From Malacoraja senta (taxonomy: Eukaryota), in NCBI GenBank assembly GCA_038087875.1, contig CM075990.1:10976001-11040000 (forward strand): a stretch of 64,000 bases of DNA, read 5' to 3'. Shown here piece by piece: positions 1 through 64,000 of the stretch. Positions within the stretch are counted from its first letter, which is position 1. Each line of letters begins with the position of its first letter. The notes under the pieces are model-generated. The model searched no databases. It saw only the letters and a list, made by a program, of their open reading frames with translations, and had not been told where the DNA came from. The translations under genes and the position numbers were made by a program.

Positions 1-172
1 GTTGGACAAATATCCCACTGAAAGCAAGGAATGGATTGCAAGTGAAATTATTTAACTGACCTGATATTCCTAATTTGTAGTCCTAGCATTTAAAATATAC
101 TTATCTCATAATAATTAGGTATGCTTAAATCTTCAAAAGTAATAAAAAGGAACGGCAGATGTTTATACCACA

Positions 173-802
173 GAATGAAACAAAATGTTAGAGTAACTCT
201 ATTTTTTCCTTGAACAAAGACCCAACCAATTTTCCTCTTCCAACACTCTCCTCCACCCAGCGTAACTTGTCCTCACCCTCAACAACTTCTCTATTGACTC
301 CTCTCACTTTATCCAAGTTAAAGATGCAGCCATGAGCACTCGCATGGGCCCCAGCTATGGCTGCCTTTTTGTTGGTTACGTCGAACAGTTCTTATTCAAG
401 GAAATGGGCCCAAATGCCAATATAATTTATTTCCCAGCGCAATGAATGTTGGATTCTCTATTTTTTGGTGACTTCTACAAACATTCCCCTTCCACCTCAT
501 TCCCCTCTTCCCACTCCTCCCCTCAACCTCCACCCCCACCCCCCTCTTTGGCCCTTTCCTCAACTAAAAGTCAGTTAGCCAGTTTCACAGTTCGCAATGA
601 TGTATCCCTCTTGGAAGCACACCGGCCTAGCCTGAGGTCATCTGTTACCAGCTCTGATGTGTCCTCGTCTTTTCTTGTTTCCAGTTACTACCCCCCCCCC
701 CCATCTCCCCTACAATCAGTGTGAAGAATGGTCCCGACCTGAAATCCAATTTCTCCAAAGATGTTGCCTGACCCGCTGAATTGTGCCAGCAGTTCGTGTC
801 TA
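173..802 (+). mobile_element. Penelope-like element (PLE) remnant: RT fragment plus degenerate 3' end
   Basis: ~270-400 translates to LTLNNFSIDSSHFIQVKDAAMSTRMGPSYGCLFVGYVEQFLF, resembling the PLE RT QxKGxAMGTxMGPSYACLF motif; 716-802 is a decayed copy of the 3' tail found across the window. Confidence 0.75.
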
Positions 803-2566
803 TCTTATGTTTAAATCTTTCTTTATTTAGCCATTTCATTGTTTCATTATAGAATGAAATTAATTTGCATAAACTATCTGAAGTATACTTAAGGCAAAGC
901 TCTGTATGCGCTGAAACTCAAGTTCAGAAGCAATTTGATCAGTGGTAGGTTGCACAGTAGTTTATTTGAAACGGGATAACATGTTGGATGAGTTATTTTT
1001 GTAACCCTAGCTTCGAAATCATCTTTGACATTTGCTTTTAATGTGGTTTGCCTGGGTGATTTACTGTTGAGCAAAGTCTAAATGAAATGCTGCTGCAACA
1101 TCAAATGAAATAATTATTTTTGTTGGCTGCTGTTAAAACAAATGTTCTTTCTATCTGGGGAGAGCGGATAAACCCCACCCCCATGTGGAAATTATTGACA
1201 CAAAAAAAATGGTGCTAGGATTGTGTCCGGAGCACTGGCATGACTCAGAAATTAAGAATAATAATGTTTATATTTGAGTGCTTCATTATAACTAAGCTTA
1301 GCAATCTGGCCTGGTCACAGAAAACACTTGTACATTTTATTTCTTTACCCAACGTATTACTGGACCATGGAAGTTGTTTGGTTTCTTTCTCGAGGAAGGA
1401 TAGCCTTGCCTTTGAGAATGTATAACAATGGTTCAGTGGGAGTGGTTAAAGGAGAGATCGTTGTATCTGAGAAGAGAACTGGAGGGATATTTGAAGAACA
1501 GTAAGATATCAGGCTGTGAAGGGCAGTGGGATTAGTTTACAAAATGTTGCAGCTAAAAGCTATCAGGAGCCTATTCGAACTATATGATCTTCTGGATTCC
1601 AACAACCTGATGTTTGTTGACTGACTATGGGTTATCAGAGAAGCATGATTGTGATAACTATAGAAAGAGCAAACCACAGCAAACCTGTGAAGAAATGCCA
1701 ATGGCTCTATGCAAACACAATTTCCCCCCCTCTATACCACTGGAAACGTTAGCTTAGGTAAATTTGAGCGAAGTAAGAAAAATATGAGGCAGTGGATATG
1801 TTGATAGGGTGAGATAAAGAAAGTATAATGTAATCCTGTGAGGTAAATAATGACTGACGTGGACACGATTGATGAAGAGGCCATTTCTATGCTGTAAATT
1901 CTTTGTGATTCTTTCAAAATTGATGAAGATGCCTTGATAATCTGTTCCTTGCAGTTCCGAGCGACATGGGGAGTCTGATTTGAGCTTCTGGCTTACAGTT
2001 TAGGGAACAAAACTCACTGTTGAACTATTAGTCGATCTTTCCAAGCAGGGCAAAGCATGAAAGGAGGTTAATTTAATAATTGTAATGTCCATGTTAGTTT
2101 AAATTAATTAATGATGGCAGACAAAATAAATAAACGGAATGAAGCACATAGCTGGTAACCCAAATTTTTTATATTTGTGGTGTTCATGTGATCAGTTATT
2201 ATGTGATCATGAAGTTGAGCTCAAGCAGCTGATGAAGCAATAACTCTAAGTGCAGACCTGAAGAAATGGATTGGGCATGATGAAGACGATGGATAGCTCA
2301 GATGTTTTGTCCTAATATATTGGACTGAGTAAAGTACTGTCATGACATATTTGGTTGAAAGCAAACACACTCAGTGAATTTATTTACATTCTGGACAGAG
2401 GGTGGAGAACCACAAACTTTGCAATATGTGTGAGCAATTGTTTAAACCTCAAGGCTTTTTGATTGCCTCTGTTTATTCCTAATATTTAAACATTTAAGTC
2501 TGAAGGCAATATTGCACTGTGATTACATCCTTCTGGTATTTTAATACAAATTTCTTGCTAAACGTA

Positions 2567-2860
2567 TTCAAGATTCAAGATTCACTTTAATTGTCACATG
2601 TACCAATTAAGGTACAGTGAAATTTGAGTTACCATACAGCCGTACTAAGTGAAAAGCAACAAGACACACAGCCACATAAAATAAAATTTAACATAAACAT
2701 CCACCACAGCCGAATCCACATTCCTCACTGTGATGGAAGGTAATAAAGTTCAATCATCTTCCTCCTTTGTTCACCCGTGGTCGAGGTTTTTGAACCCTCC
2801 GCAGTTTGCTGCTGCCGACAGTCCGATGTCCGAAGCCCTCTCGTCGGGATGATGGAAACT
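2567..2860 (-). mobile_element. 3' end of a Rex1/L2-type non-LTR element
   Basis: (ATTCAAG)n tail next to ttgtcacatgtacc; reverse complement resembles the ggtacacgtgacaataaa end of other copies here. Confidence 0.45.
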
Positions 2861-3919
2861 CCACCTATTGATCCGAGAGCAAGGGTTGCAGTTCAGTTTT
2901 ATAGCCTGGACAAGCTCTATTTACACAGCTGCCTCCTGCTGGAATCATAGCAGGCTTGTTTTCAAGGAAGTTTAGTGCAAGTCTAGATCGTGGCCCAGAT
3001 AGATCAGATAAAATTCAATTGTATCTCTACAATATAAGTAGGAAGCCATTTTGGTTTGACTGGGTGCTAAACTTATCTGCTGGTCAGTCAGGCACTCACC
3101 CCATTTGATGTGAGTGTGGTGCCAGTGAAAGGACGAGGGAGAATTTTTCTCCATGTGCTAACAGTTTACTAGAATCCTGGATATTGGATTAAAGCAGCAG
3201 ATGCATCATAACTTCTCCATGTGACTGAAAGCAAAACCGATGACAGATGTAACGTGACTGCATTATTAGGAAATGAGACAGGAGGGAAGAATACTTACTC
3301 TTAATATTACTATTAAGGTCAGACCAAAAATCTGTCTCTTCAGCCTGTTACAGTACAAACCACCCTGGATTAACACTGCGTGTGTCAATTCAAAGTGGTC
3401 CAAGATGACATCCCAAACCTTTCCTTGGCTTCAAATGCTGAATCTTGATTTAGATTGGAATGAAGCAGAGATTCCTGATGGATTATGATCTATCCTGAGC
3501 TCCTCTGCATTACTAGTTAAGATACATTATGCAACAATTTTTTTTTAAAGCAACAAGTGATGGAAAGGCTCAACATGCCTTTGGTACACTTTTGACAAGT
3601 AAAGATAGAGAAGTATGGGCGCAGATGTACCATCAGGACTTTACATATTTACACTGCATTAAAGAAAAAAAAAAAAAAAGGAGTAACCGTAAGGATTAAG
3701 AACCATGAGGCCACAGTTTTGAAGGTATACTATACACGCAATGGGTACTGTTAGCCTTCACACTGTGAATAAGATTTTGATGTTAGACACTATACACAAT
3801 GATGCAGATAGATATTAAAACATTAAAATAGGGAGGAAGACAAAGTATTGGTTATTTTTACATTAGAACAATACAGATTTTACAGGAACATATTTAATAA
3901 TCAATGAATTGAGCTGCAA

Positions 3920-4811
3920 GGTAGATGGAAGGGGATCATTACAGTTGAGATGGGTTGTTGTCTAGAATTTGGAGCATGTAATAAAAAAAATGGAACTTAC
4001 TTTACATAGAGTAATAATATTGCAGGATATCATTGAACAGGGGAAATGGGCTAAGAAATGACAAATGGGATTGAACTCAGAGACATATAGGGCGTTGAAT
4101 GTTCAGTGAATGGTCAGGCCCTGGAGCATGTTGCAGAACAAAAGGATTTAGGATTATAGGCACATACCTGTAGCTCCCTGCAAGACAGCTAGACAGGATG
4201 GTGAAGTATGCTTGGCACCAATGGTCAAAGCATTGTACAGGTGTTGGAATGTCATATTACAACTGTAAAGTCATTGTTGAGACCACACATAGAGTACTGT
4301 GTACAATTCTGGTTGCCCAGCTATAAATAGGATGTCATTAAACTGGAATGGGTGCAGAAAAGATTCACCTGGATGTTACTGGAAATTGAGGGGTTGAGTT
4401 ATCAGGGGAGGCTGGATAGGCGGAGTCCTTTTACCCTGATGCATAGGAAGATGGGGGGTGATCTTGTAAAGGTCTATAAAATCAGTCTGATATGATATAT
4501 ATGAGGGGTATGGATACAGTCAATGTTTATTTTCCCAGTGTCGGGGAGTCAAAAACTGGTGCGGATAGATTTAAGGTGAGATGATAAAGATTTAAAACAG
4601 ATCTGATGAGAAACTTTCTTATGCAGGGGATGTTGAGTACATGGAATGAGCTGCCAGAGAAAGAAATAAAGGCAGATATAATTACAATGTTTAAAAAGAC
4701 ATTTGGTCAGGAACATGGATAGGAAGAAATTAGAGGATCTGGGCCAAATGGAACTAGCATAGATCATCTTGGTTGTCATAAAAGGCTCCATGCTCTCTGA
4801 ATCTATGATTC
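3920..4811 (+). mobile_element. Old CR1 (HER1-like) LINE, 3' part of ORF2 and tail
   Basis: Decayed match to the 3' half of the 40330-42381 ORF, e.g. gagaccacacatagagtactgtgtacaattctgg (RPHxEYCVQFW). Confidence 0.8.
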
Positions 4812-5443
4812 TTTGTCAGGGTGTGTTTGGCAAACATTCCAGTGAGGTGCCTTGGGACATTCTGCCACAGCAAAGGTTACAGGAGTGGGATTAGAACCAA
4901 TTGCTGTGCTGGAGTTTGCATGGATGCTACCTGGCCATCCACAGCCACCTATGTCTTTGTTGTATCCATTCGGTACTTCAATGGGTAATAAAACTGTAAT
5001 TGCCTTATCAGATTATTTAGCCAATGGAAAGGATAATTTCAAGGTTGAATATACTACTTTCAGGTAAGTTTCTGTGACCTCAGACAGAAAATAAGCAAGT
5101 ATATTATTATTCCAATTAGTTATCCCCAACGGTTAGAAATATGCAAACACTGTCATGGTAACCAAATACAGATGATTTATATGTGATGAATCATTAAAGA
5201 ATTTAAATCTTTCTCAATTTATCAGATTCAATATACAAAGCTTTGCATATTCTAAGTTCTAATATTATAATTGTTCCACCAATCATGGCCTATTGGTGTT
5301 CTCACCCACACATAATAACCCACTCACCCCCCTCAAGTGGGGACATGCTATTCAGAAGTTTGTTTACACACTTGATAAGAAATATATTGTATACCCACTT
5401 GCGACAACTCCAGTAGTTTCAGATATAAGTTAGTCTAACACTT

Positions 5444-6057
5444 GACTTCACCGGCCAGCAGCTTATCAGACTGTACCGACAGTCTTTCACATGAGGCAAA
5501 GGTTCACTTACACCTCCTCCAACCTCATTTACTATATCCGCTGTTCTTGGTGTGGACTCCTGTACATCGGCGAGACCAAGCGCAGACTCGGCGATCGTTT
5601 CGCTGAACACCTCCGCTCAGTCCACCTAAACCTACCTGATCTCCCGGTTGCTCAACATTGTAACTCCCCCTCCCATTCCCACACTAATCTTTCTGTCCTG
5701 GGCCTCCTCCATTGTCAGTGTGATGCCCAGCGCTAATTGGAGGAACAGCACCTCATATTTAGCTTGGGTAGCTTAGCCACCAGCAGTATGAACATTGACT
5801 TCTCTAACTTCAAGTAGTCCTTTGGTTTCCCTCTCTCTCCATCCCCTCCCCCTTCCCAGTTCTTCCACCAGTCTTACTGTCTCTGACTACGTTTTAACTC
5901 TGAACCGCCCACTCCCCTGACATGAGTCTGAAGAAGGGTCTCGACCCGAAACGTCACCCATTCCTTCTCTCCAGAGATGCTGCCTGTCTCGCTGAGTTAC
6001 TCCAGAATTTTGTGTCTATTTTGATTTAGACCAGCATCTGCAGTTCTTTCCTTCACA
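5444..6057 (+). mobile_element. PLE 3' fragment: GIY-YIG endonuclease, 3' UTR and hammerhead-like motif
   Basis: ORF 5491-5736 NLIYYIRCSWCGLLYIGETKRRLGDRFAEHLRSV (GIY-YIG with CxxC, typical of Penelope clade); CTGAAGAAGGGTCTCGACCCGAAACGTC at 5928-5955. Confidence 0.9.
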
Positions 6058-6284
6058 TATCAGAAGATAATGTTGGTTTGCAACATAATCTTCATAACTA
6101 CCTTCTCCAAGTAAATTGAGAATTAGTAAAGTGGATTTTTGTTCTACTGTTTTCAAAATAATTTAATTTAATGTCAGCATTAAGATGTGTATTTGTATCC
6201 ATTCTGCCGCACATTTCCTCCATCACACTCTGCTCAAAGCTCCACGATTAAAGTGACTTTTTAAACAGAATGGGACATTTTAAA

Positions 6285-6450
6285 TAGAATGGGCTTGGAT
6301 AGCGTGGATGTGGAGAGGATGTTTCAATGAGTGGGAGAGTCAGGAGAATGGGGTTAGGAGGGTGAGATTGATCAGCCATGATTGAATGGTGGAGTAGACT
6401 TGATGGGCGGAATGGCCTAATTCTGTTCCTATCACTTATGACCTCATGAC
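6285..6450 (+). mobile_element. CR1 3' end fragment
   Basis: gatcagccatgattgaatgg...aatggcctaattctgttcct tail shared with other CR1 copies. Confidence 0.65.
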
Positions 6451-7227
6451 ATGCCAACCAGTCAAGGCTTAGCTGTGTTACTGCTAAATTGATGCAGAAT
6501 TGTATATTGTCCAAATGTATTGGTAAAATTTAAAAAATCCTTTGTTGTGATATCCTCATAGAGATTTTTATTGCTGAAGGTTGTTAATAACCTTAAGGAG
6601 AAATATTGTTAGCAGCTCTGAACATAAATAAAGAGGAAGAAAGAAATAGATTAACGAAGAACATTGCAATAGATAAATTCAGATTTAAACTTCTTAAAGT
6701 ATATTCATATGTAATTAATCGTGCATAAGATGCCAATCCTTATTTGAATGTTACGGCAGATTGTAAAATGATATGTGTCAACTACTTATTTAGGATTAAA
6801 TAAAGTATCATAGAGAAGGACAAATTGAAGGCAATTTAAGAAGTGAAGTGTCAGACATTAAATTACAGGTCACCCAATACATCTTAAAATAACTTATCTC
6901 AAATACATCATGTCACACTTTCCACTTTGCAGACCAGAAAGATAGATTCAACCCAGCCACTAGTGACACATGGGCTGGAAAATAATACAAATGGAGCATT
7001 TATAATTATTTGCAACATGCAGACTTTACAGTAGAAGTGACAAGAGCATCAAGGTCAAGAATTTATTTGATTCACTTGTTAATAAAGCACTCGTTGTCAA
7101 ATGGATTTGATAAATGGAGGAACTAATGTTTTGTGTGCAATTACACTGAAGAAATTGGATTGCCGATCAATTAGATCATAAAGTCATAACTGGATTGATA
7201 AGTGGGCTGTAATAGATATTAGTGCGA

Positions 7228-7426
7228 AGATAGACACAAACTGCTGGAGAAACTCAGAGGGTCAGGAAGCATCTCTGGAGAGAAGGAACGGGTGACATTT
7301 CGGGTCGAGACCTTTCTTCAGACTGACTTCTCTCCAGAAATGCTGCTTATCCCGCTGAGTTACTCCAGCATTTTGTGTCTATATGTAAACTGATGTAAAC
7401 CAGCATCTGCAGTTTCTTCCTACACA
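7228..7426. mobile_element. Short fold-back PLE-derived element
   Basis: Inverted arms gacacaaactgctggagaaactcag / ctgagttactccagcattttgtgtc plus cagcatctgcag tail, identical in type to the tail of the GIY-YIG copy. Confidence 0.8.
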
Positions 7427-7942
7427 TTAGGAATTAGTGTGTTAGTTTACAATAATCTGGTATTTTCAAGGTCATTCAGATGGTTGCTCGTTGTAAATTT
7501 TGAGATTTATGGAATTCAGTTTCACAACGTATCACAAACTGGTTCAGGGCCTTTGTCACAATAAGTTTGATAGAAGCTGATGCTCCAGTATAGTGTTGTA
7601 ATGTTGGAATTGCTGTCTTTTGGGAAGTGAAACAACACCAAGGCCCCATCTATCCTATTGGGTGAACTGAAGATCCCAAAATTACCAGTTACCTGCCCTG
7701 ATAGGCCCACTGTTTCTTCCTGGTAATTAACAGTTATTCCCTACGACGACTCCATTTTGCTCAAAGTCATTGCCAATATTTATTATCTAACTGACGTCAC
7801 TAAGTACAGATTATCTTGTTTGCACAAATTCACAGGATGTACGTTTTACTGGCTGGACCAGAATTTGTTGCCAGTTCTTAATTCCGGCTGTATTTGGTGA
7901 TGTGCTGGCCATCTCAGCTGGTAACTGAGAGTCAACCAGAGG

Positions 7943-8668
7943 CACATGAGACTGCAGATGCTGGAATGATGAACAAAAAGGCAAACTGCTGGAGGAAATC
8001 AGAGGGACAGGCAGCATCTGTGCAGGGAAATGGAACCGACCCCATAGCGAACCCAACCTTGTCATCAAACCTGCTGACGAAGGCGATGCCGCTGTAGTCT
8101 GGTGGTCTAATCTTGCTGAGGCTAGGCATTAGCTCTCGGACATCTCCTCATACCTATCCCTTGACCATGATTCCACCAACCAACACCAGGCCACTATCTC
8201 CCAAATCGTGACAGATTTCATCACTTCCGTCAATCTCCTCTCCACAGTCTCCAACCTGACCATGCACTGCCCATTCCCATCTCCTACCCAACATCCACGA
8301 ACAGGACTGCCCTGTCAAGCCCACGGTCCCAGTCTACCCTTGCCCCACTGAACTCATCTCCTCATACTGTGACTGTATCTCGTCTCCTCTCTTCCCACCT
8401 ACATACAGAACACCTCACACACTTTCTACCACTTCAAGAACTTCTAATTCTTTGGACTCCATTGCCCATCTTTACCATGGAAACCTTTACACAGGAAGGT
8501 CTCAGCGGCCTCTGTTTGCTCCCAGACCCAATACCCAACAGTTCCCCTCAACTAATACTCTCCTCCACCTGAATCTGAAGAAGCACCTCGGCCAAAATGT
8601 CATCTGCCCTTTTCCCTCCACAGATGCTGCCTGACCCGCTGAGTTCCTCTGGCAGTTTGTTCTTTAAC
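7943..8668 (+). mobile_element. PLE remnant with RT N-terminal fragment and inverted 5' tail copy
   Basis: aaacctgctgacgaaggcgatgccgctgtagtctgg = KPADEGDAAVVW (PLE ADKG motif, decayed); flanked by inverted copies of the PLE tail. Confidence 0.7.
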
Positions 8669-9529
8669 AAGACTATCTTGTTAGTCTCAGTCATGGTGAC
8701 AGATCATCTTCGTTGAAGAACATTTTTACTCCAGATTGTATTTAATTAGTCTTCAGTTGTTGTGGTAGGTGTAATTCTATACCCTTGCGGTTTCCTAGTT
8801 TATAGAGCAGTTATTTCAGAGTAACACGGTAATGCACAGGTAATGCAGAGAGTCCTGTGCCTGGTTTATTTTAGACTTTTCTCAGATTTTGTAAGTGCAC
8901 ACAAAAATACACGTATGATCAATTAAATCACATTTATTTATATACACACTGGAAGTGGAAAATTCTTCTGTGGGTTGAACGCCAATGTGAATTATACTGC
9001 TACACTTATGAGCCATGGCTTATTGTTTCACTAATGCGTTGATTCTGCTTGCTCGGTCTGAGTTAAAACTACCGCTTTCAAATTAGTTGCTGCACTGTTT
9101 GGCAGGCACCACACATATGCAAATGGTTCTCCTGATTAACTTGATGATTAAGTGCAAATTTACAATGAAAGTTAACAGGGCTTTTCTAGTGTAGGGAGGA
9201 ACTGCAGATGCTGATTTACACCAAAGAGAGACACAAAATGCTGGAGTAACTCAGCAGGTCAGGCAGCATCTCTGGAGAAAAGGATCGGAAATAGTCTGAA
9301 GAAGAGTTCTGACCCAAAGAAATAATTTATTGTGCTAATTTATTATATTACGAGGACAGGAATAATTCAGAAGAATCCAAATTAAAATGTGAGGTAATAT
9401 TAATGTGGAGTCCTACACTATTCAGTTTTCTTTGACGTCAATGACCCAAATCATACTGATAAGATATTTTATATAAATGCTTGTACAAAGACTTTACTAT
9501 TGGCAACATGCTTATTTCATATTTCCAAA

Positions 9530-9830
9530 AACATAGGAGATGATTTGACCCTTTGAGTCAATCCTGACTCACAAAGCAATCTCATTCTCCATTATGTTTC
9601 TCTGTAATATATTCTCTCAACTTTCCTATCAACTTCCTGAAGATTCTACCTCTCGCCCATGGAGAATTTGCAGTGGCAATTAACCTACCACCCACATGTC
9701 TTTCGGGAAGAGGGAGGAACTGAAGCATCCTGAGGAATCCCGTGGTCACAGGAAGAATGTGCAAACTCCATACAGAGAACATCAGAGATCAAGAATCAAC
9801 CCGGTGCTATGAGGCAGCAGCTCTAACTGT
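9530..9830 (-). mobile_element. Old V-SINE (tRNA-derived)
   Basis: Reverse V-core: gggaggaactgaagcatcctgaggaatcccgtggtcacaggaagaatgtgcaaactccatacag. Confidence 0.7.
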
Positions 9831-9929
9831 TTTATTTCAGAGCAGGGCAACTTTAACCGCACCTGCCAAGACTGTTATTGTTATTCATTGGGATAACATT
9901 TTTCCAATGCAATGGTCTAGTGGTATAGA

Positions 9930-10142
9930 TTGCATGGGATCCAGGGAGAGCTGGCCGACTGGAGAGAAAATTGGCTTCATGGAAGAAAGCAATGGGTGAT
10001 GGTGGAAGGTTGTTTTTCGGACTGGAGGCCTGGGACTAGTGGTGTGCCTCAGGAATCAGTGCTGAGTCCTTTGCTGTTTGCAGTTTATATCAACGGTTTG
10101 GATGAGAATGTAAAAAGCATGATTAGCAAGTTTGCGGATGGT
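9930..10142 (+). mobile_element. CR1 RT fragment
   Basis: HGIQGELADWRENWL...SGVPQESVLSPLLFAVYINGLDE...SKFAD. Confidence 0.85.
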
Positions 10143-10904
10143 GAGTCATATTGAACAGTCTGTGTGGTAACGGTAGACCAAAGTTTGATGTCGGTGTGTC
10201 AATATATTTCCCAACCTTTTAGTGCAGAACATGCAGTTGGTGGATTCTGCTATTCTTTTCCTTCTAGTAAATGGGGGTTTCAACGTGGCTGTTGAGCAAG
10301 TGAGTTGCCGCAGTGCATTTTCAGATGGGACATAGGCCTTTGTATTCCAGAGATAGGGGGAATGTATGCTTGGGGTTGTACATTCAAGTTGCTACTGTAT
10401 CCTTCGTGGTTAAGATACATTAAGAATTAGGATGCCCCAGATCACATAATTTACAGAATAAAACAGGAACAATCTATTCAACCACTTCAACCATTTCTGA
10501 AGACAGACAAGCTGAGAAGAGTTGATAACCTAGTTTGTTGACAGAGTGAAGAGCTTTTGCGAGGTCAAAAAATTCCAGGCTCTTTACATTTTTCTTGAGT
10601 TAGTCACATGTGAAGACCATGTCCATTGTGGAGCTCCTTTAGAAATGGTTGGAGATGCTCCTTATAATGACTTTACCTGTGGCAGACAGCAAGGAGATCC
10701 ATCGCTAAACACTAAGGCCACAGTCTACCAAGCAGCCTTCCAATATACATTGCAGGCATGGATAACATAGAATAGGCACTTCAAAGCTCTGGAAAAGTAT
10801 CATCAATGTTGGCTCAGCAAAATCCCTTTAACTCCAATGCCAGCATAGGCAAACCAAGTCAGCACCCTCTCCCAGGCCAACAAAGATGCTCTCATCTAGT
10901 TGGT

Positions 10905-11757
10905 GGAGGCGCTGCGAGACGGCTGCCCTGCCAGCAGCGTGTTAGTCATTTCTACTTTTTTTGTTTTTTCTAGTATGTACAAATGTGCGTTTTAATGTCT
11001 CTCGGTGTGTCTTGTGTGGGGGGTGGTGTGGGGGGTAAGGGGGAAACCGCTTTCAGTCGCATGCTCCACGGAGAGGTGACTTTTTCCATGTCGCCTCCAT
11101 CGCGGCCTAACACCAAGGATTGGTGTGGCCTTTCTCTGAGTCGGGCCCAGAGCTTCAGCAGCGGGTGCAGTGTGAACATTTTCCGATTGCTGGCCTGCGG
11201 ACTGTTCAGTCTGAAGCCGTGGTCTGCGGTGCTTCTAGACACGGGCGTGGCGTCCGGAGCCTGGGATCCCTCGTTGGGAACGCCCAGAGAAGAAGAGCTC
11301 CGACCCGCTGGCCTGCGGCCTTCGAAATCTTGAAGCCGCGGTCTGCGAAGCTTCTAGCCACGGGCTCGGCGGGGACTTACTTACTTACCATCCGGAGCGG
11401 GATCCCTCGCAGGGAATCCCTGGAGAAGAGCTCCGACTGCCAGCCTGCGGTCTACGTCATCCTGAAGCCGCGGTGTCCGGTAGGGAAGCATCGATTCGGG
11501 ACATACCTTCCAGACGAAAGGGCCGCCAGCAGCGACTGTGGAGGTTATGGCCCCAACCACGGGGGGAAATGGAGGAGGACTGACTATACTTTGTGCCTTC
11601 CACCATAGTGATGAATGCTGTGGTGGATGTTTGTGTTACATTTTTATTTTGTATTGTGTGTTCTTTTTTATTGTACCGCTGCTGGCAAATTCATTTCACT
11701 GCACTTTATTGTGTATGTGATGAATAAATCTGATTGATAGATTGAAATTGATTGAAT
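10905..11757 (+). mobile_element. Unclassified GC-rich non-autonomous retroelement
   Basis: CpG-rich body with internal repeats (gaagagctccgac...tgaagccgcggt); ends in ttcatttcactgcac...aataaa and a (gatt)n tail; interrupts the RTE. Confidence 0.5.
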
Positions 11758-11887
11758 CAGGCTCAACCAGCATTGGTGGGTGAGGTACACTATCCCGATG
11801 TCTGACACTAGACTCCTAAAGAAAGCACTCACTCTGAGCTCCATTGTGACATAAGCCTTCCTAGATGGTGAAGAAAATGCTTCAAAT

Positions 11888-12216
11888 GTTTAGCTTAGTT
11901 TAGTTAAGAGATACAGTGTGGAAACAGGCCCTTTGGCCCACCTAGTCTGCACTGACCAGACTGCACTGATCCCCATACATTAACACTATCCTACACACAC
12001 TAGGAACAATTTACACTTAAACCAAGCCAATTAAACGACAAACCTGTATGTCTATGGAGTGTGGGAGGAAACTGAAGAACTCTGAGAAAACCCACGCGGT
12101 CTCGGGGAGAACGTACAAACTCCATACAGACAGCACCTGTAGTCACGATCAAACCTGGGTCTCCAGTGCTGCAAGCGAAGTAAGGCAACTACTGTACCGC
12201 TGCGCCACCATGCTGC
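11888..12216 (-). mobile_element. HE1-type V-SINE
   Basis: Reverse-complement match to the 39058 and 58975 copies: tRNA-like head, V core, (ctaaa)n tail. Confidence 0.85.
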
Positions 12217-13699
12217 TTGTGTTTCAAAAGTCTCATGAATAAAATGCAACTCCCACTGACTCGTGGGATTTCCTGGCCTGTGACCATGCAGACGGACCAG
12301 GGAGATACTGAGCCACTTGAGCATCTTTGATGGGAGGATGCAGAGACCAAGTGCTAGAAAAGTCAGACAAAAAGCACAACATCCTGAGTAGCCCATCCTC
12401 CTAATCCAGCAAGCTCCAGCTGTTCCATCTGCCCCAGCTGTGACAAGACCTGCATTTCTTGCGTCAAACTCATCAACTAGCTCAGACACTCCTGAGCTAT
12501 AATAGAGGCAAGTCATCCTCAACCACATCGGACAGTTGAAGAAAATAATTAGAAATAAAGAGAACCATGTAACATGACCCCAAAAAGAGTGATAGAAGTC
12601 ATATAATAATACTGGAATTCATCTTATTCAGTGGTCCAGACCGCAATTTGTCCTGATTATTACTCACGATGTATTGTATGTCGCTGCTATGCTTTGCTTT
12701 GAACCTTTCAAGGCAGTCTGCCTTTTTATCTTTCACTTTTTACCTCCTAATCGTCACATTTTTTGCCTGTTGCACGGTTCCTCAAATGTTTCTGTTAAAT
12801 TGTTTTGTTAGGTTTTCTCTTTTCTTTCTCCTTTACTTTCTTTTCATTCCTGATTGATGAGCAAAGTGCTCTTTGTGTCACTGGGGTGCAGATGGCCTGA
12901 ATTAACTTGACAGCCGTTCCAAGATCCTCCTGGTTTATTTGCATCACCGAACAAATTGTGAGCATTTAGACAATCCGATACACAAAAGGCGAGGTAAAAT
13001 GGTGAGTAGGATTAGTGAGAAGACAGATGATTGAGTGTCATCCCAGTACACTTGAGGTCCATTAGATTACACCAGAATGTGCTTATTTTTCATTATGTAC
13101 TGGTTGCTAATCTTCTTAATACACCTCGTGTCCAACAGTAGTTGCAACTCATAACCAGCACACAATTGGAAGTAGAACCTGTTATATATTGGTGCGACAA
13201 AGGTAAGCTTTGGACTTAATCTCCTGAATTAAAGATCAATACATCTTTTCACAGGATGGTACGCCAATTGAGTACTAATTAAATGGAGTATATGCAATAG
13301 TTAATTACTTTTATAATGATTTATTTTGAACAAATCTTGCCCCCCACCCCTAATTGAATTGTCCAGAAGTTCAATGTGCAATAAATGTCACATCCAATTT
13401 GGAAGACAAAAAGCATTTACTATGGATTCATTAAGACACACTCATACCAATGCATTCCCTGAAAAGACTTGAAATTGTACTCATTCATGTCTTGCTAACC
13501 AACATTAACTCATTCAGTTTCAAGTCATCTCTGTGCACTTTTATGGTTCCCATTTAGAACACTTTACTGAGAAATGATGACCTTGTACCTCAATGGAACA
13601 TAATATTTCAGATCAGCATTGATATATATGCAGCTGACACCAGCCACAACCTCATTTGGGAAGTGTTAGGGCATTAACATCAGAGGTTGGCATCCTTTT

Positions 13700-13915
13700 C
13701 ATTTTTGAATGTCAACGGGACCCAGTCATATACTAAGAATCCAGTGCCACTCTATTCTATTCTGGGAGTACTGCACTGTTGGTGGTGATTTTTTTTTTAC
13801 GGCTGAGTTGAACTAAAGCCATCCCAGACAAATGTAAAATATCCATGTCAAACATGAAAGAAGAGCACAGTGATTTCCTAATGTTCAGACTAATATTTGG
13901 CTCTCAAACGGCATG
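13700..13915 (+). mobile_element. Ancient Deu-domain SINE fragment
   Basis: gggagtactgcactgttggtggtg...tgtaaaatatccatg...gaagagcacag resembles the Deu core. Confidence 0.5.
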
Positions 13916-16900
13916 TACAATTCTAAATTATCCATTTACTTCGATACTCTTTGTTGGAGCTTGCTGTACACAAAGTGGCTTCCTTTCATTATATGAAAAA
14001 CAATGACTATAGATCAAAAGGAGAGGTACTAGGTTGTCTTTGTAGCTCTTTGAGATACCCTGTTTCTTTTTCTTGTATGCTAGTGGGAACAACTTACACA
14101 TTGATGTCGAGATTTTGTAAACAGCTATGGATCTGATGAACCTGCGAAACATGTCACTAATGACTGGAGGGGCAGTCTAATTCCCTTGATGATATGATTC
14201 TTGTTTGACTTGTTTCTGAAATCACAGCTGTGCTGTTGAAGTCCTGATTTCTAATGAAGTTTTTGTTTTGGACATTTATATTGTTACATTTTGATTTTCC
14301 TCGTTGCCCTACCATTAATCAAGATTTATCACTGGAGTTTCTCTCATGTTGGCTTTCTTGATTTGAACCACAATAATGGCATTGATTTATCAGGTTTGCA
14401 GGAATGTAATCAGTTAAGTAGGTGACAAAAGCTTTGCCTTCCAATATTTGGGATAAGGATGTTCATATCTGTGGGGGTCCATTCAATTGCAATTGACTTC
14501 AATGTTCTGTTAATAATTTGCATGGATATGTTTCATTCCATATTTATTTATTGGTGCCGCAATCGTTCGCCCACACAGAAGCACAATTTGCTGTGGTTAA
14601 GTCCATTAAATCCAAAATGGCTCTTTGGATGGTTCCCCCCCCCTGCACTGTATTGGTTCTCATGAGATTCAAATGGCTTATTCTCTCCTTCACTTTTTCC
14701 TTGGTCTTCAACAATGTTTTCTCCTTTGTCCCTTTATTTTTTCCTTGGTTTTCTACCTTTGTTCCTCTATTTTGCAATCCTTTCTTTTCCCCTTCTCTCC
14801 CTTTCTTCCTCTCTCTGAACTTGCCAGGTTTATAATGGAACATCGAGGCCCAACACCCTGTCTATGAGAATAAAACAAGCAGAACTCAGTTGCAAATAAA
14901 AGACCAGGCAGGGCCATGTTTGGCTCCATACTTCTTCACACGGTTTCATCCAAAGGAGCCTTTATTTGTAGTTGTGTGTGCATCATCCTCCCTCTCATGG
15001 GTTGGAGTTTCACTCCAAGGCTTCTGTTGTAACCAAGAGTCATTCAATAAATACAAGAGCTTATCCATTTGGTCAGTTGATCATATTGATGATAACTTGC
15101 ATTTGTGCAATACTTCTAAAGCTGTAAAAAATTCTAGCTGAAACACGACGAGTCTCTGCACAAAATAAATGGGTCAAAGGTTAATTGGTGCAAAATATCA
15201 AATCTTTGGCCAAAGAGTGAATGTTTTCAGCACTTTTAAAAGGAGGAGAGAGAGGTTTGAATTTCATAACTTAGGATCTAGGGCTATAGAAGTGGAGGAT
15301 GGACAAGTGACAAGAGTTAGAGCAACATACATAAGAGTGGAAAGATTCATCTTGCCTTCAATGGTGTGATTAGGTATTCTGTTATTCTGCTATGATTCTT
15401 AATGCAACATTCCAATAGTTCAAATTAGTTATTAATGCTGGGCTGAGTTTGTTCACGTATAGATTTATATTTGAGATGTGAAGCTTTCAAATGTTTCAAT
15501 GTGTTTTTTTCAGCTCTTCAACCAAAATGTCATAAGACAAGTTAAATGCAGTAGACGATGTACAACAGGTAGATTGTACATTAGTAGATGGAGAGATAGG
15601 GGGAGGATTAGTCTGTTTATGTTACTTTCTGGGGATTAGGTAAGTCACTGTCTTGTTAAAACCATTTGTCTTTCTGGGGTGGTCCTGCATAATGCAGGCA
15701 GCAGTGAGTTGCTTGTCAGGACAAGCTGGATTAGAGGGAAGCAGACAATCCTACACACTCACTGTTGGCTTTCTGTGAGAGAAGGGCATGAAGATGGGAC
15801 GACACAAAAAGGTGTTAAGCTCTCTTGCTGCAATTCTATAAACACAAAGGAACTAAGAAAGTGAACTTTGGAATTTTCATATCCCGAAGCCCCAATGATC
15901 GGACTTTGGATTGAAATAACACACAAAGACATTTAAAGGCATCCACCTAAATCTGTGCAATGTTTATGGAAATTTACATCCTTCCAACCTAATAATGAAT
16001 TGCACGAAAGTTGCTCTTATGCCTAGCACTTCCATAAAAACCACTTATATACTGGCTGCCAATCTCAGATATGTACTGGAATTAATTTATAGCTTGTTTA
16101 TAATTTATGGTTGTAAATTTGACTGATAGTCAGCTGATAAGACTTAAGGATCATAGAAGCACAAGAAGGTAGACACACAATGCTCGAGTAACTCAGCGGG
16201 GCAGGCAGCATCTCTGGATAGAAGGGATGGGTGACATTTTGGGTCGAGACCCTTCATATCAGATCAGTCTTCCCACTTGAAGAAGGGACTCAAGTGAAAC
16301 TTGCAGACATTTCAATGAAATTTGCCTTAATGTTCATTTTTATAGCATTGCTCCCAATCTCAGAGCTATGGCTGGTGTGCATTATACTTGCACAAATCAT
16401 CGATAGAAATTCTATTTTTAAAATCTCCATCTCTCTACCTCTTTCCTTTAGATCACATATGTTTTATTTATTTCTCCAAATCTTTTACTCTTAGGTTCAG
16501 GGTCTGTTACTTTCTTAAACCTCCATGAATTTCTACATGAAAGAGCAGTGTATAAATGCAGTAGCAAAATATTATCGCCGATGCAAACCATGAATTGAAA
16601 CAGAAAGATGGAAACACAAGAAACTGCAGATGGTGGAATCTTAAGCAAAACACAAATTATTGAAGGAATTCAGCAGGTTTTCCTGATAAAGCATCATTTT
16701 CACTCTTGTAGTTTGCGAACATCATTGTTATTAGAGTCTTCTTATGATATCGCCGAGTTCCTCCAGCACTTTGTATTTTTAAACGGGAAGGTGCTGACAA
16801 CAATCTGAAGTCTGTGGAGAGAGAGGATCAGAGAAAGTTCAGGTTCATCTGATAAATGATCATTGACATGAAGTATTAACCCTGTGGCTTTCCACAGATA

Positions 16901-18339
16901 TCGCTTGACCCGCTGAGTGCTCGCCTACTGAGAAATGCATGTTGCTCTAAACGTTGACCATTTTCGTCCTTTCCTTTACAACATCATCACAGTCCACACT
17001 TACAACAGAATCATATTTCTAAACTACTGGACTGAAAATAATGCTTTATTAGGAACAAATGTGTTTGAAAATATTGTGATAAAAACATCCATTGGCTGAG
17101 CGTAATGTTGTTGGGAATAACTCATCAACAGAGCATCAGATAATCAGAAGTTTAAAAAAATTAAAGAATATTAGTTACTGTTAATTTACTTGTCCCTGTG
17201 TGATGTCCCTGCCATGCAATGAGGGGCTGCATCCTCCGTACAAGATAATGGATGACCTATGAAAGGATACCGACAGGAATGAATCAAAAGGATTCCACTG
17301 GTGTCATGAATCAAGGACAAAGCACGTGTGGTATTCAATGTCACTAGAACTTGTAGATTGAATTAGTGCCTCATATCCTTGACAGCCTTGTTGTTATTCT
17401 TTATATGGTACCGAGAAGCGTTTATATTTATTATCTGAGCTCGCTGCATGTTGGGTTTTTTCCCTGTGGGATTATTCCACAGCCAAGGGGAAGTGTTTCT
17501 TTTTAATCCTTTCCCAGGATTTGGGTGATGCTGGTAAGGGCAAATTTATCAGCTGCTGCAGGGAAAGTGGGGAGGACTCTTACTGAACTTTTCTATTGAA
17601 CAAAGCTGGTGAAATAGATAGGAGTGTTAGTGGATCTAAAGAAATGCAGTTCCAAACAATTATGTTGCTTGTTGAATACTATTTTATCTTTGGCAACACA
17701 GCAGTGATAAATTGGGATGTACAAATGATGCACTAAACCTACAGCTTTTCTTTCCAGATTAAACACCTTTCATCTTCAACATAAACATAATCAACTCTGT
17801 TTCTCCATCGATGAATAAGTACTTCCAGCATTTCTGTTTTTATTTCAGAATTCAGATCTGCGTTACTCAGCTTTTACATTTGAGCTTTATTGTTGAATAA
17901 TTAATTCAGATATGGTGTAGGGAACATGCTCTAACTTGACCTGCTTTCAGGGAGTTGTTCAGTGCAGTCGGAAATTCCATGGCTCATGGCCGGTTGAAGG
18001 AAATTCCTATCTCCCAAGGATGAATAGAATTGTTCACTTGCCTCCTGCCCTATCAAACCTAATACCAAGTATGGTAGAAGAAGTAGGTAGATGACGTAGA
18101 CAGTTCTATTATTGATGTATTAACAATAAATATAATTGGGAGAAAGCTTTGCTCTGCATGGTCATAATAAGTGCACGGAAGAGTCTTGAACACTGATTGC
18201 ACTCACCTCTCACACTTTTAGTTCTGTTGATGTCAATGGAAACAAATGTGTGAAGATGACCATGGCCCAAGGCTGATAGCCTCTCGCACATTTTGTGCTG
18301 GCAACCAACAAATAATCTCTTTCTCTCTCTCTGTATCTT

Positions 18340-18870
18340 TCAAGCCATCAGGCTTTCAATATTGCTGACCATCCCACCATCAGAGAGATTTATAGGAGGC
18401 GATGCCTCAAAAAGGCAGCCGGCATCATCTAAGACCCATCCCACCCTGGCTACCCTCTCATTTCACTCCAACTATCGGGAAGAAGATACAAGTGTCTGAA
18501 TGGCTCGATTGTAATCATGTATTGTCTTTCCGCTGACTGGATAGCATGCATCAAAAGCTTCTCACTGTACCTCGGTACACGTGACAATAAACTGAACTAA
18601 CTAAACTAAAACTATGACCTCCACGTTCAAGAACAGCTTCTTCCCGACCGCCATCAAGTTCTTTACCACCAGGAAACGCTAACTAAACTATGAACTATGG
18701 ACCCTCTTGCTGGCACTAAGGACTTTGGCCTTTTTTTTGCACTGTATTTTTTGATGATTATTAGTTAATTTTGTTGTTATTTATTCGAGGTTATCTATGA
18801 GCGTTGTGTTTACTGTTATGTTTCTGCAAGTAAGGATTTCATTGTTAATACATATAACAAATACTCTTGA
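18340..18870 (+). mobile_element. Rex1/Babar 3' fragment containing a nested Rex1-type tail
   Basis: CLKKAAGI..DPSHPG...FKNSFFPTAI matches the C-terminus of the 43458-44090 ORF; nested tail at ~18500-18612. Confidence 0.7.
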
Positions 18871-21453
18871 TCAGTGTGAATCTTGTGAAAGATGGAAGTC
18901 TGACATCTACTGATAGAGTTGAGTGACTGCTGGGATGGGCAGGAGACACAGAGGCGAATATGTCTTTTCACTCAGCGACTGGACTTTGCATTGACTTACT
19001 CGGAATCCTCTGCATTGTGTTGAGGAATTACTTCTTGAATCCTTTGCCAGCTAGACCTGTTCCCTGTCCCCTTCATTTTCAATTGGGATTGTAGGGTAAA
19101 GATTTAGCAGGCAAAAGGAAAGTTAGTTTTTTTTTAAATCGTTTTGTTTAAATGTTTTTCATTATTTGCAAATGTTTATGTGTTTTTTGTTCATTTTAAT
19201 CAGCTTTTTAAAAAAATGTTAAAATCACATTTGGAGGTGGTTTATTGGAGAGGAAAGACTGAGGAAATCCATCAGCTTTCTCATGTGAAAGTCAAAGATG
19301 TCATGGCACAATTTGGAGGAAAAGCACAACATTCTCCCTGGCTCACTTATTTTTCAATCAACATAATTGAAACACATACTCATTACTTTGCGAATTGTGG
19401 TGCAAACTGCTTTGTGCAAATTGCCAACTGTGTTTCCTATATTACAACTCTCTATACATGGAAATTATTTAATTGGTTGTAAAGTCCTTTGTCATGGACC
19501 AAAATGACAATTAAAGATGCAGTAGAAATGAGTCCTTGTTTGTTTCTTCCTTTTGACATGTGGAGTTTGGTCAAAATTTGGCCAGAAACTGATCCTTGGT
19601 CTGTTGTTACTATTTAATCTGAGTTGGCAGGTTCTTTTTAATTAAGAGGAAAAGGCAGGTTTAGGGAATCAAGCAACAGTTTAGCTAAGGCGTTATTGTG
19701 TAGCAGAAGCGGCTTGAGGATGGAAAGGCCTCGCGTTCTTCTTGTTCTTCTGTGGTGGCCATATTTTCACGGCCAAAGACTCACTCCAAGTGTCCCTCAC
19801 AGTGATTAATTACCCGTGGGTTTTCCTCCAGCAATCTTGCGAATGCTGGCGTGGGTCAGCCATGAATCAGGAGGGGTGCAATATCAGCTCGTGATCCCAG
19901 CACCATTACTGAAATTAGCGGCTGTTCAAATTTAGGTCTGCTGTAAATCTTTCCGCCAACGGAACAGCGGTCGATCTGATGACAGACGTGCGGCATTGTC
20001 ACCCTTTGCGAAACCATCTGGTCAGCACTCAGTTTTTTCCTGTAACACAATCTTGCATTCAGATGACTCTGAAGAGTCATCAAATGAAGGCAATGTGCTC
20101 TCACCAATAAAGTACGAAAATATATCTGCTCTGTCTCGGGGTCTTTACAGTTACCGCTGTTACTATTTTATTTGGATCCATTAAAATTTGAAGCATTTGG
20201 TCACGCTGGATTGGAAATAGCAAAAGTATCAGTGACATGCTGTTATCCAGGAAGTACCTCATATCTCAGCCTCCCTCTTACCCTGGTTAATGTAAAAGCC
20301 AGCTATCTGCCTGATCCACTGTCGTTTGCCTGGGCAGCTAACTGGTGGCCAACACAGTGAGTGAAGCCTTGTCAATACAAAGAATTCAAGTCTTCTTTTG
20401 AAGCACTCTTCCTCATTGCACCTCTAATTTGTTTTTTTTGCATTGCATTGAATGGAGCAAAATGCCCCATGTTGTAAAAATAACTCTATGGAAACAAATG
20501 CCGGCCAATAGTTAACAGATATATACCTGTGGTGTGAGTTTTACAGCGATCCCAATGAACAAGGCAAATAGGTTATGAGAATTCCTGAGCTTGGGAACTA
20601 GATAGCTTAAAGATTGGTCACCACCCCGCGGTGGATGAAAATGGGGCCAGAATTCTCAGAGCATTGCAGAGATACAGATAAAGTGTAAGGTTTCAACAGA
20701 AGAATGTGTGAGATTTGTACTGACAGCCGATTGTGGATGAGCTTCAGATGAAGACGTTTTGAGATGGACTGTCATGACCTCTGAATAGACAAACCCCAAC
20801 TACTAAACTTACACTCATTTTCTCAGCATACAGTTCCTTCCTTGTCAGTTGTTCAATAGGAATATTTTTTTTCGAGTGAGTCAGATATTTGTGGATATTA
20901 ACTTGATTAATCTAAAGTTTACACTCTCAACGCAGTGTTGACGGCGCTGAATTAAAAACAGAAATGACCAAAAACACTCAGCAGGTCAGGCAGCATCTGT
21001 GGAATGGGGAAAACGTTAATTTTTTTTGTGAGAACTGGGATAGAAAGATAAAAAAGGAAAAAAAAAATACTGTAAGTTGCTGAGAAGGTTGCGGGAGGGA
21101 TGGAAAAATCAAAGAAAATATTTGTCATGGGTGAGACCAGATTAGAAGGAAGAATGGGACTTTTACAGAGTGATTATGATTCCTCGTGTTATGTGTTGCT
21201 AATACCAAGGCTATGGGACATACCCAGCAGGACAGCCTGGACACAAGGAGCAAAACTGTCACACTCACAGAATGGATGACTTGCATCAGAAATGACTCGT
21301 TTAATACAGATGGAAAAAAATAGTCACCTCTAGTTGGAGAATTCAAAGTTGCATCTGACAAAGTGCTGCACTGCCAGAAGCACTGGACTGCACAGGGAGA
21401 AGTTGTTGAAGACATTAAACTCTCACACATGGACGTGAACTGTTTACACTTTA

Positions 21454-21961
21454 AGGGCCTGTCCCACGAGCATGCGATTGCATGCGGCAAGCGCGACCAA
21501 ACCGAAAGCGGGGGCCGCGCGGAGGTCGAGTGATCCCCGTATAGGGCTTGTCCCACCAGCATGCGACTGCATGCGGCGAGCGCGACCAAACCGGAAGCGG
21601 GGGCCGCGCGGAGGTCGAGTGATCCCGTACGAGTTGACGTGAAGTTCGAGCGAAGTCAGCGGGAAGTTCGCGCGTGATGTACGGCGTCAAGACGCTGCGT
21701 ACGGCGTCGAGATGCTGCGTATGCCCGTCGAGGGCGGTGCGTACGGCCTCAATGCGGCTGTGGGCTGGCAGGCTGTTGCTGCGCGGAATTTTTGGACAGT
21801 GTCAGTTTTTCGGAGCCCCGCGCGATGTTGGGACCAGCTCCGCACAACTCCATACGGCTCTGGCGATCGAAGTGGGACCAGCCCTGCGAGGCCGTACGGC
21901 TCAAGCGACCATGTTAGGTCGCGCTTGCCGCATGCAGTCGCATGCTCGTGGGACAGGCCCT
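21454..21961. mobile_element. PIF/Harbinger-type MITE
   Basis: ~45-bp TIRs starting AGGGCCTGTCCCAC; TTA TSD at 21451-53 and 21962-64; second left terminus at ~21544. Confidence 0.85.
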
Positions 21962-22351
21962 TTAACATCAAAGCTCAGTAGGATTATTTTCCTCAGTATT
22001 TGTTCTCTGCCTTTAGCATGACAAAATACATAAATTAATGGGCCATTGTCACTTCACCTTTTGAAGAATTATACTTTGTCAAAGCACTTATCTTTAACCA
22101 TTTATCTATGTCACTCTATTGTCAATCTCCGTGAGATGATTGCTTCCAACTCTGAATTTTGAATTACTTTATAATTCACTCTGTTCTAATGAAAAATGGC
22201 CCCAAATGACAAAACAATCCAATTTGCAATTTAATTTGCACACATCAATTTAGTACTTTCTGGTTCTCTAGCTTTGTAACATAACCACCACTGCGCCATA
22301 GGGGGACCCAAATATTCATCTATTTCTATCTGAAAGCAACAATGAAGGTAT

Positions 22352-22555
22352 AGAAACAGAGAACTGCAGATGCTGATTAATCCACAAAAGGACACAAAGT
22401 CCTGGAGTAACTCAGCAAGTCAGGCAACATCACTGGACCATGGGTAGGGTACGTTTCGGGTCGTGTCTAAGAAGGGTCTCGACCAGAAACGTCACCTATC
22501 CATGATCTCCAGAGATGCTGCCTGACCTGCTGAGTTACTCAGCACTTTGTGTCCT
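22352..22555. mobile_element. Fold-back PLE-derived element
   Basis: Inverted arms around a gtttcgggtcg / gaagggtctcgaccagaaacgtc centre. Confidence 0.8.
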
Positions 22556-23556
22556 GATGTTGAAAGTCTCCAAGTTTATGCGCTCAGATAATGTCGCCTT
22601 GAATTAAAGATATAAAGACGAATTGTGTTCCACTTCTGGACTCAATATAGCACAAAAGCATCAAGATCAGGGAATGGACGAAGTTTGTGTCTCTGCAGAT
22701 TCTTCCTTGTGATGCATGAGAGTACAGCCGTATTTAAAGTCACCACTACATCGGCCCATTTTTGTTGGGTCAGCAGGTCGTTACAAGGCCAAGATGATCA
22801 TTGTAGCTGTACCTCCAACATTTGGTATAAATTCACTGTACCTTTGCAAAGCCAAGTGGAATAGCTGTACATACCCCTTCTGCCTGCAACAATCTGGGTC
22901 TCTTGTGACTCAAATCTTCAATGTTGGATTTTTCATGCATGCATCAAATTTCAGAAACGATATAAGTATGCCCTTGAACCTCACTCAAAAACTCAGGGCT
23001 TTGTGGAGGAGTATTTATGTTCAAACTGTCATTGTGTAATGGTAGTATATTAGCAGTTAGAAGTTACGCCAAAAGTGGTACACATTTTAAGGCAGCCCTG
23101 TATGGATCAGCTTACTATTGGTTACTAACCTTCATTTAACATACTCAGTAGTAATGTTACAATTAATGTTACAATTGAATGCCTTTTCCTGCACCTCTGT
23201 TCATTAGCCTAACCTGCTAGTCTCAAATCAATTTTCTAAATTTCATGCAGGTGGGAGATAGATTGAATGGTCCCGGGGGAGTTGAAGAGCAATGACAGAC
23301 TCATCTTGTTAGCATCAAGAAATCTGAAGCCCTCATGAAGTGGGGGATGGTACATTGCAATGAAAATAATGAGAAAGAAATGAGTTTTGGTTCTTCCATA
23401 GACTCGGTCCAGCTGAAAGCAATCCAACCATTTGTATTTCAATCACCTCATCCCTGAGTTGCTCCCAGAATCACACCATTGATTTCATTTACCTTGAGGC
23501 AGAATGAACATTATCTTCACCATGTGTTAATTCCAATAGAAATGGCTGGAACAACA

Positions 23557-23852
23557 CTAACAATGGGAGAGTCCAGGACTCATGGTCATAGCCTCAGAAT
23601 TAAAAGAATTAGGAAGGAGATGAGGAGGAATTTCTTTAGTCAGAGGGTGGTGAATTTGTGGAATTCATTGCCACAGAAGGCTGTAGAGGCCAAGTCAATG
23701 GATATTTTTAAGGCAGAGATAGATAGATTCTTGATTAGTAGGGGTTATGGTGAGAAGGCAGGAGAATGGGGTTAGGAGGGAGATGTTGATCAACCATGAT
23801 TAAATGGTAGAATAGACTTGATGGGCCGAATCCTACTCCTATTACTTATGAC
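23557..23852 (+). mobile_element. CR1 3' fragment
   Basis: MGESRTHGHSLRI...FFSQRVVNLWNSLPQKAVEA followed by CR1 tail. Confidence 0.85.
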
Positions 23853-24078
23853 AACTATATGTGGCCTATTTTTAATCTCAATATACCATCTTTAAGTATC
23901 CCTTTCGACTGTCTCGCAACAGAGCCAAACTCAGTACGGATTGACATATCCCAAACAATTTTCTCGCTTCAGTTTTCACCTCAGTACTTCAGCTCTGGGT
24001 TGGAAATATGATGTATATGCACACAGTGATCTCATGTGAGCGTCGTGGTACACCAACATGTCTGTCTGTCACATTCTT

Positions 24079-24712
24079 TTTTTTTTCTCTCTTTTTAAAT
24101 TTTTAATTTTTAATTTTTTTTTATTTTATTAGAAGCAATGTACATACACCTTAATCATAATATGCAACATATTACATTTCTTGCACAACTTCTTTTTTTT
24201 CTTTTTTTAAACTTTAACCTATAATAGAAAAAGAGAAAAGAAAAAAGAGAAAGAAGAAAAGAGTGAGGATAGTAGTGAAGTGTAGTCCGCAGTAGTTGGC
24301 GTTAAGTGAATGATAATGGTTAAGTAGAATGCGTGCTTGAAAATGTGAAAAGAAAAGAAGAAAAAAAGGCCCCACAGAAAAGGGGGGCCTCAAGAAAAGA
24401 AAAAGAAAATAAGTAAGGAATCTAAAAAAGGTAAGGCTAAGCAAGAAGGAAAGGGAATGTGTCTAATTCCTGATGATTCACACCCATCACCTAGTTCTAA
24501 AAGAATTATTTTCCAGGGTTGTGTTGCACCATATTACACCTGTAACTAATCAATGAAAGGTGACCATATTCTTGAGAATTGCTCTTGTTTTCCTGCTAGA
24601 ACAAGTCTCATTTCCTCAAGATGTAGTATTTCCGACATATTTGTAATCCACATTTTAAACGTTGGGATAGGAGCGTCTTTCCAGAATTTAAGTATAAGTT
24701 TTTTTGCCTTTA
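24079..24712 (-). mobile_element. LINE-1 3' fragment (ORF2 C-terminus, 3' UTR, A-rich tail); 3' part of the U4-L1 chimera
   Basis: Minus strand reads AKKLILKFWKDAPIPTFKMWITNMSEILHLEEMRLVLAGKQEQFSRIWSPFID, like fish L1 ORF2 ends; A-rich tail abuts TSD CTGTCACATTCTT (24066-24078 and 24798-24810). Confidence 0.85.
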
Positions 24713-24715
24713 GCA

Positions 24716-24799
24716 GGGGTATTGGGAAAAGTTTTCAATAAGCAATAATCGCGCCTCGGGTAAACCTCATCGGCTACGATACTGCCACTGCGCAAAGCT
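24716..24799 (-). pseudogene. RNU4: U4 snRNA retrocopy, nt 1-84, 3'-truncated and fused to L1
   Basis: Minus strand AGCTTTGCGCAGTGGCAGTATCGTAGCCGATGAGGTTTACCCGAGGCGCGATTATTGCTTATTGAAAACTTTTCCCAATACCCC matches the vertebrate U4 5' domain from nt 1 (about 3 differences from human U4 as recalled); no Sm site or 3' stem-loops. Confidence 0.95.
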
Positions 24800-25214
24800 G
24801 TCACATTCTTAGGCCTACATGGACGATCCAAAATGGTGAATATTTGTGAGAGCCGTTCTCCAATGAGTGGACTCTACTTTTACATTTTTGCTGTGTTGAA
24901 AACTGGAAAAGCGAGGCGAAAATAAATTAGTGCAGTAACGGAACGAATGCAGAAAGAAGAACAGATATGTTGATAGATAAGGGGAGATAATGAGAGAGAA
25001 AGAAGTAAGAGAGGAGAGTACAGGAATAGGGAAGGGTGGGGTGAGGATGGGATGGAGACAATTATATTATATTGGATGTGGTTGGGAAGGTGGTGAGGAG
25101 ACAGTTTCAGAAAGGTACATAGATCCTGGCAGATTAGTCACATCACTCTGAATGCTGGAATATGGTCAATGGGCTGAGTAATCTATTTTGCTCATGTTAC
25201 CTACTTAGTTTAAC

Positions 25215-25740
<526 letters not shown>

Positions 25741-27379
25741 AGAGCCAGCGTTCCTTCCTATATAAAAGAGGCTGTTCTCATGTAAAATGGGCACTCAATG
25801 TCCATCCTCAATATTCCTGACGAAGCTGATCTGCCTTTTCAAAGCACAGGGGTTCATCTGGAAAAGTTACATCCTCAATGTTATAAAATAAGGAATTCTA
25901 GCATTTTGACCCAGCAACAGTGGAAGGGTGAGATGTATCCAAGTTACGATGGCATCCGGGAAAAGGAAACTTGAAGATGTTGGTTTGTTCCATCAGCCTT
26001 CGGATGCTTTCCTTGTTGGTGAGGGACATCATGGGTTTGGAGGCGCTGTTAGAGAAACTCTGGAGTGTTGCTGCAGAGGATCTTTTAGATGTATCTTCTT
26101 ATCGCCAGAGCAGTCAAGCTGTGAGATGGTGCGTTTCACCGATCGATGGTCAAAAGGCCACGTCTTCTCCCTTTTGCTCAAGCCTTAAGGAAACTACTTG
26201 CTCCTCTGCTGGGGCTGCCAATCCCGACTGTGATGCCACTTGGGAAAACGCAATGATAATCTGCAACCATGGACAGCTGTAACCAATTAGAAATAAATTG
26301 AATCCAGAAGCTAACTCTTCCAATTCAACATTTCACAGACATGGCAGTGAGATGCAGGATTTCCTCAACATTACCTTTGACCTTTGTCATGCCTGACTTA
26401 AAAATGATGCTCAGGAAGGTCAAACAGTTTTCTAAAAAGGCCCCAAACACAAGAAAGATAGAGACATAAAAAACAATTAACATAAATTTCCATTCATACT
26501 TTATCAGGCTTTCTTCATGTGAACTAAAGTCACTCACAAGAGCACAGTGCAATTCAAAATTGCATGATCCATCAGAAATGGCTTCAACCGTTCAAATGAT
26601 TGAACAGTGGAAATAGCAACTGAAAATAAGATTAAAATCAGCAAGACCTGACAGGCCAGTGTGACTAAATCGATCTAAGTAAGGCAGAAAGCTCTTTTCC
26701 CTTAATGTAGCACAGTGGCACAGATGATGGAGCTGCTGCCTTACAGTGCCAGATACCTAGGTTCGATCCTGAACTATTTCCTTGGACTAAGAAATCACCT
26801 TGTGAATCATCTCTGTGCCTTCGTGTACCTCAAAATCCTATAAATGGCAAAGAACCCAAAGAGACTTAGAGAACACCGATGCTGGTTTTACATCCATTTT
26901 AGATAAGAGCATTAAGATGTGTGGAACAGAGATGGTAGATGAGGTGCATGACAACTATGTGTAGGAAAGAACTGCAGACGCTGGTTTAAATCAAACTAGA
27001 CACAAAATGCTGGAGTAACTCAGTGGGACAGGCAGCATCTCTGGCGAGAAGGAAAGGGGGATGTTTTGCGTCGAGACCCTTCAAAAGCTCATCTATTTAT
27101 TTCTCAAATATTGTGAGAGTACCTGGCCACCACAACTCAGGTTGTATATTCCAGGTTCTACCCACACACACTGGTTAGATAAATTCTTCCTCTAAACTTT
27201 CTCCCCTTAATCTAAATCTATGCATTGGCTTTAGATACTTTTGCCATGGGGAAATGTTTCCTCCTACCTATCCTATTGATGCTCCTCATTTCCATACCTC
27301 TATCAAGTCCCTTCTTAGCCTCCTCACTCCTCGGAAAACAAATTCCATCAAGCTATTCTCTCTTCATACCAAATGCTCC

Positions 27380-27712
27380 CAATGTTGGGGGATTCCAGAA
27401 CCAGGAGCCACAGTCTCTAAGAATAAAGGGGAGGCCATTTAAGACTGAGATGAGAAAAAACGTTTTCACCCAGAGAGTTGTGAATTTGTGGAATTCTCTG
27501 CCACGGAAGGCAGCGGAGGTCAATTCACTGGATGGATTTAAGAGAGAGTTAGATATAGCTCTTAGGGCTAGTGGAATCAAGGGGTATGGGGAGAAGGCAG
27601 GCACGGGTTGCTGATTGTGGATGATCAGCCATGATCACAATGAATGGCGGTGCTGGCTCGAAGGCCCGAATGGCCTCCTCCTGCACCTATTTTCTGTGTT
27701 TCTATGTTTCTA
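27380..27712 (+). mobile_element. Young CR1 3' fragment nested in an older antisense CR1
   Basis: SLRIKGRPFKTEMRKNVFTQRVVNLWNSLP...GYGEKAGTGC plus tail. Confidence 0.85.
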
Positions 27713-29024
27713 TCCCAAGCAACATTCTGATGAATCTCCTCTGAGCCTTCTCCATTGCAATCACTTCCTTGCTATAGTGTACACAATGAAAAAAATCTTT
27801 CCCCCATGTAATGGATTGGTAACCAAACATTTTGTAATGAGGGTAATTTGAGGTTAAAGAGAGAGGAGATTGGAATGTTTGTTAATTCAAAGACGTGATC
27901 AGAAATAAAATGGCTTCAAAAGCAGTGGAAGCAGATCCGTCAGTAATTTTTTTTAACGGATTTGGGGATATGGTTAATCAAGGAAAAACTATACTGACGC
28001 AGAGGAAAGAACAGGGAGTGGAATGAACTGGATAGAGAAAATCTTGCTATTGTGTTTAATGCACAGCAACCAGTGGAAATCGTTCCATGCAGAAACTCTA
28101 GTTCCACATTGAAATGAAGTTTGTGCTGTGATATACAATGAATGCAAATATTAATTGCACATTTAGACTGTGCTCACACTTTGCACTTTCTCGAATGGAA
28201 AGCAAAAAAAGGATTGAATCTGGTTGTGCTCGGCTAAAAACAACAGCACGATTGAACACACTGGCGACATTGATGTGGTTTAGTGTGGCAGTGATGGAAT
28301 GTGCAGATGTTCCATTCTTTTACTGTCAGTATTTTAAATGGAATTACAGCTTTTGAAACCAGACCCAACAGATCCAGGCTTGCCACTCCCACCGACTGAT
28401 GCAAGGTCTGGACACGTGGTGTAAAAAACCGCAAACGAGGCTGATGATGAGTCCCTCCTGACAGACTTGCTTGGACGCATTATCTGCTGACTGCAAAGCT
28501 CAAGATACAACCAGGACTTTCCAGAAAATGAAGAATAGGCTAATAAATAAAGAAAACACACATATACATTGAGGTTTTTCAATTAAGGCTTTCCAGGGGA
28601 CTTAACAGGTCGTGAAGCCATCATTCTTTGGCAGTCTCATAATCAAGGATAATTAGATCCAAGGGAATATATTATCTACACCTGATGAGGCCAATTTGGA
28701 ATTGGCACACATGGCAGCAACTGGTGCATGGACTTGTATTGTTGATCTGGTCCACAATACACTGTGGCTGCCGTGTCTGTATTTTTTTAGTTCTTGCTGC
28801 TGTTGGATGATTTAGAAATGGAACAGCCTTTTGGTCCATCTAATCTTGTCTTCCAGTATCATTGTTATTCATGTTTCCCTTGTGGAGGAAGTTCTTGAAA
28901 TGCTTGTCTATAAATCTAGATTCTGCCAACAGTGGTTCAGAACTTAATTTTGAATATGAATAGTAAATCTTGCTGCTGCTACTGTAGAGCTCATTTACCC
29001 CTAACAACTGGTGATTAATGTCTG

Positions 29025-29630
29025 AGTCATAGAGCACAGAAACAGGCTGTTGGCTCACTAAAGGGCCTGTCCCACTATACGAGTTTACCCAAGAGCTCTC
29101 CCGAGTTTAAAAAAAAATCAAACTCGTGGTAAGTACGTAGAATGTACGTAGCGGGTACGTCGGAGCTCGGGATGTCTCTTAGCAGCTCGTAACACTAACG
29201 GTAGGTACTCAGGGAAACGCGGTAAGCTCGTGAAGTTTTTTCAACATGTTGAAAAATGTCCACGAGAGCCCTGAATACCTACGAGCGGCTATTACTGTAA
29301 TTCTCCGAGTTCGAATCAGGGGAAACTCGGGAGAACTGTTGAATTACCTCGTACAGTGGGACAGGCCCTTAAGTCCCACTGACCATCAAGCACCCATCTA
29401 CATCAATCTATTCTCCCCGCATTCTCATTACCTCCCTCCAGATTCCACCATTCACCTACGCACTTTGGATAATTTAAAATGGCCAATTAACCTCCCAATC
29501 TGCCTCCTTTTGGAATGTGGAGCATTCAGAGGAAACTATGCTGTCACAGGGAGAATGTGCAAAGTCCACACAGAAGTACCAGAGGCCAGGATTCAATGCA
29601 GGTCACTGGAACTGTGGCTACTACTTGTGT
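29025..29630 (-). mobile_element. Old V-SINE hosting a MITE
   Basis: gagcacagaaacaggctgttggctcactaa | gtcccactgaccatcaag is continuous once the MITE is removed; V core at ~29480-29575. Confidence 0.65.
29062..29369. mobile_element. PIF/Harbinger-type MITE
   Basis: TIRs AGGGCCTGTCCCACT / AGTGGGACAGGCCCT; TAA TSD at 29059-61 and 29370-72; same termini as the 21454 element but a different interior. Confidence 0.85.
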
Positions 29631-29849
29631 AACATTGGTCTTCCCCATACTCCTCTTTAGCCACAGATAATGAAGTCGTTTGTGAAGTAGTCATTGTTAT
29701 AATCCAGATAATTTTACATTCTGGGGAATGCAACTATTTACACACAGTATGGTTGCACAAAAATGCAATGGGATAAAGACCTGGTAATTTATTAATGATC
29801 TCTGAAGGAGAGGCATGGTAGGGCAGCTCAGCTGAGGGCAATTAGCATT

Positions 29850-30170
29850 CTGTGCTGTGTGGGAAGTTGCAAACACTTCCAGTGAGTTAGACGATCACCC
29901 TCAGTCCGATGAAGGGTCTCGACCCGAAACATCATCTATTACTTTTCTCCAGAAACATCATCTATTCCTTTTTTCCAGAGATGCTGCCTATCCCACTGAG
30001 TTACTCCAGGATTTTGTGTCCATCTTCGGTGAGTTGGACAACTGGGTATGCAGAAAGTGTCTCCATTTGCAGCAGCTTCAACTCCAGGTTTCAGAGCTGG
30101 AGAGATAGCTGGAGACAGCGTGGTGCATCCACAAGATTGAGTATTTTGTTGACACCATGTTGCAGCAGTT
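29850..30170 (+). mobile_element. CR1 ORF1 zinc-finger/leucine-zipper remnant interrupted by a PLE-tail insertion
   Basis: WEVANTSSELD / NWVCRKCLHLQQLQLQVSELER; insertion ~29893-30023 flanked by cttccagtgagttagac and cttcggtgagttggac. Confidence 0.7.
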
Positions 30171-30719
30171 TGGGAGGAGATATTCATTGCAAATGGAATT
30201 TACAAATCACCACCAAAAAAAATGAGATTCAAAATAAAAATGTGCTTTGTATCAATAAATTATTATATAAATAATTATATTTGCCATAATGAAATTGGGA
30301 CATTGGCCAAACGCAGGCAAATTATACTAGGTTAGATGGGGCATCTTGGTTGCCATGGACGAATTGGGCCCAAAGGCCTGTTTCCATGCTGTATCTCTAT
30401 GAATCTAATAAAAATGTGCTCTTATGGAATTTATGTTGGAAAAAGTAACTCAATAAACATGAAACACAAAAGTAACAACAAAGTTAGTCAAGAGAAATAC
30501 AGATGCTGGAATTTTAGGCAAAATGCAAACTGTTGGGGTAGTCAACAGATTGGACAACGCGTGTGGAAGGAAACAGACAGAGAGATGTGTCGGGGTGGGA
30601 CCCATCTTTAGATTGATGTTGTTCGCTTTATGGAAAGTGATAATACCGAGAATCTTCTGGGAATGAAACGACCTTGTAATTCGGGAATATACAGAGGTGT
30701 GTTTGGGAAGTGGTAAGGC

Positions 30720-33360
30720 TACAGCTTAAGGATCTGCTGATGGAGAGGGAATGGGTGAATGTCAGGCAGCTAATCCAGGGCTCGTGTAAGACCATTTCAT
30801 TCCTGAAATTTCCCTATTTGGATGCTGGGTGAGGGTGCTGGCGGCTCCGGGGAGTGCAGTCAGGGTAGGGAGCATGCTGTCATGAATAGCTCTGCAGCAC
30901 AGCGGTGATGGAAAAAGAGTGAGAGGGAAATAGTGATAGAGAATGCAGTGGTTAAGGAGAAGGCAGGCAGTGACTGTACATTTTGAACACAGATATTGCT
31001 TGTTTGTATCAGTGTCCGAGGTAGAACGTGAAATGACTCCTGCAAGTAGATTTTAGTGAACTTGGAAAGAAGTTAAAAAGCATGAACTCAAAGCGAGTAA
31101 ACAGAGGACTGGGTGTCAATGAGCACAGAGTGAGAGAAGAGTACGAGAAATGAATGTATGGCTGGAGAGATGGTGGAGGTCAGAGGAAAAGTTTTTTTAA
31201 TATCAGTGACTCAGAGAGTATTTCTGAGGTTGTCCGGACCTATTGATGCTGGGTGGGTTGCACTCAGACCAATATGCTTCTCTTTGTACTTTTGGTGGAG
31301 GGTTTAAAACAGTGGGGAACAATGAGTGGAGTCGGGAGGGAGAGAAACAAAGTTGCAAGTGGAAGTTAGAAATATAGGGCATTGTATAATGAGGAATTTA
31401 GAGATGCATGGAACAGATGTCATGCAATGATCCTGGAGACTTTAAACTACATACAGGCTGGGAAAATCACATTAATAGTAATCTGACAGAGGATAAATTC
31501 TTTGAATGATGGATTTCTATACCAGCATGCTCGGGAAACCACAAGGGAACAGGTTATTTTGGATCTAGCACTGTGTAATATTGAATCCTATTGTTAGTAA
31601 GGAATCTCCAGGATACAGTAACCCACAATATAATGGAAAATTACACTTTAAAAAAATAATGAAACTTTATTTGAAACCAAGATTGTCCATCTAAACAAAG
31701 ATAATTATGAAGCCTTGAGAGGCAGGTTGGTTGGGGGATATTTGGAAACTACTTTCAAGAGGTATAATTGAGGACATTGAGGCTGTTAAGAAAAAAATAT
31801 ATGACTTGCAACAAATATACACTTTTTAAGGCACAAAAGCACAAGTGAATTGTGGTGGAACCATACATTAGCGGAGAAAGTAAAGATATTAAATTGCTCT
31901 ATGAAGTTGCGAGATAAAGCAGAAAGCCTAATGATTGCAAGGGTTTTGGAAATCAGCAAAAGATGCACAAGAAATTGATGAAGCGAGGGGAAGAAAGAAT
32001 GTGAGAGCAAACTAGTGAGAAATATAAAAAGATTGTAATAGCTTCAATCGATATGTAAAAAGTGAGGGCAAATTTGTATCCTAGACACAGAAATACAGGA
32101 GAGTTTATGATAAGAAAGAATGAAATGATAAGAATTTAAGCAAATACTTTCTTCTCAGCTGGAGACACAAATAAATCTTCCAAAACTACTGGAGAATTAA
32201 TAGTCCATTGTAAATGAGGAAATAATAAAATGCTTAAACCTTCGGACCCAATGATCTATTTCCGAGATTTGAAAGATATGGGATAATAGATACTCCAGTT
32301 ATTATCTTCCAAAGTTATATAGATTTTGAAATGGTTGGAAAATATTGGACGGTGGTAAATGTGACCCTGCAATTAAAGAAAGGAGGGGGAGTATATAGAG
32401 GACTATTCACTTATTAAATGCCATCAGTACCAAAATTTATAATAAAGGATAAACTAAGTCACATAGAAAATAATATAATTGAGTGGAGTCAACATGAATT
32501 TCTAAAAGGGAAATTATTTTTGATTAATCAATTCTTTGATGATGGATAAAGAGGAACTAGTGGATCTAGTATATTTAAACTGAGATTAAGAAATGCAAGA
32601 GAATAGAAAGAGAGTCTGTAAAGAAATAGAAGAAGGTTTAGTGAGTGGGCAAAGATATAGCAGAAGGAATATGTGAGAAATTGTGAGTACTTGCTTTGAT
32701 CGGGGTAATTGAAAGGTTGAGTATTTAAAAGGCACAAAAGAATTTGGATGACCTTGTGCATGAAAATCAGAAAGTGCCAGTGCAGCAAATAATTAGGAAG
32801 ACAAATGAAGTGTTGATCTTTATTCCAAGATGTATAAAGTATAACAAATGGGAAGTCTACTTCACTGACACAATATGAGACCACACCTGGGGTGTTGTGA
32901 ATAATTTTAGCCTTATTTAAGTTGGGAAATAATTAAACTGCGAAGTGGTATTTCACCGGTTTGATTCTTGAGATAAACAATTGCGTTTGGAGAAAGAGAT
33001 GAGCAGGTAGGACCTATTTCTATTGGAGTTTAGAAGAATAAAAACAATTTTATTGATACATGTAAGATTCCTCATGGGTATGACTGAATTGGCTGCTAAG
33101 AGGAAGTTTATCTGGAACAAAGGCATAGTTCAAAATGTGGGGTGATCCATTGGAATGGAGGAGAGGATGATTTTGTTTTCTCTCAAAGTGAGCCTTTGCA
33201 TTTTTCTACCACACAGAGGAATCTAATTTCTCTACCGCACACAACTTTCTCAACCACAAAGGCCGAGTCAATAAATACATTGAACTCTAAGATAGATAGA
33301 TATTTGGACAATGGGATAAGAAGATCGGGAAGGAAAGTGGAACTAAGATCAAGAGAAGAT
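30720..33360 (+). mobile_element. Highly decayed long CR1 (ORF1 remnants to ORF2 3' end)
   Basis: Colinear degenerate matches to the young CR1 (ggtaaatgtgaccctgcaattaaagaaaggagggg; gagtcaacatgaatttctaaaagggaaa; tgagaccacacctgggg). Confidence 0.7.
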
Positions 33361-33852
33361 CAGTTGCGACACAATTTAATTGCTATTGCCTGTACTCTTG
33401 CTATTTCCCATGCTTGCTTTTTCAAAACAGTGTATTAGATATCTTAGACATTTGTTTGCCCGGAGCGATAGTTAAAGCAGGTCCAATAACATTGTCAGTG
33501 GGGGATCAAAAATATACATGAAAAGGAAAAGGAGGGAAAATAGTATGTGAGATAACTCCTTTAAAAGGCCAACTTAGGCATAATGGGCCAAATGGTCTCT
33601 TTCAATGCTATATACAGTATGTCATAATGCATATAAATTATGCAGAGACATCAATATTTAATTGAATGTACATTTTATAGTTGATAGCTATTCTCCTCCA
33701 GGCCAGCAGGGGTCACATACTTTTGGGGACATACAGTGTTACTGTATTGATCATTGGTAGTCACCATTTTGAATTGATTTTATCTGCACTTTCTCTGTAG
33801 CTGTAATACTAAATTCTACTCATTTTATTTTCTCATTTACGCTACCCTATGT

Positions 33853-34250
33853 ACTATCTCCTCTGGCAGCTTGTTCCATACATCAACTACCCTTTGTGTG
33901 AAAAGGTTACCCCTCAGATTCCTATTAAATCTTTTCCCCTTCATCTTATACCTATGTCCTCTGGGTCTTGATTCATTTTGGAGGGCTAGAGACTGTGTGC
34001 ATCTACCCGACCTATTCCTCTCATGATTTTATACACCTCGGTAAGACCACCTCTCATCCTTCTGCGCTCCAAGGGAGGGCCTACTCAACCTCTCCCTAAA
34101 GCACAAACCCTTTAGTCCTGGCAACATCCTCATAAATCTTCTCCGTACCTTTTCCAGCTTGACAACATCTTTCCTATATCATGGTGCCCAGAGCTGAACA
34201 CATTACTCTAAATGCGGTCTCACAAACATCTTATACAACTGCAACATGCA
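33853..34250 (-). mobile_element. CR1 (HER1-like) 3' ORF2 fragment
   Basis: Antisense match to RPHLE...QLWAP and the RGHR.K.K region. Confidence 0.75.
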
Positions 34251-37200
34251 ACTACAACTACCTCTTTGTGCAAAGAACCCCTTCCAATTGACAGTGATTT
34301 ATCTAAAAAGGCAAATTTTTTTATTTTGTCAGCTTTGCGGGAGGATTAAATCACTGAATTCTGAATTACTGAACTCAAAATAAGATGAAGTCCAAAGTCT
34401 TAACAAAATATCTTGGAAGAAACTTCAAAGAAAGGAACATAAGGTCTCCCTTTGTGCACTTTCGTAAAGATTAATCCAATTGTCGTTGTCCAGAATGGGG
34501 TGGGCATCAGAAGTAGATTTTACTTTGACAATGCCACAAAATCAGAGGCAATAAAACAGAAGTGTATTATTGCAGACTAATGTATAGTCTGCGCCGTATT
34601 TTAAGGGATTGAGCAATGGATTAACTTATGGGAAGATTACTCCCGCACTGACAGATTGAACAAAAGCAAATTACCGAGTATTATTTATGAGAAACACTGA
34701 GATGAAAGTGTTCTTTTGATACCGATGGATGTAGTCAATGACGGAACTGTGCCAAATATTTTATCCCTCTTTCCATTGCTCTTCATCACACCCTTGTTCA
34801 GTTTATCCGTTGGGCTGGATTGTGTTGATGCAGCCTACTACTCAACTGGGCCAGAAGCAAAGGGTCAGTTGATTGACCGGAACATCTGGTGAGGTATAAC
34901 AGGCCCAGACCAGTGTGCTGCAGTCTCAGGAACATCCTAACAGGAGGCAAAGCTGAGGTTGGAACTCCTGTCAAAATGTTCTGTTTTTAGATTTAATTAA
35001 ACAGAGAAATTAAACAAATATTGAGATTTCTGTAAATAATTGAAGAATTAAAAAATATTTTAAAAAAAATTAAAAGTAGGTTAAAATACCAGGAAGATTT
35101 TTTTAAAGAAAGGAAATAAATATATAAACAGTCCTTTTTCTTCTTGATCTCTAAATCATGAATCCCATTTCAAAAGAATGGATTCCCAATCCTAAACAAT
35201 CTAACTGGAGTGGGATTGTAGGGTGGATCCCCTGAATATTGCTTAGGATTCAGAGCCAGATGAGGCTCGACCTGCAAACTCTATTTGGGGGATAGTGATG
35301 GATGCAGATGGATTTGTCTTCCAGATGCCCAGACTTGTAGTGTCCGCGTGAGGTGCAAATTTAATTACTTAGGTGTAGCTGAATGCTGGCAATTCCTTTG
35401 GAACTGCTGACCATAACAAGATTGATTGTAAAATGGCAAAGGCCGTATACTGAAATATTCAATTATACTTTATTGTCACATGTACCTAGGTACCGTGCAA
35501 TGTTTTGTTTTGCATACAACCTGGCAAAATCACATAGCAGACCTCACCTAGGCAGAACACGTGTCACCACGTTTCTGATGCCGACAAAGTTACAAAAGTT
35601 CACTGAACAGTCCACAGATATGAATATGGTTTGGCTGCATGCAGTGATGTCCAATATATTAGGTTAATTAAGAATCTAGATGTCGTTATGCAAACTTAGA
35701 ATTTTCAAACATGCTTTTTGATCTACCTATCTCTATATCTTTCTCCAGTATCACAACCTTTTGAGATATCTGCACTCCTCCAATTCTAGCTCTTTGGTCA
35801 TCCCCAAAGTTAATACCTCAACGACTGTTGGCTGCACCTTCAACTACCTGTTCTCGAATCATATCAACCTCTCCCTGTACATCTCTACCACATTTCCTCT
35901 TTTAAGATGCTCCTCAAAACCTAATCTTTGGCCAAGCTTTTGGTTACCTACCTTAAGGTCCCTTTGTTTTTCAGTGTCAAATTCTGCATGATAATTCTTC
36001 TGTGAATGGGATGGTATTCTATAGATGAGAGATGTTGCTGCTGTTGCTATTTGGAAGTCGAGATATGGCTAACTATATTTTCCCTTGGTAAGTAAAAGCT
36101 GAGTAAGAGACCCGATTGTTGTCCCTGTCATTCCAATAATCAAATTTGCATGACATGTAAAGATGAACTTTGACCCTTTTTTGTGAATGTGTTGATAAGA
36201 GGCTAAGACCTAAGTGTGAGTGCTTTAACTGTGTGTTTTATTGCCTCAGTTACTGAATGATAGCAGATGCTTCTTTACTGAATACATATACACAGGAGGG
36301 ATATTTACCTGTCAGGCGTGGAAGATGATTCCTACCAAAAATGTATGTGTTAGACTACAACAGTGTCCCTATACGTGGTTATACTATATTTTCAACTGAA
36401 TTAAAGTTCAACCACTACCTTCAAGATGCTCCCAGTAGATAGACCAAGCCTAGAATGATCATTTTATAACCTGTTGGCCAGTATTTTGGTTAATGGAGGC
36501 ACAGATTATCTCAATCAAATTTAATGTCATACTTAGATAGAGACAAAAAGCTGGAGTAACTCAGCGGGACAGGCAGCATCTCCGAAGAGAAGGAATGGGT
36601 GATGTTTCGGGTCGAGACCCTTCTTCAGACTAGTATTAATGTAATACTTCCTGGAAATTCATCTTCTGGTTTCCAGAGCAATGACATTCTGCCACCTACT
36701 GGACAAATCTGCCAGTCTCCTTTCCATCAAAGTACAAGAGGAATTTGAAATGCCTAATGGGTCTGCATCAGCATTATGAATCACAGGAACCTCCTCTGGA
36801 ATTACTTAATCTAACCCCATCAACAGAACCCTTATGTTCCTTTCTTGCTCATCTGTTTGTTTCGGGATCCCTTCAAGGTATTAGATTAAAGACAAAAATG
36901 AAAGATCACGGATTCTGAAAATCCAAATAAACCCCAAAATATTAAGAAACATTAGGACAGCAAGCATATTTGGAGAGAGAAACAGTAATTCATTGCCACA
37001 GATGGATGTGGAGGTCAAAATATTAGGTAATTTTAAGGCAGAGATTGATAGGTTCTTAATTAGGAAGGGCATCAAAGGCTATGGGGGAGAAGGCACGTGA
37101 ATGGGATTGAGCGGGATAAATAAATCAGCTCAGGCAGCATCTCAAAAGGACATGGATTTGCGATGTTTCGGGTTGGGACCATTTTTCCAACCGGTGACCT

Positions 37201-37494
37201 TTCGGATCGGGACCTTTCTGACCCATTGCCTAACTGTGTTCTCTTGAGATGCTGCCTGACCTGCTGAACTACTTCAGCACTCCATGTCTTCTTTTATGAA
37301 CCAGCATCTGCAGTTCACCCCAATCATTCACTCTATACCCCTCCCCTGACAGGTAGAAAATACAAAATCTGAAAGCACCTAACACCAGACTCAGGAACAG
37401 CTTCTTTGAGTCTGTTATCTGACTACAGAACAGTCCTCCCATGAATTAGGGGGCTTTCTCGAACATCTTGCCTACTATCATGCACAAATGAAAC

Positions 37495-38309
37495 TGAATG
37501 AATTAATACGTTTATTGGCCATGTATGTACACATACAAGGAATTTGCTTTGGTGCTCCGCTCGCAAGTAACAACACGACATATAGTAAACCATTAAGAAT
37601 AAAACATTAAACATTAAAACATTAAGAATAAAACGTTATAGTTTAAACATGTGAATGAAATGAAATACCAGATCAAAAGAAGGCTACAGACTTTTGGTTA
37701 TTGAGTAGAGCTACTGCTCATGGAAAAAAAGCTGTTTTTATGTCTGGCGGCTTTGACGGTCCGGAGTTGCCTTCCAGAGGGAAGTGCTTCAGGGTGAGAG
37801 GGGTCAGAGATGATCTTACCCACTCGCTTCCTAGTTGCAGCCAACAACCTTCTCAGCTGATCAAACAATTCGCTGCAGCCTCCGGATGTCATGCTTGGTG
37901 GCTGAGCCAAACCAGACCATGATGGTGAAGGTGAGGACAGAATCTACGATGGCAGTATAGAATTGGACCATCATTGCCTGGGGCAGATTGTGTTTCCTCA
38001 GCTGCCGCAGGAAGTACATCCTCTGTTGGGCCTTTTTGACTGTGGAGTCGATGGTGGCCCCCCATTTAAGGATCTTGGAAATGATGGTTCAAAGGAACTT
38101 AAAGGACTCCACAGATGTGACTGTGGTGTTGTTGGTGGTGAGTGGGGGGAGGGGAGGGGGGCTTTCCTAAAGTCTACTATCAATTCCACTGTCTTAAGAG
38201 CATTGAGCTCCAGGTTGTTCCGAAGGCACCAGGACGCCAGCTTTGTTACTTCTTGTCTGTAGGCAGATTCTTCCCCATCCTGGATCAGTCCAATCAGGGT
38301 TGTGTCGTC
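37495..38309 (-). mobile_element. Rex1/Babar LINE 3' fragment
   Basis: ADDTTLIGLIQDGEESAYRQEVTKLASWCLRNNLELNALKTVELIVDFRK; DPSHP..LPSGRQLR..ARHKNSFF; (attc)n tail. Confidence 0.85.
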
Positions 38310-39057
38310 CGCTAACTGTAACACTACAAAGCTGTAAAACTATATTTTGCACTTTTATATTTTTCTCTGCTGTACTTGTGTGTATAAGCTTGATTGTACT
38401 CATGTACAGTATGATCTTATTTAATTGGAAGGCATACAAGTAAAACCATTTCAATATATCTTGGTACATGTGACAATAATAAACCAATGCCTGATAAATA
38501 GGGACTTCCTGGGTTTTGACCTGGTAACAAAGGTGGAACAGGGAAATGTATATATATATAAGTGACAATGTTATATGCCATGGGATTTTTATCTATCCTA
38601 TAAAATTCTTGTGTTGAATCCACAGTTGATTCTTCTATTGTGCGGTGCCAATTTTGAACCTCTGGCTATCACATGCTTCATATTTTTATTGTATTAAATA
38701 GGTTAGTAGCAGCCAACATCAATCCATTCACTTTCTCTTTATTGTTGTATGCTGATTACACTAATTTAATTATTCATTCAGTCGCTAAATGATTCGATAC
38801 ATTTTGTTAACTCTGATTGTATTATAAATCTGTATTGAAATACAAGCAACATTGGTTTGGTGTCTCGGGTACATGTTCTTTATTATTGAATGCTTTGACA
38901 GTGAATGCAAGTGTGATTGTACACTCGCCAGTTGTCAAATAATTAAGAAAACTCCAAAGAAATTATTTTCCATTCATGTACCATCTTTCACGATTTTACA
39001 ATGTTCTAAGTTGCTTTGCACCCAATTAAATAACCAATTAATAAACTTATCATATCA

Positions 39058-39370
39058 GGGAGGCACGGTGGTGCAGCGGTAGAGTTGCTGCCTTACAGTG
39101 CTGGAGACCTGGGTTCGATCCTGACTATGGGTGCTGTCTGTACAGGGTTTGTACGTTCGCCCTGTGACCGCAAGGGTTTTCTGCGGGTGCTCCTGTTTCC
39201 CATCACATTCCAAAGACGTGCAGGTTTGTAGGTGAACTGGCTTTGGTAAGATTGTAAAATTGTCCCTAGTGTGTAGCATAGTGCTTGTGCACGGGGATCG
39301 CTGGTTGGCATGGACTTGGTGGGTCAAAGAGCCTGTTTCCGCGCTGTATTGCTGTATCTCAAACTACAAA
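39058..39370 (+). mobile_element. HE1-type V-SINE, full length
   Basis: A box tggtgcagcgg, B box ggttcgatcc, V core, tail aagagcctgtttccgcgctgtat. Confidence 0.9.
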
Positions 39371-39389
39371 ATAAAAAAAAACTGTTACT

Positions 39390-42300
39390 ATAATAAACAG
39401 AGAATAAGAGGTGGTGGGGTTCTTAAATGTGTGAGCAGAGAAACAGAGGGGTGTAAAATGCGGGCGGTAGCAAAAGGTGAAAAGTAAAAGTGGGAGGCAG
39501 ACAAATCCAGGGCAAAAATCAAAAAGGGCCACTTTTCAACATAATTGTATAAGGGGTAAGAGCGTTGTAAAAACAAGCCTGAAGGCTTTGTGTCTCAATG
39601 CAAGGAGCATTCGTAATAAGGTGGATTAGTTGAACGTGCAGATAGCTATTAATGATCATGATATAGTTGGGATCACGGAGACATGGCTCCAGGGTGACCA
39701 AGGCTGGGAGCTGAACATCCAGGGATATTCAATATTCAGGAGGGATAGAGAGAAAGGAAAAGGAGGTGGGGTAGCGTTGCTGGTTAGAGAGGAGATTAAC
39801 GCAGTGGAAAGGAAGGACATTAACTTGGAGGATGTGGAATCGGTATGGGTAGAGCTGCAAAACACTAAGGGGCAGAAAACGCTGGTGGGTGTTGTGTACA
39901 GGCCACTTAGCGGTAGTAGTGAAGTTGGGGATGGCATCAAACAGGAAATTATAAATGCGTGCAACAAAGGCACAACAGTTATAATGGGTGACTTCAATCT
40001 ACATATAGATTGGGTGAATCAAATTGGCAGGGGTGCTGAGGAAGAGGATATCTTGGAATGTATGCGGGATAGTTATCTAAACCAACATGTAGAGGAACCA
40101 ACGAGAGAGCAGGCTATTCTAGACTGGGTATTGAGTAATGAGGAAGGGTTAGTTAGCAGTCTTGTGCGTGCCCCCTTGGGCAAGAGTGACCATAATATGG
40201 TTGAGTTCTTCATTAGGATGGAGAGACATTGTTAATTCAGAAACAACGGTTCTGAACTTAAAGAAAGGTAACTTTGAGGGTATGAGACGTGAATTGGCCA
40301 AGATTGACTGGCAATAAGTTCTAAAAGGGTTGACGGTGGATATGCAATGGAAGGCATTTAAAGACTGCACGGATGAACTACAAAAATTGTTCATCCCAGT
40401 TTGGCAAAAGAATCAATCAGGGAAGGTAGTGCATCCGTGGATAACAAGGGAAATCAGGGATAGTATCAAAGCAAAGGATGATGCGTACAAATTAGCCCGA
40501 AAAAGCAGCATACCAGAGGACTGGGAGAAATTCAGAGACCAGCAGAGGAGGACAAAGGGCTCAATTAGGAAAGGGAAAATAGATTATGAAAGAAAACTGG
40601 CAGGGAACATAAAAACTGACTGCAAAAGTTTTTATAGATATGTGAAGAGGAAGAGATTAGTTAAAACAAGTGTAGGTCCCTTGCAGTCAGAAACGGGTGA
40701 ATTGATCATGGGGAACAAGGATATGGCGGACCAATTGAATAACTACTTTGGTTCCGTCTTCACTAAGGAAGACATAAATAATCTGCCAGAAATAGCAGGG
40801 GACCGCGGGTCAAAGGAGATGGAGGAACTGAGTGAAATCCAGGTTAGTCGGGAAGTGGTGTTGGGTAAATTGAATAGATTAAAGGCCGATAAATCACCAG
40901 GGCCAGATAGGCTGCATCCCAGAGTACTTAAGGAAGTAGCTCCAGAAATAGTGGATGCATTAGTGATAATTTTTCAAAACTCTTTAGATTCTGGAGTAGT
41001 TCCTGAGGATTGGAGGGTAGCAAACGTAACCCCACTTTTTAAGAAGGGAGGGAGAGAGAAAACGGGAAATTACAGACCAGTTAGTCTAACATCGGTAGTG
41101 GGGAAACTGCTAGAGCCAGTTATTAAAGATGGGATAGCAGCACATTTGGAAAGTGGTGAAATCATTGGACAAAGTCAGCATGGATTTACGAAAGGTAAAT
41201 CATGTCTGACGAATCTTATAGAATTTTTTGAGGATGTAACTAGTAGAGTGGATAGGGGAGAACCAATGGATGTGTTGCATCTGGATTTTCAGAAGGCTTT
41301 CGACAAGGTCCCACATAAGAGATTAGTATACAAATGTAAAGCACACGGTATTGGGGGTTCAGTATTGATGTGGATAGAGAACTGGCTGGCAAACAGGAAG
41401 CAAATAGTAGGAGTAAACGGGTCCTTTTCACAATGGCAGGCAGTGACTAGTGGGGTACCGCAAGGCTCAGTGCTGGGACCCCAGCTATTTACAATTTATA
41501 CTAATGATCTGCATGAGGGAATTGAAGGCAACATCTCCAAGTTTGCGGATGACACTAAGCTGGGGGGCAGTGTTAGCTGTGAGGAGGATGCTAGGAGACT
41601 GCAAGGTGACTTGGATAGGCTGGGTGAGTGGGCAAATGTTTGGCAGATGCAGTATAATGTGGATAAATGTGAGGTTATCCACTTTGGTGGCAAAAACAGG
41701 AAAGCAGACTATTATCTAAATGGTGGCCGATTAGGAAAAGGGGAGATGCAGCGAGACCTGGGTGTCATGGTACACCAGTCATTGAAAGTAGGCATGCAGG
41801 TGCAGCAGGCAGTGAAGAAAGCGAATGGTATGTTAGCTTTCATAGCAAAAGGATTTGAGTATAGGAGCAGGGAGGTTCTACTGCAGTTGTACAGGGTCTT
41901 GGTGAGACCACACCTGGAGTATTGCGTACAGTTTTGGTCTCCAAATCTGAGGAAGGACATTATAGCCATAGAGGGAGTGCAGAGAAGGCTCACCAAACTG
42001 ATTCCTGGGATGTCAGGACTTTCATATGAAGAAAGACTGGATAGACTTGGCTTATACGTGCTAGAATTTAGGAGATTGAGAGGGGATCTTTTAGAAACGT
42101 ACAAAATTCGAATGGGGTTGGACAGGCAAGATGCAGGAAGATTGTTCCCGATGTTGGGGAAGTCCAGGACAAGGGGTCACAGCTTAAGGATAAGGGGGAA
42201 ATCCTTTAAGACCGAGATGAGAAAACAGTTTTTCACACAGAGAGTGGTGAATCTCTGGAACTCTCTGCCACAGAGGGTAGTTGAGGCCAGTTCATTGGCT

Positions 42301-42458
42301 ATATTTAAGAGGGAGTTAGATGTGGCCCTTGTGGCTAAAGGGATCAGGGGGTATGGAGAGAAGGTAGGTACGGGATACTGAGTTGGATGATCAGCCATGA
42401 TCATATTGAATGGCGGTGCAGGCTCTACTCCTGCACCTATTTTCTATGTATGTATCTA
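39390..42458 (+). mobile_element. Young 5'-truncated CR1 LINE with almost complete ORF2
   Basis: APE endonuclease and RT domains, CR1 3' UTR and (ctatgt)-type tail. Confidence 0.95.
39570..42381 (+). pseudogene. CR1 ORF2 (APE endonuclease + reverse transcriptase), disrupted
   Basis: LNARS, GITETW, MGDFN, SDHN, then a 683-aa open RT segment (NYRPVSL, LDFQKAFDKV, GVPQGSVLGP, FADD); lesions: TAG ~39627, frameshift ~40225, TAA ~40315. Confidence 0.93.
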
Positions 42459-43384
42459 TTGCCATGCAGAAAAATGCAAGAATTGTGCATTGCAAATTTT
42501 CAACACAGTGCTGACACAATGACAAAATTATCAGCTCTTGTGATGCCACCAAATGGATATACTGGTTAGGACAATGCAGAGAGCCTATTGAATCCTTGAG
42601 TCAAAAAGACTTAGAGCACTTCAAATCACCACATTCATGCTGACCATCAAGCTGACATTTACAGAACTTAATTTTTATGAATTATTCCTAAATTCCCATT
42701 AACTTCCACCAGATTCTACCATCCATCTATATACTACTTCCCTGAACTCGAGTTACAGCACACCACGCATTCATCCACATGCCGACAGTTCTACTGTAAG
42801 TTTTTCTTTTTCCACAGATGCTGCCTGACTTGCTGAGTCTTTCCAGCATTTTGTCTTGATTTCAGATTTCAGCAGCTGGAGCTATTTTTGATTTTCGTTC
42901 AGAATTGTAAGCCTCTCTTTGCCAAATGATGCCATTGCTATAGTTCCCTAGGCATCAGACACTGAAGGTGACTCAAAACAATTGTCAATTAGAAAGAAAG
43001 AAGCACACCATATTTCATTGATATGACCAAGTGCTGATACAAAGGCAAGTTCACGTTAACCATGACCTTAGTGAATTGTGAGACAGGATGGAGTGTAAGT
43101 TATACTCCTGCTTGTATTTCTTGTATTCTAGGACCACTTCCTATTTTTTTATTTAGTTCCAGTGAAGAAAAAGATATTTTAGCTCTGTAGGAGAATGACA
43201 AATTTAAAATCCAAATGAAACTTTTCCGACCTTATTAACCTCCCAATCTACAAAAAAAGAGGGGAATGATTTTAATCTGAACCTGAGGGGTAACCTTTAC
43301 ACTCAGAGAGCGCCACATATATGGAACGAGCTGCCAGACTGGTTGAGGCATGTATAAATATAACAATATTTAAAAGACCCCAGG

Positions 43385-44289
43385 ACTCTATACTCATGAC
43401 TGCGTAGCCGGACATAGTGCGAACTCCATCATCAAGTTCGCTGAGGTCACCACTGTTGTGGGACATATCACTGATGGAGCTGAGTCAGAGTATAGAAGTG
43501 AGATCGACCGTTTGACCGAATGGTGCCAGCACAATAACCTGGCTCTCAACACCAGCAAAACCAAGGAACTGATTGTGGACTTTGGAAGGGGTAGTATGGG
43601 GACCCATAGTCCCATTTATATCAACGGTTCGATGGTGGAGAGGGTCAAGAGCTTCAAATTCCTGGACGTACATATCTCTGAAGATCTCTCCTGGTCCGAG
43701 AACACGGATGCAATTGTAAAGAAAGCACATCAGCGCCTCTACTTCCTGAGAAGATTATGGAGAGTCGGTATGTCAAGGAGGACTCTCTCGAACTTCTACA
43801 GGTGCACAGTAGAGAGCATGCTGACCAGTTGCATAGGGCCCAGGAGCATAAACACTGCCCAGTCCATCATCGGCTCTGACCTCCCCACCATGGAGGGGAT
43901 CTATCGCATTCGTTGCCTCAAAAAGGCTGACAGCATCATCAAAGACCCATACCATCCTGGCCACTCACTCATCTCCCTGTTGCCTTCAGGTAGAAGGTAC
44001 AGGAGCCTGAAATCTGCAACATCCAGGTTCAGGAATAGCTACTTCCCCACAGCCATCAGGCTATTAAACTCGACTCAAACAAAACTCTGATCGTTAAATA
44101 GCCCATTGCACTTTATCTATTATTTATGTGTGTATATATATATATTCATTGGTACATGGTCACACTGATCTGTTCTGTTCTGTATTTATTAATGCCTACA
44201 ATATCCTGTTGTGCTGAAGCAAAGCAAGAATTTCATTGTCCTATCTGGGACACGTGACAATAAACTCTCTTGAATCTCTTGAATCTTGA
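43385..44289 (+). mobile_element. Rex1/Babar LINE 3' fragment
   Basis: IIKFAEVTTVVGHITDGAESEYRSEIDRLTEWCQHNNLALNTSKTKELIVDF...FRNSYFPTAIRLLN; (ctcttgaat)n tail. Confidence 0.9.
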
Positions 44290-44934
44290 CATTTGTTCCA
44301 GGTTCTTCTGCGATACTCCACACATTGACATTGCGGTTCCAAGGATGACTCCTGTCAGGAAGGGCCTTGTTGAAATTCTACAATGATATGGAACAATTGA
44401 GAAATGGTATTTCATATATTTCACTTGGGGAAAAATGAGATTCAGTTTTCGATTGGTGAGAAAAATAGGATTATTACATTGAATTTCCTTCATGTGTCCA
44501 ATCAATCTGTCTTCATCATCAGAAAAATACTGTGCCGGTGTGCACAATGAGGCCAATCAATGGGTTTTCTCTTCCCAATTATCATGTAAAGTGTATATTC
44601 TACAGGTTATTACAGGTATGTTTTTCATATGACTTTCCAAGAGACACTGAATTTCTCAAACTCTTTCATCCATGTGACTTGATTGATTGGTAACTGCTTT
44701 AAGGAATACTCCGGCAAGACACTCAGTTCGGGATCAATTAGTGATGGACAATTATTATTGATGTGACATATAAATGAGGTTTACAGCTGGCGAATATATG
44801 ATAGACTGTTTACGATGAGCTGTTTAGTATTTGCCATTTCCTTCAATGGTGAACATCGAAGAGAAATTGCTGTTTTTGGCTTTTTGGAATTCTTTAATTC
44901 TCAGGCCTGCTGTTGCTTCATCACAAGTGAGTTT

Positions 44935-45277
44935 ATCATAAGGTCATAAGTGATCAGAGTAGCATTAGGCCATTTGGCCCATCAAGTCTATTCTGCCATT
45001 CAATCATAGCTGATATCTCTCCCTCCTAACCCCATTCTCCTGCCTTCTCCCCATAACCTCTGACAACTGTACTAATCAAAAATCTATCTCGGCCTTAAAA
45101 ATATCCACTGACTTGGCCTTCACAGCTTTCTGTGGCAATGAATTCCACAGATTCACCACCCTCTGACTGTTCTCATCTCCTTCCTAGAGGTACATCCTTT
45201 TATTCTGGGGCTATAGCCTCTGGTCCTGGACTCTCCATTCGTGGAAACATCCACTCCACATCAACTCTATCCAGGCC
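44935..45277 (-). mobile_element. CR1 3' fragment
   Basis: Antisense CR1 tail (ggccatttggcccatcaagtc) and RVVNLWNSLP region. Confidence 0.8.
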
Positions 45278-45457
45278 AGGGCCGCTCTCTGGTTGATGAT
45301 AGGATGGTTCAGTTAGTCATAGAGTCATACAGAGTGGAAACAGGCATTTCAGCCTAACTTGCCCACACCAACCAACATGTCCCAGCTACACTAGTCCCAC
45401 CTGCCTGCATTAGGCCCATAATCCCTCTAAATCTTCCTATCCACATACCTGTCTAAA

Positions 45458-46686
45458 TCTATATAATTAAAAGTCTCATCTTGACCACTTCCTGTCTGCG
45501 CTGTATATTGATTTTAGAAAAAAACGCTACCATATATCGCTATGATTTTTGGCCATCTTACTCACAGTCCTCCTCCGCTGAGCAGGCCCCGAGGACTTTT
45601 CGCATCGATGAAAAATAAAAAAGTTATGAGTGTTTAAACAATCTTGAGATTCCCTCGCCTGTCAATCACCGCGATGAAGGTAACGCTCCTTACGGTGGGG
45701 GGGGGGGGAAGGACTATAAAACCCCGGATGCCTGGATGTGACTCAGTCACTCTGCAAGATCGCGAGGGATAGGCCACGACTCATTCTAAGCTGTGAATCA
45801 ACTGAACTGTGAGTCTGCAATGTACTTGCAATAAATGATTTGTTAGCCCTTAATGACAATGCCATGAGTTGTTTACCCTGCTGCCCTGCCTGTGCTTGAA
45901 ACTGCAATGCTTTATTAGGTCTGACTGTGTTTGGAAGGAATAAATGCTTTATTAGGTCCGACTGTGTTTGGTTCAAAAGTCCCGCTCATTTCATGACTTC
46001 CGCTTAGTGGACAGGTCGTGCTGATTGCGTAATTTCCGGTGAGTGCAGAGGTCATGCTGATTGCGGAAGTGCCGCTGACTGCGGAAGTCCCAAAGTGGAG
46101 AGGCCGTGCTCAGCCATGTGAGTATTCAAGAAAGATTTCTGTCATTTCTATGGTGTGAGTCTGTGTGTGTGTGTGTGTATATATGTGTGTGAGTGGGGGT
46201 GTGTGAGCGTGTGTGTGTTTGTGAGTGTATGTATGTATGTGTCTGTATGTGTGTGTGTGTATGTGTATGTGTGTGTGAGTGTGTGTGTCTGTGTGTGTGA
46301 GTGGGAGTGTGTGTGTGTATATGTGTGTGAGTGGGGGGGTGTGAGTGTGTGTGTATGTGTTTGTGAGTGTATGTATGTGTGTGTGTGAGTGTATGTGTAT
46401 GAGTGTGTGAGTGTATGTGAGTGTGTCTGTGTGTGTGTGTGAGAGAGTGTATGAGTGAGTGTGTGTGAATGATCTCAGTGACTGAGCTGCCAGCCCAAGA
46501 ATCCATTCGGTCCACAATGTCCATACTAGCCCTCTGGAAACCAGTCCCCCTCGGCCCACAACACCATTCTAGCACTCCAGAAAGCCCCCCTCCCCCCCGG
46601 GCCAGCAATATTGGAATTGGCGGAGAGGTGGAATATTGCGTTGGGGAACCTGCCCTCCCGTGTGAAGCTGGGGCCCAATGGTCCAG
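45458..46686 (+). mobile_element. Probable non-autonomous Helitron carrying a microsatellite
   Basis: Starts A|TCTATATAATTAAAAG, ends GC-rich palindrome (tggggcccaa) then CCAG|T; no TSD or TIR; splits a CR1/HER1 tail (atacctgtctaaa ... cttaaatgtgacgatggtacctgcctcaactacc). Terminus is CCAG, not CTRR. Confidence 0.55.
46153..46467. repeat. Imperfect (GT)n microsatellite
   Basis: ~315 bp of gtgt/gtat/gtga repeats. Confidence 0.97.
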
Positions 46687-47003
46687 TCCAACTTAAATGT
46701 GACGATGGTACCTGCCTCAACTACCTCCTGCGGAAGCTGGTTCCAAATCAGTTGATCTGAAAGAAATGTATGATGGCCACAACACTGCTGGATTGTCATA
46801 AAACCATAATTTTGTTGGTGTCTTTTTCTCCTCTGGCCTGCAACCTGGCTGACTTGCTTACAAGTCAGCCAGGGGGGTCCTGGCTGACTTGTAAGCAAGA
46901 GTCCTCTAGAGCATCCCAGCAAGACATCCAGTTCAGATGCAATTTGGAAGCTGAGAGGGTGTCAGGTCTACCCACGACTGTTGGAGCAACCCAAGTGGGG
47001 CGT

Positions 47004-47278
47004 TGGGCTGGGCTGGACTGGGCTGGGCTGGGCTGGACTGCACTGGACTGGGCTAGGCTGGGCTGGGCTGGGCTGGGCTTGGGTGGACTGGACGGGGCTG
47101 GGCTGGGCTGGACTGGATTGGGCTAGGCTGGACTGGACTGGGCTGGATTGGGTTGGACTGGATTGGGCTGGACTGGAATGGGCTGGACTGGAATGGGCTG
47201 GGCTGGACTGCACTAGGCTGGGCCAAAGATGCTCCTCAAGTATCTTTGGGCTGGGCTGGGCTAGGCTGGGCTGGGCTG
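47004..47278 (+). repeat. G-rich pentamer array (GGGCT/GGACT)n
   Basis: Tandem pentamers 47004-47223 and 47247-47278, separated by a short ccaaagat/atctttgg inverted repeat. Confidence 0.95.
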
Positions 47279-47279
47279 C

Positions 47280-47419
47280 GGTTGCTGCAGCCGCCGCCAG
47301 CTGTCGCTGTGTGCGGAATGCCGGCCAGGAAGTCAGCTGGTGAGCGCCGGCGTTAGTCGTGTGTTGGCCCCATGTAAATCTGAGTCAGTCAGTGGCGGCA
47401 GGAGAGGCGATAACAAGGC

Positions 47420-47453
<34 letters not shown>

Positions 47454-47660
47454 CTAGCAGTAGTAGTAGTGGCGGCGACGACAGCGGCGGGCACCCGGAG
47501 CGCAGGAAACATGGAGCTGCGGGTAAGCGGGCGGCGGGTAGTTCCAGCGGGCGATGCCCGGGCCCCGGTCCCGCCACAATGGGGCCGACGCTGCACACAA
47601 TGGCCGGCGGGCGCGGCGACCCATCGCCAGCTCACAATAGGCGGCGTTCCACCGGTGAGG
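47280..47660 (+). promoter_or_regulatory. SGPL1: CpG island: SGPL1 promoter and first exon region
   Basis: Non-TE CpG-dense segment; ETS-like CAGGAAGT 47326, E-box CAGCTG 47334, AP-1 TGAGTCA 47381, (GCA)11 at 47421-47453, Kozak ATG and splice donor. Confidence 0.75.
47511..47522 (+). CDS. SGPL1: SGPL1 putative first coding exon (MELR)
   Basis: GGAAAC-ATG-G strong Kozak; ATG GAG CTG CGG | GTAAGC phase-0 donor joins in frame to the phase-0 exon at 59326. Confidence 0.7.
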
Positions 47661-47665
47661 TCAAC

Positions 47666-48627
47666 AAAGTAGCCGGCTACTCCCCGCAATGTCTCTAAAG
47701 TAGCCTCCTGAAACATAAAGTAGCCGGCTCCTCACTCCTGGAGCCTTTAAAGTAGCCGGCTACACGCTCCAGATGCCATCAGTAGCCGGCTACTCTCTTT
47801 TGGCCACTAAAGTAGCCGGCTACTCTCTCCTGGAGCCACTAAAGTAGCCGGCTACTCTCTCCTGGAGCCACTAAAGTAGCCGGCTCCTCACTCCTGGAGC
47901 CTTTAAAGTAGCCGGCTACACGCTCCAGATGCCATCAGTAGCCGGCTACTCTCTTTTGGCCACTAAAGTAGCCGGCTACTCTCTCCTGGAGCCACTAAAG
48001 TAGCCGGCTACTCTCTCCTGGAGCCACTAAAGTAGCCGGCTACTCTCTCCTGGAGCCACTAAAGTAGCCGGCTACTCTCTCCTGGAGCCACTAAAGTAGC
48101 CGGCTACTCTCTCCTGGAGCCACTAAAGTAGCCGGCTACACGCTCCAGATGCCATCAGTAGCCGGCTACTCTCTTTTGGCCACTCAAGTAGCCGGCTACT
48201 CTCTCCTGGAGCCTTTAAAGTAGCCGGCTACTGTCCAGATGCCATCAAAGTAGCCGGTTAGGAGCAGCATAGGAGAGTAACCGGCTAATCCTGATGCACC
48301 GAAGTAGCCGGCTACCTCTTTCCTCATGTCACCAAAGTTGGCCACAGGGATTGGAACCGGCTACTTTGGTGGTGTCACGAGGGAGTAGCCATCTATTCTT
48401 TCCTGATGCCATCAAACTAGCAGGCTACTTGCTCCAGATGCCATCAAAGTAGCCGGCTATTCTCTCCAGATGCCATCAAAGTAGCCAGTTACTTTGGCAG
48501 CATCAGGAGAAAGTAGCCGGCTACTCTCCTTATGTCACCAAAGTTGGCCATAAGGAACCGGCTACTTTGGTGGTGTCACGAATGAGTAGCCGGCTACTCT
48601 CTCCTGGTGCCATCAAAGTAGTCGGCG
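47666..48627. repeat. ~28-32 bp minisatellite with palindromic core AGTAGCCGGCTACT
   Basis: About 30 cores; commonest unit aaagtagccggctactctctcctggagccact; distal units degenerate and partly inverted. Confidence 0.95.
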
Positions 48628-50224
48628 ACCCAGTGGGAGTGCAGTGTTAAAGGCCAATTCCTGTTGTGACTGGTATCCCAAGTGATCTCTTCGGCCAGAT
48701 GCCAGTAATCTGCAGTGTAGGAAAGCTGGACAACCTGTGCATATCTGGCATGATCCCAGGACAGGGGAACAGACTCTGCATCAGTGCACGGTGTGCCTCG
48801 GCCATATGATGGTGATGAAGCCGCAGCTGGCTGGATCGCATCATTTGAGTAACTTCGTCTGCACAATAACATTGAAGGAATGTCAGCTTTCGTGGCTCAT
48901 TCAGTGTCTTTTGCCTTTGAGTGTGACGTTAGGTTTGAGTCCCACTCTTGGACTCTGGGCTGCCTTTTCACTGGTACAGAAAAAATTATGCAAACTTGTA
49001 GCAACTTTGAGACTCTGGTGCTGTTTGAGTTTAAACAGAGCATCCTAGCCATCATTCATGATTTTCAAGATTAGCTATTTATTCCTTACCCTTGTTTGTG
49101 AAATGGTTTGCTTGCATATACAACAAATGCTTATTTTAAGAGTAACTTAGTTATGAAGTGCTTCAGATAACTTTCTGGCGTAATGAGGTACTGCATTAAT
49201 GTGGAACGTATTTTTGCTGCCAGTGCATCAAATGTTTTTGCTGGGTGATTTCATTCCCTGTGACTTGAGTCAGCTGCCTTGTGGCATATGTCATCTGATC
49301 ATGTTTGCTAAATGCCCAGAGAAATGAGGTGAGGAAGAATCTGCAGTTTTCAAACATGTTATCCTTCCTGTTTTGAACAGAAGCTGTTTGTTGCAGACAA
49401 TGAGTAAGAATGTTTTTTCTGGCTTTGCTTTGCATCTCCCTAGGAACAGTAAATCTCCCTAGGAACATCTCCCTAGGAACAGTAAATCTACTGAACGACC
49501 GACCAGTTTAAGGTTCAGTGGAAAACTAAATGTACTAATACACTAGGCCTGTAACTCACAGTCTCAGTGTGTGAATCTGATCTGAAAGACACGAGTACAA
49601 TAGCACCTGAAGCATTTTCTGTGAATCAACTAAATCCATTTTTAGACCAACAACTTGTTTAGTACCTTTCACATCCCATGGTGCTTTGTACGGTTATGGT
49701 CAAAGAACGTTTGACCCCTGAGCTCCACAAGGAAATGTCTGAAGAATGGTTTCAACTCAAAACATCACCTATTCCTTTTCTCCAGTGATGTTGCCTGATC
49801 CGCTCAGTTACTCCAGCATTTTTGTCCATCTTTGGGATAAACCAGCATCTGCAGTTCCTTCATACACAAGGAAATATTTTGTTGGGTAACTGATCAAAAA
49901 CCTAGTTCATATGGAGAGTTTAGAGCCGGTAGAATTAGAGAAAGACTTAATTTTGTACATAAATAAGACAGAAACATTGCCAGTGCTGGCTTTGTAGTTG
50001 TCAGTGTACTTACGCTGTCCGGTTTTAGCTGTGAAGACGTGCAGCCTGACATTAACCCTGAATGCCTAGTTCTATTTTTATGGCCATACCCTTTGTTCTG
50101 AACCCTGCACAAGAGGAAATGAGGTGGAGAGAGAAAGGCAGCCAACTCCCTTTGTCTTATAAAACCTGAGTTTGGTCTTCCTTAATCTTCTGCATGGAGG
50201 ATTATAAAATAAAGTCCGATCCCT

Positions 50225-50570
50225 GGTCAGTGGGTTGCTCTTCCTCGTGTGACTCAGAAAGGTTGTGAGTTCAAGTTTGTCTCCAGAAGTGCGATAAAAA
50301 ATGTGGCTGAAAAGGGTGTATATTAACAATGTTCTTATCTTCAAAGGTTTCAGATTATGGTAGAAATCACACTCAAACTGCTCTCTCGGGTGGATGTAGG
50401 AGCTTCAATTATGTGGTTTCAAAGAGCAGGGATTTATTCCCATTTTTGTTGGCAGTACTTATCACCCAATCAATATCATTAAAACTGATTATCAATTTAA
50501 TATCACACTACACGTTGTGTATAAATAGCTGATGTGTTATTTCCATTACAATGGTGTATATATACTTCTG
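50225..50570 (+). mobile_element. Ancient Deu-domain SINE
   Basis: tgactcagaaaggttgtgagttcaagt head; ctctcgggtggatgtagg...caaagagcaggga core; ttccattacaatggtg tail. Confidence 0.55.
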
Positions 50571-53500
50571 AAAGGTACAGTGTTTTTTATTTAAAGCAAG
50601 GGCTAGTTCTTGACTTGCGGCTAGAACATCAACAGAGCTGTAAACTGAGGAGCCTGTCTATTGTGCCACCCACGTTGCCTTGATTAAATATCCCAAAGGG
50701 AGAAAAAGGAGGGCCTGTATTATTTTTAGGTTACTTTTGCTTCCAGGGTAAGTTTTGATTTAATAAAGTGGCACTGCATGGAAACTGAAGTTGGAAAATA
50801 ATTTGAGAGTATCCAGGAAGTATTGCTTCAAATATTACCAGTTTACATCTGGTTTTAGTTATCTAGAGGAAGATGCCAGAATTGTAAGATGCAACTAATT
50901 GTTTTTGTTTTGCCTCAGTCCAGAAGCTGTTGGTTTTAACCTCTCAATAGACTTTCTTGCTTTGGATATTATTATGTCCGCTGGGTAAATGCCAGTTGAG
51001 AATGTGGGAACAGAATAATGATCATTTCTCGGAAATACATTTTATATGTGGGGTAGTAGGTCTTTGCAAATTGTTGATCCATTGCTGCTGTATTTCAAAC
51101 ATGCAGTTTGGCATGTAATTATTTTGAACAAGATGAACCGTTGAAAAATAAAGAAAAACAATGAGATGTCGCCTGACCCGCTGAGGTATTCCAGCATTTT
51201 GTCTTTCTCAGGGGCATCTGAAGTGTTGTTGTCCTTAACTCTATATTCTCTGGCATCATTTGCAAGATGGCCTATAGCATGATATGCTTTCTGAGTGCAG
51301 TCGTTCCCCCTATGTAATTTAAGCAGTAAGGTTCTGATGAATCAATGTTCTGGCTTAGAAACTTCAAGTGGAGATAAGACGCCAGACAGAACTCCACTGT
51401 TATTCTTTGAATTATTGCTCTGGGATCTTTGGAAAGATTAGATGGGGCCTAGGTTTAACGGCTCATCTGAAACAACTGTGATCCACCTCTGTGGAATTTG
51501 TGCAGCTTGGCTTGAGTCTCCCTCACTTTGAATGTATTCATTAGCAGCAGCAAAAAGGGTGTTTGTGATTTTGTTGTTTCATTCTTATTTCCCCCCCAGT
51601 GCTCCTAACCTAACAAATGAGGCTAAGAGAGACTTGGGGGTTGTGCGCTGAGGCTTATGAAGCTGCCAAGTTTGATGATTACAGTCCTCCCTCGATTATT
51701 GTCCTACATTCCGCTGCCTGTAGAAACGAGGCTGGTTAATACACAAAAGGACATACATTGCTGGAGTAGCTCAGCAAACCAGGCAGCATCTCTGGAGAAA
51801 ATGTTTAAGTGACATTTTGGGTCGAGAAGAAGTGTCTGAAAGAGGGCGTCAATCTGGAATGTCACCTATCCATGTTCTCCAGAGATGTAGCTTGACCTGC
51901 TGAGTTATTCCTGCATTTTGTGTCCTTTTTCCCTCTGGCTGTACTTATTAAGTTATCTAAGCTTGACTGTCTCCAGCGTAATCATCAAGTCTAATTTAAC
52001 CATTGTCCAGGAGTTTGGTGACAGACAATAGCTACTAGCCAGCCAATGGTGTTGTCTTCAAAATTACCCACCTTTGGCCCTCCTGAAATCTCTCTTTCCA
52101 CTTGTGGACTTTTGCACCCCTCTCCCCTCCCCCTCCTGTTTCTATCAAAAGATACAAAGTGCTGGAGTAACTCAGTGGGTGAGGCAGCATCTTTGGAGAA
52201 CCTAGATAGGTGATGTTTTGGGTCGGGACCCTTTTTTGCACTGGAATCTGAAGAAGAGTCCCAACCCAAAACATCCCATCCATGTTCTCCAGACCGGAAA
52301 CGCCACCTGCCCATGTTCTTCAGAGATGCTGCCTGACCCACTGAGTTACTCCAATACTTTGGTCTTTTTTTTGTAAACCAGCTTCTGCAGTTCCATGTTT
52401 TCCTTGTTTCTATCAGTTCATCAGCAATGGGTTTGCCAATGGGGCAATGTTTCTGCATGTTTTACTAAATTAGAACCACATTACAGCACTGTCCTGAGCC
52501 ACATACACAACAAAGCTGATAGTATGTGGTGAGTAGCTGAATCTGGACTTTACTTTTACACTTTAGACTGTAGAGATTCAGCACACTCTTTCTGTTAGTC
52601 AACTAATTGACTATCCATGCTAATATATTGCCTACAATGTCATGGGCACTTCATTGCAAGTGCTGGTTCCCTAATCTTCCTTATTACACCATTGAAGAGC
52701 ATGAGTTCTCTTTTGCAAAACCATGATGACTCTGCAAATAGAAACCAGGAACTGCAGATGTTGGTTTGCAAAAACAGCTGCAAAATGCTCAAGTAACTCA
52801 GTGGGTCAGGCAGCATCTCTGACGAACATGGATGGGTGACGTTGCGGGTCGGGACCCTTCTTCAGACTCTGCAGGATTACATTAATCATATTTGAGACCT
52901 CTTGTTACCATCTAATAATATATTTCAGTATTTTCTTAATGACAAATCGCAGGCGGATTGGAAAAACGGATCCAAGTCTCAGTGCAGACATGATAACTAG
53001 TTGGTACGTTCCCATGTCATATGATTTCATGGAAAATTGATTTAACGTTGTTTCTCAATGATGACCTTTTATCAGAGAGACTTTACACAGTGATTTACAG
53101 GCTAACGTTCTTGAAGATAGATAACTGCCGTATGGGGGAGGGGAGTGAAGGTTATCAGTGGTGTACAGAAATCTCAATCCTTTTTTTCCTTGGCCTGCTG
53201 CCTTCAATGTAAGCCTTTGATAAGATTCCACTTCCTGTGCTGTCTTTGACACCCGTGATATATTCCATCACTGCTTTTCCAATGCTTGCGATGCTTTCTC
53301 CTTCGACCACATTGTTTTCACTGCTAGAAGTGATGTGCTTCTTGATGAGGCACCAGAACCGAGCAGATCGTGGGCTCGTTTGCCCACATGTTCAAGTGAC
53401 CTTGGACCTCAAGTGTCTCATTTACTTGGTGAATGTGGATAAAAAATTAAGAGGTGAAAACAGTGCTACTACCGGACATTGATGGCATGAGCATTAGTTT

Positions 53501-55519
53501 CACCGAGCTGAACACAGTCTTTGTCTCACTTGAAGTACATGGATATGAATTTTTGATACATGGATAGGTAATGTTTAGAAGGATGTGGGATAAATGTAGG
53601 CAGATGAGTCTTACTTAGATGGGGCATCTTGGTGGGCACAGATGAGTTGGGGCCGAAGGGCCTTTTTCTGTGCTGTGTAACTGACTCTCTGACTCGACCT
53701 GGGAAGTGTCAACTCTTCTGTCGGCTCTCTTGCCATAGAAATAGCAGCTTGAAAAAGCAAGGTCGCTCAGGTGCCTGCACTCCCGTGGGAAACGTCATGC
53801 TGTCACACAAGATCAACATGTGCAAAGCAGTTGTATTCGCAAGCCTCTTGTGTGGCTGCGAGACAAACTCTTAACACAAGTCGTTTGATGTGCTTTCTGT
53901 CTGTGGACACCCACGGGAATCAAATAGTAAGACATGGTAACGAACTTGGATGATTTGGCCAGGTCAGCATTGAGGCCATGATCCGAAGGCTCAGTTGTAT
54001 TGGACAGGCCACATAAGCTGTCTGAAGAGGGTCTCAACCCGAAACGTCACCCATTCCTCTCTCCAGAGACGCAGCCTGAACCGCTGAGTTACTCAGCATT
54101 TTGTTTCTATGGACACTTCCTGTAGGGCACGCCAGCTCGTTTACTGTATTTTGCAGTGAACCGTTGAAACCAGTGATGACCACAAAAATGTTGCAAGGAT
54201 TGCATTAAAGATAACTTTAAACACCTTCCTGTAGGATAGTTGAGACTCATGCACAGAACAGAATAGGCCAATGTGCTTTGACCAAAGAGCCTGTAGTAAC
54301 TTTGAAGGCAGCTGAATGGGACTGAGTCACCAGAACCAGCGAAATAGGAAAGCCTTGGTAACTGCGATGGCACAGTGTCTCTCCCATACCTCCTCTGTCC
54401 CAGTGTGTGTGCCACCAAGTCTGATCTAGTCGCCCACACAAGGGCTCGCGATCGAAGATAGCATAACTGGTATTGTTGAACTTGATGGTCAACCGACTCA
54501 GCTGGTGTGTCCATGGTCTCTTGGGTTTTGAGGACCATCGGCCCCAATGGCCAAGGCAGTGCACTAATCTAAAACATAGCAGAGGTCATTCAGCCCATCT
54601 AAGGTGCCTGCACAGAAGCAATTATTAGAATGTTTGAGGACTGGATAGTTCACTCCCAGGATTGGCTTCCAATCTGTCTGAGTGCTTTTTATTCAATCTC
54701 TAGTCTCACAGCTCTATGGCCCTCTGATCTTCGGTCCTTCTCCATTTTTCATCTCAAGTGAACACCCCCCCCCTCCCCCATTCATTTTGTTCCATTATTG
54801 ATGGTCATTTAATTTGTTCATAAGTCATAGCAGAATTAGGCCATTCGGCCCATCGAGTCTACCTCACTATTCAATCATGGAAGTTCTGTCTTTCTCAACT
54901 GCATTCTTCTACCATCTCCCTGTAACCTTTGTCATCCTTAGTAATCAAGAACTTAAAAAAATAACTAGACTTTGGCCTCCGCAGTCATCCGTGGCAATGA
55001 ATTCCACATTTCACCACCCTCTGCCTAAAGAAATTCCTCCTCATCTCCTTTTTAAAGGTATGTCCTTTTATTCGTTCATTGGCTATATTTATACTGGCTA
55101 TATTGGCCAGTTCATTGGCTATATTTAGATGTGGCCCTTGTGGCTAAAGGGATCAGGGGGTATGGAGAGAAGGCAGGTACAGGATACTGAGTTGGATGAT
55201 CAGCCATGATCATATTGAATGGCGGTGCAGGCTCGAAGGGCCGAATGGCCTACTCCTGCACCTATTTTCTATGTTTCTATTCCCTCTAGCCCTAGACTCT
55301 CCCACAAGTGGAAACATCAGTATAGAGTCACATAGCAGGGAACAAGGCTCTTGGGCCACATGCCAACAAGATGCCCCATCTTATCTGGTCCCATAGCCCA
55401 CGTTTGGTCCATATCCCTTCACCTGCTGAGGCCCTAAGCTCTGAAATTCCCTATCTCTCCTTCACCCTCATGCCTCTCTCCTTTAAGTTTCTCATTGAAA
55501 GACTATATACAAACAAGCT

Positions 55520-55722
55520 ACACAAAAATGCTGGAGAAACTCAGCGGGTGCAGCAGCATCTATGGAGCGAAGGAAATAGGTAACATTTCGGGCCGAAACC
55601 CTTCTTCGGCCCGAAACGTTACCTATTTCCTTCGCTCCATAGATGCTGCTGCACCCGCTGAGTTTCTCCAGCATTTTTGTGTACCTTCGATTTTCCAGCA
55701 TCTGCAGTTCCTTCTTTAACAC
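55520..55722. mobile_element. Very young fold-back PLE-derived element with 15-bp TSD
   Basis: 79-bp arms 55519-55597 and 55605-55683 with one mismatch; TSD ATATACAAACAAGCT at 55505-55519 and 55723-55737. Confidence 0.9.
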
Positions 55723-56239
55723 ATATACAAACAAGCTTTTGTGGATGTCCTAATCTTCTTTGGCTCAGTGTTGCTTGGCAGCCCCCCTTGTGAAGTACAT
55801 CAGGGCATTTGGAAAACATTCGATAACAGAAAATTATTATTGAACTGAAGATGTTTCCTTATGGTGACATTGCCCACATGTTCGGAACTAAGCATTGCCT
55901 TCAATCACCTCGAATCTAATATAATTTATTTTATGGGGAGCCTATATTAAGATAGGATCTGTAACTTTAGGGTAAATTTAGAGCAGTTATTTGCATGCTT
56001 TTCTGTGTTGAAACGGGTTAGCTTGTGTTTGTAATACAAACTCCCACATAAACAAAATGTGTAACAAAATTCCACTCGGTTATGTTCCTCCCTGTTATTA
56101 TAATTTAATAGGATTTTGATGTCCTTGGCAACTCCTCAACAAAAATGAATAATTGAATGAACTCGTGAGATGTTTACTTCGCTTCCAGGTTAATGATGTA
56201 AGATTTGCGTGGAAGTTAATTTTGCCTTGAGTTCATTTG

Positions 56240-56590
56240 CAACCATCTCAATCGGTTTTAAGTATATTTGTGAGATGTATTGGGTGTTTTAATGCCGATT
56301 TCTGCACAGTGAGCTCCACAAATGGCAAAGTGATTATCTGCTTTGAGAGACAAATATTGGCTAGGGGACTGGGGAGATCGGTGATCAGAGATCAGTGCAA
56401 CTGTTGTGCATCCCTTTGAGGAAGCAGTCGGGGTTTTTATTTAAACAATCTGTACAAAAGGTGTCAGCAGCTTACAGCCCATTAGCCCATTCCCCTCAGT
56501 GCTTCACAGGGGAATCAGTCTGTGCTTGAGTCTCTGGAGTGGAGCTTGAACTTGCAACCTTCTGACTTCCAGAGACAACTGTTCTGCTTT
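56240..56590 (-). mobile_element. Ancient Deu-domain SINE
   Basis: Antisense ccctcagtgcttcacag...gtgcttgagtctctggagtggagcttgaacttgcaaccttctgact. Confidence 0.55.
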
Positions 56591-58974
56591 TCACTACAGC
56601 TGAGCAGTACAACGTTTCAGCTAAACTCGATGTATTGGGAATTCATCCTGAATTATAAAGCACGCGTGTGAATTGCTCCAAGTGTGTCAGTGATGGTAGA
56701 ATCTGGGAGGACTTGTTAGGAATGTTGGAAGAATTAAATGTGATTAGTGTTAGTGCATGCTGGATGGTCGGTATGGACTTGGTGGGCTGAGAGTCCTGTT
56801 TTGAGATCTGTGACTAAATGGATTGTATAAGAAGGCCTTATTTTCAGTCAATCACCAAAAACATGGAAGCGAATAAGAACACAGTATGATTTGGCACACT
56901 GCCTGTCAGGGTAATGGAGACATAGTAATTACCTTCACAAGATGATCAAACGGGCACTAAAGGAATTATAGTTTATGGGTAGGGGAAAAGAACAGGGACG
57001 TGGGACTAATTTTTGGGAACCACCAAAAAAGCCTCCTTCCTATCTTCCCACCAACAACTGGAGAGCTGTCCTGAACTACTATCTACCTCATGGAAGACCC
57101 TTGGACTAACTTTGATTGAACTTTACTGGACTTTATCTTTCACTAAACATTTCACATTATTCCTGTTATCATGGATCAGTGCCCTGTGGGTCGATTGTAA
57201 TCTTGTATTGTTATTCCGCTCACTGGTTAACACGCAACAAAAGCTTTTCACTATACCTTGGTACACGTGACAATAAATCAAACTCAAACACGATGGGCTG
57301 AATGGCCTCTCTTCTGCAGCAACAATTCTATGACAAAAAGATGAAGTGAAGGACGTGGTGATGAGGAAAAACGTACCTTTGCTCTTGAAACTGGTGGGGT
57401 CTGAGACCGTGCTACCTCAGAGTCAAGAAGGCATTAACTTTTATCACATGAAACATCCTAGAGTTCAGCACATAATGAGCACTAAAGCAGTTGTAACTAA
57501 CGAGGCTCAGGACCTGTAGCTGAGATGAAGAATCAGTTTTGGTCTGAGTTTCTAAAATAGCCCTCCTGTCCTGTGCGTTTTGCACTGAATGCAGCTGTTT
57601 TGTAAATGTTGCTGTTGAAACCTTATCTGTGCTGACCAGCCTCCCGCTCCAATTGGTTAAAACACTTGCTATTTTCACTCTTGAGGCAGGAATGTGCTCG
57701 GGTTTGAGAAGTTTATTTTCTGGATTTACTACTGGTATTTACGAGAGCTTTTGAAGGCAACGACACACTCCAGCTTCCATTTTGAAGTTTTATTGGTGCT
57801 ACAGTCACAAAGTTCCTTCATCCAGATTTGTTATGTTTCTTACTCTTCCGGTTTCACCTTCTCCAGTGCAGATTGTCCCCAGGAACCCGTGTTCTAAGTG
57901 TCTATTTACACAGGTCCTCTTTTCTGAGGGAAACACTATGCTGTAGATTGGCTCCTAGACGGTTTGGAGTTGAATGTTAACTATTCTGCTGATGTTGTGG
58001 GCTTTGTCATAAAGTCATAAGGAACAGGAGTAGAATTAGGCCATTCGGCCCATCAAGATTCCACCAATCATCCTTGGCTGGTCGATCTCTCCCTCCTGAC
58101 CCCATTATCCTGCCTTCTCCCCATAACCTCTGACACCTGTACTAATCAAGAATCTATCTATCACTGCCTTAAAAGATTGAGTCTTACAGAGTGGAAACAG
58201 GCCCTTCAGCCCAACTTGCCAACATGTCCCCTCAACACCATTCCCACCTGCCTGCATTTGGCCTATATCCCTTCAAACCTGCTACCTTTGGTTGGGCCTG
58301 CAACAACAACTTTGCCATAAAGATCTTGGGGGATCATACTGCAAAGGGTTGCAGATGTAAACAGAGGGATTTGAACATGAGGATGCGAATTGTAACCTTG
58401 TGGAATTGCTTAACCAGGTGACGGAGTAAGTGTGTCCAAACAAGGGTCACCATGCGACTGGGGCATGGTGCGCAGTGAGAGATGGATGGCAGACTGTTGG
58501 AAGACCTACAGTTTACCAAGGAGAGCAGTACAAGAATTAAATTGACAAAGATGTTTATAATGAATCTACCAAGCATGATTGGGTGCTGCGTGGAAATGAC
58601 ATATTGTCCCTTCAGTGTTGACAGTTGAGGGTTTATTTGATTGAGCTGTTTAAGCTGTGACAAGGAATTAAAAATGGTAACTACAGAGAAACATAATTCT
58701 TCATACTCTTCGCATCATCTGAGGAATTCAAGCCCATTGGGGAACAGAATCCAGAAGCAATTTTGGATCCATGGCGTAATATGGAATTCTGACTCTTTCT
58801 CTCGCAGTATGGAAATGCAAGTTGCAGCTTTTATGACTGAGATTGGTCATCTTCCATTGGGTAAGACTAGCACAGGAGGCTAAATGTGTGCAAAAGCAAG
58901 TGAATGGGAAACAGGTAGAGGTCAATGACTCAGCAGCTCCAGGAACTTGGTTACTGGGACTGGCAAGGGCTGAA

Positions 58975-59283
58975 GGTGGCACGGTGGTGCAATGGTAGAG
59001 CTATTGCCTTGCAGTGGCAGAGACCCTGGTTGGATCCTGACTATGGGTGCTGTCGGTACAGAGTTTGTATGTTATCCCCGTACCCTGCGTGGGTTTTCTC
59101 CGGGAGCTCCGGCTTCCTTCCACACTCCAAAGACCTACAGGTTTGTAGGCTAATTGGCTGCGGTAAAATTGTGAATTATCCCCCGTGTGTGCAGGATAGT
59201 GTTAGTTTGTGGAGATCGCAGATCGGTGAGGTCTCGGTGGGCTGAAGGGCCTGTTTCCGCGCTGTATCTCTAAACTAAACTCA
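58975..59283 (+). mobile_element. HE1-type V-SINE, full length
   Basis: tRNA-like head, V core, gaagggcctgtttccgcgctgtatctctaaactaaact tail; ends ~42 nt before the SGPL1 acceptor. Confidence 0.9.
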
Positions 59284-59325
59284 AAAGAACATCCTGTGGC
59301 TAACTCTGATACTCTTTTTTTGCAG

Positions 59326-59491
59326 GAGACGCTGGATCTTTACAAGGAGACGGTTGAGTTGTATCTAGGATGGGGGACGAGGTATGTGAACACACGGTTC
59401 CAGGGGCTGGAGCCCTGGCAGATTGCTGCCATCACAGTCATGGCTACTCTGCTGGCAGTGTGGCTACATGGCTTCCTCTTCAAACGGGAAA
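59326..59491 (+). CDS. SGPL1: Sphingosine-1-phosphate lyase 1, internal exon (N-terminal membrane anchor)
   Basis: ctaac...ttttttgcag | ETLDLYKETVELYLGWGTRYVNTRFQGLEPWQIAAITVMATLLAVWLHGFLFKRE | gtgagt; YVN...EPWQ...W...F..ES signature; 166 nt, same as the human c.28-193 exon as recalled. Confidence 0.95.
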
Positions 59492-60029
59492 GTGAGTACG
59501 ACTGTCCTTTGTGCCAAGAACTGGTCCTAACCCAAAACATTATCTGTCCATTCTCTCGTTAGATGCTGCCTCACCTGTTGAGTTGAACATGTCCATTGCT
59601 TTACTTGTTCTGTGTCTTTACCTATGCTTTATTGGCTCTACTTGTATAAAGCCATTAAAAGTCAATCTGTTTTTATTGCTGAAGAAAATAAAAAGTAAAA
59701 CCAGTCATTTTTCTGATCCATCGATGGCTAGAAGGAGCCCATTAAAATTAAAATAGTTGAGTAGTAAAAGTGATCAATATTTGTTTCCCAATTTCTTCCA
59801 CTGCTTCCTTGAATTGTGTTCTGAAGCTAGATTGAAATATCTGTGCAGTTTTGTGGATTACTGCATCTGCCAACAATGGAAGATCCTCAGAGTACGGAAT
59901 AACTCAGCGGGTCGAGGCAGCATCTCTGGAGAATGTAGATAGATGATGCTCTGGGTCAGGACCCTTTTTTACACTCAGAGAAGGTTGGTTTCTACTATTA
60001 AATGGTAAAAAAAAATTCCCTCTCCACAG

Positions 60030-60097
60030 GTATCTCCTCACGGTTAAGGAAGTTCTTCTTCAAGATCATAAGGAAATTGCCGTTCCTTGCTGCTTCA
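60030..60097 (+). CDS. SGPL1: Sphingosine-1-phosphate lyase 1, internal exon
   Basis: ccacag | (S)ISSRLRKFFFKIIRKLPFLAAS | gtaagt; phase-1 start fits the previous exon; 68 nt, like human c.194-261 ([23 protein letters not shown]). Confidence 0.95.
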
Positions 60098-60380
60098 GTA
60101 AGTATGTTTATCGTTTTAACACTTCTGTGGAATATGCAAAGAGGCATGGATGGAGCCTCTGCATTTGAACGTGGAAGATTTCCTTGGTGAATTTTGTTGT
60201 GGTCTATTTTCCATTTGCTACGTACACATAATTTCGTAGATCCTTGCCCCTGCACCTCGGGCAATCAATTTGCACACAGCAAGGTCCCACAGTAAACCGT
60301 GATGGAGTACTGAAGAATTTGGTTGCCTTCATAAAGGATAAATATTGGCCAAATCACTTGGGGAGAATGCTGCAAAATAA

Positions 60381-60610
60381 TAGATACATAGAAAATAGGT
60401 GCAGGAGTAGGCCATTCGGCCCTTCGAGCCTGCACCGCCATTCAATATGATCATGGCTGATCATCCAACTCAGTATCCCGTACCTGCCTTCTCTCCATAC
60501 CCCCTGATCCCCTTAGCCACAAGGGCCACATCTAACTCCCTCTTAAATATAGCCAATGAACTGGCCTCAACTACCCTCTGTGGCAGAGAGTTCCAGAGAT
60601 TCACCACTCT
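60381..60610 (-). mobile_element. Young CR1 3' fragment
   Basis: Near-identical to 42240-42455 in reverse orientation. Confidence 0.9.
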
Positions 60611-61478
60611 AATGGCACAAAATATTTCATGTTGACCTTTTGGTGAGCAGCACCAAATGTAGCTTCCACTTATAACTGAATGGGAGTGTTTGCCTCTATT
60701 TTCATGCTCTGGTGTACGTATGGGTTTTGAACCAGCAAACATCTAACTGAGGCCCAAGTGCCACCTATCACTCCATGGCTGACCGTGTTTTTAAACTGAG
60801 TATCTCCTTCCATTCGAGCCAACAGATACTACTCTAGACTTGCCACTTGTTCATTCTCTGATGTGTGCACAAATCTTTTTTTAGCAATGTAATTATAAAT
60901 AGATTAGAACTGAATTTTTATCCATGGAAATATTTGTCTTGGTGCATTTTATTCTGGTAACCTCGTAGGATTCATTGTTTATTTTTCCAGCATTGAAAGA
61001 CCTTTAATTTGTTTTTGCACATTCGTGTGTTTATAGCATCGCTCTTTCAATTCTGTATGTGTGTTGCTTCTGCTCTAACAGCAGTACTAAAGGATGAGGA
61101 GTCGATGATGTGTTCTTTGTGAGAACTTGTTGGCACGATCAACATTCATTATCCATCCCTGTTCAACTTTTAACTGTGTCATGTATGCTGGTGTTTCATT
61201 GAAAATTTAAGAATTGCCCACATACAGTGCCCTCCATAATGTTTGGGACAAAGACCCATTTATTTATTTGCCTCTGCACTCCACAATTTGAGATTTGTAA
61301 TAGAAAAAAAATCACATGTGGTTAAAGTGCACAGTGTCAGATTTTAATAAACACCATTTTTATACATTTTGGTTTCACCATGTAGAAATTACAATGGTGT
61401 TTATACATAGTCTCCCCCATTTCAGGGCACCATCATGTTTGGGACACAGCAATGTCGAGTAAATGAAAGTAGTCATGT

Positions 61479-62515
61479 TTAGTGTTTTGTTGCATATCCT
61501 TTGCATGCAATGACTGCTTGAAGTCTGCGATTGATGGACATCACCAGTTGCTGGGTGTCTTCTCCAGTGATGCTCTACCAGGCCTGTATTGCAGCCATCT
61601 TTAGCTTATGCTTGTTTTGGGGGCTAGTTCCCTTCAGTTTTCTCTTCAGCATATAAAAGGCATGCTCAATTGGGTTCAGATCAAGTGATTGACTTGGCCA
61701 CTCAAGAATTGATCATTTTTTTTAGTTTTGAAAAACTCTGTTGCTTTGGAAGTATGTTTGGGATAATTGTCTTGCTGTAGAATGAACTGCCGGCTAATGA
61801 GTTTTGAGGTATTTGTTTGAACTTGAGCAGATTGGATGTGTCTACACACTTCAGAATTCATTATGCTACTACCATTAGCAGTTGTATCATCAATGAAGAT
61901 AAGTGAGCCAGTACCTTCAGCAGCCATACATGCTCAGGCCACAACACCCCCACCACTGTATTTCACAGATGAAGTGGTATGATTTGGATCTTGGGCAATT
62001 TGTTCTCTCCTCCATACTTTGTTCTTGCCATCACTCTGATATAAGTTAATCTTTGTCTCATCTGTCCACAAGACCTTTTTCCAGAACTGCAGTTGCTCTT
62101 TTAAGTATTTCTTGGCAAACAGTAATCTGGCCATCCTATTTTTGCAGCTAACCAGTGGTTTGCATCTTGCAGTGTAGCCTCTGTATTTCTGTTCATGAAG
62201 TCTTCTGTGGATAATGGTCATTGACAAATCCACACCTGACTCCTGAAGAGTGTTTCTGATCTGTCGGACAGGTGTTTGGGCATGTTTCTTTATTATAGGG
62301 AGAATTCTTCTGTCATCAGCTGTGGAGGTCTTCCTTGGCCTGCCAGTCCCTTTGCAATTAGTAAGCTCACCAGTGCTCTCTTTCTTCTTAATGATGTTCA
62401 AAACAGTTGATTTTGGTAAGCCTGAGGTTTGGCTGATATCTCTAACCGTTTTATTCTTGTTTCTCATGCTCATAATGGCTTATTTGACTTTCATTGGCAC
62501 AACGTTGGTCCTCAT
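61479..62515 (-). pseudogene. Tc1 transposase, disrupted
   Basis: GRPRKT, WTDETKIN, QQDNYPKH, DLNPIEH, KGYATKH*; early TAA and frameshifts. Confidence 0.92.
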
Positions 62516-62871
62516 GTTGATAAACAGCAATAAAAGTTTCCAAAGGTGATGGAAAGACTGGAGGAAAGACTAGATTCTGAGAGCTCTCTTATACCTGCAT
62601 TAAGGAGGCATTTAAACACACCTGAGCAATTACAAACACCTGTGAAGCCATGTGTCCCAAACATTATGGTGCCTTGAAATGGGGGGGACTATGTATAAAC
62701 ACAGCTGTAATTTCTACATCGTGATACCAAAATGTATAAAAATGGCATTTAATAAAATCTGACAATGAGCACTTTAACCACATGTGATTTTTTTCTATTA
62801 CAAATCTTAAATTGTGTACAGAGGCAAATAAATAAATAACGGGTCTTTGTCCCAAACATTATGGAGGGCAC

Positions 62872-63055
62872 ACGCAAAATGCTGGAGCAACTCAGCGGGT
62901 GAGGCAGCATTTATGGAGAGAAGGAATTGGCGACTTTTCGGGTCTCGACCCGAAACGCAGCCAAGTCCTGCTCTCCATAGATGCTGCCTTACCCGCTGAG
63001 TTACTCCAGCATTTATGTCCACCTTTGATTTTACCAGCATCTGCAGTTCTTTCTT
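62872..63055. mobile_element. Fold-back PLE-derived element inserted in the Tc1 right TIR
   Basis: Inverted arms plus tail; TSD AAACATTATRGAGGGCAC at 62854-62871 and 63056-63073. Confidence 0.88.
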
Positions 63056-64000
63056 AAACATTATAGAGGGCACTGTAGCTCTGAATGGTTAAGGACAGGA
63101 GCGCTGAATGGTTAAGGACAGGAGAATTCTTTGCTATTAGGGAATTAGATGTGTTTTACCTCAAGCTGTCCAGGCGGGGGATGGAGGTGTTGAAGGGTTG
63201 CGGGTGACCATTTTGTAAGTGAGCAGTAGAAACAAGAAACTGCAGATGCTGGTTTACCAGAAAAGACACAAAGTGCTCGAGGAACTCAGCACGTCGAGTC
63301 GCTTCCCGAGAGTACGTGGATAGGTGACGTTTCGGATCATGCACCTTGAGAATTTAAGAATTGCCCAAAATATCGTGGGTCTGGAGTCGCAAATAGCTCA
63401 GATTGTCTAAGGACAGGAGAGTTCTATGCTGTTGGTTAACTGGATGTCTTTTTACCATAATCTGGTTGATTCAAGGTCACTTTTTGTGTTGTTCCAAAAT
63501 GACACCCATCTGTGATCTCCAGGAGTGCTACCTGACCCGCTGAGTTACTTCCAGCAGTTTGTGTCTTTTTTTTTGTAAATGAACAGGTTGGAACCAAGAA
63601 ACGGTGGAAGTGGTGCATGGCATCAGATGTGTTGTGCATGAAGGTGGTCAGAGACTGGGTGAGGGGAATAACAATGGAACCAAGAGATGGGGAAGTAGGT
63701 TCTGCAGCATAACATGAATCTGATACAATGGGTCTATCTGTTCATCTGATCGCAGTCATACCCCTTGTTCTACCCACCCTCCTCCACCACTGCAACTTAG
63801 AAATGTTCCCAGTTTGTGGAACATCAAAGCTGATGCTGTCTCCACTGCCAGCCCTACTGAATAATTCCAATATTTTATATTTCTGCATCAGATTTGCAGT
63901 GTCTGCATCCTTTGGTCTTTTGTTCACAGGAATTATAAAAACTTCAGAGGTTACGGAATTTGCAAAAGTAGAATAACATGTTATTGTGTAACGGGCATAA

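Follow-up and report, generated by a model that had tools for sequence, protein, structure and literature searches.

A single-copy U4 snRNA/LINE-1 chimeric retrocopy in a skate genome

The minus strand of the 64-kb stretch of skate DNA analysed here (the window) carries a real, young, single-copy chimera of U4 snRNA and LINE-1 (L1). On balance, we think it probable that this chimera is a retrocopy, likely dead on arrival, and that it likely arose from one L1 insertion during which the reverse transcriptase (RT) switched from L1 RNA to U4 RNA. Taken separately, integration of both parts in one event is very probable, and template switching as the route is moderately so. The class of chimera is itself known; what is new is the host lineage and the sense, internally cut form of the U4 part, to which a second chimera of this form, produced by a different LINE clade, can be added. 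The host is a cartilaginous fish, as had been claimed from the sequence: its CXCR2-like gene is 92% identical to that of Amblyraja radiata, and the top 12 matches are all from sharks, skates or rays.

Anatomy, source family and copy number of the locus

The locus places an snRNA directly 5' of a 5'-truncated L1 that has kept its 3' end and A tail, the arrangement of an snRNA/L1 chimeric retrocopy. One pair of target site duplications (TSDs) encloses U4 and L1, which share the same orientation, and the parts follow one another without interruption (Table 1). The two copies of the 13-mer (24810-24798 and 24078-24066) are identical at 13/13 positions, lie 732 nt apart and are its only two occurrences in the window; by simple arithmetic, a given 13-mer is expected within 1 kb about once in 70,000. 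A second duplication was looked for at the U4-L1 junction and was not found, leaving a single TSD pair at the locus. The cut site, CT/AAGA, is of the L1 endonuclease type, a relaxed match and not the ideal TT/AAAA; the same motif is scored as an L1 endonuclease motif in the table of Law and Burns (PMC13174262).

Table 1. Coordinates of the chimera in the window and of related features elsewhere in the assembly
Feature	Position	Strand	Remarks
5' TSD, 13 bp, AAGAATGTGACAG	24798..24810	-	final 2 bases (AG) are U4 nt 1-2; cut site CT/AAGA
Sense U4 snRNA nt 1-84, cut off at the base of the 3' stem-loop	24716..24799	-	without Sm site and upstream promoter region
Junction, 7 nt, TGCTAAA	24709..24715	-	5/7 as in the L1 family (TGATAAC); U4 nt 85-88 recur at bases 2-5, offset by one T
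C-terminal coding remnant of L1 ORF2, KKLILKFW...WSPFID	24534..24708	-	private early stop at 24548-24546
L1 3' UTR, with terminal AATAAA at 24130-24125	24125..24533	-	
A-rich tail, ~46 nt	24079..24124	-	
3' TSD, 13 bp, AAGAATGTGACAG	24066..24078	-	identical to the 5' TSD
Cluster of three intact U4 genes	G000:C4:80887188-80900122	-	likely source of the captured RNA
Second sense U4 chimera (L069, L007)	G000:C2812:149172 onward	+	young non-L1 LINE, of which ~1.5 kb follow U4 nt 2 to about 65-70
U6/L1 join (L142)	G000:C8:14898036 onward	+	full-length U6, 12 A, ~7 kb of near full-length L1, perfect 17-bp duplication

The original prediction had described this structure as one integration of a sense chimera, with a 13-bp TSD pair around U4 nt 1 to ~84, a few junction bases, the L1 ORF2 C-terminus, 3' UTR and A-rich tail, and with AG common to the TSD and the U4 5' end. 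Each of these elements is confirmed. The U4 part is identical at 84/84 positions to two of the four full-length host copies, both in a three-gene cluster, and at 81/84 and 80/84 positions to the other two. The proposed check with the Rfam U4 model gave 88.6 bits at 24799 against a cut-off of 46. U4 is the sole Rfam match in the window, a MIR6445 match having been rejected as chance on A/T-rich sequence. The Rfam alignment runs over the full model (1-138) and is misleading past nt 84, where the 3' half of the model is forced onto L1 sequence. The statement that U4 stops just before its 3' stem-loops is correct because the host U4 fold opens the 3' stem-loop with a first pair at nt 85; the copy thus ends at the last unpaired base.

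By sequence comparison, the LINE part belongs to a young L1-clade family, as predicted. Following U4 are 637 nt of L1; dispersed copies match this part over 594 nt with up to 97.3% identity, and at least 137 genomic copies contain one exact 28-mer of it. The clade assignment is based on longer copies and on PDB matches: the longer copies encode an ORF2 with endonuclease, RT and zinc-knuckle domains, the family RT matches human L1 ORF2p at E 8e-74 and R2 at 2e-20, and the upstream ORF (ORF1) matches human L1 ORF1p at E 2e-6. Pfam searches returned no match for the 61-aa ORF2 remnant in the chimera and none at a useful level for the family ORF1.

The U4/L1 junction is single-copy, without further amplification in the assembly. 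A query of 150 nt across the junction gave 40 scored matches, one of which spans it, namely the locus itself. The 5' 22-mer of U4, with up to 2 mismatches, occurs at six places in the 1.94-Gb assembly: the three clustered genes, one diverged full-length copy, the chimera and a second chimera described below (L069). An Rfam search adds two older copies (L070 and L071), both ending at nt 69, for at least eight U4 matches overall. Nowhere else in the assembly is a U4 5' end followed by the chimera's L1, and the three clustered genes are intact. From this census it follows that the assembly holds no U4 gene broken by the chimera's L1 and, given six U4 5' ends and a unique junction, no U4-headed SINE family; the locus is thus a single copy, as opposed to one of many dispersed copies sharing the junction. 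The chimeric U4 is likely inert, judging from its sequence, because it has neither upstream snRNA promoter elements nor an Sm site; such promoter elements lie upstream of snRNA genes (Kojima 2015, PMC4494074). Around the insertion, a Pfam search of four window ORFs for gene context gave no match. Elsewhere in the window, 39630-42381 (+) is occupied by a long LINE of the CR1 type whose RT frame is open over 687 codons, and 59230-59562 (+) is an exon-like open frame with no Pfam match, which we take to resemble an exon of sphingosine-1-phosphate lyase 1.

Junction and route of formation

Past nt 84, U4 continues CCCC GCTAT, and the chimera reads CCCC TGCTAAAGG. Among 21 L1 copies compared at the junction (three segmental duplicates of an initial 24 were left out), 20 read TGATAACGG and one reads TGCTAACGG. 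Against the L1 majority, the chimera has two differences in its first 8 nt and two more in the 162 nt that follow (P ~0.004, calculated post hoc). The GCTA of the junction equals U4 nt 85-88 shifted by one T, and its C follows U4 where 20/21 L1 copies have A. The TGCTAA form occurs in just one other L1 copy out of the 137 that share the 28-mer downstream exactly. In random joins, 4- or 5-nt matches at an offset of 0-1 are each expected ~0.3-1% of the time.

A second sense U4 chimera in the same assembly (Table 1) provides a comparison. Its LINE part has an RT domain and a TAAA-repeat tail, and we take it to be L2/Crack-like; Crack/Daphne elements are reported from the little skate (PMC13343379). 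The insertion lies within a tRNA-type SINE, with a 7-bp duplication (AATGTGC) whose unbroken site is confirmed by other copies of that SINE. At its junction, AAACT after one extra T equals U4 nt 66-70, and a shared TATTGA lies three bases upstream in the LINE. The two junctions thus both carry a short U4 match shifted by one T, which hints, with n=2, at template switching over RNA ligation. Just 5' of U4, both chimeras also read AATGTG (window 24803-24808; L007:1496-1501), a motif absent at the other dispersed U4 copies; the two LINEs belong to different clades, and the shared target motif is probably due to chance.

Three features expected of template switching can be considered at the locus: sense orientation and internal entry into the snRNA are present, and the microhomology is imperfect, seen in two cases and defined after looking. 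The full-length snRNA with a U-run end that characterizes RtcB ligation of the U6 type is absent, U4 being cut at nt 84. An snRNA inverted relative to L1, as in twin priming, is likewise absent, both parts having the same orientation. Finally, the locus lacks the layout of Keno- or Utopia-type insertions, with the snRNA promoter upstream and the remainder of the snRNA downstream of the LINE: no 3' part of U4 was found downstream of the chimera's tail, and the flanks differ from those of the host U4 genes.

The course of events that we favour can be set out as follows. The skate L1 ORF2p would nick the CT/AAGA target, and reverse transcription would be primed on the L1 poly(A) tail and proceed through ~640 nt of L1 RNA. 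Helped by the short imperfect match, the RT would then jump to U4 where this RNA is single-stranded (nt 84-88, just on the 5' side of the 3' stem-loop and the protein-covered Sm site) and would copy it to its cap end. The second strand would be joined through the shared AG. In the snRNP, the 3' end of U4 is protected by its 3' stem-loop together with the Sm ring.

Public sequencing runs offer a view of the orthologous site. Part of the region is contained in 23 runs; the sampled words are best represented in two of these, both from one organism (shares of 0.85 and 0.77), and relatives hold at most 0.22, shares below 0.2 from other runs being disregarded. Four of the 23 runs were compared on the 3' flank and tail. 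In the organism with the highest share, a contig agrees with the flank at every letter and breaks off 57 letters into the tail, as expected on entry into a repeat. In two related organisms, contigs run 1796 letters (organism A, <90% alike) and 872 letters (organism B, 90-95%) beyond the insertion point, and ~1.9 kb of the far flank is free of the repeats compared. One of the four runs (X23) gave no contig on the flank and carries no weight as evidence. The alignments of all three contigs stop at the start of the tail; this stop is not evidence, because repeats were skipped, and only the extent of the contigs beyond it was used. This extent, as distinct from the letters themselves, hints that the contigs of the related species fit an empty site.

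The original prediction held that internal truncation of U4 favours template switching. Switching is indeed the likelier route, but truncation alone would also fit a U4 RNA that was cleaved and then ligated (Moldovan 2019). Cutting at nt 84 could have yielded a U4 fragment that an RtcB-type ligase joined to a cut L1 RNA, the fusion then being retrotransposed in cis as one integration. Human cells provide a demonstrated case of such ligation for U6/L1, and the same manner of joining could apply to a small RNA whose 3' part was removed by a nuclease (both Moldovan 2019, PMC6789731); cleavage has been proposed for truncated U3 (Law and Burns, PMC13174262). The break falls exactly at the boundary between single strand and stem, a plausible nuclease site, and a blunt join with two substitutions would also account for the junction. 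We nevertheless consider a pre-joined RNA rather doubtful: ligation predicts clean joins, whereas 2/8 of the first L1-side bases are off-family and one of these follows U4; the second chimera breaks elsewhere (nt 65-70), with microhomology; and U4 has no native cyclic-phosphate end (Moldovan 2019, PMC6789731). Insertion of an L1 beside or inside an existing 3'-truncated U4 retropseudogene is unlikely. Lone 3'-truncated U4 copies do exist, both in this genome (L070 and L071, ending at nt 69) and in human, where they make up 21/32 characterised copies (Doucet 2015, PMC4476161). Against two such insertions, the single TSD pair surrounds both parts with none at the junction, both parts are young (84/84 for U4, 13/13 for the TSDs, ~97% for L1), and the contigs of related species fit an empty site. 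In addition, nt 84, unlike nt 65-69, has no purine run to prime on a T-rich nick, as the priming model of Doucet 2015 (PMC4476161) would have it.

Two further readings have far less to recommend them. The locus could be a member of a U4-headed, SINE-like family of the SINEU type, or a read-through from a U4 gene hit by a site-specific LINE; SINEU elements with U1 and U2 heads are known from crocodilians, and Keno targets U2 genes (Kojima 2015, PMC4494074). With a unique junction, six U4 5' ends of which none is followed by this L1 elsewhere, three intact clustered genes, and a different break and a different LINE in the other U4 chimera, this is very improbable and, for copies in the assembly, largely refuted. 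That the junction is an artefact of assembly is hardly credible, since a perfect TSD and tail are unlike the product of a misjoin; two public runs also contain most of the sampled words of the region, and a contig enters the tail from the flank without differences, in a run that may be the assembly's own source. Template switching during a single L1 integration is the reading we favour.

Joins of snRNAs to LINEs and SINEs elsewhere in the genome

Copies of U6, U1, U2 and U4 abut LINEs and SINEs in this assembly, and the U4/L1 locus is therefore one clear example of a recurrent process in this genome. Counts given here are lower bounds because the Rfam searches score the best 42-48 candidates only. 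A search for other U-snRNA fragments on L1 ends, suggested in the original prediction, succeeded in part: U6/L1 joins exist, with a TSD in two, and no other L1 join was seen among the U4, U1, U5 and U2 matches examined. Two of at least eight U4 matches are sense LINE chimeras. Among the best 48 U6 matches, all examined, four are followed by sense L1 (L047, L048, L055 and L142; TSD found for two), one clearly and one weakly by an end that we label Tx1-like, three by a CR1 end and four by a SINE. Among the best 42 U1 matches, all examined, sense CR1 follows four and a sense SINE start nine, with no convincing TSD. For U2, 22 of 46 matches were examined (8 gene-like copies and 16 other matches were left out), with one joined to CR1 and one to a SINE, and for U5 none of 8 matches is chimeric. 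Those snRNA-LINE neighbours that lack a TSD may be separate insertions.

The most complete U6 case (L142; Table 1) has an L1 whose ORF1 is 76% identical to that of the chimera's L1 family. It may be a chimera of U6 with a full-length L1; alternatively, the L1 may have landed within the tail of an existing U6 retrocopy. In L047, L048, L055 and L066, U6 is sense-joined to the 3' ends of two other L1 families and of the presumed Tx1-like element; L048 has a 14-bp duplication with 1 mismatch, and the other three have no clear one. L047, L048, L066, L107 and L142 match themselves in the library by construction, so that LINE identity there rests on translations. Two candidates were dropped: L042, in which a CR1 piece lies 26 nt downstream of a U6 gene, and L140, a poly(A) U6 copy within an antisense L1. 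TSD matches of 8-10 bp far downstream were treated as chance.

Several further groups were observed. Nine of the 42 U1 matches (L107, L144-L147, L149, L152, L153 and L155) consist of U1 nt 1 to ~150-157 with the 5' start of a common tRNA-type SINE within 25 nt; all are sense, with differing spacers and no TSD of 8 bp or more, and recall SINEU-1. Copies of U6, U1 and U2 directly followed by sense CR1, without a convincing TSD, make up another group (L057, L059, L060, L104, L105, L143, L148 and L197). A set of U2 copies (L184-L186 and L194-L197) starts at ~nt 38, preceded by A/T-rich runs, and the 3' flanks of most of them resemble those of U2 genes. These copies presumably represent 3' junctions left by a LINE that targets U2, like Keno or Utopia. 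Finally, many poly(A)-tailed U6, U1 and U2 retrocopies carry 12-21-bp duplications (among them L039, L040, L046, L049, L050, L052, L053, L056, L058, L100, L137, L178 and L181), a sign of relaxed L1-type trans-mobilisation in this skate.

Relation to known chimeras and biological meaning

U4/L1 chimeras are known in human (Law and Burns, PMC11838501). None of the 32 characterised human U4 copies described by Doucet 2015 (PMC4476161) is repeat-joined, and the human U4 sheet of Law and Burns (PMC13174262) has 2/253 repeat-joined copies (U4 1-143 and 1-67), both antisense. The closest relatives in form are human U3 and U5 chimeras: sense truncated U3 (~1-72) is common in human (Law and Burns, PMC13174262), and sense, 3'-truncated U5/L1 chimeras with breaks at 83, 78 and 98 are regarded as internal template switches (Doucet 2015, PMC4476161). 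Like the skate copy, these human chimeras (U3 ~1-72 and U5 1-83; Doucet 2015, Law and Burns 2026) start at nt 1, are cut internally in the sense orientation, and join a 5'-truncated L1 with its tail inside one TSD at an L1-type cut site; in the skate, the RNA is U4 and the host a skate.

The original description of such chimeras as a mammalian L1 signature does not hold, as Doucet 2015 (PMC4476161) reports U6 joined to L1, L2 and RTEX in Anolis and to L2 in platypus; no such U6 chimera is reported from Xenopus. The genome table of that paper begins at Xenopus, and its accessible text does not contain the word 'shark'. U6/L1 joins of mammals and Anolis, and U6/L2 and U6/RTEX joins of platypus and Anolis, resemble the skate locus in placing an snRNA 5' of a truncated LINE in one insertion, and U6/L1 cases flanked by 14- and 17-bp TSDs occur in the skate itself. 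In those chimeras, however, U6 is full-length and ends in a U-run with a cyclic phosphate, which fits RtcB ligation, a route demonstrated for U6 while both routes are left open for truncated RNAs (Moldovan 2019, PMC6789731); the skate RNA is a Pol II, Sm-class RNA cut internally. The SINEU elements of crocodilians also carry an snRNA-derived 5' head on a retroposon tail, and a template-switch origin has been proposed for them (Kojima 2015, PMC4494074), but they form amplified families with shared junctions and U1 or U2 heads, whereas the skate chimera is one copy. Tailless snRNA retropseudogenes likewise include U4 from nt 1 and end in a single-stranded segment (Doucet 2015, PMC4476161); they have no LINE part, whereas in the skate copy U4 is separated from the 3' TSD by 640 nt of L1 and a tail. 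In line with the original claim of novelty for chondrichthyans, no report of such a chimera in fish, shark or skate was found among the titles and abstract openings searched, a scope outside which most subscription papers and Repbase Reports fall.

The locus extends snRNA capture by LINEs from amniotes to cartilaginous fish. This implies either that the behaviour dates back at least to the origin of jawed vertebrates or that it emerges in any lineage with active LINEs. For chimeras other than those of U6, template switching and RtcB ligation can be told apart with U4 copies that are sense and internally cut, a form that the human catalogue lacks. The locus itself is most likely functionless, judging from its letters, and may serve as a presence/absence marker among skates. 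We tentatively suggest, as a possibility and not as our main reading, that several unrelated LINE clades of skates (L1, Tx1-like, CR1 and L2/Crack-like) and their SINE routinely jump onto Sm-class snRNAs, with entry into U4 confined to the open stretch from stem I to the 3' stem-loop through a short match and one unpaired T. If so, sense U4 chimeras (2 of at least 8 U4 matches, against 0/253 in human) and U1-headed SINE copies would be raw material for SINEU-like families, and elasmobranch genomes would constitute a natural record of LINE template switching.
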